Shown here: positions 1-64,000 of the stretch, one piece after another
Numbering within the stretch: the first letter of the stretch is position 1
How the letters are laid out: each line of letters begins with the position of its first letter
Origin: Monocercomonoides exilis PA203
Lineage: Eukaryota; Protista; Preaxostyla
Direction: 5' to 3'
Length of the DNA stretch: 64,000 bases
Assembly: GCA_001643675.2 (NCBI GenBank)
Contig: LSRY02000002.1
Span: 2,480,001 to 2,544,000, forward strand
The notes under the pieces: model-generated
Told to the model about the DNA's origin: nothing
The model's input: only the letters and a program-made list of their open reading frames with translations
Database searches by the model: none
Program-made: the position numbers and the translations under genes

Positions 1-3000
1 CAGAAGCAGATGCAGATGCATCCAAATCAGAAAATGACACAGAGGAATGTGTTATCTGAACATTTGGTGCAAATGTTTGTCCTTTTGCTCGGGAAAACAC
101 TTTCTTTGTGCAGCAGTCAGCAAGCGATGAGAGGGCATAAATCATCTCTGCGCACCACAATCCATCTCCAATGTAATCCTCTTTGTGTTCTGACTTCTTT
201 TTCGTCCCTTTTTGTTGTTCGGTTATTGATAGCAATGCAGCTGCTGAAGGAGTCAACGAAGCGGTCTTTTCGAATGAGAGCTGCTCTTTCCTTTTCATTG
301 CAATTGTTTTGTGCATGATGCTGCGTTTGATTCTAAGCATCTCATCATCCTCTCCTTTAACAACTCCTCCAATTGCAATTGATGACTGTGCAATTATTGG
401 CACAACGTTGCAATCAACTCCCCAATCAACACCACTTTTGTCAGAAAAGAATGAAAATACCAATGCAGGCTGCATAATCACGAGTTCTTCCTTGGGAAAT
501 GATGATCCTGTGTACAAGGCAAGTCTTCTTCCATCTTCATGGAATTTCTTTGGCAAGCGAATGGCTCTTCGATATGTATGAGAGTGAGATGAAGGTGATG
601 TGGATGAAGGTGAAGATGAAGTTGTCTGCTCTGAATTGACTGTTGAGAAGGATTTCTCAACTGCAATGGCCATTTGTTGGCGGGTCGGAAGAGAAATCGT
701 GAGAAAGTCATATCTTTGCTCTGTTTTGCATTGTGAATTGAATTTTATTCGATAACCAAGTGCAGATGGCACAAACACGATTTCTTTCCAGTCTTCGTTG
801 TTCTTGTAAGGATGTGAAGTGAATATTCGAGTTGTGATCAGTTTTGGTGGTGTAATGACAGTGTTTCTGATTAATCGAAGTTGTTCTGAATAGAATTCTG
901 ATGGATGAAGTGAGTGAAGAGGAGGCAATTGAAGTTTATTAGAGGAAGATGTTGAAGGGTATTTGTCTTCTGATGGTTTTTCGGAGAATTCTCCGAAAAG
1001 ATATGAAAAAAGATTGTTTAGAACAGAAATAAGTGAGAAAACAGAAGGAGCAAAAAGTGCAGATGCATCGACAGACAATGAACTGATGAAGGAAACTAAA
1101 GGAAGCAAAGGACGAAGCAATGATCCAATCAAGCAACGGTGAATTGATGACAGAATGTTTGCTTTAAGGAAAGGAGGAAGTTGTTTGTTGGATTCTGATT
1201 CGATTTTTTCTCGAATTCTTCTTATCAAATGATAAGCAACAGCTTTTGCTTCCTTCATGAGCACAAGCGAGTAATGCGCAAAGAAAGGAAAGACCGCATT
1301 CGAAACAGGATCAATAGATTCTGCTGGAACAGACAAAGGTGATTCCTTTGATTGTTGCTCATCTTCATTTTGCTGATCATCTTTGTCAGCTTCGATAGAA
1401 GATTTGATGTTTTGCACGTTGCGTTGAGCGAATCCCTCTCGAGGGATCAAACGGAAGAACAGAGAAAACAGTTGCCTCTGCAAAAACAGGAGGAATAAGC
1501 GGAGGTTAAACGATGATTCATCAGAAGAATAAGATGAAGGAAGTGATCGAGGGCAAAAGGCACGGTCACATTCTTTGACTGATGCAATGGACTCGCACTG
1601 AATCAATGAGGAAAGAATTGAAAGCAGTCCACTGATAATAGGATTCACAGACGAAGAAGACGAGTCTGCATTAAAAGACAATGAATCCAAAGAATAAATC
1701 GGATATCTCCGGGCGCTGATGCCTTTGAAGAAGGCTGTGCTGTTATTCGATTCCGCGCTCATTCTTCCCGCCTTTCTTAAAGTTTTTGGATCGGAAAACA
1801 CAGAAAAGATTATGTGCTGATAGACTTCTTGTGGAATGACATCAAATGTGTGTTGCAGAATTTCGCTAACTGATGATCTAAAAACAATAATCTTTTGTGA
1901 TTCGGGATTTCTTTGCTGAATAATTTCAGACAGTGCATCGACTGAAGCTGAAGCTGATTCTGATAGACCTGTTGCCATTATCGCAGAAACAGACAATGCT
2001 TCTTCTTTGACTACTGAAAGAATCTCAACCTGTTTCGGATCGCATCCAGTTTCCATCAGTTCTGAAATAGCAAATGATATGTTTGATAGATTTTTCTGTA
2101 TTTGCGTGAAAACAGCACGAGACAACCCAAGTGCTTTAAGAGAATAAGGAGAACGAATGACAGATAATATATTTGTTTTCAATAAGTTAAGCATGAATGC
2201 AGCTGCATGTGCAACGATTAAACCTTCTTCTGAGGATTTTTGTGCTTTTAGAGATTTGCACAGCAATTCAAGTGAAAGTTGGAATTCATCAAATAGTTGT
2301 GTTCCAACATCAATTGAATGAGGAGAAAAAAGAGGAAGGAATTCGTCCTCTGAATAGGTTTGTCCATTGGCCGATGAAGACACATCCGCCAAGTGCGAGA
2401 GAATAAGATACGCTAATTCTGATCCTGTCATCTTCTTTTCTCCTTCAGAAAGAATCTTCTCTTTGATGTCTGCAAATAGAGTGCGCTGATTGTGCTTTAT
2501 TGAATCCCTCAATCCTTTTTCTTGTTCTTTGATTGAAACATTTGATGCGAAACTCGAAGGGACTATCACCAATATGTCTTTCTGTGCATCGTCTCCTCTT
2601 TTTCGAGCAATCAGCATCTTGTTGATCCAATCAACACACATTTTCCCCTCGCAAAATGGGTCGAACTGCAAGCCAAGCCTGGCAGATTCTCCCAAAGACT
2701 CTTCTTTTTCTTTCAGTTTGCTTCCTTTCAAAATGTTCCCTTGTGAAGCTTTGTTTGCTTTGGATTTGTCCTTTTGTTCCTTGTTGCTTCCGGGGCAAAT
2801 GCATATCGTATTACCAACGCAGCTAATTGAACCATTTCGAATCATGTCAAATGTCACTTGTTTCTCTCTTCTGAGAGGCATCGCATCAAGAGGATGGGTT
2901 GCTAGATGAGTTGATGATTTGAAGCTGGACGAAGCGCATTTATTGCAAACCAAGAAATGGGAATGCATATTTTTGCTATCATGTGAAGAATTCTCCAAAA

Positions 3001-5943
3001 GCTGAAGTGACAAAGAAGAAGGAGTGATATTATTGCAGAGATTGTTTTCATTCATTGAAAATTCTTCATTTGGTGTACCGATGTCTAATGTTGGTCCAAC
3101 CATTTCTTCAAGTTGCTTTTCCTCTTTCGCATTTTCCCTTTCGCATCTCTTCGAATATGCATCGTCTGAACTATCTGTGCTGTTTGTGTTTTTGTTTTGA
3201 GTTTCATGAAGAGTTGTTGAATCAACTATTCCATTTCTTATTTGAGTACAAATTGGACAGTAAAGTGCTCCTATTGCTGGCATTTCAGAAGAACAGATTG
3301 AGCAGCAGCATCGTTCGTTTCCAGTTGCTTCCAGTGTCCTCATATTCAACAAATGTCGAGATACCACTTTCCATTCCAATATGTTGACATTTGCCTCATT
3401 GGTTGAGTCAGAAGATATTTTCGTATCTTCACGTGAAACACGATCAAACACTGTAACCAGCAAGAACACAACAGGATCCTCTGACGATCTGAGCAGAGTT
3501 GCAATGTGAAACAGACGATTGCCATCTGTTGTGAAGCGTGTGAATGATTTGTATCCCATTCTCGACAGCTGAGAAACGCTCAGCCAAAATGGATTGTGTT
3601 CATTCTGACTTGTTGCATGCTCATCAGATGAATTCAATTTGTGGAGCGTGTCCCTGTCTCTACCGGACTCCCACTCATCAAACGACAATTCTGCAGAATT
3701 CTCAGCAAGATCTTCGGCGTCTGCTTTCGCTTTTCTCCTGTCAGAAAGCATCACATCGTCATCTCTTTCGTCAAACAGATCATCAAAATGACTTTGTGTT
3801 CCACTTCCACTTTGCGCTCCATTTGAGCTCTCGTCAATGCCAATGGCCATCAATTCTGCTGCAATTGCTTCGTCTATCTTTATTTCTTCATTCTCGTTTA
3901 ATTCGTCTTCTTCAGCTTCTTGCTTGCCCTCGCTTTGTTCTTTTACTTCACTCGTATCAGCTGCCTTGATATCATCTTTATCTTTCTTTTCTTCATCAAT
4001 TTCGTTGTTTGATCCATCAGCTCCATCTTCTTCTTTGTAGTTCTTATCACGGAGTCGCTGAAACTGCTTTTTTTGCTCAATAATCATTCTCTTTTTCTCT
4101 TTTCTCAAATTTTCCACCCAATTTGTCTTAAGGGCATGATGCAACTGAGGATGGGTTTTTGTGAGTTGTGATACAACTGACAAAACATCCGGTATCTGAA
4201 TGCTCGACAGAGAAAATTTTGAGCTGGTTTTTTCTGAATATGAAGGGAAAAGAGAAGCAAAAATGTTGTTGATAGACATGTTTTTGCTTTCTGATGCTTC
4301 ATCTTTTTTTGTCGATTCAAGAAGCTCCAACAAAATTGGGAAATGACTTTCAGAAAAGCATCTTTCAACGCATTCTAAAGACTCTGCATCGAAGAAACTC
4401 ATTATGCAGCAGTCTTGTAGTTGCATTAGTTTCTGTTGTGGCGAAGTAGCAGCTCTAGAAGCTGGTGAATTGATGGACAGAGAAAGCGATGGAGATAAAG
4501 GAGAAGGTGAAGGTGATGGAGAAAATGAAACGGCTGGTGTTCTGTTTGCTGATTGTTGAATTAAAAATGCTTTTGACTTCAAATGATCCAGATTCGAGTG
4601 ATGCACTACAACGAGCTGACGGTATGGTGCGCACAGCCCGGCAATGTCGCATTCACCCCAGCCATTTGAAGTTTCATCAAATCCAGAAAATGTATTGACT
4701 TCATCAGATTTGGACTGTGAATCGCTTTGTTCCTTGGAATTGTTCTCTCTGAATTCAAAGAGCTGACTTGTTCCGATATCCAAAACTCTTCCTTCTCCAT
4801 CCTTCACAATTTCTCTTCCAACTACGCCTCCTCCAATTCCGCTCCCAAAGCGATGGATCCATCGGCCAGTGTGAAGATATATGTACAAGCCATCTGAGCA
4901 TATTCCTGTGGTCTCCTGCGATTGAAGCATTTGCATCAGAGAAGCAGATGGAACTTTCAGAAAATCATTTGCAACCCTCAAGTCATTAGGCTGTGCATAT
5001 TCAACCTCAAATGCAAGACTATTCGAGGCTGAGCTAGGGCAGATTAACGCTGGCCGATTAATAAATAAAAATTGCTTAAGAGATTCTATGAATTCCTTGT
5101 TTACAGATTTGCGAAAATCAGATGCAGATTCGCTTAATAACTTGTTAACCGCTGAAATCGAGAAATGAAGGCGTCCCGTCGCCAAAGCAAATTGTAGCGC
5201 CAATTCAATAAATTGGCTTTCCCTTTCAATAGAGGTCGTTTGTTCTCCATTTTCTGTTGTATCCGGACTGGAAAGTGATAACATCAAAGATTCGATTTGC
5301 TTGTACAGCGACTGATCATAAATTACTGTTGAGTCTGATGTTATTTGCTTCAAAGTCTCGATAATTGACTTAATAATCGCACTTGACGAAAGTCTGGATG
5401 TTTTGTTCATCATTTTTGCAGTTGCACAATATAAGGTTAGTGCAACTCGTAGCGGGATGTTGTCTTTTTCTTTTTCAATATCCTGAATCTTCAAAGAACT
5501 GTTTGAAAATTTTTGAAACTAATACACAACAAATATCACAAAGAAAAAAAGATGGAAAAATCAATTAGCATGGTTCACATAGAAGCAATAGCTTGGACAC
5601 ACTCCTGTTTCAAGATTCTTTCGAGCATAAAAAGCAATCAGTCGAGAAAGATTTATTCTCTTCTGGTCAATTTTCTTAAGTTGAAGTAGAGAAGGCGTTG
5701 TAGTCTGCTGTCCCATTGAAACGACACTTTTATCTCCAACTAAATAAAATAAAAAGTTTGTAAACAAATATTCACAAAAAATAATTGCGATATACGTGTG
5801 TAATTTTGAAAATGAAAATCATCAACTATTTTCTGAAAAATGTTGCGTTGTTCTATTTCCTTAAGGAAATTCCAATCATAAAGACTATTTGCTGGCAACT
5901 CTAAGATGGAAAAATCGAGATATGACGATTGTTTTTCTTCCAT
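1..5943 (-). CDS. Giant HECTD4/MYCBP2/ZZEF1-like protein (probable E3 ubiquitin ligase), N-terminal >1940 aa; 3' end lies outside the window
   Basis: ATG at 5943; GT-AG introns 5740-5795 and 5519-5578 keep the frame; exon 3 runs from 5518 towards the window edge (absent from the ORF track, consistent with no stop in the window). In-frame motifs read manually: IELALQFALATGRLHFSISAV, GICSDGLYIYLHTGRWIHRFGSG (~4900), RFTTDGNRLFHIA (~3520), TSHPYKNNEDWKEIVFVPSALGYRIKFNSQCKTEQRYDFLTI (~700-820). These resemble HECTD4/MYCBP2 N-terminal and CUB-like 'HPY' segments. Confidence 0.7.
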
Positions 5944-6126
5944 TTCTAACAAATAGTACAATGGTTTAGATCGAAATGCTATTTCTTTTCATTCTTCAAT
6001 AAATAGGAAATATTTTTGCAATATTTTATTGCTATACCATTCAATAATTATTTTAAAAATGAAATGCCAAAGAGGGGTGCTCAAGAATTCCTAAAAGAAA
6101 AAATGAAGTGATTTTTTTGAAATTAG

Positions 6127-9100
6127 CTATGATTTCTTTCGGATCATTTGTGTGATGCTCTTTGTTGCTTGTCCAATAGTTTTAGCAACTGTTATTTCTT
6201 TTTCAGTGTCAACGTAATCATCGCCGAACAAGAGCTTTTTCCTTGCTGAAGTGTTTGAAAGCTCGTGTTCAGCAAATGGGGTGGAAGGAGAAGATTGTGG
6301 TGAAGTGGAAGGGGCAGCAGCAGGAACGACAGACAGAGCAGCCCCACAAGGAGAGAATGAAATGAGTTCGTGTTTGTTCATCAGATTGAGCTGGGTCTGC
6401 TTCAGATCGACCTGCAAGTCTGCCACTTCTCCGTCTTTTGTCTCAGGCAGGGTGAAGACAGCGCCATTCTGCTTGATCCAATGCATCGCTGCTTCGATCT
6501 TCTGCTGCTTCAGGACAGATTCCCACTCGTTTCTTACCTCTTCTTTTTCGTCCTCGCTCAGCATCGCCCAAATCTGCCTCCTCACTTCTTGTTCTGTCTT
6601 CGGCTTGGCTGCTGCAGAAGGGCTGCCTTCTCTTCTCTTCTCTTCTGCTTCTCTTCCTGTCTCATTTCTGGATGAAGTGCCTTTCTCTTCCCCAGCAGCC
6701 TCGTCTTCTCCCTCATCGTCTTCGTCCTCCAAAGACATCAGAATGTCTTCAGCTGTTCGGTTGTCCCCGTTCTCCACATCTGCAATCACCTCTGCCATTT
6801 CCTTCTCTGCCGACAGCTGCGGGCGTATGCCGATGGCGTATATGTGAAGAATCCTCTTCTTCATCCGCCCCCACAACAGAGAGAGAAATACATGTGACAT
6901 CACTGGCAGCGTCTGCGATGGCGCCGCTGCTGTCATTCTCTTCACTGACTGCTCTGATGACTGAGATGTTTGTGATGCTCTCTTCTTCCGCAGTGCTGCT
7001 GCTGCACCTGCTTTCCCCATCCACCACCGCCGGCGCATCTGCCGCTCAAAGTGCCTCTCCTCTTTTTCTCTCTCTTCTTGTTCTTTCTCTTCTTTCTCTT
7101 TCTCCTCTTCTTCTTCTTTCTTCTTCTGTTCTTGTTCTTTCTCCTTTTCTGTTTCGTGTCCATCAGAACTCATCATCATCGTCATCATCATCACTTTCTG
7201 CTGTTCTTGCTGCTTCTTCTGTTCGTGTGTGTGTTTCCGATGGGGCAGACACTCTTCCCACAGCCTCTTCAGCTCCACCCAGTTGTCTTTGGAAACTGCC
7301 TGCCACACCTTCAGACAGAACATGATGAACGGATGGCTCCTCGCACGTGGCGATATTTCAGAGAGGAAGGTCACCATCGAAGAGCTCTCGTTGATGTAGA
7401 TGCGATGCAGGAACTGATAGCACGTGAACTCCAACACATTTCCTTGGAAAGAGAAAAGATGAAGAGAATAACAAATAAAATAAAATAAAAAGAAAGAAAG
7501 AAAGAAAGAAAGAAAGAATAAGAAATATATGTATGCATTATTTGAACACACCTCTGATTCCGTCTCTGTAGAGATGCATGAGAACAGACAGGCATTGTGA
7601 GTATTCGCTGAGATCGCCTTCCATCAGAGCAATTCTGCCGTGTGTCTCATAGACACAGACTGTGAATTCATTGTTGATGTGCTGGATGGTCAAATCCTGT
7701 TGTGATAAAATAGATAATTATTCAATTTTACACAATCATTTTTTTTAAAAGAAAATAAAAAAGAAATGATTTCAATGGAAATAACATAAATAAGCAGACC
7801 TGTCTGATCGACTTCAGCTGCTCGCACACGTATTCATAAGCCAGCTGGCTCCTCTCTTTTGCTCTGCCTGACTGTTGCTCCAGCTGCAGAAGCAGACGAG
7901 CATTGATTTGCGACTCGGCTGTTCGGATGAGCTCAAAAAGCCTGTCAACCAACGGCACCTCTTTTGCCCTCCTCCTTTCTGCTTTCTTCTTCTTATTCGA
8001 TTTTAAAGGAGTCATTCCACTTCCTTCTTCCTCTCCTTTCCCAATCTCATTGACATCAATTTCATCTGAATGTGTCTGCTCTCCCTTCACCAGCACAGCC
8101 AGCTCTTTTGCCTCCTTCAAAATCTGCTTCTTCTGCGTCGACCGCATCATCAGCACAATCAGATCGCTCTCTCCATCAAACAGCTGTTGTATCTGTGCTT
8201 CCTCCTCTTCACTCAGAAGATCTTCTTCTTCTGCACTCTCTTTCCCTTTCCCCTTCCACACCTCTTCGTCGTCTGAAGGGAAAGAGGCCTTTCTCAATCC
8301 CCCGCGCTTCGACTTCTTCTTCTTCTCTGTTGTTTCCTCTGTCTTTTCCTGCCTTTCCCTTTCGATCCTCTTCATCAGCAGCCTCACATTCCTCAGCGTC
8401 CTCTTCTCTGCCTCTTCTTCTCTGCTTGTCCGCTCACCGAATTCCTCCGCCTTCTCATCGCGCGCCTCAATCATCCCACGCCACTTTCTGATGACATACG
8501 AAAACGATCGCATGAGAACAGGGAGAGGACGCACTGTCGACGGGAGAGGGGCAGAGGTGAGACGAAGATACGCCTTTTCGAGCTGAGTGGATGTGCCAAT
8601 GACAGCTGGGATTGAGGGGTCGTCTTCGAATGACGATGATGAATATGAGGAGGAGGAGGAGGAGGAGTAAGAAGAAGAGGAAGAAGAGGAGGAAGAAGAA
8701 AAACGAGATGAACGCTGCTGAGGTTTGGACTTCTGTTCGAATCTTCTTTCTCTTTCTTCTCTCTTTCTCCGCTGTTCAGGTGTTTCCCCTTCTCTTTGAG
8801 GAGTTTCTGCTTGCTGTTCAGAGCTTTGTTTGCCCAGCTCATCCTGCTGCTTCTTTTTGCCTTGTTTGTCTTTGTTTTTGCCTTTTTGCTGATTTTGCTG
8901 GTTTTGTTTCTGTTTTTGTTGATTCTGTTGGAATTTCTGTGAATTTGTGTTTTGATTGGTTTGTTGTTGTGACTGATAATGTTTTGTGTCTTCGTCTTCT
9001 TCTGACTCGCTGCTGCTTTTTTCATCCATCCTTCGACCAAATTCTCTTTCTCTATCCCTTCCTCTGTCTCTATCCCTTTCCCTTTCTCTGTCTCTGTCTC

Positions 9101-10325
9101 TTCCTTTGTCTCTTTCTCTCTCTCTTTCGCCTTCCCATTCTTTTCCTCTCTCTCTGCTCCTTTCCGCTTCTCTATCGTATGCGCGCTCAAAGCGATGCTC
9201 GCCTGACTCTTCAGACGAACGTGCCATCTTTTCTGAATGGGAATTCATCGGAATGAACTCGGCTCTGGAGCTGCTTCTGTAGTTGTTTGGTGCTTGTGAA
9301 TCTGAGTTCAAATGAGCCCATGAGGCTGTTTGATTTTGCTCCCTTGGCTCTTCGCGACGCTCAGAAAAAGGCTTATCGCTAGATGAAGCATCTTTTGCAC
9401 TGTTTTTCATTCGCTGCATTTGCAGTTTTCTCGCAATGTCTGCAGCGATTTGACGAGCTTTCAGAACTTCAATTGGCAGAGAATCTGCACTCAGAGGCAA
9501 TGGTGAAGGAGAAGATGATGGTTGTGGTTGTGGAGAAGGTGATGAAGAAGGAAGCGCTGCGTACATTGTAGATGACACAGAAGAAGGAGACGATACAGTA
9601 AATGGAAGAGAATCAACAGTCAATCTTCTCTGAACAGAATGGCTTGTTTGATGAGTTGTTGATGTTAGTGCAGAATAAGATGATGCAGATGATGAAGAAG
9701 AAGGCGAGGATGGCGATGATGATGATGATGATGATGAGCGCTCTTTTTGCTCCAAAGAAGGAGAATGAGAAGATGATTGAGAAGATTGTTTTGAAGATGA
9801 AAACATTCCAAGAAGGTTTTTCATTCCCCAGTCAACATTACTTCCTTTTTCTTCCTTTCCTGCAGAAAGAGTTGCATCATCAGAAACATCCATCTCATCA
9901 TCAATAACAATTGCTTTATTTTGGGATGATGGAAGTGAACTTGATGATTGCAGTTGTTGCTGCATTTGCTGAGATTGATGAATAGATGAAGTAACTCCAA
10001 GAAGGCTTGCATATGCAGGCGGCATTCCATATCCTGCAAAGTTTTGAGGATAGTACGCATTTTGCATGTTCATTACTCCTTGCTGCAAAGCACCTGGTGC
10101 AGGAACCCATCTGAAAAAAAGTTTTAAAAATTACATCTTAATGAAAAAAGCACACTGTTGGCGCAATGGATCGTACAAAGAAGAAGCGTATTCGTTAGAA
10201 TACATTGAATTAAATGGTCTATGAGCAAAATAATATTAGGTCGTTAAGTTAATTTCGTTAGTATGTGATAGTTAATAATTATAAAGATATAACAATAAAT
10301 ACACATACAAATGAGGCTGAGTCAT
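6127..10325 (-). CDS. LENG8: SAC3/GANP/THP3 family protein (LENG8/Thp3-like), 5 exons
   Basis: GTSTQLEKAYLRLTSAPLPSTVRPLPVL ... YEYVCEQLKSIRQ|DLTIQHINNEFTVCVYETHGRIALMEGDLSEYSQC ... GNVLEFTCY. Introns 10219-10308, 10111-10155, 7697-7799 and 7443-7551 join in frame. Confidence 0.9.
7489..7516. repeat. (AAAG)7 microsatellite in LENG8 intron
   Basis: Direct tetranucleotide repeat visible in sequence. Confidence 0.9.
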
Positions 10326-10685
10326 TGTTAATTTTTTAAATTGATTGTATGTGAATTGGAAATTAAATTATTATTATATTGCTCGCACTTTGCTCTGTTT
10401 AATTCAATATTAATATAAAAAGATCAGGAGAGATATGATCATTTATTTCATTAATTTTTTTTCCAAGATAAAGACAATAAAATTCATTTCTTAAATATTT
10501 TAAAACAAAACATCTTATTCCAAGTGACATTACATAACTTGTATTTATCTCATTCAATAAATATAATATTGGGAATATTCAAAATTAATAATTTGTTTCT
10601 GTCGTTTCTAAAACTAATTCTCTCTTTATTTATCATTCTATAAGCGTAACTTTAGTTAAGGTTTTACGCCACAAAAATATCATAC

Positions 10686-11904
10686 ATGCCAAAAAATTGT
10701 TTGCCAAATATTTACATATTATTATTTTCTATTCGTATAATTGAATCATGTTTTTGTTGCTTATAAATAAGTGCCAGTTGAAAAGATATCATTGAGAAAT
10801 GCCGTTAAGCAAGGATATATATCTGAAAATTCAAAGATTGATAATTTTTCTGAAAATAAGAGGATTGTGATGGTATCTGAGAAGGACCATTTGAAGGAAA
10901 AGAAATTACACTTACCAACAAAGGAAAATGACGTTGAAAAAGAAGTTAAGAATTGCAAAAATGTTAAGCATGATTTAACTGTCTATGAAGTTCCAAAATC
11001 ACGTGTATTTCCTTGTGAGCAGACTCCCTTCCGCGAAAAGCTTCCATTAAGTAGTCCATCAAAATCGTTATCAAAAGAAGTTTTAAATCCTCTTGCATCT
11101 GCTGTGGTGCAAACTCCTTCCAAATTAAACAATTTATCAATGGAAGCTTCGCAATCTCCTCTTTTCCCAAGGCATAAGCCAATTACTATTTCAACAGAGG
11201 TTACATTTTCTGCAACTCCATTGAAGCGCAGAATGGATTCCATATTTAGAAATGCAGATGGGGACACAATTGATGCAGATGATCTTGAAGATGAAATTGA
11301 AGAATACGCAAGCGAAGTTAAGAAAGTGAAAAAGGTATTAGATGATCTGAACAGCGTTCAACGTTTAATAGGAAAGGAAGAAAAACGGCAAAAGAGGCAG
11401 CAAGAAATTGAGGATTACTCTAAAAAATTGAGGAATTTATCAGAAGAGATGAAAAGGGCAAAAGAGCACAGGCAACTAATTATGTCTATTGATGAGTCAG
11501 TTGAATGGTCAAAGCCAGAGAAAATGGGAAATCTCGCTCAAAGGCAAGTGACTCCAATGATTTTAAGAAATTCTTTAAGTGAAGATGACTTGACTGTTGA
11601 TACAATATTTGGGGAAAAACTGATGCAGAGGGTCAAAAAAAGAAGAGAGCAGGAAGATGAAGAAATTCAGCGAAAAAAAGATCTAAAAAGATTAAAAGAA
11701 GCAGAAGAAAAAGAAAAAGAAAGGGAAAAGGAAAAGGAAAAGGTTGATGAAAAAAAGCAAAAAGAAGACGATAGATGTATTGAAAAGGCGCCTGAAAAGA
11801 AATATATTAAGATTTCTGATGATGTTTCTGATGATGATTCTCCGATTACAAAGAAAAATGAAGTTAAGCAAGATTTTCACATGATTCTTCGATCTCAAAA
11901 ATAG
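10686..11904 (+). CDS. Hypothetical coiled-coil, K/E-rich protein (~380 aa)
   Basis: 377-aa ORF with a GTG start; likely true ATG at 10686 with intron 10699-10771 (gtttgc...ataag) joining in frame. Confidence 0.7.
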
Positions 11905-12172
11905 TACTATTTATTTTTTTCCAATTATTTTATAAAAGAAATCTGATTTCTATTTATTAAAAAGGCAATCTTGTAGTTGTTAATAGCTGTATGAATTCAT
12001 CTGTCGTTTTCTTTCATAGTTTTTTTTATGGCTGCGCAATCAATTAGCATTTATTTTTCGTTTTAAAATTTTTGAATTAATTTTTTTTTAAAAAATCATT
12101 GCAGTTTTTGTTAAAAAAAAGAATATCAAAAACTTTGAAAGAAAATGTTCAGCAACAAAACAATTTTAAATG

Positions 12173-13120
12173 TCAAATGAAATGGGAATGAGATTGTGAA
12201 ATGAAGCCAAGAAATGAAAAGAGAAAGATAATTCCAAAATATCTCCAAGAAGATGAAGTGAAATGAAAATGGGGCTGTTCAGTTTCTTTCAAGAAATCAA
12301 TAAAGTTCATTTTCTTTCTCACAAATCCTGAACTTTTGAAAAATGGATATTCACGAACTTTCGGTTCGTTTTTCCATTTGGATGTTATGCAGTCCATTTC
12401 GAAATTACATTCTGATGCAAGTTTATAAAATGTATCTTCTGTTCTTCTATGTAGAAGTTTTGATGTGTTTTGTAACTCTCTCTGAATTACAACTTGGAGG
12501 CAAACGTGGCATGTTAAAAAAGTATTTATTGTTCCGACCATGCATGCAAGTTGTGGAACGAGTTCCAGCCCCTGATCTGCCCAATACTGAATGTAATCCT
12601 CTCTTCTTGTATCTACAGCGTAATGGTATTGGTCAAACCATTTCTTTACAATTTCACTATGCTTAGGCGCATGAAGCCATCCGTTTTCAAGATATTTTGG
12701 AAATGGGTGAAACGTTGCAAATGCAAGTAAATCGCCTTGTTTATTAACTATTTCATCGTTAATTTCTTCAAATAGTTCGAGTGAGTTTATGTAGAAAGTC
12801 GCATCAAGGTAAACTCCTCCATAGTTATATAGCAAAAGAAGACGAATATAATCTGATTGATGTTGAGGTATCAATGCAGAGTATTTTGGAGAAAACGTTG
12901 AAGTGTTAAGGTAAATATCCAAAGTGTCTTCCATTAAAAAAACAATTGACCATCCTTTTAAAACTTTTAATGTATGTTGAACAAATAGGGCCACTTCATA
13001 TGTTGGTTCAGGATTCCAATACATCCAAATAATCTTTGGGTATTCTTTTTCTTCTTGCTCTTGAACCGATTCAAATGCAAATCCCGATAGCAAACACACG
13101 AACAAGCAATCTACTATCAT
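12173..13120 (-). CDS. Capsular polysaccharide synthesis protein / GT32-like glycosyltransferase
   Basis: KIIWMYW, QHQSDYIRLLLLYNYGGVYLDAT and ENGWLHAPKHSEIVKKW motifs; N-terminal signal-like hydrophobic stretch from ATG 13120; C-terminal hydrophobic anchor; intronless. Confidence 0.85.
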   Translation of the reverse strand: MIVDCLFVCLLSGFAFESVQEQEEKEYPKIIWMYWNPEPTYEVALFVQHTLKVLKGWSIVFLMEDTLDIYLNTSTFSPKYSALIPQHQSDYIRLLLLYNYGGVYLDATFYINSLELFEEINDEIVNKQGDLLAFATFHPFPKYLENGWLHAPKHSEIVKKWFDQYHYAVDTRREDYIQYWADQGLELVPQLACMVGTINTFLTCHVCLQVVIQRELQNTSKLLHRRTEDTFYKLASECNFEMDCITSKWKNEPKVREYPFFKSSGFVRKKMNFIDFLKETEQPHFHFTSSSWRYFGIIFLFSFLGFISQSHSHFI

Positions 13121-13238
13121 GGAAAGCAAAATTGGTTGCAAAATACAATTGTATGCGTTATAAAATCAAAGTTAAAAAAGAAATTTTCCATAAATAATTT
13201 TGTTTTTGTTTGAAAAAAAATAAAAATATTTCAAGATC

Positions 13239-16200
13239 ATGGCCGAAAAATTTAAAGGGCTTAGCAATTTTTTAAATGATATTCGCTTTTGTTTGTTGCT
13301 AAAAAAATGTTATATAAATTAATGGCAATATGTGTTGCGTATATTTTTTCTTATATAGGTAAAACAAGAGACTTGGAAGAACAAAGAGTTGAAAAAGAGC
13401 TTTCACATATACGAGAAGCTTTTATAAATCCTAAGAAATTGGACATGTATAACAGGAAAAAATATGCGTTAAAATTAATGTATATCGATTTATTGGGATT
13501 CTCGGTGGATTTTGGTCACATGGAAACTATGGAGCTTCTTCACAGCCCAAAATATTCCGATAAAGTTATTGTATGATTTTTATCATATATGAAAAACTTT
13601 TATAAATATTTTGTTTTTATTTTTTTCAGGGTTATGTTGTTCTTGGTTCACTAGTCAATGAGAAATCAGAAATTATTCGTCTTGTTAATCAGGCCCTTCT
13701 TTCGGATCTAACTTCGCGTCGTGAATGCTTTCAAGCACTAGCACTTACGTTTATTGCAAATTGTGGAAATACAGAGACTGCTGAGACCTTGGCAAATAAT
13801 GTTGGAAAGCTTTTAATGAGTAAAACGGCCTCTAAATTTATAATCAAAAAAGCTTCTTTATGCCTTTTGCACATGTTTAAAAAGAATCCTGATATTGTTC
13901 AGCAAGAGTCTTGGAATGAGCGCCTTGTGACACTACTGCAAAATCGAGACGGTGGAGTTCTTACGTGCGTGATGTCTCTTCTTAATTCTTTTGCAGCTGT
14001 TAATCCGGAAGCTCATCGACAGCTGCTTCCAGTAGTTTGCAGAATGATTAAAGGAGTTGTGTTGAAAAACATGGTTACGGGGGATTACATGTACGACAAC
14101 ATACCTGCTCCATGGCTTGTTGTCAAGGTATTCCAGTTTATTCAACACTATCCTGTAATCGATGAGCCCGAAGTGCTGGAAGATTTAATAGTTGTCCTTA
14201 GAAGAATTATAAATACTGATAGAAGCCATTTTGTGACTTCTAATCCGACGACCCGTGTTGCAAAGAAGCACAACGCAATGCTTGCTGTTTTGTTTGAAGC
14301 CATTTATGCTGCAACTGCACTGCGCATTGATCAGCAGCTGATCAAACGTTGCATATCCCACATGAGGTTTTTCTTGGCCATCAACGATCCAGACATTCTC
14401 TATCTGTCGCTGCAGGCTCTTCAGAGCTTGTGTCCTCTCGATCCGACGTCCACAGGTGATGATCCGATGTTTGTGGATCTGGTTGAAAAGTTGTTGATGC
14501 ATAGAGACATCGTCATCAGAAGAAGAGCATTGGATGTTCTGTTTGAGATATGCAATGAGCATAATTCGGCTGATGTTGTTGCAAAGTTGATATCTTATTT
14601 GGACCAAGCGGAAATAGAAATTAAAGATGAACTGGTTTGCTATTTTTATATTTTGAAAATATATATTGATTATTATGTTATCAATTGCTTTCATTTTCTT
14701 TCTTTCTTTCTTTCTTTTTCTTTCTCTCCAATTTAATTTTTTTTCATAAACGCAATATTTAGGTATTGAAAATCGCAATTTTAGCAGAAAAGTATCATTC
14801 ATCTATGGAATGGTATGTTGACGTGATCTTCCGCCTCTTGCAGCTCGCTGGTGATTCGACTCCGCCTGAAATTTGGTATCGAATTGTGCAAGTGATCTCC
14901 AACAATCCTCAAATGCAGTCGTATGCTTCTGCTGCTGGTGCTGTCATGTTGCGTGAAGCTAACCTGCCTGACAGCGCAGTGCAGATGTGTGCGTATGTCG
15001 TTGGCGAATATCACAAAGCCATTCCGCCTTCTTCTGTGGCCATTTCTGAGATTGTGGAGAGAATTGGAGTATACATTGCATTTGCAAAGCCAGCCACGAA
15101 AGCGATTCTTGTGTCTGCCCTCGCAAAGATAGGTGCATCTACACCTGAAGTGTCGAGTGCAGTGACGGAGCTGCTGACGAAATACACAACATTCATAGCA
15201 GAAGACACGCAAGAGAGAAGTTGCGAGTTTCTATCGCTTTTGAAGACATCACCAGATGATGCCAAAACAACACTGGGACAACTGCCACCGTTTCCTGAGA
15301 GGCAGTCCATTCTTCTGAGAGACCTGAAGAAGAAAGTGAAGGAAAGCGGAATTGTGGAGAGGGCATCGAGGCATCTGAAGGAGGTGAAGGATGAAAAGGT
15401 CGATGAAGAAGAACAAGGAAATGACGATGGAATTGAAGAAAGCACAGCGAATATTCTGAATATGTCTCAAATGCATCCAGCGATGGCTTCGTCTGTCGCA
15501 TCTGCTGTTGATGGCACTCAGCTGAGTGCGAGTGCTGCTCCTGTCGAAAGGGAAGCGGATGATCTGATTGATTTGAGTGACTTTGGGGCTGTTATCAGCC
15601 CTGTCTCTTCTTCTGCTGCTGCTTCTGTGTCTGGCAGTTCCTCTGCAATTGTTGCTGAAGAAGCTGTGCCGAGTGATCCAGCCAAGCTGTTGGAGACATT
15701 ATCAACATCACCTTCACCTCACTCGTATTCCTCTTCTCCCCTTTCCGTTTCTTCAGCTTCTGTTGAACAGGCAGAAGCTAATCCTCAGCTTGATGGAATG
15801 TTCTATTCGCTTTTGTGCAGCGACGAAGGGAAGTTGTATGATGATGCACATTTATGCATCATGTGCCAGCACCAGTACCAGAAGCACGAAGGAAGAGTAC
15901 TTTTGACATGGACTAACAAGTCTGCTGTGACAGGCGAGGCGTCGCTTGCCCAGCCGCTGATGAATGTCACTGGGGTCATCGAGAGCTCACCTGAGCTGTC
16001 TGTTCAGGCAGAAGCTGTCGGGTCAGTCATCAGCCCTGGCTCTTCTGTGCAGCAGAGGATTGTCATCACACAAACACAGCCAGCATTTAATTCGCCTCTC
16101 TTGATGCTCTCTTACACTGTTGGGACTGCCACACACAGAGCAGCTGTGAAAGTGCCAGCTGTTGGGCTGAAGTTCTTCTGTCCGCTGACTCCTCCAAAGG

Positions 16201-16550
16201 AGATGTTTGTGCAGCAGTGGCAGGCTGTGCCAGACAGCTCTCCGATGGCAGTGGCTGACTCCTTCTTGTTCAAAGGAGCCCCACTCAATCCTCAGACATT
16301 CCAGCAGGTCATGTCATTTCTGCAGACTGCTGCCAAGATGCAGCCACTCCCTCAATATGATGACACTCCACAGACATTGTGCTTTGCAGCTGGTGTGTGC
16401 TGTGCAGGTGCTGCTCAGCCGATGCCACTTATGTTCAAAGTGCAGATGTCACCTGCATATGGGATGCTGATGCTGACTGTGAAGGGCTGCACTGCGCAGA
16501 TTGCAGAGATAACTAGAAAGTATGTGATGGATGTCCTGAAAGGGATGTAG
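13239..16550 (+). CDS. AP2A: AP-2 complex subunit alpha (alpha-adaptin), 4 exons
   Basis: MAEKFKGLSNFLNDIR, EEQRVEKELSHIR, YNRKKYALKLMYIDLLG, DYMYDNIPAPWLVVK, LKIAILAEKY..WYVDVI, PPFPERQS; hinge and C-terminal appendage domain present. Confidence 0.95.
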
Positions 16551-16643
16551 AATCATCACTGCTTATTAGATATTAGTGTTTATCTCTCAATCGCCTTGCA
16601 GCTCAAAATGATTTTTTTAGGTCAATGTATATTTTTTTTATTC

Positions 16644-16668
16644 ATTATTATTATTATTATTATTATTA
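16644..16668. repeat. (ATT)8 microsatellite downstream of AP2A
   Basis: Direct trinucleotide repeat. Confidence 0.9.
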
Positions 16669-17154
16669 GCTAATAAAGTATTTTTTATTTTAATTTAATA
16701 TTTTTCTATCATTTGGCAATCAAAATTATAAGTGCTAATTAAAATAATTGGCCATATTTGTGATTCCTTTTTTTTTTATGTTCATTTCATAATAGCGAAT
16801 TGATGTTACATTCTTATTTGGTTTCTCTTTATTCTTCTGTGTTTGTGACTCATGTTTTTGTTTTGTTTTCATGTTCGTAATTATTCCTTACAAACCATGC
16901 TATTTTCCAGAGGTTTTTATTTCTATATATTGTTGGAATTAAAAGTATTGGATCTTTACGAATCGTCTGTGATATTTATTGTACCGCATTTATTGTGGGT
17001 GCATTTTTCAATGATTTTTGATTGCTGTCAAAATTGATTCTTTATTTTTTTTTTTTTCATTCATTTTTATTGTGTTTTTATTTGTTTATATCAACAAACA
17101 TCTACTTTAAAAATAATTTAAATTTTTTTATTCTTATTTATCCGACAAATTTTA

Positions 17155-17650
17155 GGTAAGTGGGAACAAAACGTACTGTTCAAAATGCTTCTAAAAAGGT
17201 AAATGTTCGTTATCAAAATAAGAAATAAGTCCATGAGGGATATTTTTATTGGTAAATTTAATCTTATTTGAATAATTGAATTGGTGACCCATTTTTGAAA
17301 TTTTTAATCAGCAAAACACCTGTTTTTTTTATCTTTTTTGACAAATAAAACCCTAATCAGTGATTTAGGTTCATATTTTAATTTATATTATACCCTAATT
17401 CACTCGTTGTGAAGGCATTGAAACCAATAGCCTCTCCAAAACCTAATTAGAAATTTTGAGAAATAATATTATTAGGGTTTGATCATAGATTTTTTGATGA
17501 AAAAGGTGATTATTTATCACTTGAATTTTGAGTTGAAAATGAATATTTCAATTTTATTGATTGCTTAATATACATTTAGCGTTGCTTTTTTTTAGAAATA
17601 AAACTCTCTTTGTGTTATTTTTAGAATAGTACGTTTTGTTCCCATTCACC
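17155..17650. mobile_element. Non-autonomous DNA transposon (MITE-like, Merlin/IS1016-type termini), 496 bp
   Basis: 27-bp TIRs GGTAAGTGGGAACAAAACGTACTGTTC / revcomp GGTGAATGGGAACAAAACGTACTATTC (24/27); perfect 8-bp TSD AAATTTTA at 17147-17154 and 17651-17658; no ORF. Confidence 0.9.
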
Positions 17651-17733
17651 AAATTTTATAGCAAAAAGCGCATTTGCTCTTTTATTTCAAAAAGTTTTTT
17701 TTATCAGAAAAACGACGAATTGAATAAAATATT

Positions 17734-20700
17734 ATGGGGTCAAATCATGGTGATATGAAAAATGAAAAATTATACTTAATAGGAAGTAAATTTTTTAATA
17801 TTTTTATAGGAAACAACTTATATAGCTATTTCTGTACAAAAGAAATTGAGGATGCAATTCTAAAAAATCCATATAAAAGCGAAATATCATTTTTTGGAAA
17901 AGTTCACAATTTTGCTTCGTCTTGTTTGTATTTCTGTTCAAAAACTCTTTACGAATTCAACTTAATAATTATGAAATTTTTGAAATAAAATTTAGATATA
18001 AATGACTTCGATGAAAATGTATTCAACATTTTTCCATTTTCAAATCAGTACTCATTTGTCACATGTAAATGGAACTTAGACTTATCGATAAATTGCATAA
18101 AAGGTTTAGAATTTTCCATTAAAAGATTATTTTGATGAAATATTATGATTTTATTTTCTTTATTCAGGAATAGTTATTTCTCCGCATATTTCTCCATTAA
18201 TAATTCTCCTTGTGCTTAAAAATTCAATAAAAATATTTTCCCAACAGGAAAACACTTCTGGTCATTCCATGTCTAAAAATCTTGACCAAACTGATGCTTT
18301 TTCGTTGAACCAAGAAACCATGATGATCCACTTTCATCAATCGATTAATTTTTCTTCAATTTTATCAACAAAATTTGGGCTTTTATCCATCGATGGAACA
18401 GACAACATTTTTACGTTAGTGTTGTTGCGATTAAATGGCTATAGGTCGATGCCTCAGGACGAAGAATGTGTTGATATGAATGGGATCCTTGTAATAAAAT
18501 GGGATGTGAATTCGAATTTTGATTTATGTAGTCGAGAAGGTACTCAACAAATCGCATATAATCAATTTGTCACAACATATTTTATCGATGTGGACGATGT
18601 TTATTTGCTGTTCGCTCAATGTGATGAAGTTAATTGGCAATCAGTAATTTCATCACAGATCAATGATGAGTTTTCGGTTACAGATAAAAATTTCAGGGTA
18701 GCTCTTCTTCTTCCTTCATCTTTAGCAGCCTCGCGACAAGTTTCGGCAATTTATAGCGATTTTCATGGAGGAAATGTTCATGGACATCAAAATATTTCTA
18801 TTCGCCGAATGTTTCCATTAACAGCTTTTGCAACAAAACAATCTGTATCATTTGGTTTTGAAGATAATCCCTTATTTCCCTTGCCACAATCTGTGCATCA
18901 GCAAACAGAAAGAAAGTCAAAAAGTGAACTTGAAGAATGTGGAAGCAGTAATTTTCCTATTATTTCAGATCATGAATCAACATTCTGGTTGAAGATGAAG
19001 ATAAATGAAATTCAGAACTGTGAATATTCGAAAGATAATTTGTATCTCACAACTGTAGCTGGTACAAACAACGGAAAGTTAGTCCATGTTTCTCTGATTG
19101 ATACTGATGATTTTCAAAAACCTAAAATACAAGAAAAATCTGATCAAAATGACTTTTTGAATGTTGATGGAAAAGTTCCATTTCGAATATCGTCAGGAAT
19201 ATCATTGCCTTGGAATTCATATATTGCACAGAAAATAAAGACTTATCAAAAGCAATCCAAAGATCTCCAAAACACATATATGGTTATTTCTTGTTGTCCA
19301 ATCGAGAAATACAACACAGACAAAGAAACTGGGGATGAAAAATTCTTATTGAAAAGTGAAGAAGCAGCAGATCAAGTGACCGAAGATATTATTATGTTTG
19401 ATGATGATACTTGTTCCGAATATGAGCCATTTATTGATTGGTATAATTCGCCAGTCAGATATTGCGTTGTTGACTTCGAGTCACTCAGTTTTTTAAAAGG
19501 TTTGCATTTGAATTATGATATTATATTCTTTAATGCTCAAACGATCTTCATTAAATCTTTTCTTATTCACATAGTTTATTCTGATACAACATTGATTGTT
19601 GAACCAACCTGGCTTTCGTGGCAAGACATGCTGAATAATGATGCTTCACTTATTGTTGCAGAAAGACAAAGAAAGAAAAAGCATGTTCAGGAAAAAAGCA
19701 TCGATGAAAAGGAAGGAAATACCAATTATTCTTGTGAAAATCAGAATAAAGGAAATGTGATGGATTGGGAGTTATTAATCGGAGCTGATTCGCATCCCGT
19801 AGAAGATTCAAAAAATGATGATGCTTCGTCAATAAATCTTCCTCACGAAAAAGCAGAGTTGAATGAAAAAGACAAAGAAACAGATTTATTAGATGATTTA
19901 ATGAAAGAGGATGTTCCTCTTTCTACATCGCAAGCGTCTCATTCTGTTCGGTCTCTTAAAGAAGGGGGAATGAATTCATTAAAGCAACAGAATGAAGCTG
20001 ATCTTATCAAATCAAAGCTAAGAAAAGAGTTAGCAAAGCAAATTCAGAATGATCCTACTCGTTTCTTAGAAACAAATGTTCGTGTTTATTTTGATGAATG
20101 TGATTTTGATTCATCTGTTGCTTCTTCTTGTTGTAGAAATCAAGGCCTTGAAGTCAATTTGAAGCAAAACAAAATAGCAAATGAGGATCAAACAGAATCA
20201 GCAGAATCAAAAGTATTTGAGGCGAACTCAAATTACAAAGCTGAATGGGAAAAGGCAAAAGGTTCAATTAGTCTAATCACTGCTCTTTCAGAACGGGTAA
20301 GTGATGCTAAAGAGAAGCTTAAAAAGATCGAGGATTCTGTTGCTTGGAAGCAGAAAATGCTCAACCGCCAGCTGGAAAGATTTGCAGCTCTGAGCAACGA
20401 CAGCACTGAAAAGGATAAAGGCGGGAAAGCTGAAGATTCTGTTTCGTCTCTTTGTGAGGCATTCAGATTGGTTACTTTTTTCGAGCCAAGTACTCCAACA
20501 GAGCAAAATGCTAAAAAAAAGAGTGAGCTTCAGGAAAGTCCTGTTGGAAAGGAAACTGAAAGGAAACAACAAAAACATCATTTGTCATCGGGAGATGCCT
20601 CTAATGATTTGCATTCATCTTTTTCTGTGCAAAATTCATCTTCAGATAATTTGTCTCATTCATCTAATTCAATTCTCCGTGATACTCATCTGTCAATAAT

Positions 20701-21988
20701 TCCATCTTTCCCTATGTTGTCCTATTCTATTCACATCAATTCACCTTCATCTTTGTCTTTTGATGCAATTATTGGAACATTTCGATCTTCTATCTATTTC
20801 GTTTCATCAAATGCTCCATCAAAGCTTGTTCATCAAATTGAAAGCTCATCAGACTTTTCCTCTTCCTCAACGCCTTCTTCATTATCTTCTTTTCAACAAA
20901 TATCTTTTCCAGCTTCTTCTGTTGCGCCAACCTCTTCCTCTGAATTATTTTCCTCGAAGCAGCTCATTAATCCCTTTGATTTTTCATCCACTTCATCAGC
21001 ATTTCCACTTCAGTCTTCAACACTTGACTCTTCTATCTCTCAAAGTGCAAGTTATTCATTTGCTGATATTCCTGTCCCATCTTTTTTGCGAAATGACAAT
21101 TTTGATGGTTTTCTTTCAGATGCAAAAGAATCAGCAACTTTGCACAATCAAATTGTTTCGTTTGTACCAATAGCAATCTCCACTTGTGGCGAGCTCCCTT
21201 TTCCATCCACAGACATTTCAAATTCTGAGTCTCCTGAAACAGAAGCAATTTCGTCGACTGATTCAAAACAGAATGAAGGAAAGAAGCGATCTGAATTGAT
21301 GTTTTTATTTAGCTTGGATGAGTCACCACAATTGACTGTTCTTTTGTCTTTGTTGAGACAAACACGTACTGCTGTAATAAATTCATTGTGCGAAATTGAA
21401 GAAAAGTTCACTTCAATTTCTTTTCCTTCAACAAATCAAATGTCTCTTCGGATGATACTTACTTCAACACTTGATGTCCAATTCCTTCTTTCTCAGAGAT
21501 GTGATTCACATGTTTCGGATGAATTGACAGAAAAAGTGTCTCTGCCATTAAGTCAGTTATTCAAAGCTTCGCATCAGATAACGCCTACTTTTTCATTGCT
21601 TTTCACTTCTTCCGTTGAAGGATCTATTTTCTGTTTCAACTCTAAGCAGAAATTGGACCAAGAATTAGACTCTAACAGAACAAAAATGCAATTTCCAAAA
21701 ATATTCACCTTATTGTTGGAACGTTTGACTTCACTTTTCAAAAACCCTCCAACTCCTTCCCATAATTCTGATAGTGTTTTTTGGCAGTTTAATGAAATAC
21801 CTCTTGAATTAAATGCTTCAACATTGCCTTGTGAACAACCAATATCATCTTTTGTAAAAATTGGCACAGTTACTGTTTCATCTACAAAACTTTCAACTGC
21901 AACTTTGGCATTTGAAATAATTAATAATCTTTTAATTCAAATTTGCTCCAGTTTTGATTCAAGGATCTTTGTTTTATATCTAAACTAG
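17734..21988 (+). CDS. Large hypothetical protein (~1350 aa), 4 exons; central coiled coil
   Basis: ATG 17734; three phase-1 GT-AG introns join short exons to the 1258-aa ORF 18212-21988. Confidence 0.75.
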
Positions 21989-22564
21989 CATTATTCGTTT
22001 AATTTTCTCTAATTTTTTGTATTTTCAGCAAACGATTAAAAAGTCTTTTAAATGATTCTTTAAAAAAATCATATTCTTCCTGATGAAGCGGAAATTTTCA
22101 AATGAATTGAATGACATTTTCATTATTACGTTTTCTTTCATAAAAATAACGGTTATTTTTTAAAATGGTCCAAAGAAGAAATAAATATTATTCAAACAAA
22201 TGAGAAAAAGTTAATGAAAAGCAATTTCACGGATAATATTTTGTTGAGAAAGTGAGAATCTATTGATTGTTTGTCAATTTTTGCACATGTCAGTTTGACA
22301 TATTTTTTATTAAAAAAAATAAAATAAAATAAAATAAACCAATTTTTATCAAAAGATGGTGGATATTTTTTAATTAATACTTTTTTCTATTAGACTTTCG
22401 TTTCGGAAAATTCCCCTTGAATATCAGAAAATGAACATTGAAAAGTTATAACATATTTCCTTTTTTTCTTTAAAGAATTCGTCTCAAACGTAAGCTTCGG
22501 AATGAATTATGAATCATTAAACATTTAGAAGAAATGAATCCAATTTTTGCATATTACAGTTTAT

Positions 22565-22906
22565 GCAAAAAATAGCGGATAAGATCGATTTCTCAATAAC
22601 CACAAGAGGAATAATTCTGACAATTTTCCTCAAAATATATCTCATCAATACAAACTCATTTGATATACAAAGCTTTCAAAGCAGCTTCATTTGTGCTCAG
22701 AGAAATATATTATTTAAATCTTCTTGAAACTCAAAATCCTATTTCTACGAGATTAAAATAATATATTTCTCTGAGCACAAATGAAGCTGCTTTGAAAGCT
22801 TTGTATATCAAATGAGTTTGTATTGATGAGATATATTTTGAGGAAAATTGTCAGAATTATTCCTCTTGTGGTTATTGAGAAATCGATCTTGTCCGCTATT
22901 TTTTGC
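22565..22906. repeat. Long near-perfect inverted repeat (157-bp arms, 28-nt spacer); candidate hairpin RNA / fold-back
   Basis: 22565-22721 is the reverse complement of 22750-22906 with no indels and two internal mismatches. Confidence 0.95.
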
Positions 22907-24006
22907 GTTGACTATATTTCCTTTCTTGTGAAGTTAAGCATATTATATTTAATTTTTTTTTTTTAAATTTTAATTTTTATTTTCACCAGAAAATTAATCA
23001 AAAAAAAAACTATTTAAAAAATATCAACAGATGATTATTTTTTTATCCATTTTTTGACTTTAACAAAAATTTTGGTTTGAGAATTCACTAAAAATATAGA
23101 TATATGAACACTGAAAAGAATAAACTTGTTTCAGAAATCATTTTTCTTTGAATATTGTCGAAGATGTCATCATTATAAACATTAATCATTGTCTTTTCTT
23201 TTTAGTGAATTATTCGTCTCCAAAGAAACAAAACCTTCAAAGAATCAACTCTCCGAAAAAAGATATGAATACAAAGAATATTCTTGAAATTGTTTTTTAC
23301 AAAAGAAAAAAGGAGAAGTCTTTGTTTGGATTTCATGTCACATTGTGTGAGGCTCTATTAATGTATTGATTTTTGACCAATTTCATTTCCTTTCCTTTCA
23401 TTTCATTTCTTTTCATTTTTTCTATCAATAAATAACATTCGATGAAGATGATGTTAAATTTGTGAGCTCACAACAATAACGTTTTCAATTCCAATAAACA
23501 GAAACAACAGTTAAAAGTTGAGAAAATACAATTCACTGATTGATTCAAATATTTCATTATGTTGGGGAATATACGGACTTTCAAGCTTTTTTTATCAAGG
23601 CATTGAAAAATTGTTTCATTCATAACTTTATTTTGCTTTCTCAGATTTCAAAATAAATTTGATTAATATTTCCTTAAACAGGCATCGTTGAAATTAAAAC
23701 AAACAGTTTTGTGACATTTTGCTGACGTTAAAAAATGGATCAATTTTTTTAGTGTTTTTTGTTCTCAGAAAGTCAATGAAAAGTGCATATTTTTTCATGA
23801 AAATGCCTGAAATGAAATAATTTACCACATGTATTTGATGATGAATCGATTTCAATTTAAAATCTATAAAATATTGAAATAAGTATTTTGAAAATAAATT
23901 TCATTATTCCCCAAGCTTGTTCGTTTCATTAATTATATTCGAACAACAAAAAGAATAAAAAAAAAAAAATAATAAAAAAGGAAAAGAAAGCTAGTTCAAA
24001 AAAGAA

Positions 24007-26664
24007 TTACTTTTTTGTAAGAAATGCTCTCAATCTGGCTTCTCTCAATTTTTGTTGATCCGAATTCGATATAGAAGGAGTTGTTGAAGACTGAGTCAAC
24101 ATTTGCCCACCCCATCCGCTTTTACCTGACTGCTTTTGCTGTTTGTTTGGAGATGATTGATTCGTTCCTCCGAGCGATTGGCCTCCACTTTTCGTCCAAG
24201 AGTTGTTGTTAAAGTTGGCTCCAGCTTTCTTTTTTCCTGAAGATTTACCTGAAGATGATTGTGGGTTGCTATCCATGCTTTTAATGAGCTGTGATGCATC
24301 CAATGCTTCGTCAATCGACTCAGCTTTTTTAAGAAAACGTGGATGAAGCCGCAAGCGCTTTAGGAAGAGCGATAGCACATTCTTCTTCTTCTTCTTCTTT
24401 GAAGAAGATGCAAACTCATTTTTACTGAAAACAGGAGATTTGGAAGTTGATTCTTTTTTTGATTCAGACTCCTCTGGTTCAACATCCATTTTTCCTGATT
24501 GCCCCTCAGATTGTTGAGTCGAATCATTTTGCTCAGAATCTTTGGAAGGTTCAATTTCTTTCGGTGGCTCTTCAACATCCATTTTTTCGCTCCCCACCAT
24601 ATCTTTCTCTTCTTCCTCTTTTTTCTCTTCCTTTTCTTTTTTTTCATCTTTTTCCATTTCTTTCGTATCTTCTTCTTCTTCTTCCTCTTCACTTTCTTCT
24701 TTTTCTTCTGTTCCATCCATTTCATTTTTCTTTGCTTTTGCTGCTTTTTCTTCATCGAGAAACTGCTGAGCAACGCTTTCTTCGCAATTCAGCCGAAGAA
24801 CAGCAGAAGGAGTGAGACCTTCGCTGAGCAAAGTTTGAGTAAGATCCATATGGCGCCTTGGAGGAGGAGCGCTTGCTGAAAAATGATGATTCAAATGCGC
24901 ATACAGAAAATATTAAATAAAAAATGAATAAATAAAAACGATGAAATATTAGCACACTTATGAAGAAAGGTAATTCTGGTTCATTTAAGACTTCTTTGAT
25001 CCAGGTGATCACATCTCCAATGGTATGAACACTGGCTACAAACAACCCTTCTATCGATGCTCCATCTGGAAACACAACACGAAGCATCGTCTTGTTATAT
25101 TCATTTCAAATTAACACGAAACAATTTTTGGTTTATCAACAAAGATAGCAACAAAAATTAAAAAAAAAAAATTAAGTTGAGATACAAAATAATTAAATAA
25201 AAAAGTTTGCAAACCACATCATCACCTGAAGATAAAACTGGCATTGGTTGAGCTGCAGATGGCTGCTGCATTTTTAATATCTGCGGACCTTGTGTACCAC
25301 GTATCCTTTGAATATAACTTTTGAGCTCCTTGTTAGATGGCTGGAACACTTCATCAGGAACAGATGAAACAAGCTTTTCAAGCGAGGCAGACAATTCAGC
25401 GGCCGATCTCTTTGGTGCCATGTTGATGCGTCTGCCATGGTCAGAGCTGTTTGCCAGTTGAAGTCGCAGCAGGCTGGCCTCATTTGGAGGAGTACTCCGC
25501 AAAGCTGCTGACCCACTGGCAGCTAAGGAACTTCCAACAGGAATCCCAGCATTCATTTCCTTTTTGATCTCATGCGCAGCTTCAAGCTGCTTCCTCAATT
25601 CGTCTGCCTTTCGTTTTTCTTCCATTAACTGACGAGAGCTACTGATCCCTGCTCCCGAGCTTTGCTTTCCTGAACGCTGACTCATCAATAAATCTAATAC
25701 ACCATCACCTTCTTTTATATCTTTTTCAACTACTTTTCCTTGCTCTGTTAGAGATAGAACAAAAGGCCGAAAATATTTATCGTCTAAATCTTCGTTGTCC
25801 TGATCTTCTTTTATTTTTTCAGAATTATTCATAGCGCTGCTTCTTTCACTTTCCATAGCTGCTTTTTGCTCTTTTAATCGAGCTTTTACTGCTTGAAAAA
25901 TTCTTTCCTTTTCATTTTCATCTAAAACATCATCCAAAAGCCCTTCAGCTGTTCTTCTATTAAGTGAGTCAATATCAGCATCCTCCTCATCATCATAATC
26001 TAATCCTCGAGATTGTTGTACTCGCTTAAGTCTTTCTTTCTCTTTTTCAGATTCTAATTTCCTTTGTTCTTCAAGGATTGACCTTTCTCTTTGCTCTCTT
26101 TGTCCTCTTCCAATTTCCCAATCCCAGTCATCTTTTTTGTTTGTTGGTGCTTGCTCTTTTGGGCTTTGCTCTTCTTCAGCTTCTTTGCGAAAAGCTGATT
26201 GAAAAGAAAACGGTTCATTGCACATTTGAATATCTGCAAATGGATTATCACCTTTTGGAATTTCTTGTTCTTTGGCAATCTTAGGTAATGGAGATGCTTG
26301 AACAGCAGGTTTTTGTCGCAACTTAATTTCTAATATGGCATTGGAAGGTAATCCACTTAATCTGAAAGGATCAGTCAAATCAACAGGTTTTCCTTTGTGA
26401 AGCAGGAGGCAATTTGTTGTTCCAACTGCAAGTTTAGCGCACGATTGCTCAAGCACATCTTGCATTTTAGTGCTGTACATTACTTCAATTTTTGTCTTTT
26501 TAGGCCCTGAACAATGCAACGAAATAAATATGAAAAACGGAGTAATTTTATTTGGAGAAAATTAATCATTCAAATATCAAGTATTCGAAGATAACATAAT
26601 AAATTGAATAACTTTTCTAAATATGAGTTTTCACACCATAAGATACAGTGAGTTGTGGAGACAT
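24007..26664 (-). CDS. ASPSCR1: UBX domain protein ASPL/TUG (Ubx4-like), p97/Cdc48 cofactor
   Basis: N-terminal TUG-UBL1-like MSPQLTVSYG|PKKTKIEVMYSTKMQDVLEQSC...VDLTDPFRLSGLPSNAILEI; UBX domain TMLRVVFPDGASIEGLF...LPFFI|SAPPP...TLLSEGLTPSAVL; three introns. Confidence 0.85.
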
Positions 26665-26795
26665 TTAACTTATTAATAAAATATAGTGGTTACTTTGATC
26701 TTTTGCATTGTATCGAATTATTTATTAAAAATTAAACATAAATAATATTGAAATTATATAAAGCACATAAAAAAAAATAGAAAGATCAGCTTAAT

Positions 26796-28817
26796 TTAAA
26801 TTTTAAATGTAAATGTTTTCGGAGAAGGCAAAGATTGAGCTAAAATTGGTAATACAGTTATAGGTATTGAAAACCGATGAACGTCTGTCTTAACAGAAGG
26901 GCAAGTATGATAGTATTCCGAAGGGAAAAACAAGTCGCAATTTGTTTCATCTGGCGTTAAAGAAGTAGACTGCTTTGAAGTATCGTTGACTGAGCTTTCA
27001 TCCTTCCCAGCTTCTTTTTCCTGGCTTTCACTTGTTGGAGGAGTGGAGCTGACAGGAATAGCAGCTATGCCCATGTGAATGCGAAGCAGATAAGACAAAG
27101 AAAAATGTGTTGTGGAGAACTGATGAGTTCCCCTGTCGATTGGAAGTGCAACGTGAAAGCCGAAGCGAATGGCAGAAGACACATCGCTGTCTGTTTTCCA
27201 CAGAGTGTGTGAGGATGTTAGCGAAGGAAGAGAAGGCAAAGTAGAGGAATCTGAAGCACCAGAAGCAGCCGATGCTGGCTGGCCAGTTGCTCTGACTTGG
27301 AACATGGAGCTGTTCAGCGTCTCCACCTGGTCCAAAGAGACAGACACAAAAACACAGCCAAATTGCTGCTCTTGCACTTGGCTACCACTCGAAGGCTTTT
27401 GAGTGTTGGAAGAAGAAGATGACGAAGATGAGGCAGGAGATGACTGGAGCCAGAGTGGATGCCTCGATCTGGCAAATTCAATGACGCCGTGCAAAAGCTG
27501 TCCGCGGTGCAGAATGGAAGATGACAAGATGACTGATGCAAGCGGAATCTGCTTTGTGGATGAAGCATTATGAGCAACAGGAGGAGATAACACAATCGAC
27601 AATGGCTGCTGGGCTTTTTTCCAAAATGCAACATGATTTGAAAGCAATGAAGAAAGCTAAACACACAAAGTTATATAAAATATTGATTCACATGAAAATA
27701 CAGTTGAATAAGAAACAACAGTTGAACAATAAAACAAACATCAAGAGGTGTTTCTTCTTTATGTCGAGGAGGGCACGATACTTTTTGCACAACGGCCGAA
27801 CTTTCATGAGAAACTTTTTCTGATTCGCTTTTTTCAACAGTTGCTTTTGTAACATTCATCTCATCTCCTTTGATTTCTTCTTTGATCATTGAATTGAGTG
27901 CTTTTGTGAACAAGTTAAGTTTTAAGTTCCCCCAATTTTCTTCATTTTCATCTTCCTTTTCATCAGAAGGAGTTTCATCTTTTGATTGCTTGTTTTGTTG
28001 AGGTTCTTTCCCAGATTCTTTTTCTTTTTCGTCAACTTTAAGATTTGAAACAAGACATTTACAAATACAAATTTTTTATAAACAAATAGGAAACCAATTT
28101 ATTAATAAACAATAATAACAAAATTTCAAACGAATAATTAGATCTGCTGGAAGAAGAGATGAATGAACAAAGCATTGAGGCATGACAATCTCTTCAAGTG
28201 CTGCTTCCGGACTGCTAATAACAATGGATATATTAGAAGTCTGAACTGGATGTTGTGAACGTAAAGTTCCAATTGTTAAAACGTGATTCACATTAACAAG
28301 ATTTCCTGTGTACGTTGGCGGTAAGTGATTTGGAAAATAACAACGAAAACGATCTGTCAAAAAGAAAATTTTTATTTTCACAAAATAAAAAATGATTTAA
28401 CAAATGCACAAACAATGCCTTTCTTCAGAAGGTAAAAATTTATAATTACATTCAACAATCATTGCTTGTGACGCATATATTGAAAATCCACGAGAACCTG
28501 ACATTTAGAATTACAATGATTTACAAGTTTCAAAAATAAATTTTAAAAAAATAAAAAATAAATATAAAAATTTAAAATAATTGCATCATGCCCAAATCTG
28601 TTGGGTCCGGCAACGATGTTGATATCGGCGGACGCCTTATTGTGTGATAATGATAAGTGTCATCGACATTTGTTGTTAGCAGAAAATCTCCATGGAGCTG
28701 CGCAGAAATTAATTCTACTTCCAAAGGAACCTTTGCAACATTGCGAACAGTTATGTCCGCCTCGAACAATTCACCAGGGAAATACTCCTCTTTGCTGGGG
28801 AGGCAAGAAATCCACAT
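26796..28817 (-). CDS. RGP1: RGP1 homolog (Rab6/Ypt6 GEF subunit, arrestin-like fold), multi-exon
   Basis: YFPGELFEADITVRN..ISAQLHG; FRCYFPNHLPPTYTGNLVNVNHVLTIG; C-terminal FGFHVALPIDRGTHQFSTTHFSLSYLLRIH. Confidence 0.8.
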
Positions 28818-28942
28818 TCTTTTTAATGATTGGGACACGATCAAAGTTAACTTTTATCTTTTTTTAAACAGATTGCATGAGGTTTTATTACACATATACA
28901 AAATAGCTATTTTAGCATTTAATTTTTATAAATTATATAGAG

Positions 28943-31592
28943 ATGAATTTTGAAACGGAAAGCGATTTTGTAGCTGAATTACGCCAAATTACTTATTATC
29001 CACTTTGGGAGCCCGTCCAAATTCAAATACCTTTTGTACAACCAAAACCAGGGCCTCCTAGAATTGGAACTCATTTTGTTGTTTATTCAAAAACAATTCA
29101 ATTGGCGGAAGCGCTTAGCTCTTGGATTTTATCTGGAAAAAATGTTTCCAATGGTATTTTGTTATGTTAAATATATCAATGCTTTTTATTCAGTAAATTG
29201 TATATTTATTTTCTCTCAAAGCCATTTTAACACAAGTTATTTTGCATTGCAAGAAATTACGAGAAAGAGCTTCATACACAGGAAGAATTATTCCTTTTCG
29301 AGAAGGATACATTTGTAACTCGAGCATTTTCTTGTTTAACATTATTTTAGGATCTATGCAATGCAGATGCCCAAAGAAAGATCCTTCTTCGTCATCTTCA
29401 ACGCCACAAGAAGTGAAAAAAAAAGAAACAACTCCTTGTTCATGTTCAGTTTGTATTTTAAAAACAAAATGCAGACACATCATTGAATATTTACTAGATG
29501 TGATAAAGTTAACTAATACATATCAAATGAATTCATTCATTACACGTTTTTTCTTTTCTTCGTTCTCGACTCTAAATTGGGGATCTCAACAAGAGTATCA
29601 TGATGGACTGCGATTATCACCTGGGATTGTCTCATTTGGAACATTCATCCACACAGAGTTAATTGACATAGGTCGAATTTGCGGTCCTGAATTTGCAGTG
29701 CGAATGATGTGGCCCGTTCTTCTATATGGCACCCGAACAGCTGCTTCCGCTCTGGAAAGCGCGCATGCATCACCTGCGCGGACAGAGCAATTGAAGGCAG
29801 ACATCATTGGACTGCTTCTGCTGGCATATCGATGGACTCCATTTCTGTCACAAGGGAGAATAGCATTCATCAGCGGGATGGAGTGCATTGTGCGGCGCCT
29901 GCTGATCTTCCTCGGTATCCTTACGATGCCTCTGAGCAGCATAGCCCCCTTTCTCACTGCCATGTCTCATGCTGAGAAGCACGCAATCAGCAGCTCCATC
30001 GCATCCATCGACACTGACATTGATCCTGACGTGCTTTCTGTGAGGCGCTCTTTGTCTCCCCCACTTCACGGCTCCTCCAATTCATATGCTTCAGCTTCTT
30101 CTGGGCAGTCGTCGCCTTCCTCTCCTTCGCCTCATTCGCAGTGCTCTTCTCCTTCACATCCTGGAGGGCCTGCCATGACCTCTCCATCACCTCCGCCACA
30201 GGTCCCATCTTCCACTCCCCAACAGACATGGAATCTAATGGCAGACTCTCTCTTTCCCTATGTCATCTCCTTCCCAAATGAGGATGTATCTGACCAAACA
30301 AAACCCAGCTCTCCTCATCCACCAGGTGCAGCCTCGCCTTCTACCACAACTTCGCCTTCATTTCACTCTGTCTTTCTTTCTGGACACTTCAACGAAGCTT
30401 ATTCATCACCACCGATCTCACGCACGTCATCTCCATCCAACTCTTCCTCTCCTGCCCCGTCAACAGCTGTCAGTGCAATGCAGAGTGCTGGTCTTAGCTC
30501 AAGCAGCAGCAGTGTCGGCATCGGCGTTGGTAGTGTTGGGGGTGCATCGGGTGTGTCTCAGCGGGGAGGGGCCAAGTCGATGCTGCAATGCTGGGCTCAG
30601 AGTGCGCTGAAGGCGTCGCAGCGGCAGAAGATCATCCCGTTTGTGCAGCCATACAGCAGCTGGGAGGAGATCCTGGCCTCTTCGACAGTCACGCAGGTGC
30701 AGCAGGAGTTCTACCACGTTGCAGCGACGATGAAGAACGAGAAGCACAAATGGAGAGAAGAGGCTGTGCGGATGCTCAGAACAGCCTACGTCAACTCTGA
30801 GGCTATTGCTGGTGTAGCTATTGATTTGCTGGCATTCAGCCCTATTTTGAAGGCTGTGAAGATGAAGCAGCCAAAGAGACAAGGATCTCGATTTGTACAA
30901 TGTTTGTGACAACTCTATTGTAACAATGACAACAAATAATTAATTTAATTAAAAAATGAAATAATTCATTTTCAATTTTTTGTGTTTCTTTCTTCTTTCA
31001 TTCAGCACAAAATCCACAAAGTGCATCTGCAGCATCTCTTGGCACTTCTGCCGAAGAGAATCCATTTTCTGAGCTTCCTCGTCCGCCTCTGATGACAGCG
31101 CATTCGTCAAAGCGAGGAGGCATTCTGAAAGAAGGAGAGATGAGAACTGATGGCATGCAGAAGGGAGGGAAAGAAGGAAATGAAGGAGGCAGCGACGAGG
31201 GAGAAGGAGAAAGAGAAGGGGAAGGAGAGAGAGAAGGAGATGAGTCAGACAGCAGCGACGACCTGGGCGACATCAACGACAACGAGGCATATGAAGAAGA
31301 CGACTTCAACTTCGAGCCACTTCGTCCGCTTGTCACTTTGGACGATGTCATCACGATGGTTCTGCGGAGATCAGAGCTGCAAAGGAAGATAGCTGTGAGT
31401 GCTGTGCCGTATTCAGTGGCCTCGGCGCTTGCACGCTCCACGCGGCCGAAGCTGGAGATGGAGCCTCCCATCACAGGAGACGAGGCACTGCAGCTTGTTG
31501 AGATTTATGGGGTGATTGACTCTTTGCAGGCAGACTCTGGCGAGGATCCAATGGATAACAGAGAAGACGATGGGAGAGGTGAAGAGAACTGA
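28943..31592 (+). CDS. Hypothetical protein with possible SWIM-type Zn finger and Ser/Pro-rich region, multi-exon
   Basis: ATG 28943; ORFs 29242-30909 and 31092-31592 separated by AT-rich GT-AG introns; CSCSVCILKTKCRHII motif. Confidence 0.65.
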
Positions 31593-31970
31593 ATGCTGTT
31601 GCTTGTTAATATTATTGAATTCGTGTTTACAAACCATTTTATTTGGAAATTGACTTATATTTTATGAAATTTCTGTTGTTATTATTATGTTTTTATGTAT
31701 ATTTATGTACAATCATATTTTTTTTCTTTTTTCAAATAAATAATTATTTTTTTATATAAACACTGACAACAATTTTTTTTTTCATTTCACACGTACATTA
31801 ATAAAGACTTATGCAATTTAAAGATCATTTATTCTACAAAGACGATTTAAACAGTTTTATTTTCTGAGATCATGAAAATAAAACAAATTGATCTGATGCA
31901 TTATCTCCTTTCCATCATTTTTATCTCTCTTTATTTCCGCTTTTTTTGCGGAACAGAATTTTATTCATAG

Positions 31971-33193
31971 ATGGCACACCAGGAGCAACCTAAGAAAAAG
32001 ACTATTTTCCAAGTGATGAGGGAATATGAAAAGAAAATTGAGGACAGACAGCGTCAGTTCGAAGAAATTCAAGAGGAGGTTCTTCACTTGAAATCGGAGA
32101 TTAAAGCAGAAAGAATTACACTTCAAAATACTCAAGCCATTGAAGAGGTTAAGGAAGGTTTGCAAATTATTATTGCATTTTTATTTTTCAATTTATTTTA
32201 TCAAAACTTAATTCTATTTTTTTCAGCTGTCTTTTTTGAGAGGAAGAAATTAGAAAATCAAATACACGAATTAACATTAGAATTAGAAAGGAGAGAAACT
32301 ATTCTCGCAACAACTACTCAATCATCTGTTTGGAATTTTTGTTTTGTATTCATATTGATAAGGGATTTATTACTATTTTTATATGTGTATAGGAAATGAA
32401 AGATGATGAAATCAAGCAATTCAAACAAGATAATGGAGCTGAAGAAGAGTCCATTCGTGAATTTTTGGAATCTCATGCGGAATCAAAAGCAAAAATTGAG
32501 CATTTCAGAGAAGAGACAATCAAGAACGAAAGGCAGACAAAGACTTTGCAGTTTCGTAAAACTCAACTTTTAACCATGCTTGCTCTTTTGAAAGCAGCAT
32601 ATGACAGCGATTCGCGGTCTGTATGTCCTCAAATACCAAGTGTTCCAGCGGAAGCAAGATTGGTAACAACAGAAAGCGAAATGATTCCTGATGTATTTTT
32701 TGATCTGGTAACATCTTTGCAGCAAAAGATGGAAGAATCTTCTGAAAGTGTTAAACAGCTTCTTGAAGATAAACAATCAATTTGCGATGACTTGGAAGAG
32801 GACTTGAAGCAATTCACACGAGATTCAAGACAATCATCTGAGAAAATGCAACTTACAAGAAAAGAAAGGGAATTAACGCAAAAAAGGAAAGAGATTGAAG
32901 AAGCCATTGAGAGGGACGAAAAGGAGAGAAGGCGATCGGGTCGCCCCTCATCAGGCTTAGGAAGCTTTGCTGACGAATATCAAGAAGCAGCTGACACAGG
33001 AGCAGGTGGGATGGGCTCACCAGGAATGAGCAGCATGAGAAAGACAGGTCTGAACGGTCCGATTGGCAAAAGAACACCAAAGAGATCTGCGATGTCTCCG
33101 ATGCAGCCACCGAAAAAGGTTATTGGTGGCCCCAAAAATATACTTATTGGCGGGCCTGGAATTGAAAGATCAGTCTCCAGGTCACACCTCTAA
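31971..33193 (+). CDS. Hypothetical coiled-coil protein, 3 exons
   Basis: Heptad-rich E/K/Q ORFs 31971-32399 and 32396-33193 interrupted by T-rich introns. Confidence 0.75.
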
Positions 33194-33838
33194 GTTCGTA
33201 GTCTTTTGTTTTCTTTCCTTGTTCTATTGAAGTATACCGCATATAATTATGCTGGAATATTTCTTTTTTCTTCGTTATCAACATCTTCTCGAAAGTATTT
33301 CTTCTCATTTCCCAAAATATAATTTTCTTGATTATGAATAATTATTTTCTCAAAGCAAAACCTTTTGCTTTGCTTTCATTTAGTGGAAATGACAAATCAA
33401 AAGCTTTTATTCATTTCCTTGATTCTTGTTAATTTTTAGCTTCAAATTAAGAATTATCTTAATTTTCATCTCATCTTCAGTTTCAATCGACTGCATCTAT
33501 TTCTTTTTCATTACAATCAAAAAATTCACACTTTTTAATCTCTAAAATCAAGTGAAATACGAAAAGTTTATGCTGATTTATTTAATTATTATCAATAACG
33601 AACAATAAAGATAGAAAGCACAGAATGTATTGAAAAAGTTAAAAAAAAAATAAAAAATCGATTAAACAAAAAGTAGATGATGTCCAATGATGTATTTGTC
33701 TGAAGATGTTTTTGATTTGTTCATTATTTTTAATTTCAAGAATGTCTATTGTACAATAGAAAACGATTTGATATTGCAGTCTTCATGAACAAATCGTCTA
33801 TATTATGCTGGCAGCACCAAAATAGCTTTTTGAACATT

Positions 33839-35006
33839 TTATTTCCATATTCCTGGAATTTCTGTTCCACAGCTCTTGCACTTTCCTGTTTCAACATCAA
33901 ATTTAGATTTGTCAACTGTTGTATTCATCATCCCAATTCTACGAACTAATACGGATCCACATTTCGGGCATTCTGTATTGCTTTTCCCAGAAGATCCAAC
34001 ATTGCCCATATAAATGAAGTTAACTCCGTTCTTTTTGCCAATACGATATGCTCGCTCAAGAGTCGATAAGGGTGTTCGCGGAGTGTCCATCATTTTAAAT
34101 TCGGGGTGAAATGCGGAAATATGCCATGGAATGGATGGATCAACAGATACAAGCCACTTCGTCAAAGCATCAAGCTCTTCATCGCTGTCATTTTCACCGG
34201 GAATCAGGAGTGTTGTTGTTTCGACCCAAATTCCGGCTTTTTTTGCTCTTTCAACAGTTGCCAAAACTGGTGCAATTGATGACTTGCAATGCTTTTTATA
34301 AAATTCATCGGTAAAAGCTTTAACATCAACGTTAAATGCATCTATTAATCCGGCAAGCATATCCACAGCCTCTGGAGTTTCATATCCATTTGTAACAAAC
34401 ACTGTTTTAATTCCATGAGGCTTTACAAGAGCAGCAGTTGCCATTGCGTAATCCATAAATATTGTAGGTTCATTGTATGTAAATGCTACACTTGGAGATC
34501 TTGATTCAATGCAATGTTGCGCAATTTGCTCAGGTGAAAGTTTAATTCCAAGGAGTGAATCTTCAATGTCTCCAGTTCGACAAGCAGATCCTGCAATCTG
34601 ATCCACTTGACTTATATCCCAGTTTTGACAAAAATCACATTTAAAATTGCACCCGATTGTGCCAATACTGTAGATTGGAGTTCCTGGAAGAAAATGATGC
34701 AATGGTTTTTTTTCCTTGTTTTAAAAAATATGAAGCAAAAAGTGAACATTTCACTTTTATAAAGCAAGCATACAATTGGATCAGTATGATGTGCTATTGC
34801 TCTCCCAAATACCATCGAAACGATGGAGCCATCAACATTTTTTCTCACGCCGCATATTCCTGCTCTTCCAGGAGTTATAATGCATCCTACACAGAAACAT
34901 ATTCATCAAAATAACGCAAAAAGAAAAGGTTCTACATACGATGCGAGCAGCATAAACATTTTACTTTCTTATCGTCAAGAGACTCCCAAGTTTTTGGTGC
35001 TGACAT
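33839..35006 (-). CDS. amrS: AmmeMemoRadiSam system radical SAM enzyme (PflA-like, COG1180), 351 aa, 3 exons
   Basis: Spliced N-terminus VKCLCCSHRCIITPGRAGICGVRKNVDG...DPIEKKPLHHFLPG; CxxxCxxC motif GCNFKCDFCQNWDISQ; AFTYNEPT; WHISAFHPEFKM; YMGNV..TECPKCG..KCKSCG..IPGIW. Introns 34887-34939 and 34715-34773. Confidence 0.92.
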
Positions 35007-35114
35007 TTAAAATATAAATATGGGAATATTTTGATCTTTATTTTTCCTGATTATTTCAGTTCGATTCAATAAAAAACTGCGTTTTTAAAAAACCGCACAC
35101 TAAAAAGAAACATT

Positions 35115-38100
35115 TCAGAGATCGTCCGATGAATCAAATAAACTTTCAATTCTCAAAAATTGATGTCTCTTTGGATTTGACTTTGGCTTTGGAGCTGGTC
35201 TATGCTTCACGTTGCTCGATAGCAAATTTTTTGTTGAGGGAAGAGGAGGACTAAGATTTTCAGAAAATTGAAGCGAAGTTCTTTTAGCCACTTTAGCTTC
35301 TGTTCGAGTTTGTCTTTCTTTTCTTTTGGATTCTGACTTTTTCAGAAGAGGTTGAACAGAAAACAGAATTGTACTGTCTTCTTCTTGAAGAGAATTGTCT
35401 TCTGCCCTTCTTTTTCGCATTTGAGAAGCAGAAGCACGTTTTGGCTGAGGTTGAATGCCTTTGGCCTTACTCTGCTTGGAAATACGGTCACCTCCAAACA
35501 AAGAATGTTCTGTGTTATCTTCGTCTTCTGTTTCGATGTCTTCAAATTCTTCAGTTGGATGCAAGTTTTGGAAAGGAGCAGCATACGAAGCAGATGAAGA
35601 TGATGCTGACAAAGGAGAGATTGATGGAGAAGGCGAAGGAGAAGAAGGAGAAGGAGATGAGTCTCTTTTGTGTGAATGTTGCTGTATCATTTTCTGTTGC
35701 TGCTGACGTTGCACTTGCAGCCGAGTGAAATGAGCTGTGTTATTTGTTGCCATTGCCACTGCTGCTGAAGGCTCTTCTGTTCTGTGAAGGCGGTCATCAT
35801 TTTCCTTTTGTGCCAAAAGAACAGAAAGAGAGCTGCTTATGTGGCAGGAATGGCGAGAAGGGAAGAATCTGGGCAGATGAGGAATATTCTGAAGCATTTC
35901 TGCCACAACACGCTTGGCCTCTGCACTTTCGTCTGTGAGAGACAGTTCAGACAGAGAATTCGAAAAATCAGCTGAAGATGCTTCAGATGCTTCAGATGAT
36001 GAAGAAGACAAGGAAGATGTTGGATTTGATGGATTTTCGGATTGCATTCTGTTTTTTGAATGATTTAAAGGAGAATGTGATTTGTGCTGAAATTGTCTTT
36101 CTGTTGGACCTTCCTCAGGCTGAGTGTCAAATTCATCTTTTTGAAGGAATGAACGATCGTCTTCATCAACAAGAAGTTGCTCTGCACACGCAAGATTCTA
36201 TTCATAAATGTGAGTTGTTGAATAAAAAAAGAAACATCCAGAATTCACACAACACAAACAATAAAACAATTCAACAAAGAGAATTCGAAAGAATTTATTG
36301 CCTTTCCTTTCAAAATAAACCAAACACAAACTTTAATCATAATTTTTCCAGTTTGTTGCGAAGGATACAACAAAAAATATCGAGTGTACGAAAACTGATT
36401 TTGCTCCACTTCTGAATGAGATGGAGGAAATGAAAGGAAAGGCGATGCTGTCACAGAAGAAGTGCAAACGAGACACTCATCCTTTTCAAATAGAAAGATG
36501 AAAAGCAATTAAAAGACATAATATTTAATTCAAGACAATTATGAAAAATGCAAACGTTCTCTTCCAGAAGTGTTGTGAGTGCAGAAAACAGCATGAAGTT
36601 GTTGAGAAATGCTGGCGAACCAATGAGTGGAGGAGAGGAAGAAGATGACAGAACCAAAGGCTAAAAAAAGCAAGATAGAATGATATGTTTATCATACGGC
36701 AAGACAGGAAAAAAGTCATCATAGTAAAAATTTGTAATAGAATCAATGCAATCATTCCATTCATAATATTTCAAGACAAGAATAAAAACTTTAAGAATTA
36801 CAAAGAAAATGACAAATACAAACATGCCCAAATAAATGAGAGTCTGAAATTCCTTCTGTGCTGACTGTGGCGTATGCCCGAAGACATTGCCAGATGCCAA
36901 GTGAATGAAGAGGAGCAGATGAGTCAGTTGAATTGCGTGATGGAGTGGATGTTGAAGTGGGTGATTGCCCTTCCACGACAGATGTACCAATCCTGTTGAG
37001 AAACATTCAATTCCACAAATGTATTTAATCATTTGTACAATCATAATTATGTTGTCAAAACATAAAGTTGAAAAATATGCAAATAACAAATAGAAGGCAA
37101 TGAAAGTTCAATATTAATCAGCTGTTTCACACCGAAGAGAAGGATATGTCTGAGAAGGTTGAATTGGATGAGGTCTGCTTGGACATAGAAAGGCATTAGA
37201 TGAGCTTCTAAACTGAGCTGTGTGAGATGGAGAACAAGCATCAGAAACAGAAGAAGAAGAAGAAGAATCAATAGAAGCAGGATTGAAGGAGTGGAGTGTG
37301 GGTGCAACGTCAGAAGCAATTTCCGGATGAGAATCAACAAGAAGTCTTTGATGATGAAAAGGGCACATCTGAAAGATATGTGGAGAAATCGATAAACAAA
37401 ACATCATCCAATTATCACTTAAAAAAAAAAATAATTGTTGTGTTGCATGCCTGATCAAGTGAAATAAAAGGCAAAGGCAGTATTTCCATTGCTGAATCGC
37501 AAAATAGAGGGAAAGAGCGACAAGATTCGTCATTTTGAGATGAAACAGACAGTTGCGAAGAAGAAAAGGATGAATTGAAAGAAGAAGAATTTGAAGCATT
37601 AGAAGCTGATTGAACAGATACAGAAGAATCATCTTGTTCTTTTTCAATCTTAAAAAGCAACATGACATTGCCAACAGGAGGCGAATCATTTTGAATGCCG
37701 AATAGTTTTGGAGTTGTGATTGGTGCAGCAGAAACAAATTTGAACTGGTTTTTGTGAGCAAACTGATTCTTCAAATCTTCAGTTTCATCGAAAGTTCCAC
37801 AATAATATACTTCTTTTGATGAAAATGGTAAAGAAATAGAAGCATCTGATGGAAGTTGTGCAAAACAATTCAACGCTCCAAATGCTTCCTCATTTATTTC
37901 TTCAATTTTTGTCTTTGTTTGATATTTATCACTTGATGGTAGAATACCAGCGCTGGGCGAAAATAAATAATGCTGCTGATGAGCACTAACCCCAATGCTT
38001 GTTGAAGTAATGCGCGAAACAAGCGAACGAAATGAAGAAATCATCAAATGAGGAAGAGCAGATGATGACGATGGCTTATAAATAATTGTCAGATTTGAGT

Positions 38101-38944
38101 ATTCAGCCAAAAGAGACGAAAAAGAAAGAGAAGACGATGTTGATGCTGTAGCACCATTCATAAAAGATTCATCAAATATCTTTGAGAATTGAGTATCGTT
38201 TTTTAATTCTTTTGATAAATGATCTCCACTGAGATCGTTCTTCAAAGAATCAGATAAATCATTATTTGAGTTTTTAAATGAATTTTCTGATGCTAGCGAA
38301 CGATGTCCAAGGCTGCTGGGAGGAGGTTCTCCAGAAGATGTTATTACAACCGTTATTCGAATTGATTGATCAGAACATTTTTGAAGAACTTCTCGAAAAG
38401 AATTATCGATCTTTGGAAGCTGAGAAGTTACCAAAAATATTTCTTTGATTGCACAAAGATTTGAATAATTTTGAAAACATGATAGCGATTCTGAAAAAAA
38501 CGAGGTGAGAGCTGGAAACAGATTAATCAATTGATCAGATTATAACGAATAAACCACTTTGATTGGTTCCAAAATATAACTGTGAAAGGAGGATATCTGC
38601 CTTCTTTTTAACGAAACGTCGAAAATCAAATGGTTGTATAACCTGTAGAATGCAAAAAAATACAAAGAATGAATGATAAAAATTTTTAAATTCTCATCAA
38701 GTAATTGCGAACCAAATTCTGCTTCAATGGAATCGTGCACAATCCAATTGATACATTTGCGAAAAGCGGATATATGACAAGAGTTTCAAGGAAATATTGA
38801 TACCCAATAAGAAATGAATCCACAAAGAGTCTGTGGGCTTCCCATGCCTGCTTATCAATCATCCTTAAATCAAGGCCTATTATTATTCCAACTTTTTGCA
38901 TCCAACAACAGAGATAAACCAAAATTATAATCGAATTGTGACAT
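35115..38944 (-). CDS. Multi-exon protein with M1AP (meiosis 1 arrest protein)-like C-terminal core; start uncertain
   Basis: Spliced segments LRAYATVSTEGISDSHLFGH|PLVLSSS..NNFMLFSALTTLLEE..YFLLYPSQQTGKIMIK|NLACAEQLL follow the order and pattern of M1AP motifs; N-terminal vWA-like strand/helix pattern. Confidence 0.55.
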
Positions 38945-39117
38945 TTTGTAAACAACCCTTATTTTTATAAATCATTTCCTCGACGTTTGCTTTCTCAATT
39001 ATTCATCTAAAGTGAGCAGCAGGAAATGCGTATTGAAAAAGACTTCATTTTAAAGGATAAAGGAACAACTTATTATCTTTGAAGAATTTATTATTGAAAC
39101 AAAAAATTGAAAACAAC

Positions 39118-39189
39118 GGGCTTGTCCGGGAATTGAACCCGGGACCTCTTGCACCCTAAGCAAGAATCATACCACTAGACCAACAAGCC
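39118..39189 (-). tRNA. tRNA-Pro(AGG)
   Basis: GGCTTGTTGGTCTAGTGGTATGATTCTTGCTTAGGGTGCAAGAGGTCCCGGGTTCAATTCCCGGACAAGCCC: acceptor stem, D-arm, anticodon loop TTAGGGT, GTTCAATTC T-loop; T-rich downstream. Confidence 0.97.
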
Positions 39190-39307
39190 GTTGAGGAAAG
39201 AAAAATTTTGAGCCATGTTTAAAATACATCATTTTGCGTAAACCATAAATAGAAAATAAAAATACATTCAATTATTTGAAAGTTTTTCGTTTTATAAATT
39301 TGTATCC

Positions 39308-42300
39308 ATGATTAAATCCAAAACGAAACAAAGCAATAAACCACCAACATTACCTCAAAATATCAAACGTAGTTCCACAAATGTTGAAAGAACGAAAACA
39401 CAACAACTTCCATTTTCAAATTTAAATGCAGATGAGAAACGTAAACTCGAAGGACTCGTACAAGAATTGTTCAAATATTCTCAAGAGAAGAAAGAATTAC
39501 AACAGAAAGTGGAGCAGCTTCTTGCTGAAAAAGAAAAAGATGAAATACTTCTTAATTCTCTTAAATCGCAGGAAAAAGAGAAAGACAGTTTGATAGAGAC
39601 AACAAAGACCGAAATGGAACATCTGTCATCAACTTTGCACTTAGATATCGATGAAATTCCCAATGATTTGACAATTTCTCAACCTAATGACAAAGCGACA
39701 TATTCTCCAGATAAACAGGAAAATATGTTAGAAATATCATTCCATCAAGCAGGAAATAAAAACGTAGAATCAACTAATTCTACAGCACATGAAACTAATT
39801 TATCTGAAATTTCGAAATTGAATTTTGATCCATTGAAAGATCTGATACAATCTTGTGTATCGATAAAGCAATCGTTGCATCAAATTGATGAAATTGAAAA
39901 AGAAATATCACCTTTACCCCCTCCAGTTTTGCTATTGTCCGAGGAATCAACCAGAAAACAAAACGAATCAACTGTTAACAAAGTCAATTACGAAAGAAAA
40001 GCACCATTAAAAAAAGAAAAAAATTCACCAATAAAATCTACAATTCACGACGAAGCACCAACTGAAAAATTTGAAAGCGATGGAACAGCAGACAGCGATT
40101 CCGACTTTTCTGAGGAGGAGGATGAAGTTGAAATTGAGCAAAATAATTTGAAACAAATTACTGGAAATGACAAAGAGGAACAAAACTCAGAAAATCAGAA
40201 AGAAGAAGATCATTTCAAAGATACGAAGCAAACGAAAAAAGACATATCTGAAAGCGAAGAAAGCGAACATTCCAGCGAACAGAGCTTTTCAGAGAGTTCA
40301 AGCATTGAGCCTGATGATTTTGATACAAATCAACAAGGGACAACAGGACAACCTCAGCTGAATTCAACAAATATTACAAAACCATCTTCTTCTCCTTATT
40401 CTTCTCTTGAGCAGCCTGCAAATTATGCAGAAGTTGCACTCACTGCCGAGCCATATGTCAGCATGAATCCATCATATCGCCCATCTGACACGGATGCATC
40501 AGTCCTCAATCAGCTGATGCTGCTGAAGACATCTCTTGGGAACAAACTCGAATCTGATCGCAACCAATCGCCATCATCTTCTTCAATCTCATCTTCACCA
40601 CCTCATTCTACAACAACTCCTAAGCCACTTCTTCCGCAATCACTTCCACAACCACTTCCACAACCACTTCCACCTCCTCCTCAGTCATTTTTTGCTTCCT
40701 CTTCACAAACAGATACACCTCAGCCTTCAAAAAATATGATTAGTTCTGCTTCAAAAGAAGAATCGACTTCCCATTTACCGGAATCACTGCCTCCTCCTCC
40801 GCCTTTTCAGATTACACCACAATTTTCGCTCACTTCATCGTCATTAAATCTTTCTGTTCCACCTCAGTCTAATTATGTTGTGTCCAACCCAATTCCGCTG
40901 AGCTCACGTGGTTATCCTGCCGAAGCCTTCCCAGAACCAGAGCCTTTGACACACACACAACTGATCAATACAACCAACAGCGTCCAATTGAGCCCTTCGA
41001 AAATGCTTCCACAGGGCTATTCTTTGCAGACTCCTTCGATTGTCTCTCTTCCATATGCTCATTCGCCTCAGAGGCATCTTTCAGGCTCGCCTTATTCAAT
41101 GTCTTCAACACAGTTTTATCCATCTCCTACGCAGGATGTTATTGTCTCTACGCCAGCTACTTTCTATTCAATGAATCCATCATTTATGCCAGACGAGGCT
41201 TCTTTGAGTCATCGAAGTTTAAGCAGACACAAAAGCACGTCTCAAATGCACAAAAGAAAAGAAGGCAGCAAAACAAACAGACACATGAAAGCATCACATG
41301 TTCATCACAGCAAAAGAAAGAAGAGCAAAGAAAGACATCACAAAACTAAAAATGAATCAGATAAAGACAACTCTTCATCAGAATCATCTTCTGAATTATC
41401 TGATGAAAAATCATCTGATTCAACTGCATCTTCAGAAACTTCAACATCATCAACTTCATCTTCATCATCTGCATCCACTTCAACAGCATCATCATCATCA
41501 TCATCATCATCATCTTCTTCTTCTTCTTCAACATCTTCTTCAAATTCACCATCTTTTAAAGAACATTCGTCTTCAACCACTTCAAATTCCAGTAGCATTT
41601 CCTCATCTTTCTCTTCAGATGAAAAGTCAGATAAGCATTCACACAGGCACAAGAAATCTTCAAAGAATGAAAAAGCAAAAGAAGACGAAAGGAAGACGAA
41701 ACCAAAAGATAAAGTTAAAGAAAAAGAACAGCACAGAAAAGAAGACAAAAAGGTGAAAGAAAAATCAAAGCATAAAAAAAGAACTAAAGACAGAAAAGAA
41801 AAAGAACACGCAGATTCTTCAGAAGAAAGCAAGAAAAAAGAAAAAAGCATCCAAAGATCAGAAGAGAAAAACGACAAAATATCAAATCAACATAACGAAA
41901 AATTGGATTCCTCACAAAAGGGAAAAACGATTGAAAGGAAAGACTTAGAGCAAAGCAAGCCTAAAGAAGATGTTTCAGAGCAACTGCATCAAGAAAAAGA
42001 GACTGAACATTTGACAGAACATGTCAAAGAGAGTGCCGAAGCGAATACTCAAACAGAAGAGATACAAAATGATACAAACAAAAAAAGTAATCTTGAAGAT
42101 TCAAATGCTGCTGCAAGTGGAGAAACGAAAAAAAGAAAAGTTGAATTTATTTTGGATGCAGATGATTCGAATAAAAGTGCAGATAAGAAAGCAATGAAAG
42201 ATGCTGAAGGAAAGACAACAGCTCTGCCAGTTGCTTCGAGTGAAAAAGAGACGCAAACAGAAATGATTCAAAGGAAACGCTCAAACAAACTTCTGACCCC

Positions 42301-43804
42301 ACCAAAGTTCAAAGTGAATTCGACAGCACAAATAGAAGAACGTCCAACAATTAAGATAACTCCAAGAAGGAAGCAAACAAGCAAAACTGAAAATGAAAAG
42401 CCCGAAGAATTGGAAAACAAACAAAAAACACATAAAAAGGTTGAATGCAAAAGAAAGCGTGAAACACTCATTAATGATGATGATGAAGAAATAGATTCAG
42501 CTGAAAGTGATGAGTTGTCTGAACAACATGAAGATGAAGAAAGCGACGAATCAAACGATCAACTTGACAATTTCTTAGGTGAGCAGTCAAATGCAGATGA
42601 AAAGGAAACTAAACTGAAGCTTTGGTCGTGGAGAGAAGAATTGCATTCACCGCCTCATCAGCAAAGACCAACAAAGAAATCAACACGAAATGATTCTATG
42701 AATAGCAATCATTTGAAGAGAAACATGAAACAGAAAAAAGAAGAAAAGCAAAAAGAGGAAAAATCAACTTCAGAAGCTAAGACTTTGGAGAGAAGGTGTA
42801 ACGAACAAACCCCCAAAAGACAGTTGAAAAAAGGAAAATTAAGTCGCTCAACAAAAGAAAAGAATGAAACACAAAAATTCAACCAAAAATCTCGTTCTTT
42901 CTCTCAAAAAACAAAAGACTTATCAAATGATGAAGAAGCCATGATAACACCATCTGCTTCTTCACGTTCCTCAACCTTAACAAAAAAGCAATCTTCACAA
43001 AATTCCTCAAGCAATTCTGATCATTTCACACCGTCTCGTCCAAAAAGATCAGCAAGTGCAGCATCAGCACCGCCTTCTTCGTATGAGCTGACTTTGGAGA
43101 TGTCGCGAATGCTGAATGGAATGCCAATCTCAGCAACTCGTCGGATGCTTCGAAGGAAAGAAAGAGAAGACGAGGCAGAAGAAAGAGAAAGAGAAAGAGA
43201 AAGAGAAAGAGAGATTAAAAAAGAAAGAACGAAAGAGAATGAAAAAGAGAGAAATGAAGTAAGAAGAAATCATTTTGGAAGAAATTTAAAAGAAGAGAAT
43301 GAAAAATACGAAGAAGACAACAGTTTCGATGTGAGGCCAGCATTTGACAATGAATCAGAGGAATCTTTTGATGACAATACAGAAGATGAGCTTGAAGATG
43401 AACAAGAATTGACAGAAGATGAATTTGAAGACAGCAATTTCGATTTGAGTGGGAATGACATTTCTGAGCAGACAATTGCCGAAGAGGAAGAAGACGAAGA
43501 AACATTTGACAGCCACTTTTCACCGCCATTGATTGTATCTCCTTCTCATCACTATCATCCATCACATAACTCAGATTATGGCACTCTCCAACAGCAACCA
43601 CATTCTCATCAGAGCACCTTGCCATATTCTAATGTTCAAGCTCCAACATCAACACCTCCTTCCTCAGTTGTTGCATTAAATAGATCTCATTTAGCAGATA
43701 ACTCTTATAGTTCTCCAATACACCCCCGAAGTATATTGACAGAAGAAGAAAAATCAATAATACTTTCTTCACCATCGCCTGCAATGAAGAAAAAAAGACC
43801 TTGA
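39308..43804 (+). CDS. Large intronless low-complexity hypothetical protein (1498 aa), N-terminal coiled coil
   Basis: Uninterrupted 4.5-kb ORF; Ser-, Pro-, Lys/Glu-rich blocks. Confidence 0.8.
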   Translation: MIKSKTKQSNKPPTLPQNIKRSSTNVERTKTQQLPFSNLNADEKRKLEGLVQELFKYSQEKKELQQKVEQLLAEKEKDEILLNSLKSQEKEKDSLIETTKTEMEHLSSTLHLDIDEIPNDLTISQPNDKATYSPDKQENMLEISFHQAGNKNVESTNSTAHETNLSEISKLNFDPLKDLIQSCVSIKQSLHQIDEIEKEISPLPPPVLLLSEESTRKQNESTVNKVNYERKAPLKKEKNSPIKSTIHDEAPTEKFESDGTADSDSDFSEEEDEVEIEQNNLKQITGNDKEEQNSENQKEEDHFKDTKQTKKDISESEESEHSSEQSFSESSSIEPDDFDTNQQGTTGQPQLNSTNITKPSSSPYSSLEQPANYAEVALTAEPYVSMNPSYRPSDTDASVLNQLMLLKTSLGNKLESDRNQSPSSSSISSSPPHSTTTPKPLLPQSLPQPLPQPLPPPPQSFFASSSQTDTPQPSKNMISSASKEESTSHLPESLPPPPPFQITPQFSLTSSSLNLSVPPQSNYVVSNPIPLSSRGYPAEAFPEPEPLTHTQLINTTNSVQLSPSKMLPQGYSLQTPSIVSLPYAHSPQRHLSGSPYSMSSTQFYPSPTQDVIVSTPATFYSMNPSFMPDEASLSHRSLSRHKSTSQMHKRKEGSKTNRHMKASHVHHSKRKKSKERHHKTKNESDKDNSSSESSSELSDEKSSDSTASSETSTSSTSSSSSASTSTASSSSSSSSSSSSSSTSSSNSPSFKEHSSSTTSNSSSISSSFSSDEKSDKHSHRHKKSSKNEKAKEDERKTKPKDKVKEKEQHRKEDKKVKEKSKHKKRTKDRKEKEHADSSEESKKKEKSIQRSEEKNDKISNQHNEKLDSSQKGKTIERKDLEQSKPKEDVSEQLHQEKETEHLTEHVKESAEANTQTEEIQNDTNKKSNLEDSNAAASGETKKRKVEFILDADDSNKSADKKAMKDAEGKTTALPVASSEKETQTEMIQRKRSNKLLTPPKFKVNSTAQIEERPTIKITPRRKQTSKTENEKPEELENKQKTHKKVECKRKRETLINDDDEEIDSAESDELSEQHEDEESDESNDQLDNFLGEQSNADEKETKLKLWSWREELHSPPHQQRPTKKSTRNDSMNSNHLKRNMKQKKEEKQKEEKSTSEAKTLERRCNEQTPKRQLKKGKLSRSTKEKNETQKFNQKSRSFSQKTKDLSNDEEAMITPSASSRSSTLTKKQSSQNSSSNSDHFTPSRPKRSASAASAPPSSYELTLEMSRMLNGMPISATRRMLRRKEREDEAEEREREREREREIKKERTKENEKERNEVRRNHFGRNLKEENEKYEEDNSFDVRPAFDNESEESFDDNTEDELEDEQELTEDEFEDSNFDLSGNDISEQTIAEEEEDEETFDSHFSPPLIVSPSHHYHPSHNSDYGTLQQQPHSHQSTLPYSNVQAPTSTPPSSVVALNRSHLADNSYSSPIHPRSILTEEEKSIILSSPSPAMKKKRP

Positions 43805-44045
43805 AAACCGAGAGAATATTTTCTTCAAAGTAAAATTTTTTATCCATTTTTATTTTCAAAGATTTGTTTCTATTAATCTGATATTTGTCTTGTTACATGC
43901 AAATTTTTAATTTCATAAACATTAGGCAGATTACGATGCGATCTACAGTGCAAAACAGATGATCCACTTAAACCCAGTTTTTTGAAACCATAATTTCTCC
44001 TTTTAAATCAACAAAAGGTTTCCCTTGTCCATTTTTTGATTTTAA

Positions 44046-46680
44046 ATGGGGAAATATCGCATTATCAAAAAAATTGGAGAGGGAACATTTTCTAGTTTGT
44101 AGTTAACAATAATTATATGTTATTATGAATCTTCCTAAATTCATGAACGTTTTTCATTTGATATTCGATTAAATACGTATAAAAAATATTTGATGAATGT
44201 TAAAATACCAATGACTAGTTGTGTTTTTGGCCACATGCACTCAAACAGGCAGGCAAGTGGCAATCAAACGGATGAAGACCATTTTTCGAAGTATTGACCA
44301 AGTCAATGCTTTGCCTGAGATTCAGGCTTTAAAGCGTCTTAATGATCATCCTAATATCATCAAATTAATAGAGGTTTTATACGACCGACAAACCGGTCGT
44401 TTGGCTCTCGTATTTGAACTTATGACATGTAATCTTTACGAGTTTGTAAGAATTAATTAAAACAGATTTATTCAAACTTACGATATATTTTAAAAATAAA
44501 GAATGATAAAAGGAAGAAAACAATACCTTCCAGAAGCGAAAGTTAAGTCATATATTTATCAAGTGCTAAGGGCACTTGATTTTATGCATCGAAATGGTAT
44601 TTTTCATAGAGATATAAAACCAGAGAATGTTCTTGTTGTAGATGAACTCGCAAAAATTGCAGATCTCGGAAGTTGTCGAGGAATTTATACAAAGCAGCCA
44701 TATTCTGAGTACATTGCAACAAGATGGTGTTCATTTTCATTATTGTCAAATAAATTTTTCTTATTCAAAATATTGATGTGCTTCACACAAATATTTGCCA
44801 GGTACCGTTCTCCTGAGTGTTTGATAACAGATGGATATTACAGTTATAAGATGGACATTTGGGCTGTTGGCTGCATATTTTTTGAGGTTAAATAATATTG
44901 TGATTTTTTTAATGTTCATGCTATTTCTCCCTGAAACTGACGTACCGATTTCACTTGTCATATCAGGTTCTTATGCTTTATCCACTCTTTCCTGGCAAAG
45001 ACGAGCTCGACCAAATTCATAGAATTCATTCACTGTTAGGAACGCCATCAAAGCAGCTGCTGTCCAAGTTCAGGCCTTCAAAGCACATCAGTTTTGATTT
45101 TCCTCAGATGAAAGGAAGAGGCCTGCGATCACTCATGAAGAACTGCCCTGCTGATTTGATGGACTTGCTGAACGGGATGCTGACTTACGACCCCGACGAA
45201 AGGTGCGGCTTTTTTATTGATTTTACAATTTTTATCTCAAATAATATTGAATTTTCCCTGTCCATTTAGATTTTCTGCACGTGATTGCCTTCGACATCCG
45301 TATTTTCGTGATCTTCGAAATGCAGACAAGCGACAAAGAATGGACACTCCAGCATCTCGCTCATCTGCCTTTGCTGCTCTTTTGCCAGGGACATCCGCAT
45401 CGATTGTTTGCAAAGCAATTTTTTCAGCGATATCTTTTTTATACTTTTTCTTTCCAATCTTTATTCAAAACCATGTTCATTTTCTGTCTTCACTCAATAC
45501 TTTGTTCGCTTAGTCATCAGCATCACTTTCTATTCCTCCGTCTGTTGTGTCCACTCCTCCGCAAGGAATGGACGATATGGCAAATGCATCACAACACGAG
45601 CGAGTGAAAGCGCGAGGCAAAGAAAGAGAGCGCAGAATAGATTTGAAGGAGCTCCTTGAAAAGGACAGAGACGGAGGCAAAGCGAATGAAGACAAGAAAG
45701 AAGTTGAAATGAGTGAGAAGGCGAACAATGGGAAAGAATTGAGGAAGAGAAAGGCGAAACATGTTGATGAAGAGGCAGATGTCCATTTGTTGAATGAAGT
45801 CAGCATTGATTCGACAGTTGGAAACGAGTCAGTAACACTCAAAGACGAAAGTGAGAATGAAAAAGAAATGGAAATGAAACTGGAGCGTGAAAGGCAGAAA
45901 GAGAGAGAGAAGGAGAAAGAGAAAGAAAAGATGAAGGAGAGGCAAAGAGAAAGGCAGAAAATCAAAGAGAAAGAGATGACAATGCGCAAACAAGGGCAGA
46001 ATCAGCTTCCATCTCTGATGATCTCCAACCAGACGCTGCACCAAGCGAAGAGCCAGCAGCACTCAATCAGCCCTCTCGACTCTCCTTCGAATGGGTCTCT
46101 GCTTGTTCTCCCTTCTGTCACATCACACACAAACACACACGCCCTTTCTCCATCTCCGTCTGTGCTGCTTGCCTCCAACTCCCTCACGTCGACTGTTCTG
46201 TCACCGCTGCCTTCGAAGCTGTCTTCGCCTTCTTCCATCTCCACGCTCCCGTCTTCTGCCTCCCCCGATCCATCTGAAATGGTCAACTCGCTCATCTCCT
46301 CCAAAACAGTCCTGCCGGTCCTCCTTTCCCATCCACTTCGCACTTCATCCCTTTTTGCCTCTCCTTCACCAAAGCCCGCTCAGCACCTCCCATCCTTAAA
46401 GCAGCTGGCCTCTCCGTATGCTCTCCCACAGCCTCCCTCGCTTTCTCTCCCGCCTGCTCAGCCAACATCTGTCTCCCCTGCTTCTTTGCTGCAGACATCA
46501 ACCATGCTTTCCTCGCCTTCACACGCCAAAGCGCCATCTCGTGTGGGATATGCGCAATGCCTTCCTTCGCTGACTTTGCAGCACTCAACTAATTCGAGCT
46601 ATTTGTCCTCTTCGCCCTCTCCTTCGCTTGCCAGTCAGCTGCAAGCACATCAAATCCAACTTCCTTCTGTTTGTATGTAA
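44046..46680 (+). CDS. MOK: MOK/RAGE (LF4-like) RCK-family CMGC kinase with long low-complexity tail, multi-exon; 3' end may splice further
   Basis: [78 protein letters not shown]|[36 protein letters not shown]. Confidence 0.92.
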
Positions 46681-47787
46681 TTCTGCTTTGTCCATTTTTG
46701 ACAAGCATTTATCATTTTATTTTTTGCCCTCATCCGAGAATTGATAGCTTTCTGTTATTTTTTTCTTTTATGTTGCTTCATTTGTGTCGGAGAGCGAATT
46801 CTTTCCTTCTGCATTCTTTATGTTTATTTCATCATTAGTTTTTTATGCATTTCAATTTCATTCTATGTAATTATTATTATTAACCATGCTCGAAAAACTG
46901 TTTAATTTTTGTGTTGAAGTGTCTTTTTTATTGAAAAATTCTTGTGTGTAATATCTAACTTTCACACTTCAAGTCCTCAAATTGAGGGCCATCACTGTTG
47001 TTTAGTTTCTACTCGTTTTCTGATTTTTGAAAGTTTTAGAGATTGAATTTATTTGCCTTTTTTTAATAATTTTTATTGGATTTCATCGAGATCTCCTATT
47101 CATTGCCTTGCTCACACTAAATGTTTGTTTTATTTCATAATGATTGTTGTTGAATTCATTTTTTCAATTGCAATGAAGCTATTTAAAATTCGTTTTGAAA
47201 AATGCCAATAATAAGCTTTTTGATTTTATTCATTATTTTTCTGCCATGTAACAATTATAATGTTTTCACAAAAGCGTTATTATTTGTTACATAAAGAAAC
47301 TATAAGCAATCAAAGATAATGGTAATCAATGCAATGTGAAACTTTCAACAAACACATATTGATCTTTAAAAAAGCACATTAATACCATTAAATAATCATT
47401 AGAAATGATAAAATTTCATTTTTAACCAACTAAATGAAGAGCTGTTAGAAAGATAATCAATTTATACAGAAGGTTAAAACATAAGCATCACACATTTCTT
47501 AAAAAAAAAAAAAATAGAAAAAAAAAATGGAAAAAAAAATTCAAAAAGTAATTTACAAAAAACTATTAAAAATTGTTAAACAAAATAAATATGAATATGA
47601 ACTAAATACACAATGATTTGAAATACATATAGATAAATTGAAAACGATTTTCCAAAACTTCAATTGTTTTAACTTTAGTCTATTTTCAAATAAACAAAAC
47701 AAAATCTTATCTAACAAACACAAAATTCTGTAATAGGTGTGTGTATTAACTTCATTTTTTTTCGTTTTCAATATTCATATTCACACT

Positions 47788-50700
47788 TTATTTGTAGCTT
47801 ACAGAAAGTATACGCCTCGATCCCATCTCTCCATTAGCTCCATGCATAATCACAGAGATTATCGCATCTGTTACAGTCGGAATTGTTGAGCCTGCAGGAA
47901 AATACTTGATAAACTCTCGCTTCAAATCATTGAGCGATGGTCGATCAATTGATGCCTCAGAGAAGCAACTCTTCAACATTCTCTTCAAATAGCAATCTTG
48001 AAGAACATCCATGTTTGGTCTTTCTCCATTCAGTATTTTCTGCCCAGCGATTATCGGCTCATACTCTCCAAACGGGATCTGCAGCGTCAAGCACTCCCAC
48101 AGCATCATCCCGATCGAGAACACAACCGACTTCTTCGTTGCTCCCATCTTCTTGTTCATCAGCAGCTCAGGCGCCTTCCACCGCATGCACTCCTTCCTGA
48201 GATCATCCTCATCCTCAAAGGCAGATGAAGGTGGAGGCGAGTTTGTGAATCTCTCGCTCTTCACAGAAACATCAGAGGAAGATGTGACAACGGTGGATGT
48301 TGACGAAATGGAGGAAGTGTCGGAGTCTGATGAGCAGTCGGAGTGGAGGGCAATGCAGATAACCATGTGCTCTGAGAAAAGAACAATGTGAGGACTCAGA
48401 TTTGCCAGTGATTGGAGAGGATTTTCCATTTCGTCAAAGGAGTGGAGAGCAAGATTGGCCACCCAGAACAGGATCTGAGCACCAGTCATCACCCGCTCCT
48501 CCAGAGTGCCGATAGCCATCTCCTTCTTCTCATTCCTTCCATGAAGCAGCATGAACAAAGAATCTCTCAAGTCCACAATCAATTTCTCATGAGGAGACGA
48601 ACAGGCCATTGCATCCACCAGATTCGACATCGATGAAGTGGTTGGGCACGCATCTTCCATGCGAACAAATGTGGATTCTGTGTCTGAAGTGTCTGTGGTT
48701 GAAGTGGATGAGATTGATGGTGATGGCGTTCTCTTCCTTATCTCTTCTTCCTCAACCTTCTCGAGCATCCATTGAGGAATCTTGTCTGAATCTCTTCCAA
48801 GGATGTATTCTGTTGAGCCACTCTCACTCAACAAATGCTCTGATGACTCTGAATGTTCCATATTCGTCTCATATATTCTCTTCTTCATCCTCTCTTCATT
48901 CTTCTTCTCTGCCTCCCTCTCTGCTCTCCTCCACTGCTCCTCGGGAGACATCTCCATCGTCACCATTTCAAACGCTTTCGGATCCTTCTTCACTGTGTCG
49001 TTTACGATCTCTTCTAATTCTTTTGTTCTTCTCTTTGAATTCATCCATCGAAGAGTTACCACAATTGATACAATGAGGACAATTAAAAACAACACAGCCA
49101 ACATAACAATCACAATCAGCGCCCACGACGATTTTCCTTCGTTTCCTCCTTCAGCAATCATTTCATCTCTTTTTGATTCTGGTTCGCTTCTGTTCCTCAA
49201 AACAGCCATCGAAGTGAAGGAAGGAGCATCCAGCCTTCCAAACAGAATTCTCACTGAAATCTCTGCTTCTTTGGGAGCTGAATCAGTAAAATCTGAATTG
49301 ATGGAAGAGAAGACATATGTTTCTGATGCAAATGAATCCTCATTAAAATCAAATATTGTGATCGACTTTTCATCGTCAATGGCCACCACAAGCTGGAACG
49401 AAAGATTGCACGGAAGAAGCAACGATCCCTTGAAGTCAATCTTTGTTGTATCTTCTTCTTTTTCCATTCTTGCCGAATCCAAAATGGGAATGAAAAACGG
49501 AGAAATTCGCTCAGCTGCTATCCCATCTAATTCGCAGCCTTCATTCAGAATCCAAAGAGAAGAATTTTCTTTCGCTCCATCTCCTCCTTTCAAGCTGGAA
49601 ATGGTCAACGAAGCAGAATCTGAACAAATGATGTTTCTCCTTGCTGAAGGATACTCGTCAATAAATGGATTATTGTCATTGAATATTCCCATTTCAATTG
49701 TTACTCTTCCTCTGCACATAGAAAGTCCACCCTCTGATGAATTTGAGATTGTTGAGTCTTTCATTATCACTGAGCTATCTTCCATATCAGTAAGAGATCC
49801 ATTCCATCTACAAACATCTGTTTTATTCTTACTCATTTGATTTTCTTTTGAATTTTCTAAATTCCCACTGAAAATGCATGAATCCATTAAAATTTCAGAG
49901 CAAGAAAGCAAGGATATGATTTTCCCTTTCTCAACTTTTGATGAGGAATTGCCTATTTCACAATTTGAGATATTCACATTTCTCCTATTGTTGATACAAA
50001 CAATTGGCGTATCTCCTTTGCATGAAACATTCAAAATTAAACATTCGGATAAAGAAGCACTCATTGAGATGTTCTGCTCTTTGTTCTCAGCTCCATCCAA
50101 ACAGATAATGCTCATCTGACTGGTTGTGTTGCTGATTGTCACTTCCTTCATCAAGACGTCTTCACACAACACAACAAACAGATCTTGAAGTGAAGCCACA
50201 TCCACAATAGAAACTGAACGGAATTGGCACGTTCCTCTTTTGAATGTGAACAAAGTCGTTATGTCTATTCTTTCTACGGAGACTTGGCTGATCAACAGCA
50301 TTCCGCCTTCCATCCGGATGAGCTCATTAAAAGAAGCTTTTGAATTGACATTCCCTGATTTAAATGCAACATCAGAGACCAACATGCTGCCTTCATCTAT
50401 TTCCAGAATGGCCTCATGATTTGAAGAAAATGAGTCTGCAAATTGGAACTCAACTGACTCCAGGCGATTTCTTCCTGCAGCTTTAATCAATGCTGGGCCA
50501 ACAGCAGGAATAGCAGATAAAACAATTAGCTTAGCTTTTGTGAAGCTCTTCGATTGGATGGTGATATCATTTATCTCAATTTCCTTCTCAATCTCACTTT
50601 GTTCATCAATGGCCACAATCCTCAGGAAATCTCCCACAAGGTGGCCAATGCCATATCCAAGGGATAAGCAAGGATGGGTGTTTGTACCACACTGCCTGTC

Positions 50701-53700
50701 ATTTGCTCCACCATTTTCGAATATGTTCGAAACCACAATCGTAGCAGACTGGTATATCGTGATTAGATCCATCAGATCAACAGGCTCGGAGAGCGTTGGG
50801 TCAATCCCATAAATTGCATTGAGACGGATGAAAGAATCTGCCCTCAAATCCATTACAAATTGTGTCTCGTTGATTTGGTTCGAGATGTTTGTGCATTCAA
50901 TGAAAATGTCTCTTCCAATAAATGCCTCGTTTCCAGAAAATGTCACATTTTTTAACAGAAACAGCAATTCTCCTCTTTGCAAAAACTCCAAATATTCTCC
51001 GCCTCCTCTTCCGCGAGCAGTGGAGCAAGAGCATTGAGCAATTCGTGTCTCTTCCACTTTCAGTGAACCATCTGAGCTCAGCAAAGAGAAAAATGAACCT
51101 CCTTTCTCAGATAAAAGAGCTTTGCACGAATCGATCGAGGAATTTTTCACAATTATTTCAGTATCGCTGTTAATGCAATCGCTGGTGCAAACACACGATC
51201 CATTATCAGTCCTTGAAACCGAAAAGAATGTCGATTCATTTATATTTATCATTGTTTTCATATTGCGTTTTGTTGCCTTCACTGTATCCTTTAGGTTAAT
51301 TATGCTTCCGCTCTCAATTGTGGATGAAAGAACATTCATTTTGTTCATTCTGCATTCACATTTGCCAAATACATCGAAAATGCCTCGTTTTGTGTGGACT
51401 CTCTCCACCTTCAGATTATCAACATTCAGTTTTCCTTTGGCCATCTCCACAAACACACAGTTTTGAGCCGTATTATCCGTGCTTGTTGAAGAAAACCAAC
51501 ATTCTTCAAAAGACAAAGTGCCTTCTTCATTTTTCACAATGACTTTCTCTCCATTTTCACAAATAAACTCCTGCGAAAGAATTATCCACGAAAATGTCAG
51601 CGTCTTGCTATTTCTTATCAATCCTTTGCCTTCTGCTGGCTCCTCTTGGTTCACAGCCAACGTCGAATGGCTGGCTTCCGCTTCAGTTGATGTTCCAGAG
51701 CATATCTTGAAGTTCGAAAGAACAAAGCTGTCCTTCAAAACTGTCTTGTAGTGAATTATTATCTCCTTTTTTGTCTCGCTTCCATCAATCTGCTGCATCC
51801 CTTTCCAGAAAGAAAAGCATGGATCGTCTGCACTTCCACATCTCTTCACATCAAAGCCAAGTGAAGAGACATATATTTGGGAATTCGAATAACCCTCAAG
51901 AAATCTGAATAGGTTGGCATTGTTGAATGTATCGTCACTCCCCACGAACAAATTTGTTGCATTTTCCATTGAAGAATAATCAAACATAAATGAAGATGAT
52001 TTTACTGTTGCATTCAAATCATTCGACAAAATGTAAATATGCTCCCCAATTCTCGCCTTGTTGGCTTCCAAAGTGATTGCATCAAAAACAAAAGGAGTGG
52101 AGCTTTCTGAATCTGTGCTGTCAACAAAAAGAAAACCTCCTTTTCCAATTGTCGATGAGCATTCACAGTTCTTTCCTGTTGTTTTGTTGATTATTAATTG
52201 CTGCTCTGCTTTCAACGAGATTCGAAGAGCTCCACCTTCTGCCCCATTCTCTGTTTTGACCCCAGAAATATTGCATGCTTCAATTACAGCCGAAGAAGAA
52301 GAAGCAGAAATCGGCGTGAAATCAAACTTCACATCTTCAATTGTACAACGAATCAGCGAAAATGTTCCTCCATTCACAGAAATCAGAGAATATGAAAGCG
52401 TGCCTTGTTGCCTCGCTGAAAATGCACAATCAATCAAATGAAGCATCCCATTTTCAGGAGAAGAAGATATCAGAACTTTACGATTGGTGCTGAATCCCAA
52501 CGGCAACACGAAATCAACAAGGAAAAATTGAAGATTCTTCGAATTTGTGATGATTGCAGAAAAAGAGCCGGAACCAAGTATTTCAGAAGCAAAATCAAAC
52601 TTTGCGTGCTCTTCAGGGACAGAGGACTTGACTTCGAAATTTGATAAATCAAATTCGTCTTGAATGATTGCGTTTGAGCAAATCCATATAATTCTATTTG
52701 AAGAATTCAAATTAGCGTTTTTCACACCTCTCCAAAAAGACGAGCAGGGAAAGTTCAAACTGCCACACCCAATCATATCAAAGCCATTTTTATCGATAAA
52801 CACCTCATCCGATTCGTATTTCACCAGAAATAGAAGTAGATCAATTGCTTCGCCATCAAATCTTTTGTCAATGCCTTTCATATCCACTGCAGACACCTCA
52901 TTTTCATCAAATAAATCAAAAATGAAGCGACTCTTGCTCACTGTTTGGTTCAGATCAGAACAGCTGACAAACAAATCCCTCCCGCACCAAGCATTATTTT
53001 CCATGAACTCCATCTCTCCCAATTTGAAGTTGTTTGAGGAATCGTCACTCAAATAAAGAAAAATGCCTCCTCCTCTTCCGCATGTCTCATTGGCTTCACA
53101 TTCACTGATTACAACGTTTTCCATATCAAATCTGTTCTCGAAGGCAAGCTCACATTTGGCAACACCTCCATCGCTGTTGTTCGATTTGCATCTCAAAAAC
53201 TCGCATCCTCCAGAAATTGATGCCTGCTCCACATTCTTCAGAATAAATATCCCTCCATTAGAAGCGGAGCAATCGGTGATATTTGCTGCCTTAGCTTCAA
53301 AGCTTTCACCTTCAATTTTCTTGATCAATCCATCTCCTTCAGATGTTATGTGAGACGCATTCAGATTGTTGATGGACATTTTCCCTCTCTCCAAACGAGC
53401 AATTCCGAAGCTCAATAGAAAAGTCTGATAAGAAAATGATACACTCTCAAGATGCGCCTCTCCTCCTTCTCCAACAACGATCCAAAGCTTTCCAGCTTCT
53501 ACAGAGCCATCGCTCCCTCCAAACTCACAATTCAATATTGTAACTCGTCCTCCATTCATTTGAATGAGTCCAACATTGCCTTCTGCCGGAGATGAAGGAA
53601 GTTTGAAAATCAGTCTGTTGAGTAGAAGCACTGTCGGTGTGAGGCCATCAACCACATTGAAGAAACCCTTGCTTTCTATTCTCAGTTCTGATTTAGAAGC

Positions 53701-56700
53701 AACTCCGCGGATTGTGAGTGATTTACCAACTCTTCTCATCTCTCCAGAAACCCAGTTGTGGTTATTGATCTGGACAGTCGTTTGGTTCTCTTTCAGGTTG
53801 CCAACACCAACTTCCAATCGATCGCATGGATTCGCATCGCTTCCACAGTTCGGCAAAGTGCTTTTTCCTGCCTCAACAAAGATGATATCTCCTGTTCCAG
53901 AAAACAGATATTTCTTGATCGAGTAATCAATTTCTGTGCTTTCGACCGAGTCCATAACCCAGAAATTTGGCTCAGGCGTGTTCAGCTCGTCGATTGTCCC
54001 AAACCACAGATCTTCTTTGATCAGCGCTTCTGGATTCCCGCAAAGCAGTAATAAGTCGTTTCCCTTTGAAGCAAGATTTCCTGTGAAAGTGTTTGACTTC
54101 ATAGAATACTGTGCATTTGCATCGAATTTCAGGTGCAGCCCTCCTCCATATCCCTGTGCTCCCAGTGCTGTGCAGCTCTCCACTCTGTTCTGAGTGAAAA
54201 TCAGCTCTCCTCCATCCGACACATTCAATGCCCCCATCCCGCCAAACGGAACCTCTCCTTGGCACATATCTTTTGAAAACGCACAGTTGCTGATCTCCAC
54301 TCGCTTTCCTTGCCCAACAACTCCCGAAAAGACTGAGCCATTCCCGTTGTTTCGAGTCACGTTCGACAATTCGCTTGATGCAATTTTCATTCCATTTCCT
54401 TCCCCAAAAGAAATAACACTGCCACTTTCCAGTGCTGAGCCATTGACTGTTAGCTTCTTGATATCGGCTGAAGATTCACCAGTCAAGTGAATCAGTCCAT
54501 CATGTGACAGACTCTCAACCGCTTCAAAAGTGCATCCTACTACAAATAAAGATGTTCCTTGTCCGCTCAGCTCGACTGCTGTAACTTCTCCAAAATCAAT
54601 TCTTTTCAGCTCAAATTCAGTTAAATGTACTTCGCCTCCTGTTGCACAAAAAATGCTGAATTCGATTGCCTCGCTTTCTATTTGCCTTGTCGCTGAGCAA
54701 TTAGCAATACTCAAAGATAATCGCTGGCACAGAATCAGACATAATCGAGGTGTTTCAACGAAGCTCGAAGGCATTGAAAAAGTGATATTCGAAATCGAAA
54801 CATCTGCTGCTGTCTCAATCAATCCATCCCCTTCCACGCTTCCGTTGCTGCAGACAAAAATTGATGTGCCTTTTGTTGTTGCCAAAATTGAAACAGAACA
54901 CGAGGCAAGCCTTGTGAAGCTGTCCAGCTGAAACGATGGAAGAACCACAACAACACCATGCTCTTGCACTGATTCAAATCTCAATTCAACAAGTCTGCCA
55001 ATTGAATGGCAAGGTGCAAATTGAAATCCGCATCCTGAGTGATCGTATCCTCCATCTTCCTCACCCCCAACATATCCGCTTCCTGAAAATGAAGTTAGAA
55101 ATGCAGCCAAAGGAATCGCATAGTCTCTATTACAGGAGACTCGTTCATATCCCATCAAATCTGTTTTGTCCATCTCCCTCCAAGATATTTGGAAGTTATC
55201 TGCTCGAACTGCTTCAGCCAAGTTGTTGGCATCCACAAATATGCTGTTTCCTTTCCATGCATTGCATTCAAAGAACGTCAGGTTTTTAAGCGAATAAACT
55301 CCATTATTATCTGAAATATGCAGATATATCCCTCCTCCTAATCCTCTTCCTCTGTTTAATTCTTCGCTGCTTGGCGCATTACAGCTGCTGAATCTGGTGT
55401 TCTTCACAGCAATGTTCATATTCCCATGTTTCTGGATAAACAAAGCTCCTCCTTTCAGCTCGTTTCCGTCTTTACATGATGAACTTATCTGGCATCCGTC
55501 AATCACAATCTCACAGCTTCCTCTATTCCCATATGCACTGAACAGTCCCCCATTTCCATTTTTTACGGTTATTCCGTTGAATTCGCAGCTCTGCAACGTG
55601 AATGAGCTTCCCCCCTCTAATAAAAACGGACTTATTAAAAACGTAATTTGGTTTGTTTCTGCAACAACAACAAAACCATTTGCAACAAATGTTCCACCAC
55701 TAATTTTTGTAAAGCTGAAATTGATTTCGTTGCTTTCTTCTGAATTAGTTATAGAAAGTCCGCAACTGTTTAATGTTAGGCTATTTCCGTTGCACTGAAT
55801 GAATGATGTTCTGGAGTTGAGCGATAATGGCAAAACAAAAGTGATATTTGTTATTGTCGCTGGCTGAGTGACTGTTATTAAAGAAGATGAATCTGTAAGG
55901 GGTGGCGGAGAAACAGCAATTCTAGTATTTTTTTGGGCACATTTGACTTTCTATTGGCAAACACTCATTCCTATCTCTTCGCTCCAAACAAATGAAGGAT
56001 CGAGAATGATATCTTTATTCAATGAAGAAAAGCGAAGATTTGCTACGAATGCAATTGTGGAGCAGGGATAGCCGGAATGACCACATCCACTGAAGTCTCT
56101 CTTGTTGTTTCCTCCAACCACTGCTGGTAGAGGGAATGGATCAATTAAATAAAGAGCTAGAGGAATTGCATAATCTTCATTGCCATTTTCGAATCCCATT
56201 GCATCATCGTATTCTGCTGCATTTGTTGAGATGAAAGAATTCACTTTTCCAGAATTCATCAAATCTGCCAAATTTGTATCATCAAAAAACATGTTGTTTC
56301 CTCCTTTCGCTGCATAATTTTTTTCAACGCCGCTCGTAAAATTGATTGAAGATATATAATAATCATTGAACTGACCAGCAGCCTTCACAAACAACCCTCC
56401 CCCGTATCCGCATTGAGTTCTTGTATCACTTGCTCCACACTTTGAAAACGATGTGAGCGTTCCATCTTTTCCGATGCTCAGCTTTCCGCTTCCAGCAAAC
56501 GAAGCATATATCCCTCCTCCACAACCAGAGCAAGCCAAACAATTGTAAAATGTTGCCTCACTAATCTCAACAACATTTCCTGTATTCATCACAATATTCA
56601 CTGCGCTTCCATTTCCGTTTGCGAGTTCAATGGATTTCATGTTGATTTTTTCCATTTTCACTGTTTTTCCATTTTCAATCGTTATAGCTGCCTTGTTGTC

Positions 56701-59700
56701 ACATACAATTCCTTCCATTGTCGAATTCTGAAGAGTCAGTGAACCTCCGTTTGTGCATTCAATTATTCCTTCGTTTGATGCGGCAGTTGTATTCGAAATG
56801 TTGCAAAGATCAATGTTTAGCTGCCCGTTCGTGTGTGAAATCATCAGCGGTGCTTCTAAAAGGCTGAACCCTTTCATCATAAGCGATTTCACTGTACTTG
56901 TTCCACCCATGCAAATTATAAAGCTGCAAGACAACGTTGTGCCTGACATAAGCATCAGTGCACACTGCTCAGACAAGAAAGATCCTGACTGTACCAGAAA
57001 TAGAGCTTCCCTTCCAGATAGCGAACTCGGCAGATAAAACTTGATGCTCGAAAAAGAAGTTGTTGCTCTGCTAACAATCATCCCATCTTGATTTTTTGTC
57101 GAATTATCGTTTACGATGAACTGTGTCTGAGCTCTAATCCCTCGAACACTTGTAGTGCCTTCAGACAGAGATATCTCTCGTGAAAGAGTGGAACTTCCAT
57201 CAACAGCAATTGATACACCACTTGATGTTTTGTGTTGCAAGAGAACATAATCGACAGTTGAGCATTGCTCGTCAGCAAATCCACACATATACCAATCTCT
57301 TTTATTTGTATTTCCAACATAAAACTCGCTCGGTTTGCTTCGGAGATAAAGTACAAGAGGAATCGCAAACGAATGATTGTTATTTTCGTATCCACACAGA
57401 TCAGTGAGTACATTCAGTTGAGGGCTGAACTTCAGCCGCTCTGCATTGATCACTTGGCTGAAATTCGCTGCCTCAATAAAAATGTTGTTGCCGAATTGCG
57501 AAGCACTGCAGTTGGCGAATGTCATCTTGTCAAAGACAAAATCACATGCAGAGCTTTCCAATTTTAGGTAAATTGCACCCCCGTATCCGTTGTTGCTTGT
57601 TCCCTGTGCACCACAGTCGGTAAAAGTCAGCGAATCAATTTCTCCAAGTCTCATTTTTGAGCCAGGTTGCATTATAATGGAAAGGCATCCTCCATTTCCA
57701 TTCTCGCACTTGCACCTATCAAAAGAGATGTTGTTCAACTTCAATGATTCCTCATTTGCAGGGTTGCATTCAATCACTCCTCCATTTCCAGAGCTTCGAA
57801 TGACCTCTGTGAAGCGTGTATTTGATATCTCGGAAAAAGATGAAATTGGAGCTTTGATGAATTGAGTATTTATTTTCAAAGAAGATACAATACAGGAATC
57901 AATTGAAATGCTTCCGAAAGCAATGTCAAACAATGGATTATTGAAAGAAGTGGGCTGAGCTCTCACCGAAGTGATGAGAAGATGCTTCAGGTGAGCTTTC
58001 CCAGATGAACCAGAAATAGATAATATCCCAACTGTTTCTGTTTCGGTGTTGTGGTCAATCGTCAATGAGAAGACACTCAAAGCACCTGTATTGATGGAGA
58101 ACAGCGTAGCAGGACTTGACAGAATGCTTGTTCTGATGACTGATTTGTCTGTTCCATTTCCAATCACTTTGACTTTATTGCTGTTGATGGATAGCACAGA
58201 AGAAGGAGCAAAGGCTGATTCAAGCAGCATAACTTTACACTCGACATCGTCCCTCACCTTTCCAAATGCGTGTTCAATCGTTTTGCATGGAATAGAGTCG
58301 TTCAATCCACAAAGCTCATCCAAATCGTTTCCACTCTCATGGACATATCGAGTCAGAAGCATCACCTTTACAGGAAGCCATCCGTTGTATACTTCGCTAT
58401 CCGCTGTGCCGTTGTACCAAACTCGCTTCTCTGTTGTCGTTGAATATGATTCAAAAAAAGGATTAGAATTAACTCCACCTCCATTTATTTTCACATCATT
58501 TCCCATTCCGTTCTTCGCTTCATTTTGATGGAAAAAACAATATCTTATCAATTGGGTCTGAACAGCTTGTTCCGAAAGTCCACTGAAGTTTATTCCTGCT
58601 CCTCCTAAAATTGTTGAATTTGTAAATATTCCATTCACTGTGTTCAAGATAAACATATTTTCTGTGATCAAAAGTGCTGAAAGGTTTACACTTGGCAAAG
58701 CATAATTAAAATATATGCAACCAGAAGAATTTCCAGCCCAATTTTTCACAAAACGAGAGTTTGAAAAAATGAAGGTTCCCGATGATTGAAGAGATTTCGG
58801 ACGTAAGTAACACACCATTCCATAAGAATGTGAAATTGAGCAATTATAAAAAATAAGATCTTTGTATTGTTCATTTTTCATATGATCAACGCTGCATATG
58901 GCTCCCCCTTGGCTCGCGCTGCATATACTAAAATTTGATGAATCTACAAGTGCATTTTCCAAATTTGCAAGATATAAAGCCCCACCGTGGTTGTTTTTTC
59001 CGACCTTTATTATATTTATGTTTTCAAATAAACAATGAGAAATATTCATCGATGATCCACCGTATGATATGAAGATAGCACCTCCAAATTCATCTGGTGA
59101 TGCATTTTTCCATTCACACCAAACAAATGAATGCTCTCCTTTACCCAAAACTTTCCTCCTTGGGGATATTGGATTTTCTTCAGTTCCAGAATATTGCTCA
59201 TTGGACAAGCGATGGCAAGATACGAAAGTACTGTTGAATGAAGACAATGCAGCAAACGGCTGATTTATTGATTGAAGAATCCCTCCATAATACACATCGC
59301 AAACTCTGGAGAACGAACAGCTGCGTATAGTCGCTGTATGACAAAAAGCACTCGATTTTAAAGAACAATGAAGTATGTCATGACAAATGGGATTTGACAA
59401 ATTTTGGAATTTCGAATCTGTTACAGAAATACAGGAACAAGTCTCGCTTTGAACGAAACATGGCATCACAACCATGTCTGAAAAATGGCATCCCGCAATT
59501 TCCAATGACCAGAATCCATTAGGGTAAACCGAATTTCCTCTTGCAATTTGAGGAACCGCGGTTGGAGTATAGATAGACAAACTTGTATTATGAAGCATAA
59601 TTTCTCCATCGTCAGCTGTTATTGGGCTAATTTCCGATGAACCAGACAAACAAAGTGCACAGTTTTTAATAAATAGCGACGATGAAGATGAGCAGATAAA

Positions 59701-60021
59701 TAGAGCACTGTATTCGAGCTGACGAAGCTCAACAAAAACATACAATGACGATGCATTATTTAAATTGAATGTCGAAGAAATTGTGCAACCGTAGTGCATG
59801 CGCAAATAATTTTTTCCCTCAAAAATTGAATCATATAAGGCATCATTCATATAATTCTTAAGAGGCTTGCAATTAATCGAGTTTTGCTTCTGAGCATTTG
59901 GCGATTGGCTCACAGTGCAATCTCCAGTTATTTCGCAGTGAGCCATTGAAGTGTCGTTTTGAACGCCGAACGAATAAATAAAATAACTCGCTATAGCACA
60001 AAAAAGTTCAAATGAATTCAT
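47788..60021 (-). CDS. Giant type-I membrane protein: pectin-lyase/Pmp-like beta-helix repeats + TM + degenerate kinase C-lobe (~4077 codons, one in-frame TAG at 55951-55953; possibly a pseudogene)
   Basis: ORFs 55951-60021 and 47788-55833 are in the same frame with an open linker; signal-like N-terminus; GGA(I/L) and FxxN motifs; 8 CGxxxxxCxS/T-type repeats; TM WALIVIVMLAVLFLIVLIVSIVVTL; WKAPELL..VVFSIGMMLWECLTLQIPF. Confidence 0.85.
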
Positions 60022-60109
60022 TTCGAAAAAAAATTATATTTCACAATTAAAAGAGTCCTTTTTCATTTTCATTGTCAACTTCAATATACTGAAATCTGTG
60101 AAAAAGATT

Positions 60110-60599
60110 GGTAAGTGGGCAGATAACGACCGGTAAAAAAAATCGATTGACTTGTTTTTATTTATTTGTGCAATTTTCAATTAATGCAATTATGATATTT
60201 CGAAAGTGATTTTCGTATAACAGTGATTCAAAGCTGAGAAAACCTATTTTTTTAAATCCAACAGTAATTTTAATTTTGCTAACTTCCCCACCTTAAATAA
60301 AAAAACCCTAATCTGTTGATTAAATTAAAAGTTAATGTTAACATAACTATAATAAACACATTGACAATAGGAAAATCTTTATTTCCAATAAAAACCTAAT
60401 AAAAACAATCTCTCTAATATATCTTAGGGGTTTGATCACTTATTTTAAATAACTCCTGCTTTGTAAATACTAAAAATTTTAAGTTTTTAATCGAATATTT
60501 CTCCTATCTGCGAATTTTAACATTTGAAAATGGGTTTTTCAAGGTCAATAATTCTTCTTTTAGATAAATTTTACACCGGTCGCTATGTACCCTCTTACC
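60110..60599. mobile_element. Non-autonomous DNA transposon (MITE-like, Merlin/IS1016-type termini), 490 bp
   Basis: 25-bp TIRs GGTAAGTGGGCAGATAACGACCGGT / revcomp GGTAAGAGGGTACATAGCGACCGGT (21/25); perfect 8-bp TSD AAAAGATT at 60102-60109 and 60600-60607. Confidence 0.9.
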
Positions 60600-60833
60600 A
60601 AAAGATTAAGTTTTTTTTATTTTTTTCATAAAAATGTGATATGAATTGATATTCATTTTATTTTCTTAATGTTTTTTGTGAATAAATATATTATCAACAA
60701 GATAAATTTTTTTTTGTTGATAATGACAATTTTTGAAGAAATAAAAGAAGTTTCTTTTGATATTTCTTCAAGAAAAAAACATACCCATTAACATGTAAAT
60801 TGTCTTTGCAATAGAAATTATTTGCTGATATTG

Positions 60834-63800
60834 ATGTCTGAAGTGCCTCTAGAGACATCTTCGGTTGGGGTTTCAACCATAAAAAAACCAATAATGCTAT
60901 CACGAATGAAGCGGCGTGAAAGTCAAATGATTTCTGCTTTTGGAAACTCTGTTTGTAAAGTGTTTTTTATTAAAGTTTTAATTTTTTTCTGTTTGTTTTT
61001 TATGTGTAAATTTGTTTATGAATGTTTTTATTTTTGTTTTTTGAACTGTCATTCATTTGTTATTTATTGAAAAAAAAAAAGAATATCTGTCAAAATTCAC
61101 TTGCAGCACCGAGTGAACAAACTTCATCTGAGTTTCGAAATAATATTCTTCCATCATCGCAAGAATCTATCATAGAATCATCAAAGCGTCCAGTGTTTTT
61201 ATCTGATATGAAGCAAGGAAATGAAGGAGCTGGAACAGAAACTAAATTTTTTGGACGCTCCTTTGATACAATGGTTCCATCTGCTTTTATGCAACAAGTC
61301 CTTGGAGTGAATTTAAAAAGAAGCGAAAGCATTAGATTATCTCAACAAAAAGAAATTGAAGAAAATGAAAAAATAGAAAAAGAAATAAAAGAAAGACTTA
61401 AAAAAATGGAAAAAGAGTCGTTTGAATGCTTAAATGAGAAAGTGGAAAAAAGAGGAAATGAATTATTTTTTGGTACTCAAACGGATCCTTTAATTTTACA
61501 AATGCGTCTGCGGAATACCTTGACGCAGGAAACTCTTTTTCCTTCTGTTTCTTTTGGGCGTGTCACGGCTATTGGAGCCCGTAATAAGTTGTCTTTACAA
61601 CAAAATCCTTTTGTGGTACCTCAATATCATGCAATGCTTCCGATGATCTCAAACAAAGAGATGAACGACAGAAGAGCGAAGGAAAAAGAGAAACTAATGG
61701 AGGAGAACAAACGAAAAGTTGTGATTGCTGGATTGCAAAAGATGCGATGCAAGTCAAAAGATCGAATAAAAGTCAATTTGGACATGAACACTAACGAAAA
61801 AATAGGTCAATTTCAGACAGTGGATCAACTCCCAAATGTGACAAGTGCGAACATTACAACTATTTCATCAATGGGCCAACATAAAATCGATATGAATACG
61901 TTTCCATTGAACAACAATCAGACTTCAACCAAATACAAAAACGGTATTCGGTCGCTGCTTTCGCAGATGGTGTCACAAGATCAGCAGGAAGAGTATCAGA
62001 ATTCTTTGTCACTCGCACTTCACACAGAGATGCCTGAAGAAGCATCCAATCAGATAACACCTCAAAGCCAATCTCCTCTAAATGCTTATTCACCTGCATC
62101 TGGTTTGTTGTGTCCAGCCAACGGGCATGTCATTTCTTCTTCATCATCTTCTCGTTCTCCTTCACCCTTCCCATCTCCATCCCCTTCTCCTTCCCCATCT
62201 CCTTCGCCTTCTCCTTTGAGTAATTATTCCCACATCTCTAATGCATCTGCTTCATCTGCTTCATCTTCTTCATCGACGCCTGACTCCAGCAGCATCTGTG
62301 CTTCAAGAGGCCTGTCTCCGTTTGCCAGTCCAAAGTACTGCGACTCCTTTGTGTGTGCAATGCCCATCACTCCTTCAGTCGCTGACAGACCAGCAAACAG
62401 CCTCTCTCCTTCATCAGCACTCGCACAGGCATCCCTGTCGCTGAGCAACTTGTCGCTGCCTTCTCAGTTCTCTGCTTTCCAGCCGGCAAAATCACTCCTT
62501 GACTTCGGGCGGAGAAGGCTTGACGAACAGAATGGCTCAATCGGCATGTACTCAATCAATGAAAATGATCCTGATTCTTCATCGGATCAGCTGCAGTCTG
62601 CTTCAAATGGGAATTCTGTAGCGCCTTCTGCTCCTTCTCTTAATTCTACAGACACACAATTCACAGTTCATCGTCATCTTCTTCTTCCTTCTTTTTATTC
62701 TGCTCAGTCAGAACAGTCAACAATTGTAACAGAGACTCAGCCATCAGCTTCTTCTGCCAAATCAACTTCTTCCTTTGCCACTTCTCTTCCTTCTCAAACA
62801 TCTTCTGATGTCTCAAATGCAACTTCTGCTATTGTTTCTAGTTCTCCTTCTTCTTCTGCATCTTCTGCATCTTCCAGTTCATCAACCACAGTCAATTCTG
62901 TTCCGTCTTCATTGTTTGATGTTTCTTCATCGAAAGCTCAGAAGACACAGCTGCGTTCTTTGCTGGATTATTCATCTGCCAACCACTCAAAAAATGAATC
63001 TCCAGCAATTCTGCCAGCCTCTTTGGTTGCATCTGCCTCAAATGACAGCACAAACAGAGATGTTCTGTCTTCGCCCGAGCACAAGTCTTGTTTTCTTCCT
63101 CCGCTTTCGACTTCTCCTCCTCTTCCATCAGACATTCACACAACTTTCACGTCACTCTCCCCTTCTCCTTCTCCCTCTCCACAAAGCCCTCAACTTTCCA
63201 CTTCGCCTGTGCCAGTCGGCCTGCCTTCTTCTTCATCGCCTGCCATTCCTCTGCAAAAGTCCCCCAGAAACTCTTCTGTTCCCAATGGCTTCGCAGAGCA
63301 TTCTGCAAAAGTCGCAAAAAGAGCTCTTCCGCCACTCCGCCGCCGGCCGTCGTCTGTCGCCTCGTCTTCTCGTCTCATCGCTCCTTCTGCCAAAAGCTGC
63401 GTGTTGGCTGCTGCTGACTGCACGCACGATGACAGCAACGCACGCGATTTATCGAATGATGGAGTATTTTCTTCCTCTTCGTATTCTTCCTCTTCATATT
63501 CTTCTTCTTATTATTCATCTGCTGCTGCTTCTTCTACTTTGTCTTCTTTTGGCCATCTTTCGTCTTTTCCCTCTTCCTCTGCTGCCAACATGTTTGCCCT
63601 CCATTCCTCTCTCATTCTTCCGCCTTCTTCCAAAAACACACACAACTTCGCTCATCCCAAAGACACCCCCTTTTTCCTTCGCCCAAACACAAAAGGACGC
63701 TTTCCGCGTTGTCTTTCAACAGCAACTTCTTCTTCCTCTTCTGTCAATCTTCCTCTGTTTAGCATCAGCAGCACACATCAGCCTCATCTTCCTCATCAAC

Positions 63801-64000
63801 CCCATCTGCCTCATCTGTCTCAATTGCCCCATTTGCAGCATCTTCTGCCCACTGCCTCGTCATCCGCGTTCTTTCCGCCGGTTTCGCTCGCAAAAGGAGG
63901 AGATGTGCTGATGCAAACAGGCTCCTCTGCATCGGCGGGGACTTCTCAGTATTTGTCTGCCTTCACCCGCCATTCAATGCATTCACAGCATTCGTCGCAT
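60834..64000 (+). CDS. Ser-rich hypothetical protein, 3' end outside window
   Basis: ATG 60834, phase-0 intron ~60951-61081, then an open frame (NICQNSLAAPSEQ...) running into a long Ser-rich tract; not in the ORF track, consistent with no stop in the window. Confidence 0.75.

Follow-up and report, generated by a model that had tools for sequence, protein, structure and literature searches.

Elements A and B

The window, i.e., the whole stretch of 64,000 nucleotides of Monocercomonoides exilis PA203 DNA analyzed here, contains two short elements, A and B, whose coordinates are collected in Table 1 together with those of their internal motifs, neighboring genes and relatives. Both elements have a common start (GGTAAGTGGG), finish with an imperfect inverse of that start and are bordered by perfect 8-bp TSDs. 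Their copies were searched in the assembly to which the window belongs (82,301,135 bases, 101 contigs); the Nanopore assembly of this strain is described as having 101 contigs and ~82.3 Mb (PMC8767320). We aligned 19 full copies of family A, with 77–92% identity to the window copy, and found approximately 30 full-length matches of family B (72–95% identity), with fragments of both families besides. An 8-bp TSD accompanies both window copies and most of the other 44 genomic copies of A or B. Because the two elements exist in many copies, most of them between their own 8-bp TSDs, they are real multi-copy mobile elements, and they are devoid of coding capacity. They are MITEs: short (490–496 bp), non-coding, equipped with TIRs and TSDs and present in about 20 (A) and 30 (B) full-length copies.

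Both window copies are placed in 5′ intergenic space. Element B is located between a minus-strand gene on its left and, on its right, a gene in which the RNA contigs reveal a GT..AG intron. The RNA contigs of the left gene extend up to ~60044, 66 bp before B, and those of the right gene begin at ~60815; no RNA contig lies over B in the four RNA runs of the single study used, an absence that is weak evidence, these being contigs.

Some copies of these MITEs are disturbed by other mobile elements. For instance, one B-family copy (L058:101-5651) is interrupted by an insertion of ~5.1 kb coding for a reverse transcriptase fragment (RVT_1, E = 1.6e-8); this locus was considered as a candidate autonomous B element and rejected, the insertion being a retroelement. 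At another locus (L062:101-1930), a truncated copy of the transposase-bearing family C (see below) is followed ~240 bp further on by a MITE copy resembling B (80% identity to the consensus of that family), and therefore this spot represents clustered or nested Merlin insertions.

Table 1. Coordinates of elements A and B, their internal boxes, neighboring genes and related Merlin elements
Feature	Position	Strand	Sequence	Remarks
Element A	17155..17650	+	starts GGTAAGTGGG, ends CCCATTCACC	496-bp non-autonomous Merlin transposon (MITE), family A
Element A TSD	17147-17154 and 17651-17658		AAATTTTA	8 bp, perfect
A minor shared block	17239..17245	+	GATATTT	7-bp exact run, A vs B consensus
A box 1	17347..17358	+	AAAACCCTAATC	telomere C-strand type; shared with B at matching offset
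A box 2	17392..17399	+	ACCCTAAT	invariant in A and B consensuses and in H
A box 3	17438..17446	+	AAAACCTAA	telomere-like, one C short; invariant in A, B, H
A box 4	17472..17485	+	TTAGGGTTTGATCA	inverted G-strand box and TGATCA palindrome
A box 4 invariant core	17475-17485		GGGTTTGATCA	
A box 5	17541..17549	+	GAATATTTC	identical in A and B consensuses
tRNA-Pro(AGG) gene	39118-39189	-		genuine
Gene left of B	55951-60021	-		ORF
Element B	60110..60599	+		490-bp non-autonomous Merlin transposon (MITE), family B
Element B TSD	60102-60109 and 60600-60607		AAAAGATT	8 bp, perfect
B box 1	60302..60313	+	AAAACCCTAATC	
B box 2	60346..60353	+	ACTATAAT	mutated in window copy; B family consensus ACCCTAAT
B box 3	60391..60399	+	AAAACCTAA	
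B box 4	60424..60438	+	TTAGGGGTTTGATCA	
B box 5	60493..60501	+	GAATATTTC	
RNA contigs of gene right of B	60815-62273			GT..AG intron 60951-61081
Family C	L059:101-1576; L066:843-2318			1476 bp; A-type terminus, TIRs ~130 bp, 8-bp TSDs, one gene
Family D	L063:587-2071; L064:774-2257			1485 bp; both B-type ends, intact 348-aa gene (L063:846-1889)
Family E	L065:792-2256			third Merlin family, same transposase domain
Sister MITE	L087:344-742	-	TIR GGCAAGAATGCAC, TSD AATATTTT	399 bp, Merlin

Merlin superfamily and transposase-bearing partner families

The Merlin superfamily of DNA transposons, related to IS1016/IS1595, is defined by GG termini, 8-bp TSDs and the DDE_Tnp_IS1595 transposase domain, and elements of this kind are known from the strain: Monocercomonoides sp. 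PA203 has been reported to contain over 100 Merlin copies belonging to at least 7 families, with TIRs beginning 5′-GG as a criterion, in an account that mentions neither MITEs nor telomere-like motifs (PMC8101967). All our families start with GG and end with CC; besides A and B, the sampled copies of families C, D, E, F, and G have 8-bp TSDs, within the 8 or 9 bp accepted for Merlin. Furthermore, the autonomous partners C, D, and E encode a transposase with the DDE_Tnp_IS1595 domain (PF12762; E-values of 5e-17 and 3.7e-17 for C, 1.7e-19 for D and 1.6e-16 for E, all past the cut-off), the Zn-ribbon_IS1595 domain remaining slightly under its cut-off (21.5–21.7 bits vs 25.4). Therefore, A and B are non-autonomous Merlin (IS1595-type DDE) sister families. 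They resemble the published Merlin elements of PA203 in the GG termini and the 8-bp TSDs, and their partners in the size of ~1.5 kb and the single DDE_Tnp_IS1595 gene; unlike those elements, A, B and a third lineage described below (H) are non-coding and carry a conserved array of internal boxes, absent from the sampled autonomous copies (PMC8101967). The expectation in the earlier note that A and B might belong to an undescribed system is thus set aside in favor of a group of Merlin MITEs.

Family C was found via a search for the shared terminus, and its transposase has at least 152 genomic matches among ~900 candidates; one of the two full copies (L059) has a single in-frame stop in the transposase gene. 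Family D is represented by two intact copies, 97.7% identical to each other. The autonomous sample comprises two full copies of C plus partial sequence of three more, two copies of D and one of E. The ends of B match those of D at 96–100% over 27–30 bp on both sides, and the ends of A match those of C at 90% over 32 bp. Because of this TIR identity, mobilization in trans by the partner transposase can be proposed: C presumably moves A, and D presumably moves B. A simple origin of the MITEs by deletion from C or D was rejected, since A and B resemble these families only in the terminal ~30–120 bp. At the amino acid level, the transposases of C, D, and E share 58–65% identity with each other and 42–53% with those of the sampled families F and G; being nearer to each other than to F and G, they form one group of related transposases that the three MITE lineages match, and their closeness would fit MITE and transposase lineages diverging together.

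In family C (L059:101-1576, L066:843-2318, L060, L061, and L062) the position of the end variants GGTAAGTGGG and GGTGAATGGG relative to the transposase gene (5′ or 3′) varies from copy to copy, so that ends seem to swap within this family, whose TIRs are ~130 bp long. Since the end variants occur at either end, the idea that A is oriented sense and B antisense to the partner transposase was dropped. The orientation of the internal module relative to the partner gene is defined for B-to-D and H-to-E only, and the two directions are opposite, which is weak evidence. Finally, two distant Merlin transposase copies (L016:209-1234 and L025:2045-2905, minus strand), 33–35% identical to family F, adjoin A-family MITEs.

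Five internal boxes shared by diverged elements

Majority consensuses were built from 19 A and 26 B copies. The two consensuses give a nearly gapless alignment with 51% identity, in agreement with the earlier view that A and B are diverged relatives. Within this alignment, five internal exact runs of at least 8 bp (8–12 bp) are found, as compared to 0.71 expected (column shuffle, p = 5e-5), namely AAAACCCTA (box 1), ACCCTAAT (box 2), AAAACCTAA (box 3), GGGTTTGATCAT (box 4), and GAATATTTC (box 5). Outside the boxes, ungapped identity between A and B is 0.40 in register vs 0.316 ± 0.027 at other offsets. Taken together, the bodies are homologous and near saturation, pointing to one ancestral MITE. 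In addition to the boxes, the short GATATTT block is among the least variable windows in both the A and the B family.

The array consists of ACCCTAAT-type boxes on one strand and GGGTTTGATCA on the other, followed by GAATATTTC. The ends of A (496 bp) and B (490 bp), their TSDs and four motifs at matching offsets, as described in the earlier note, are all in the sequence, but a fifth shared motif, ACCCTAAT, had been missed, because the window copy of B is mutated there (ACTATAAT). Likewise, the TTAGGG-type box of that description is present in A and B, but only its GGGTTTGATCA portion is invariant. Box 1 is the least constrained of the five: it takes the form CCCTAT in approximately half of the A copies and CTCTTAT in one B subfamily.

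A whole-genome search with a sequence-only covariance model of the core identified a third lineage, H, at two loci (L084 and L086), which represent one insertion present twice through a duplicated segment. The right end of H matches family E, and no left end of H was found. H keeps ACCCTAAT, AAAACCTAA, and GGGTTTGATCA unchanged in the midst of unrelated spacers; its box 4 reads GAAGGGTTTGATCA, and at the position of box 5, at matching distance, it reads GACATTTC. In the three-way comparison (A/B/H) three invariant runs of at least 8 bp are found, while the shuffle gives an expectation of 0.011. As for the spacing, which the earlier note had regarded as conserved, it is near-fixed in A, B, and H: start to start, boxes 2 and 3 are 44–48 bp apart, boxes 3 and 4 are 35–37 bp apart and boxes 4 and 5 are 64–66 bp apart, the exception being boxes 1 and 2 (42–44 bp in A and B, 51 bp in H). 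Boxes 2, 3, and 4 are found together in this pattern at 25 genomic sites, all of them in A, B or H and with a span of 91–93 bp; the reversed control gives 0. Overall, these comparisons show conservation of the boxes across three MITE lineages that appear to be paired with three transposase families of 58–65% identity.

Apart from H, the covariance-model search returned A and B copies and weak matches. One of the weak matches (C46:138981, locus L082) was rejected: by eye it looks like open coding sequence, and the match is probably due to chance. Exact matches to box 4 at five additional genomic sites were likewise discarded as fragments or chance occurrences. The three-box pattern gave 0 matches in a metagenome scan. 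None of the sampled C, D, and E copies carries the box array; the sole near match in them is TGATCACACCC, at a distance of ~140 bp from the end of C.

In L084/L086 (about 305–345, minus-strand orientation) and at a further locus, L074 (about 430–465), the left part of the MITE is lacking, and a doubled GTCCGG-containing motif adjoins the remaining body. The motif probably marks the tip of a different transposon family, inserted into these MITEs.

We also looked for known RNA features in the elements. Rfam, searched at gathering thresholds over the whole window and at E-values up to 10 on A and B, gives no match in A or B, and ARAGORN detects no tRNA in A or B, the tRNA-Pro gene of Table 1 being the only finding of both programs. 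A tRNA-derived Pol III cassette in A or B was therefore rejected: there is no tRNA-like match, and box 4 makes, by eye, a poor B box in which the critical C is a T.

Variation of the boxes within families

The changes observed among the copies of a family were divided into private ones, found in one copy only and mostly due to post-insertion decay, and shared ones, found in at least two copies, which have arisen in source elements and were propagated. In family B, the rate of private changes is 0.0196 in the boxes, 0.0179 in the rest of the body and 0.0212 in the terminal 30 bp, while the corresponding rates of shared changes are 0.047, 0.113, and 0.0455. Thus, boxes and rest of the body have like private rates (p = 0.65) and differ in their shared rates (p = 4e-15). 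In family A, boxes 2–4 have a private rate of 0.0132 and a shared rate of 0.021, as compared to 0.0265 and 0.051 in the rest of the body; the difference in the shared rate (p = 8e-4) has the same direction as in B. When variability is scored in 10-bp windows, boxes 2 and 4 rank with the TIRs among the lowest in both families, and in family A neither of these two boxes contains a single shared variant. It should be considered that the boxes anchor the alignments and could thereby inflate the apparent variation of the AT-rich spacers, for which a family identity of 80–95% leaves little room. Lineage-level constraint was measured for families A and B only.

These data show that the boxes are protected as strongly as the terminal repeats against propagated changes and undergo neutral decay once inserted. 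The family-wide comparison of the boxes with the rest of the element, envisaged in the earlier note as a check, has two sides: shared variants are depleted in the boxes, but private mutations are as frequent there as in the rest of the body. Since the depletion concerns shared and not private variants, the pattern indicates selection on the spreading lineages rather than on the inserted copies. The proposal that conservation and spacing reflect selection, as opposed to chance or a young shared origin, is in line with these results, considering the three lineages, the 25 modules of near-constant span and the depletion of shared variants to the level of the TIRs.

Relation of the boxes to telomere repeats

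The genome yields 24,354 pattern matches to TTAGGG arrays, those listed being placed at the end of contig C1, which identifies TTAGGG as the telomere repeat of the host. The likeness to the telomere hexamer, on which the earlier note was built, holds for part of the array: boxes 1 and 2 are true telomere-type motifs matching this unit (ACCCTAA), but box 3 lacks one C and in box 4 only GGGTTT, beside TGATCA, is invariant. A pure telobox reading would accordingly be incomplete, because boxes 3, 4 (GGGTTT fused to TGATCA) and 5 depart from the telomere unit in a conserved manner. Furthermore, the telomere-type 10-mer AAACCCTAAT is not enriched genome-wide (101 sites; reversed control, 157), and A or B copies account for ~43 of these sites, leaving ~58 outside MITEs. 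Due to this lack of enrichment and to the conserved deviations of boxes 3 and 4, binding by a telomere protein is only one option. In the window, four of the six ACCCTAA sites fall within the two MITEs; one of the six is held by the tRNA-Pro(AGG) gene. We found no telomere-proximal placement of the copies (38 copies, mean relative distance 0.48, KS p = 0.54).

In plants and fungi, single-Myb proteins of the telomere-repeat type bind telobox or Tbf1-type sites (AAACCCTAA, ARCCCTAA), and yeast Tbf1 recognizes TTAGGG. Box 1 of A and B contains AAACCCTAA, box 2 fits RCCCTAA and the host unit is TTAGGG; unlike in the telobox case, boxes 3–5 do not fit and the motif is without genome-wide excess here.

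A sister Merlin MITE (L087 in Table 1) combines a tRNA T-arm relic with approximately eight CCCTA-type boxes. It has at least 9 near-full-length matches, and more distant matches to the array alone. This element, of ~400 bp, resembles A, B, and H in being a Merlin MITE with 8-bp TSDs, several ACCCTA(A) boxes ~30–75 bp apart and an end near TGATCA, whereas A, B, and H have no tRNA-like unit, fewer boxes, one of them inverted, and other TIRs. Homology between its array and the A/B/H module is weak (19.5 bits).

Discussion

What a MITE has in common with the transposon that mobilizes it is usually limited to the ends, and the role of the interior is poorly known. With moderate confidence, we interpret the boxes of A, B, and H as a cis-acting module that aids MITE propagation, likely by providing a docking platform for a DNA-binding protein that is itself conserved; a host factor of the telomere-repeat type is favored. 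An ancestral MITE would have given rise to A and B, whose bodies then diverged almost to randomness with the boxes kept at fixed spacing, as expected if the boxes raised the chance of the element being copied onward. The platform might be occupied by a conserved sequence-specific protein that bends or marks the short element, and the bound protein could aid the pairing of the ends or keep the element accessible; the candidate binder would be a host factor recognizing the telomere-type repeat of M. exilis itself. A host factor is favored over the transposase because the boxes are constant while the transposase-specific inner TIRs have changed between C, D, and E. Among host proteins, a telomere-repeat (Myb-type) factor is the obvious candidate, because boxes 1 and 2 are exact telomere-type motifs and the host telomeres are made of TTAGGG; such a factor is, from the motifs, a plausible binder. 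In a more specific and rather unlikely version of the same idea, Merlin MITEs would mimic the host telomere repeat and borrow a telomere-repeat-binding protein as an architectural cofactor, which might, e.g., loop the 490-bp element so that its ends can pair, the array being kept across three diverging transposase families.

Alternatively, the boxes could be internal sites of the Merlin transposase itself, i.e., subterminal or internal enhancers that help to form the paired-end complex on a short element. The constraint on the boxes does equal that on the TIRs, the outer TIR (TAAGTGGG) is loosely like TTAGGG, the E-type TIR contains GGGGATCAT, close to box 4, and the TGATCACACCC motif of family C is one mismatch from the reverse of box 4; moreover, rice Stowaway MITEs reportedly possess internal sequences, absent from their autonomous partner, that raise their own mobility in transposition assays. 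However, these TIR resemblances are short and within the chance range, the sampled C, D, and E copies do without the array, and identical boxes are found in A, B, and H, in contrast to the inner TIRs, where the specificity is expected and which differ between C, D, and E. We consider this possibility unlikely, and the sampled autonomous copies without boxes tell against the synaptic-complex organizer suggested in the earlier note, insofar as it would be bound by the transposase. Much less probable is that the telomere likeness is incidental and that the array conserves a nucleic-acid structure, in which box 3 (AAACCT) would pair with box 4 (GGGTTT), as DNA in transposition or as RNA. The hairpin predicted by RNAalifold has 6+3 bp, with compensatory differences between A and B at two inner pairs, and 88.9% of cells pair vs 26–66% with the partner slid. 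The predicted energy is nevertheless only −2.7 kcal/mol, covariation comes down to a single A-versus-B event, H keeps only two of the three inner pairs, boxes 1, 2, and 5 are left unexplained, and the lack of an RNA contig over B and of an Rfam match also speaks against such a hairpin.

As a further possibility, the module might act as a promoter, enhancer or boundary for the host, a portable unit recognized by a telobox factor, and insertions would be kept for the benefit of nearby genes; transposon-borne transcription-factor sites are well known in other organisms, both window copies occupy 5′ intergenic space, with B close behind the last RNA contig of the left gene, and the flanking ORF ends within 1 kb lean toward 5′ (22 vs 12, raw split). 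Yet the boxes are lost at the neutral rate in inserted copies, no RNA is found over B, the module has the same orientation as the 5′-facing genes in 14 cases and the opposite one in 8 (raw split), and the telomere-type 10-mer outside MITEs stays below its control (~58 vs 157), most ACCCTAA sites of the window (4/6) being in MITEs. Based on the missing RNA, the neutral rate of private mutations and the orientation split, we regard the portable promoter of the earlier note as very improbable, and the same applies to the regulatory unit as a whole. Least probable of all is that the boxes have no function and are surviving leftovers of an ancestral telomere-like array captured once, e.g., from subtelomeric DNA or by telomerase-mediated repair. 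The sister MITE with its array and tRNA relic indicates that such arrays are common cargo in this genome; on the other hand, chance survival of three invariant 8–11-bp blocks at fixed spacing in three lineages of otherwise near-random sequence has the shuffle expectation of 0.011 given above, and a depletion of shared variants at normal singleton rates is the mark left by selection acting on source copies.

Considering the precedents again from the side of the propagation module, the Stowaway case is alike in that the internal boxes of A and B are absent from the sampled autonomous copies; it differs in belonging to the Tc1/mariner superfamily, in its motifs and in being based on assays, whereas the case for A and B comes from conservation only. 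Transposons can also spread transcription-factor sites, as with the E2F sites of Brassica MITEs. There, as putatively in A and B, a short protein-binding motif is multiplied by a MITE, but the inserted A and B copies give no sign of post-insertion constraint.

The significance of the array lies in the fact that it is held as strictly as the terminal repeats, across lineages that would be served by three transposases, and yet decays freely after insertion. This pattern points to a cis-acting requirement for spreading and not to a host benefit. The 92-bp module (17392–17485) offers a concrete target for study in M. exilis, in which transposons have hardly been investigated. Should the telomere-mimic reading be true, these elements would carry a previously undescribed, host-factor-dependent type of MITE "propagation module", and if the bound factor is a telomere-repeat protein, it would link the telomere machinery with DNA transposition.
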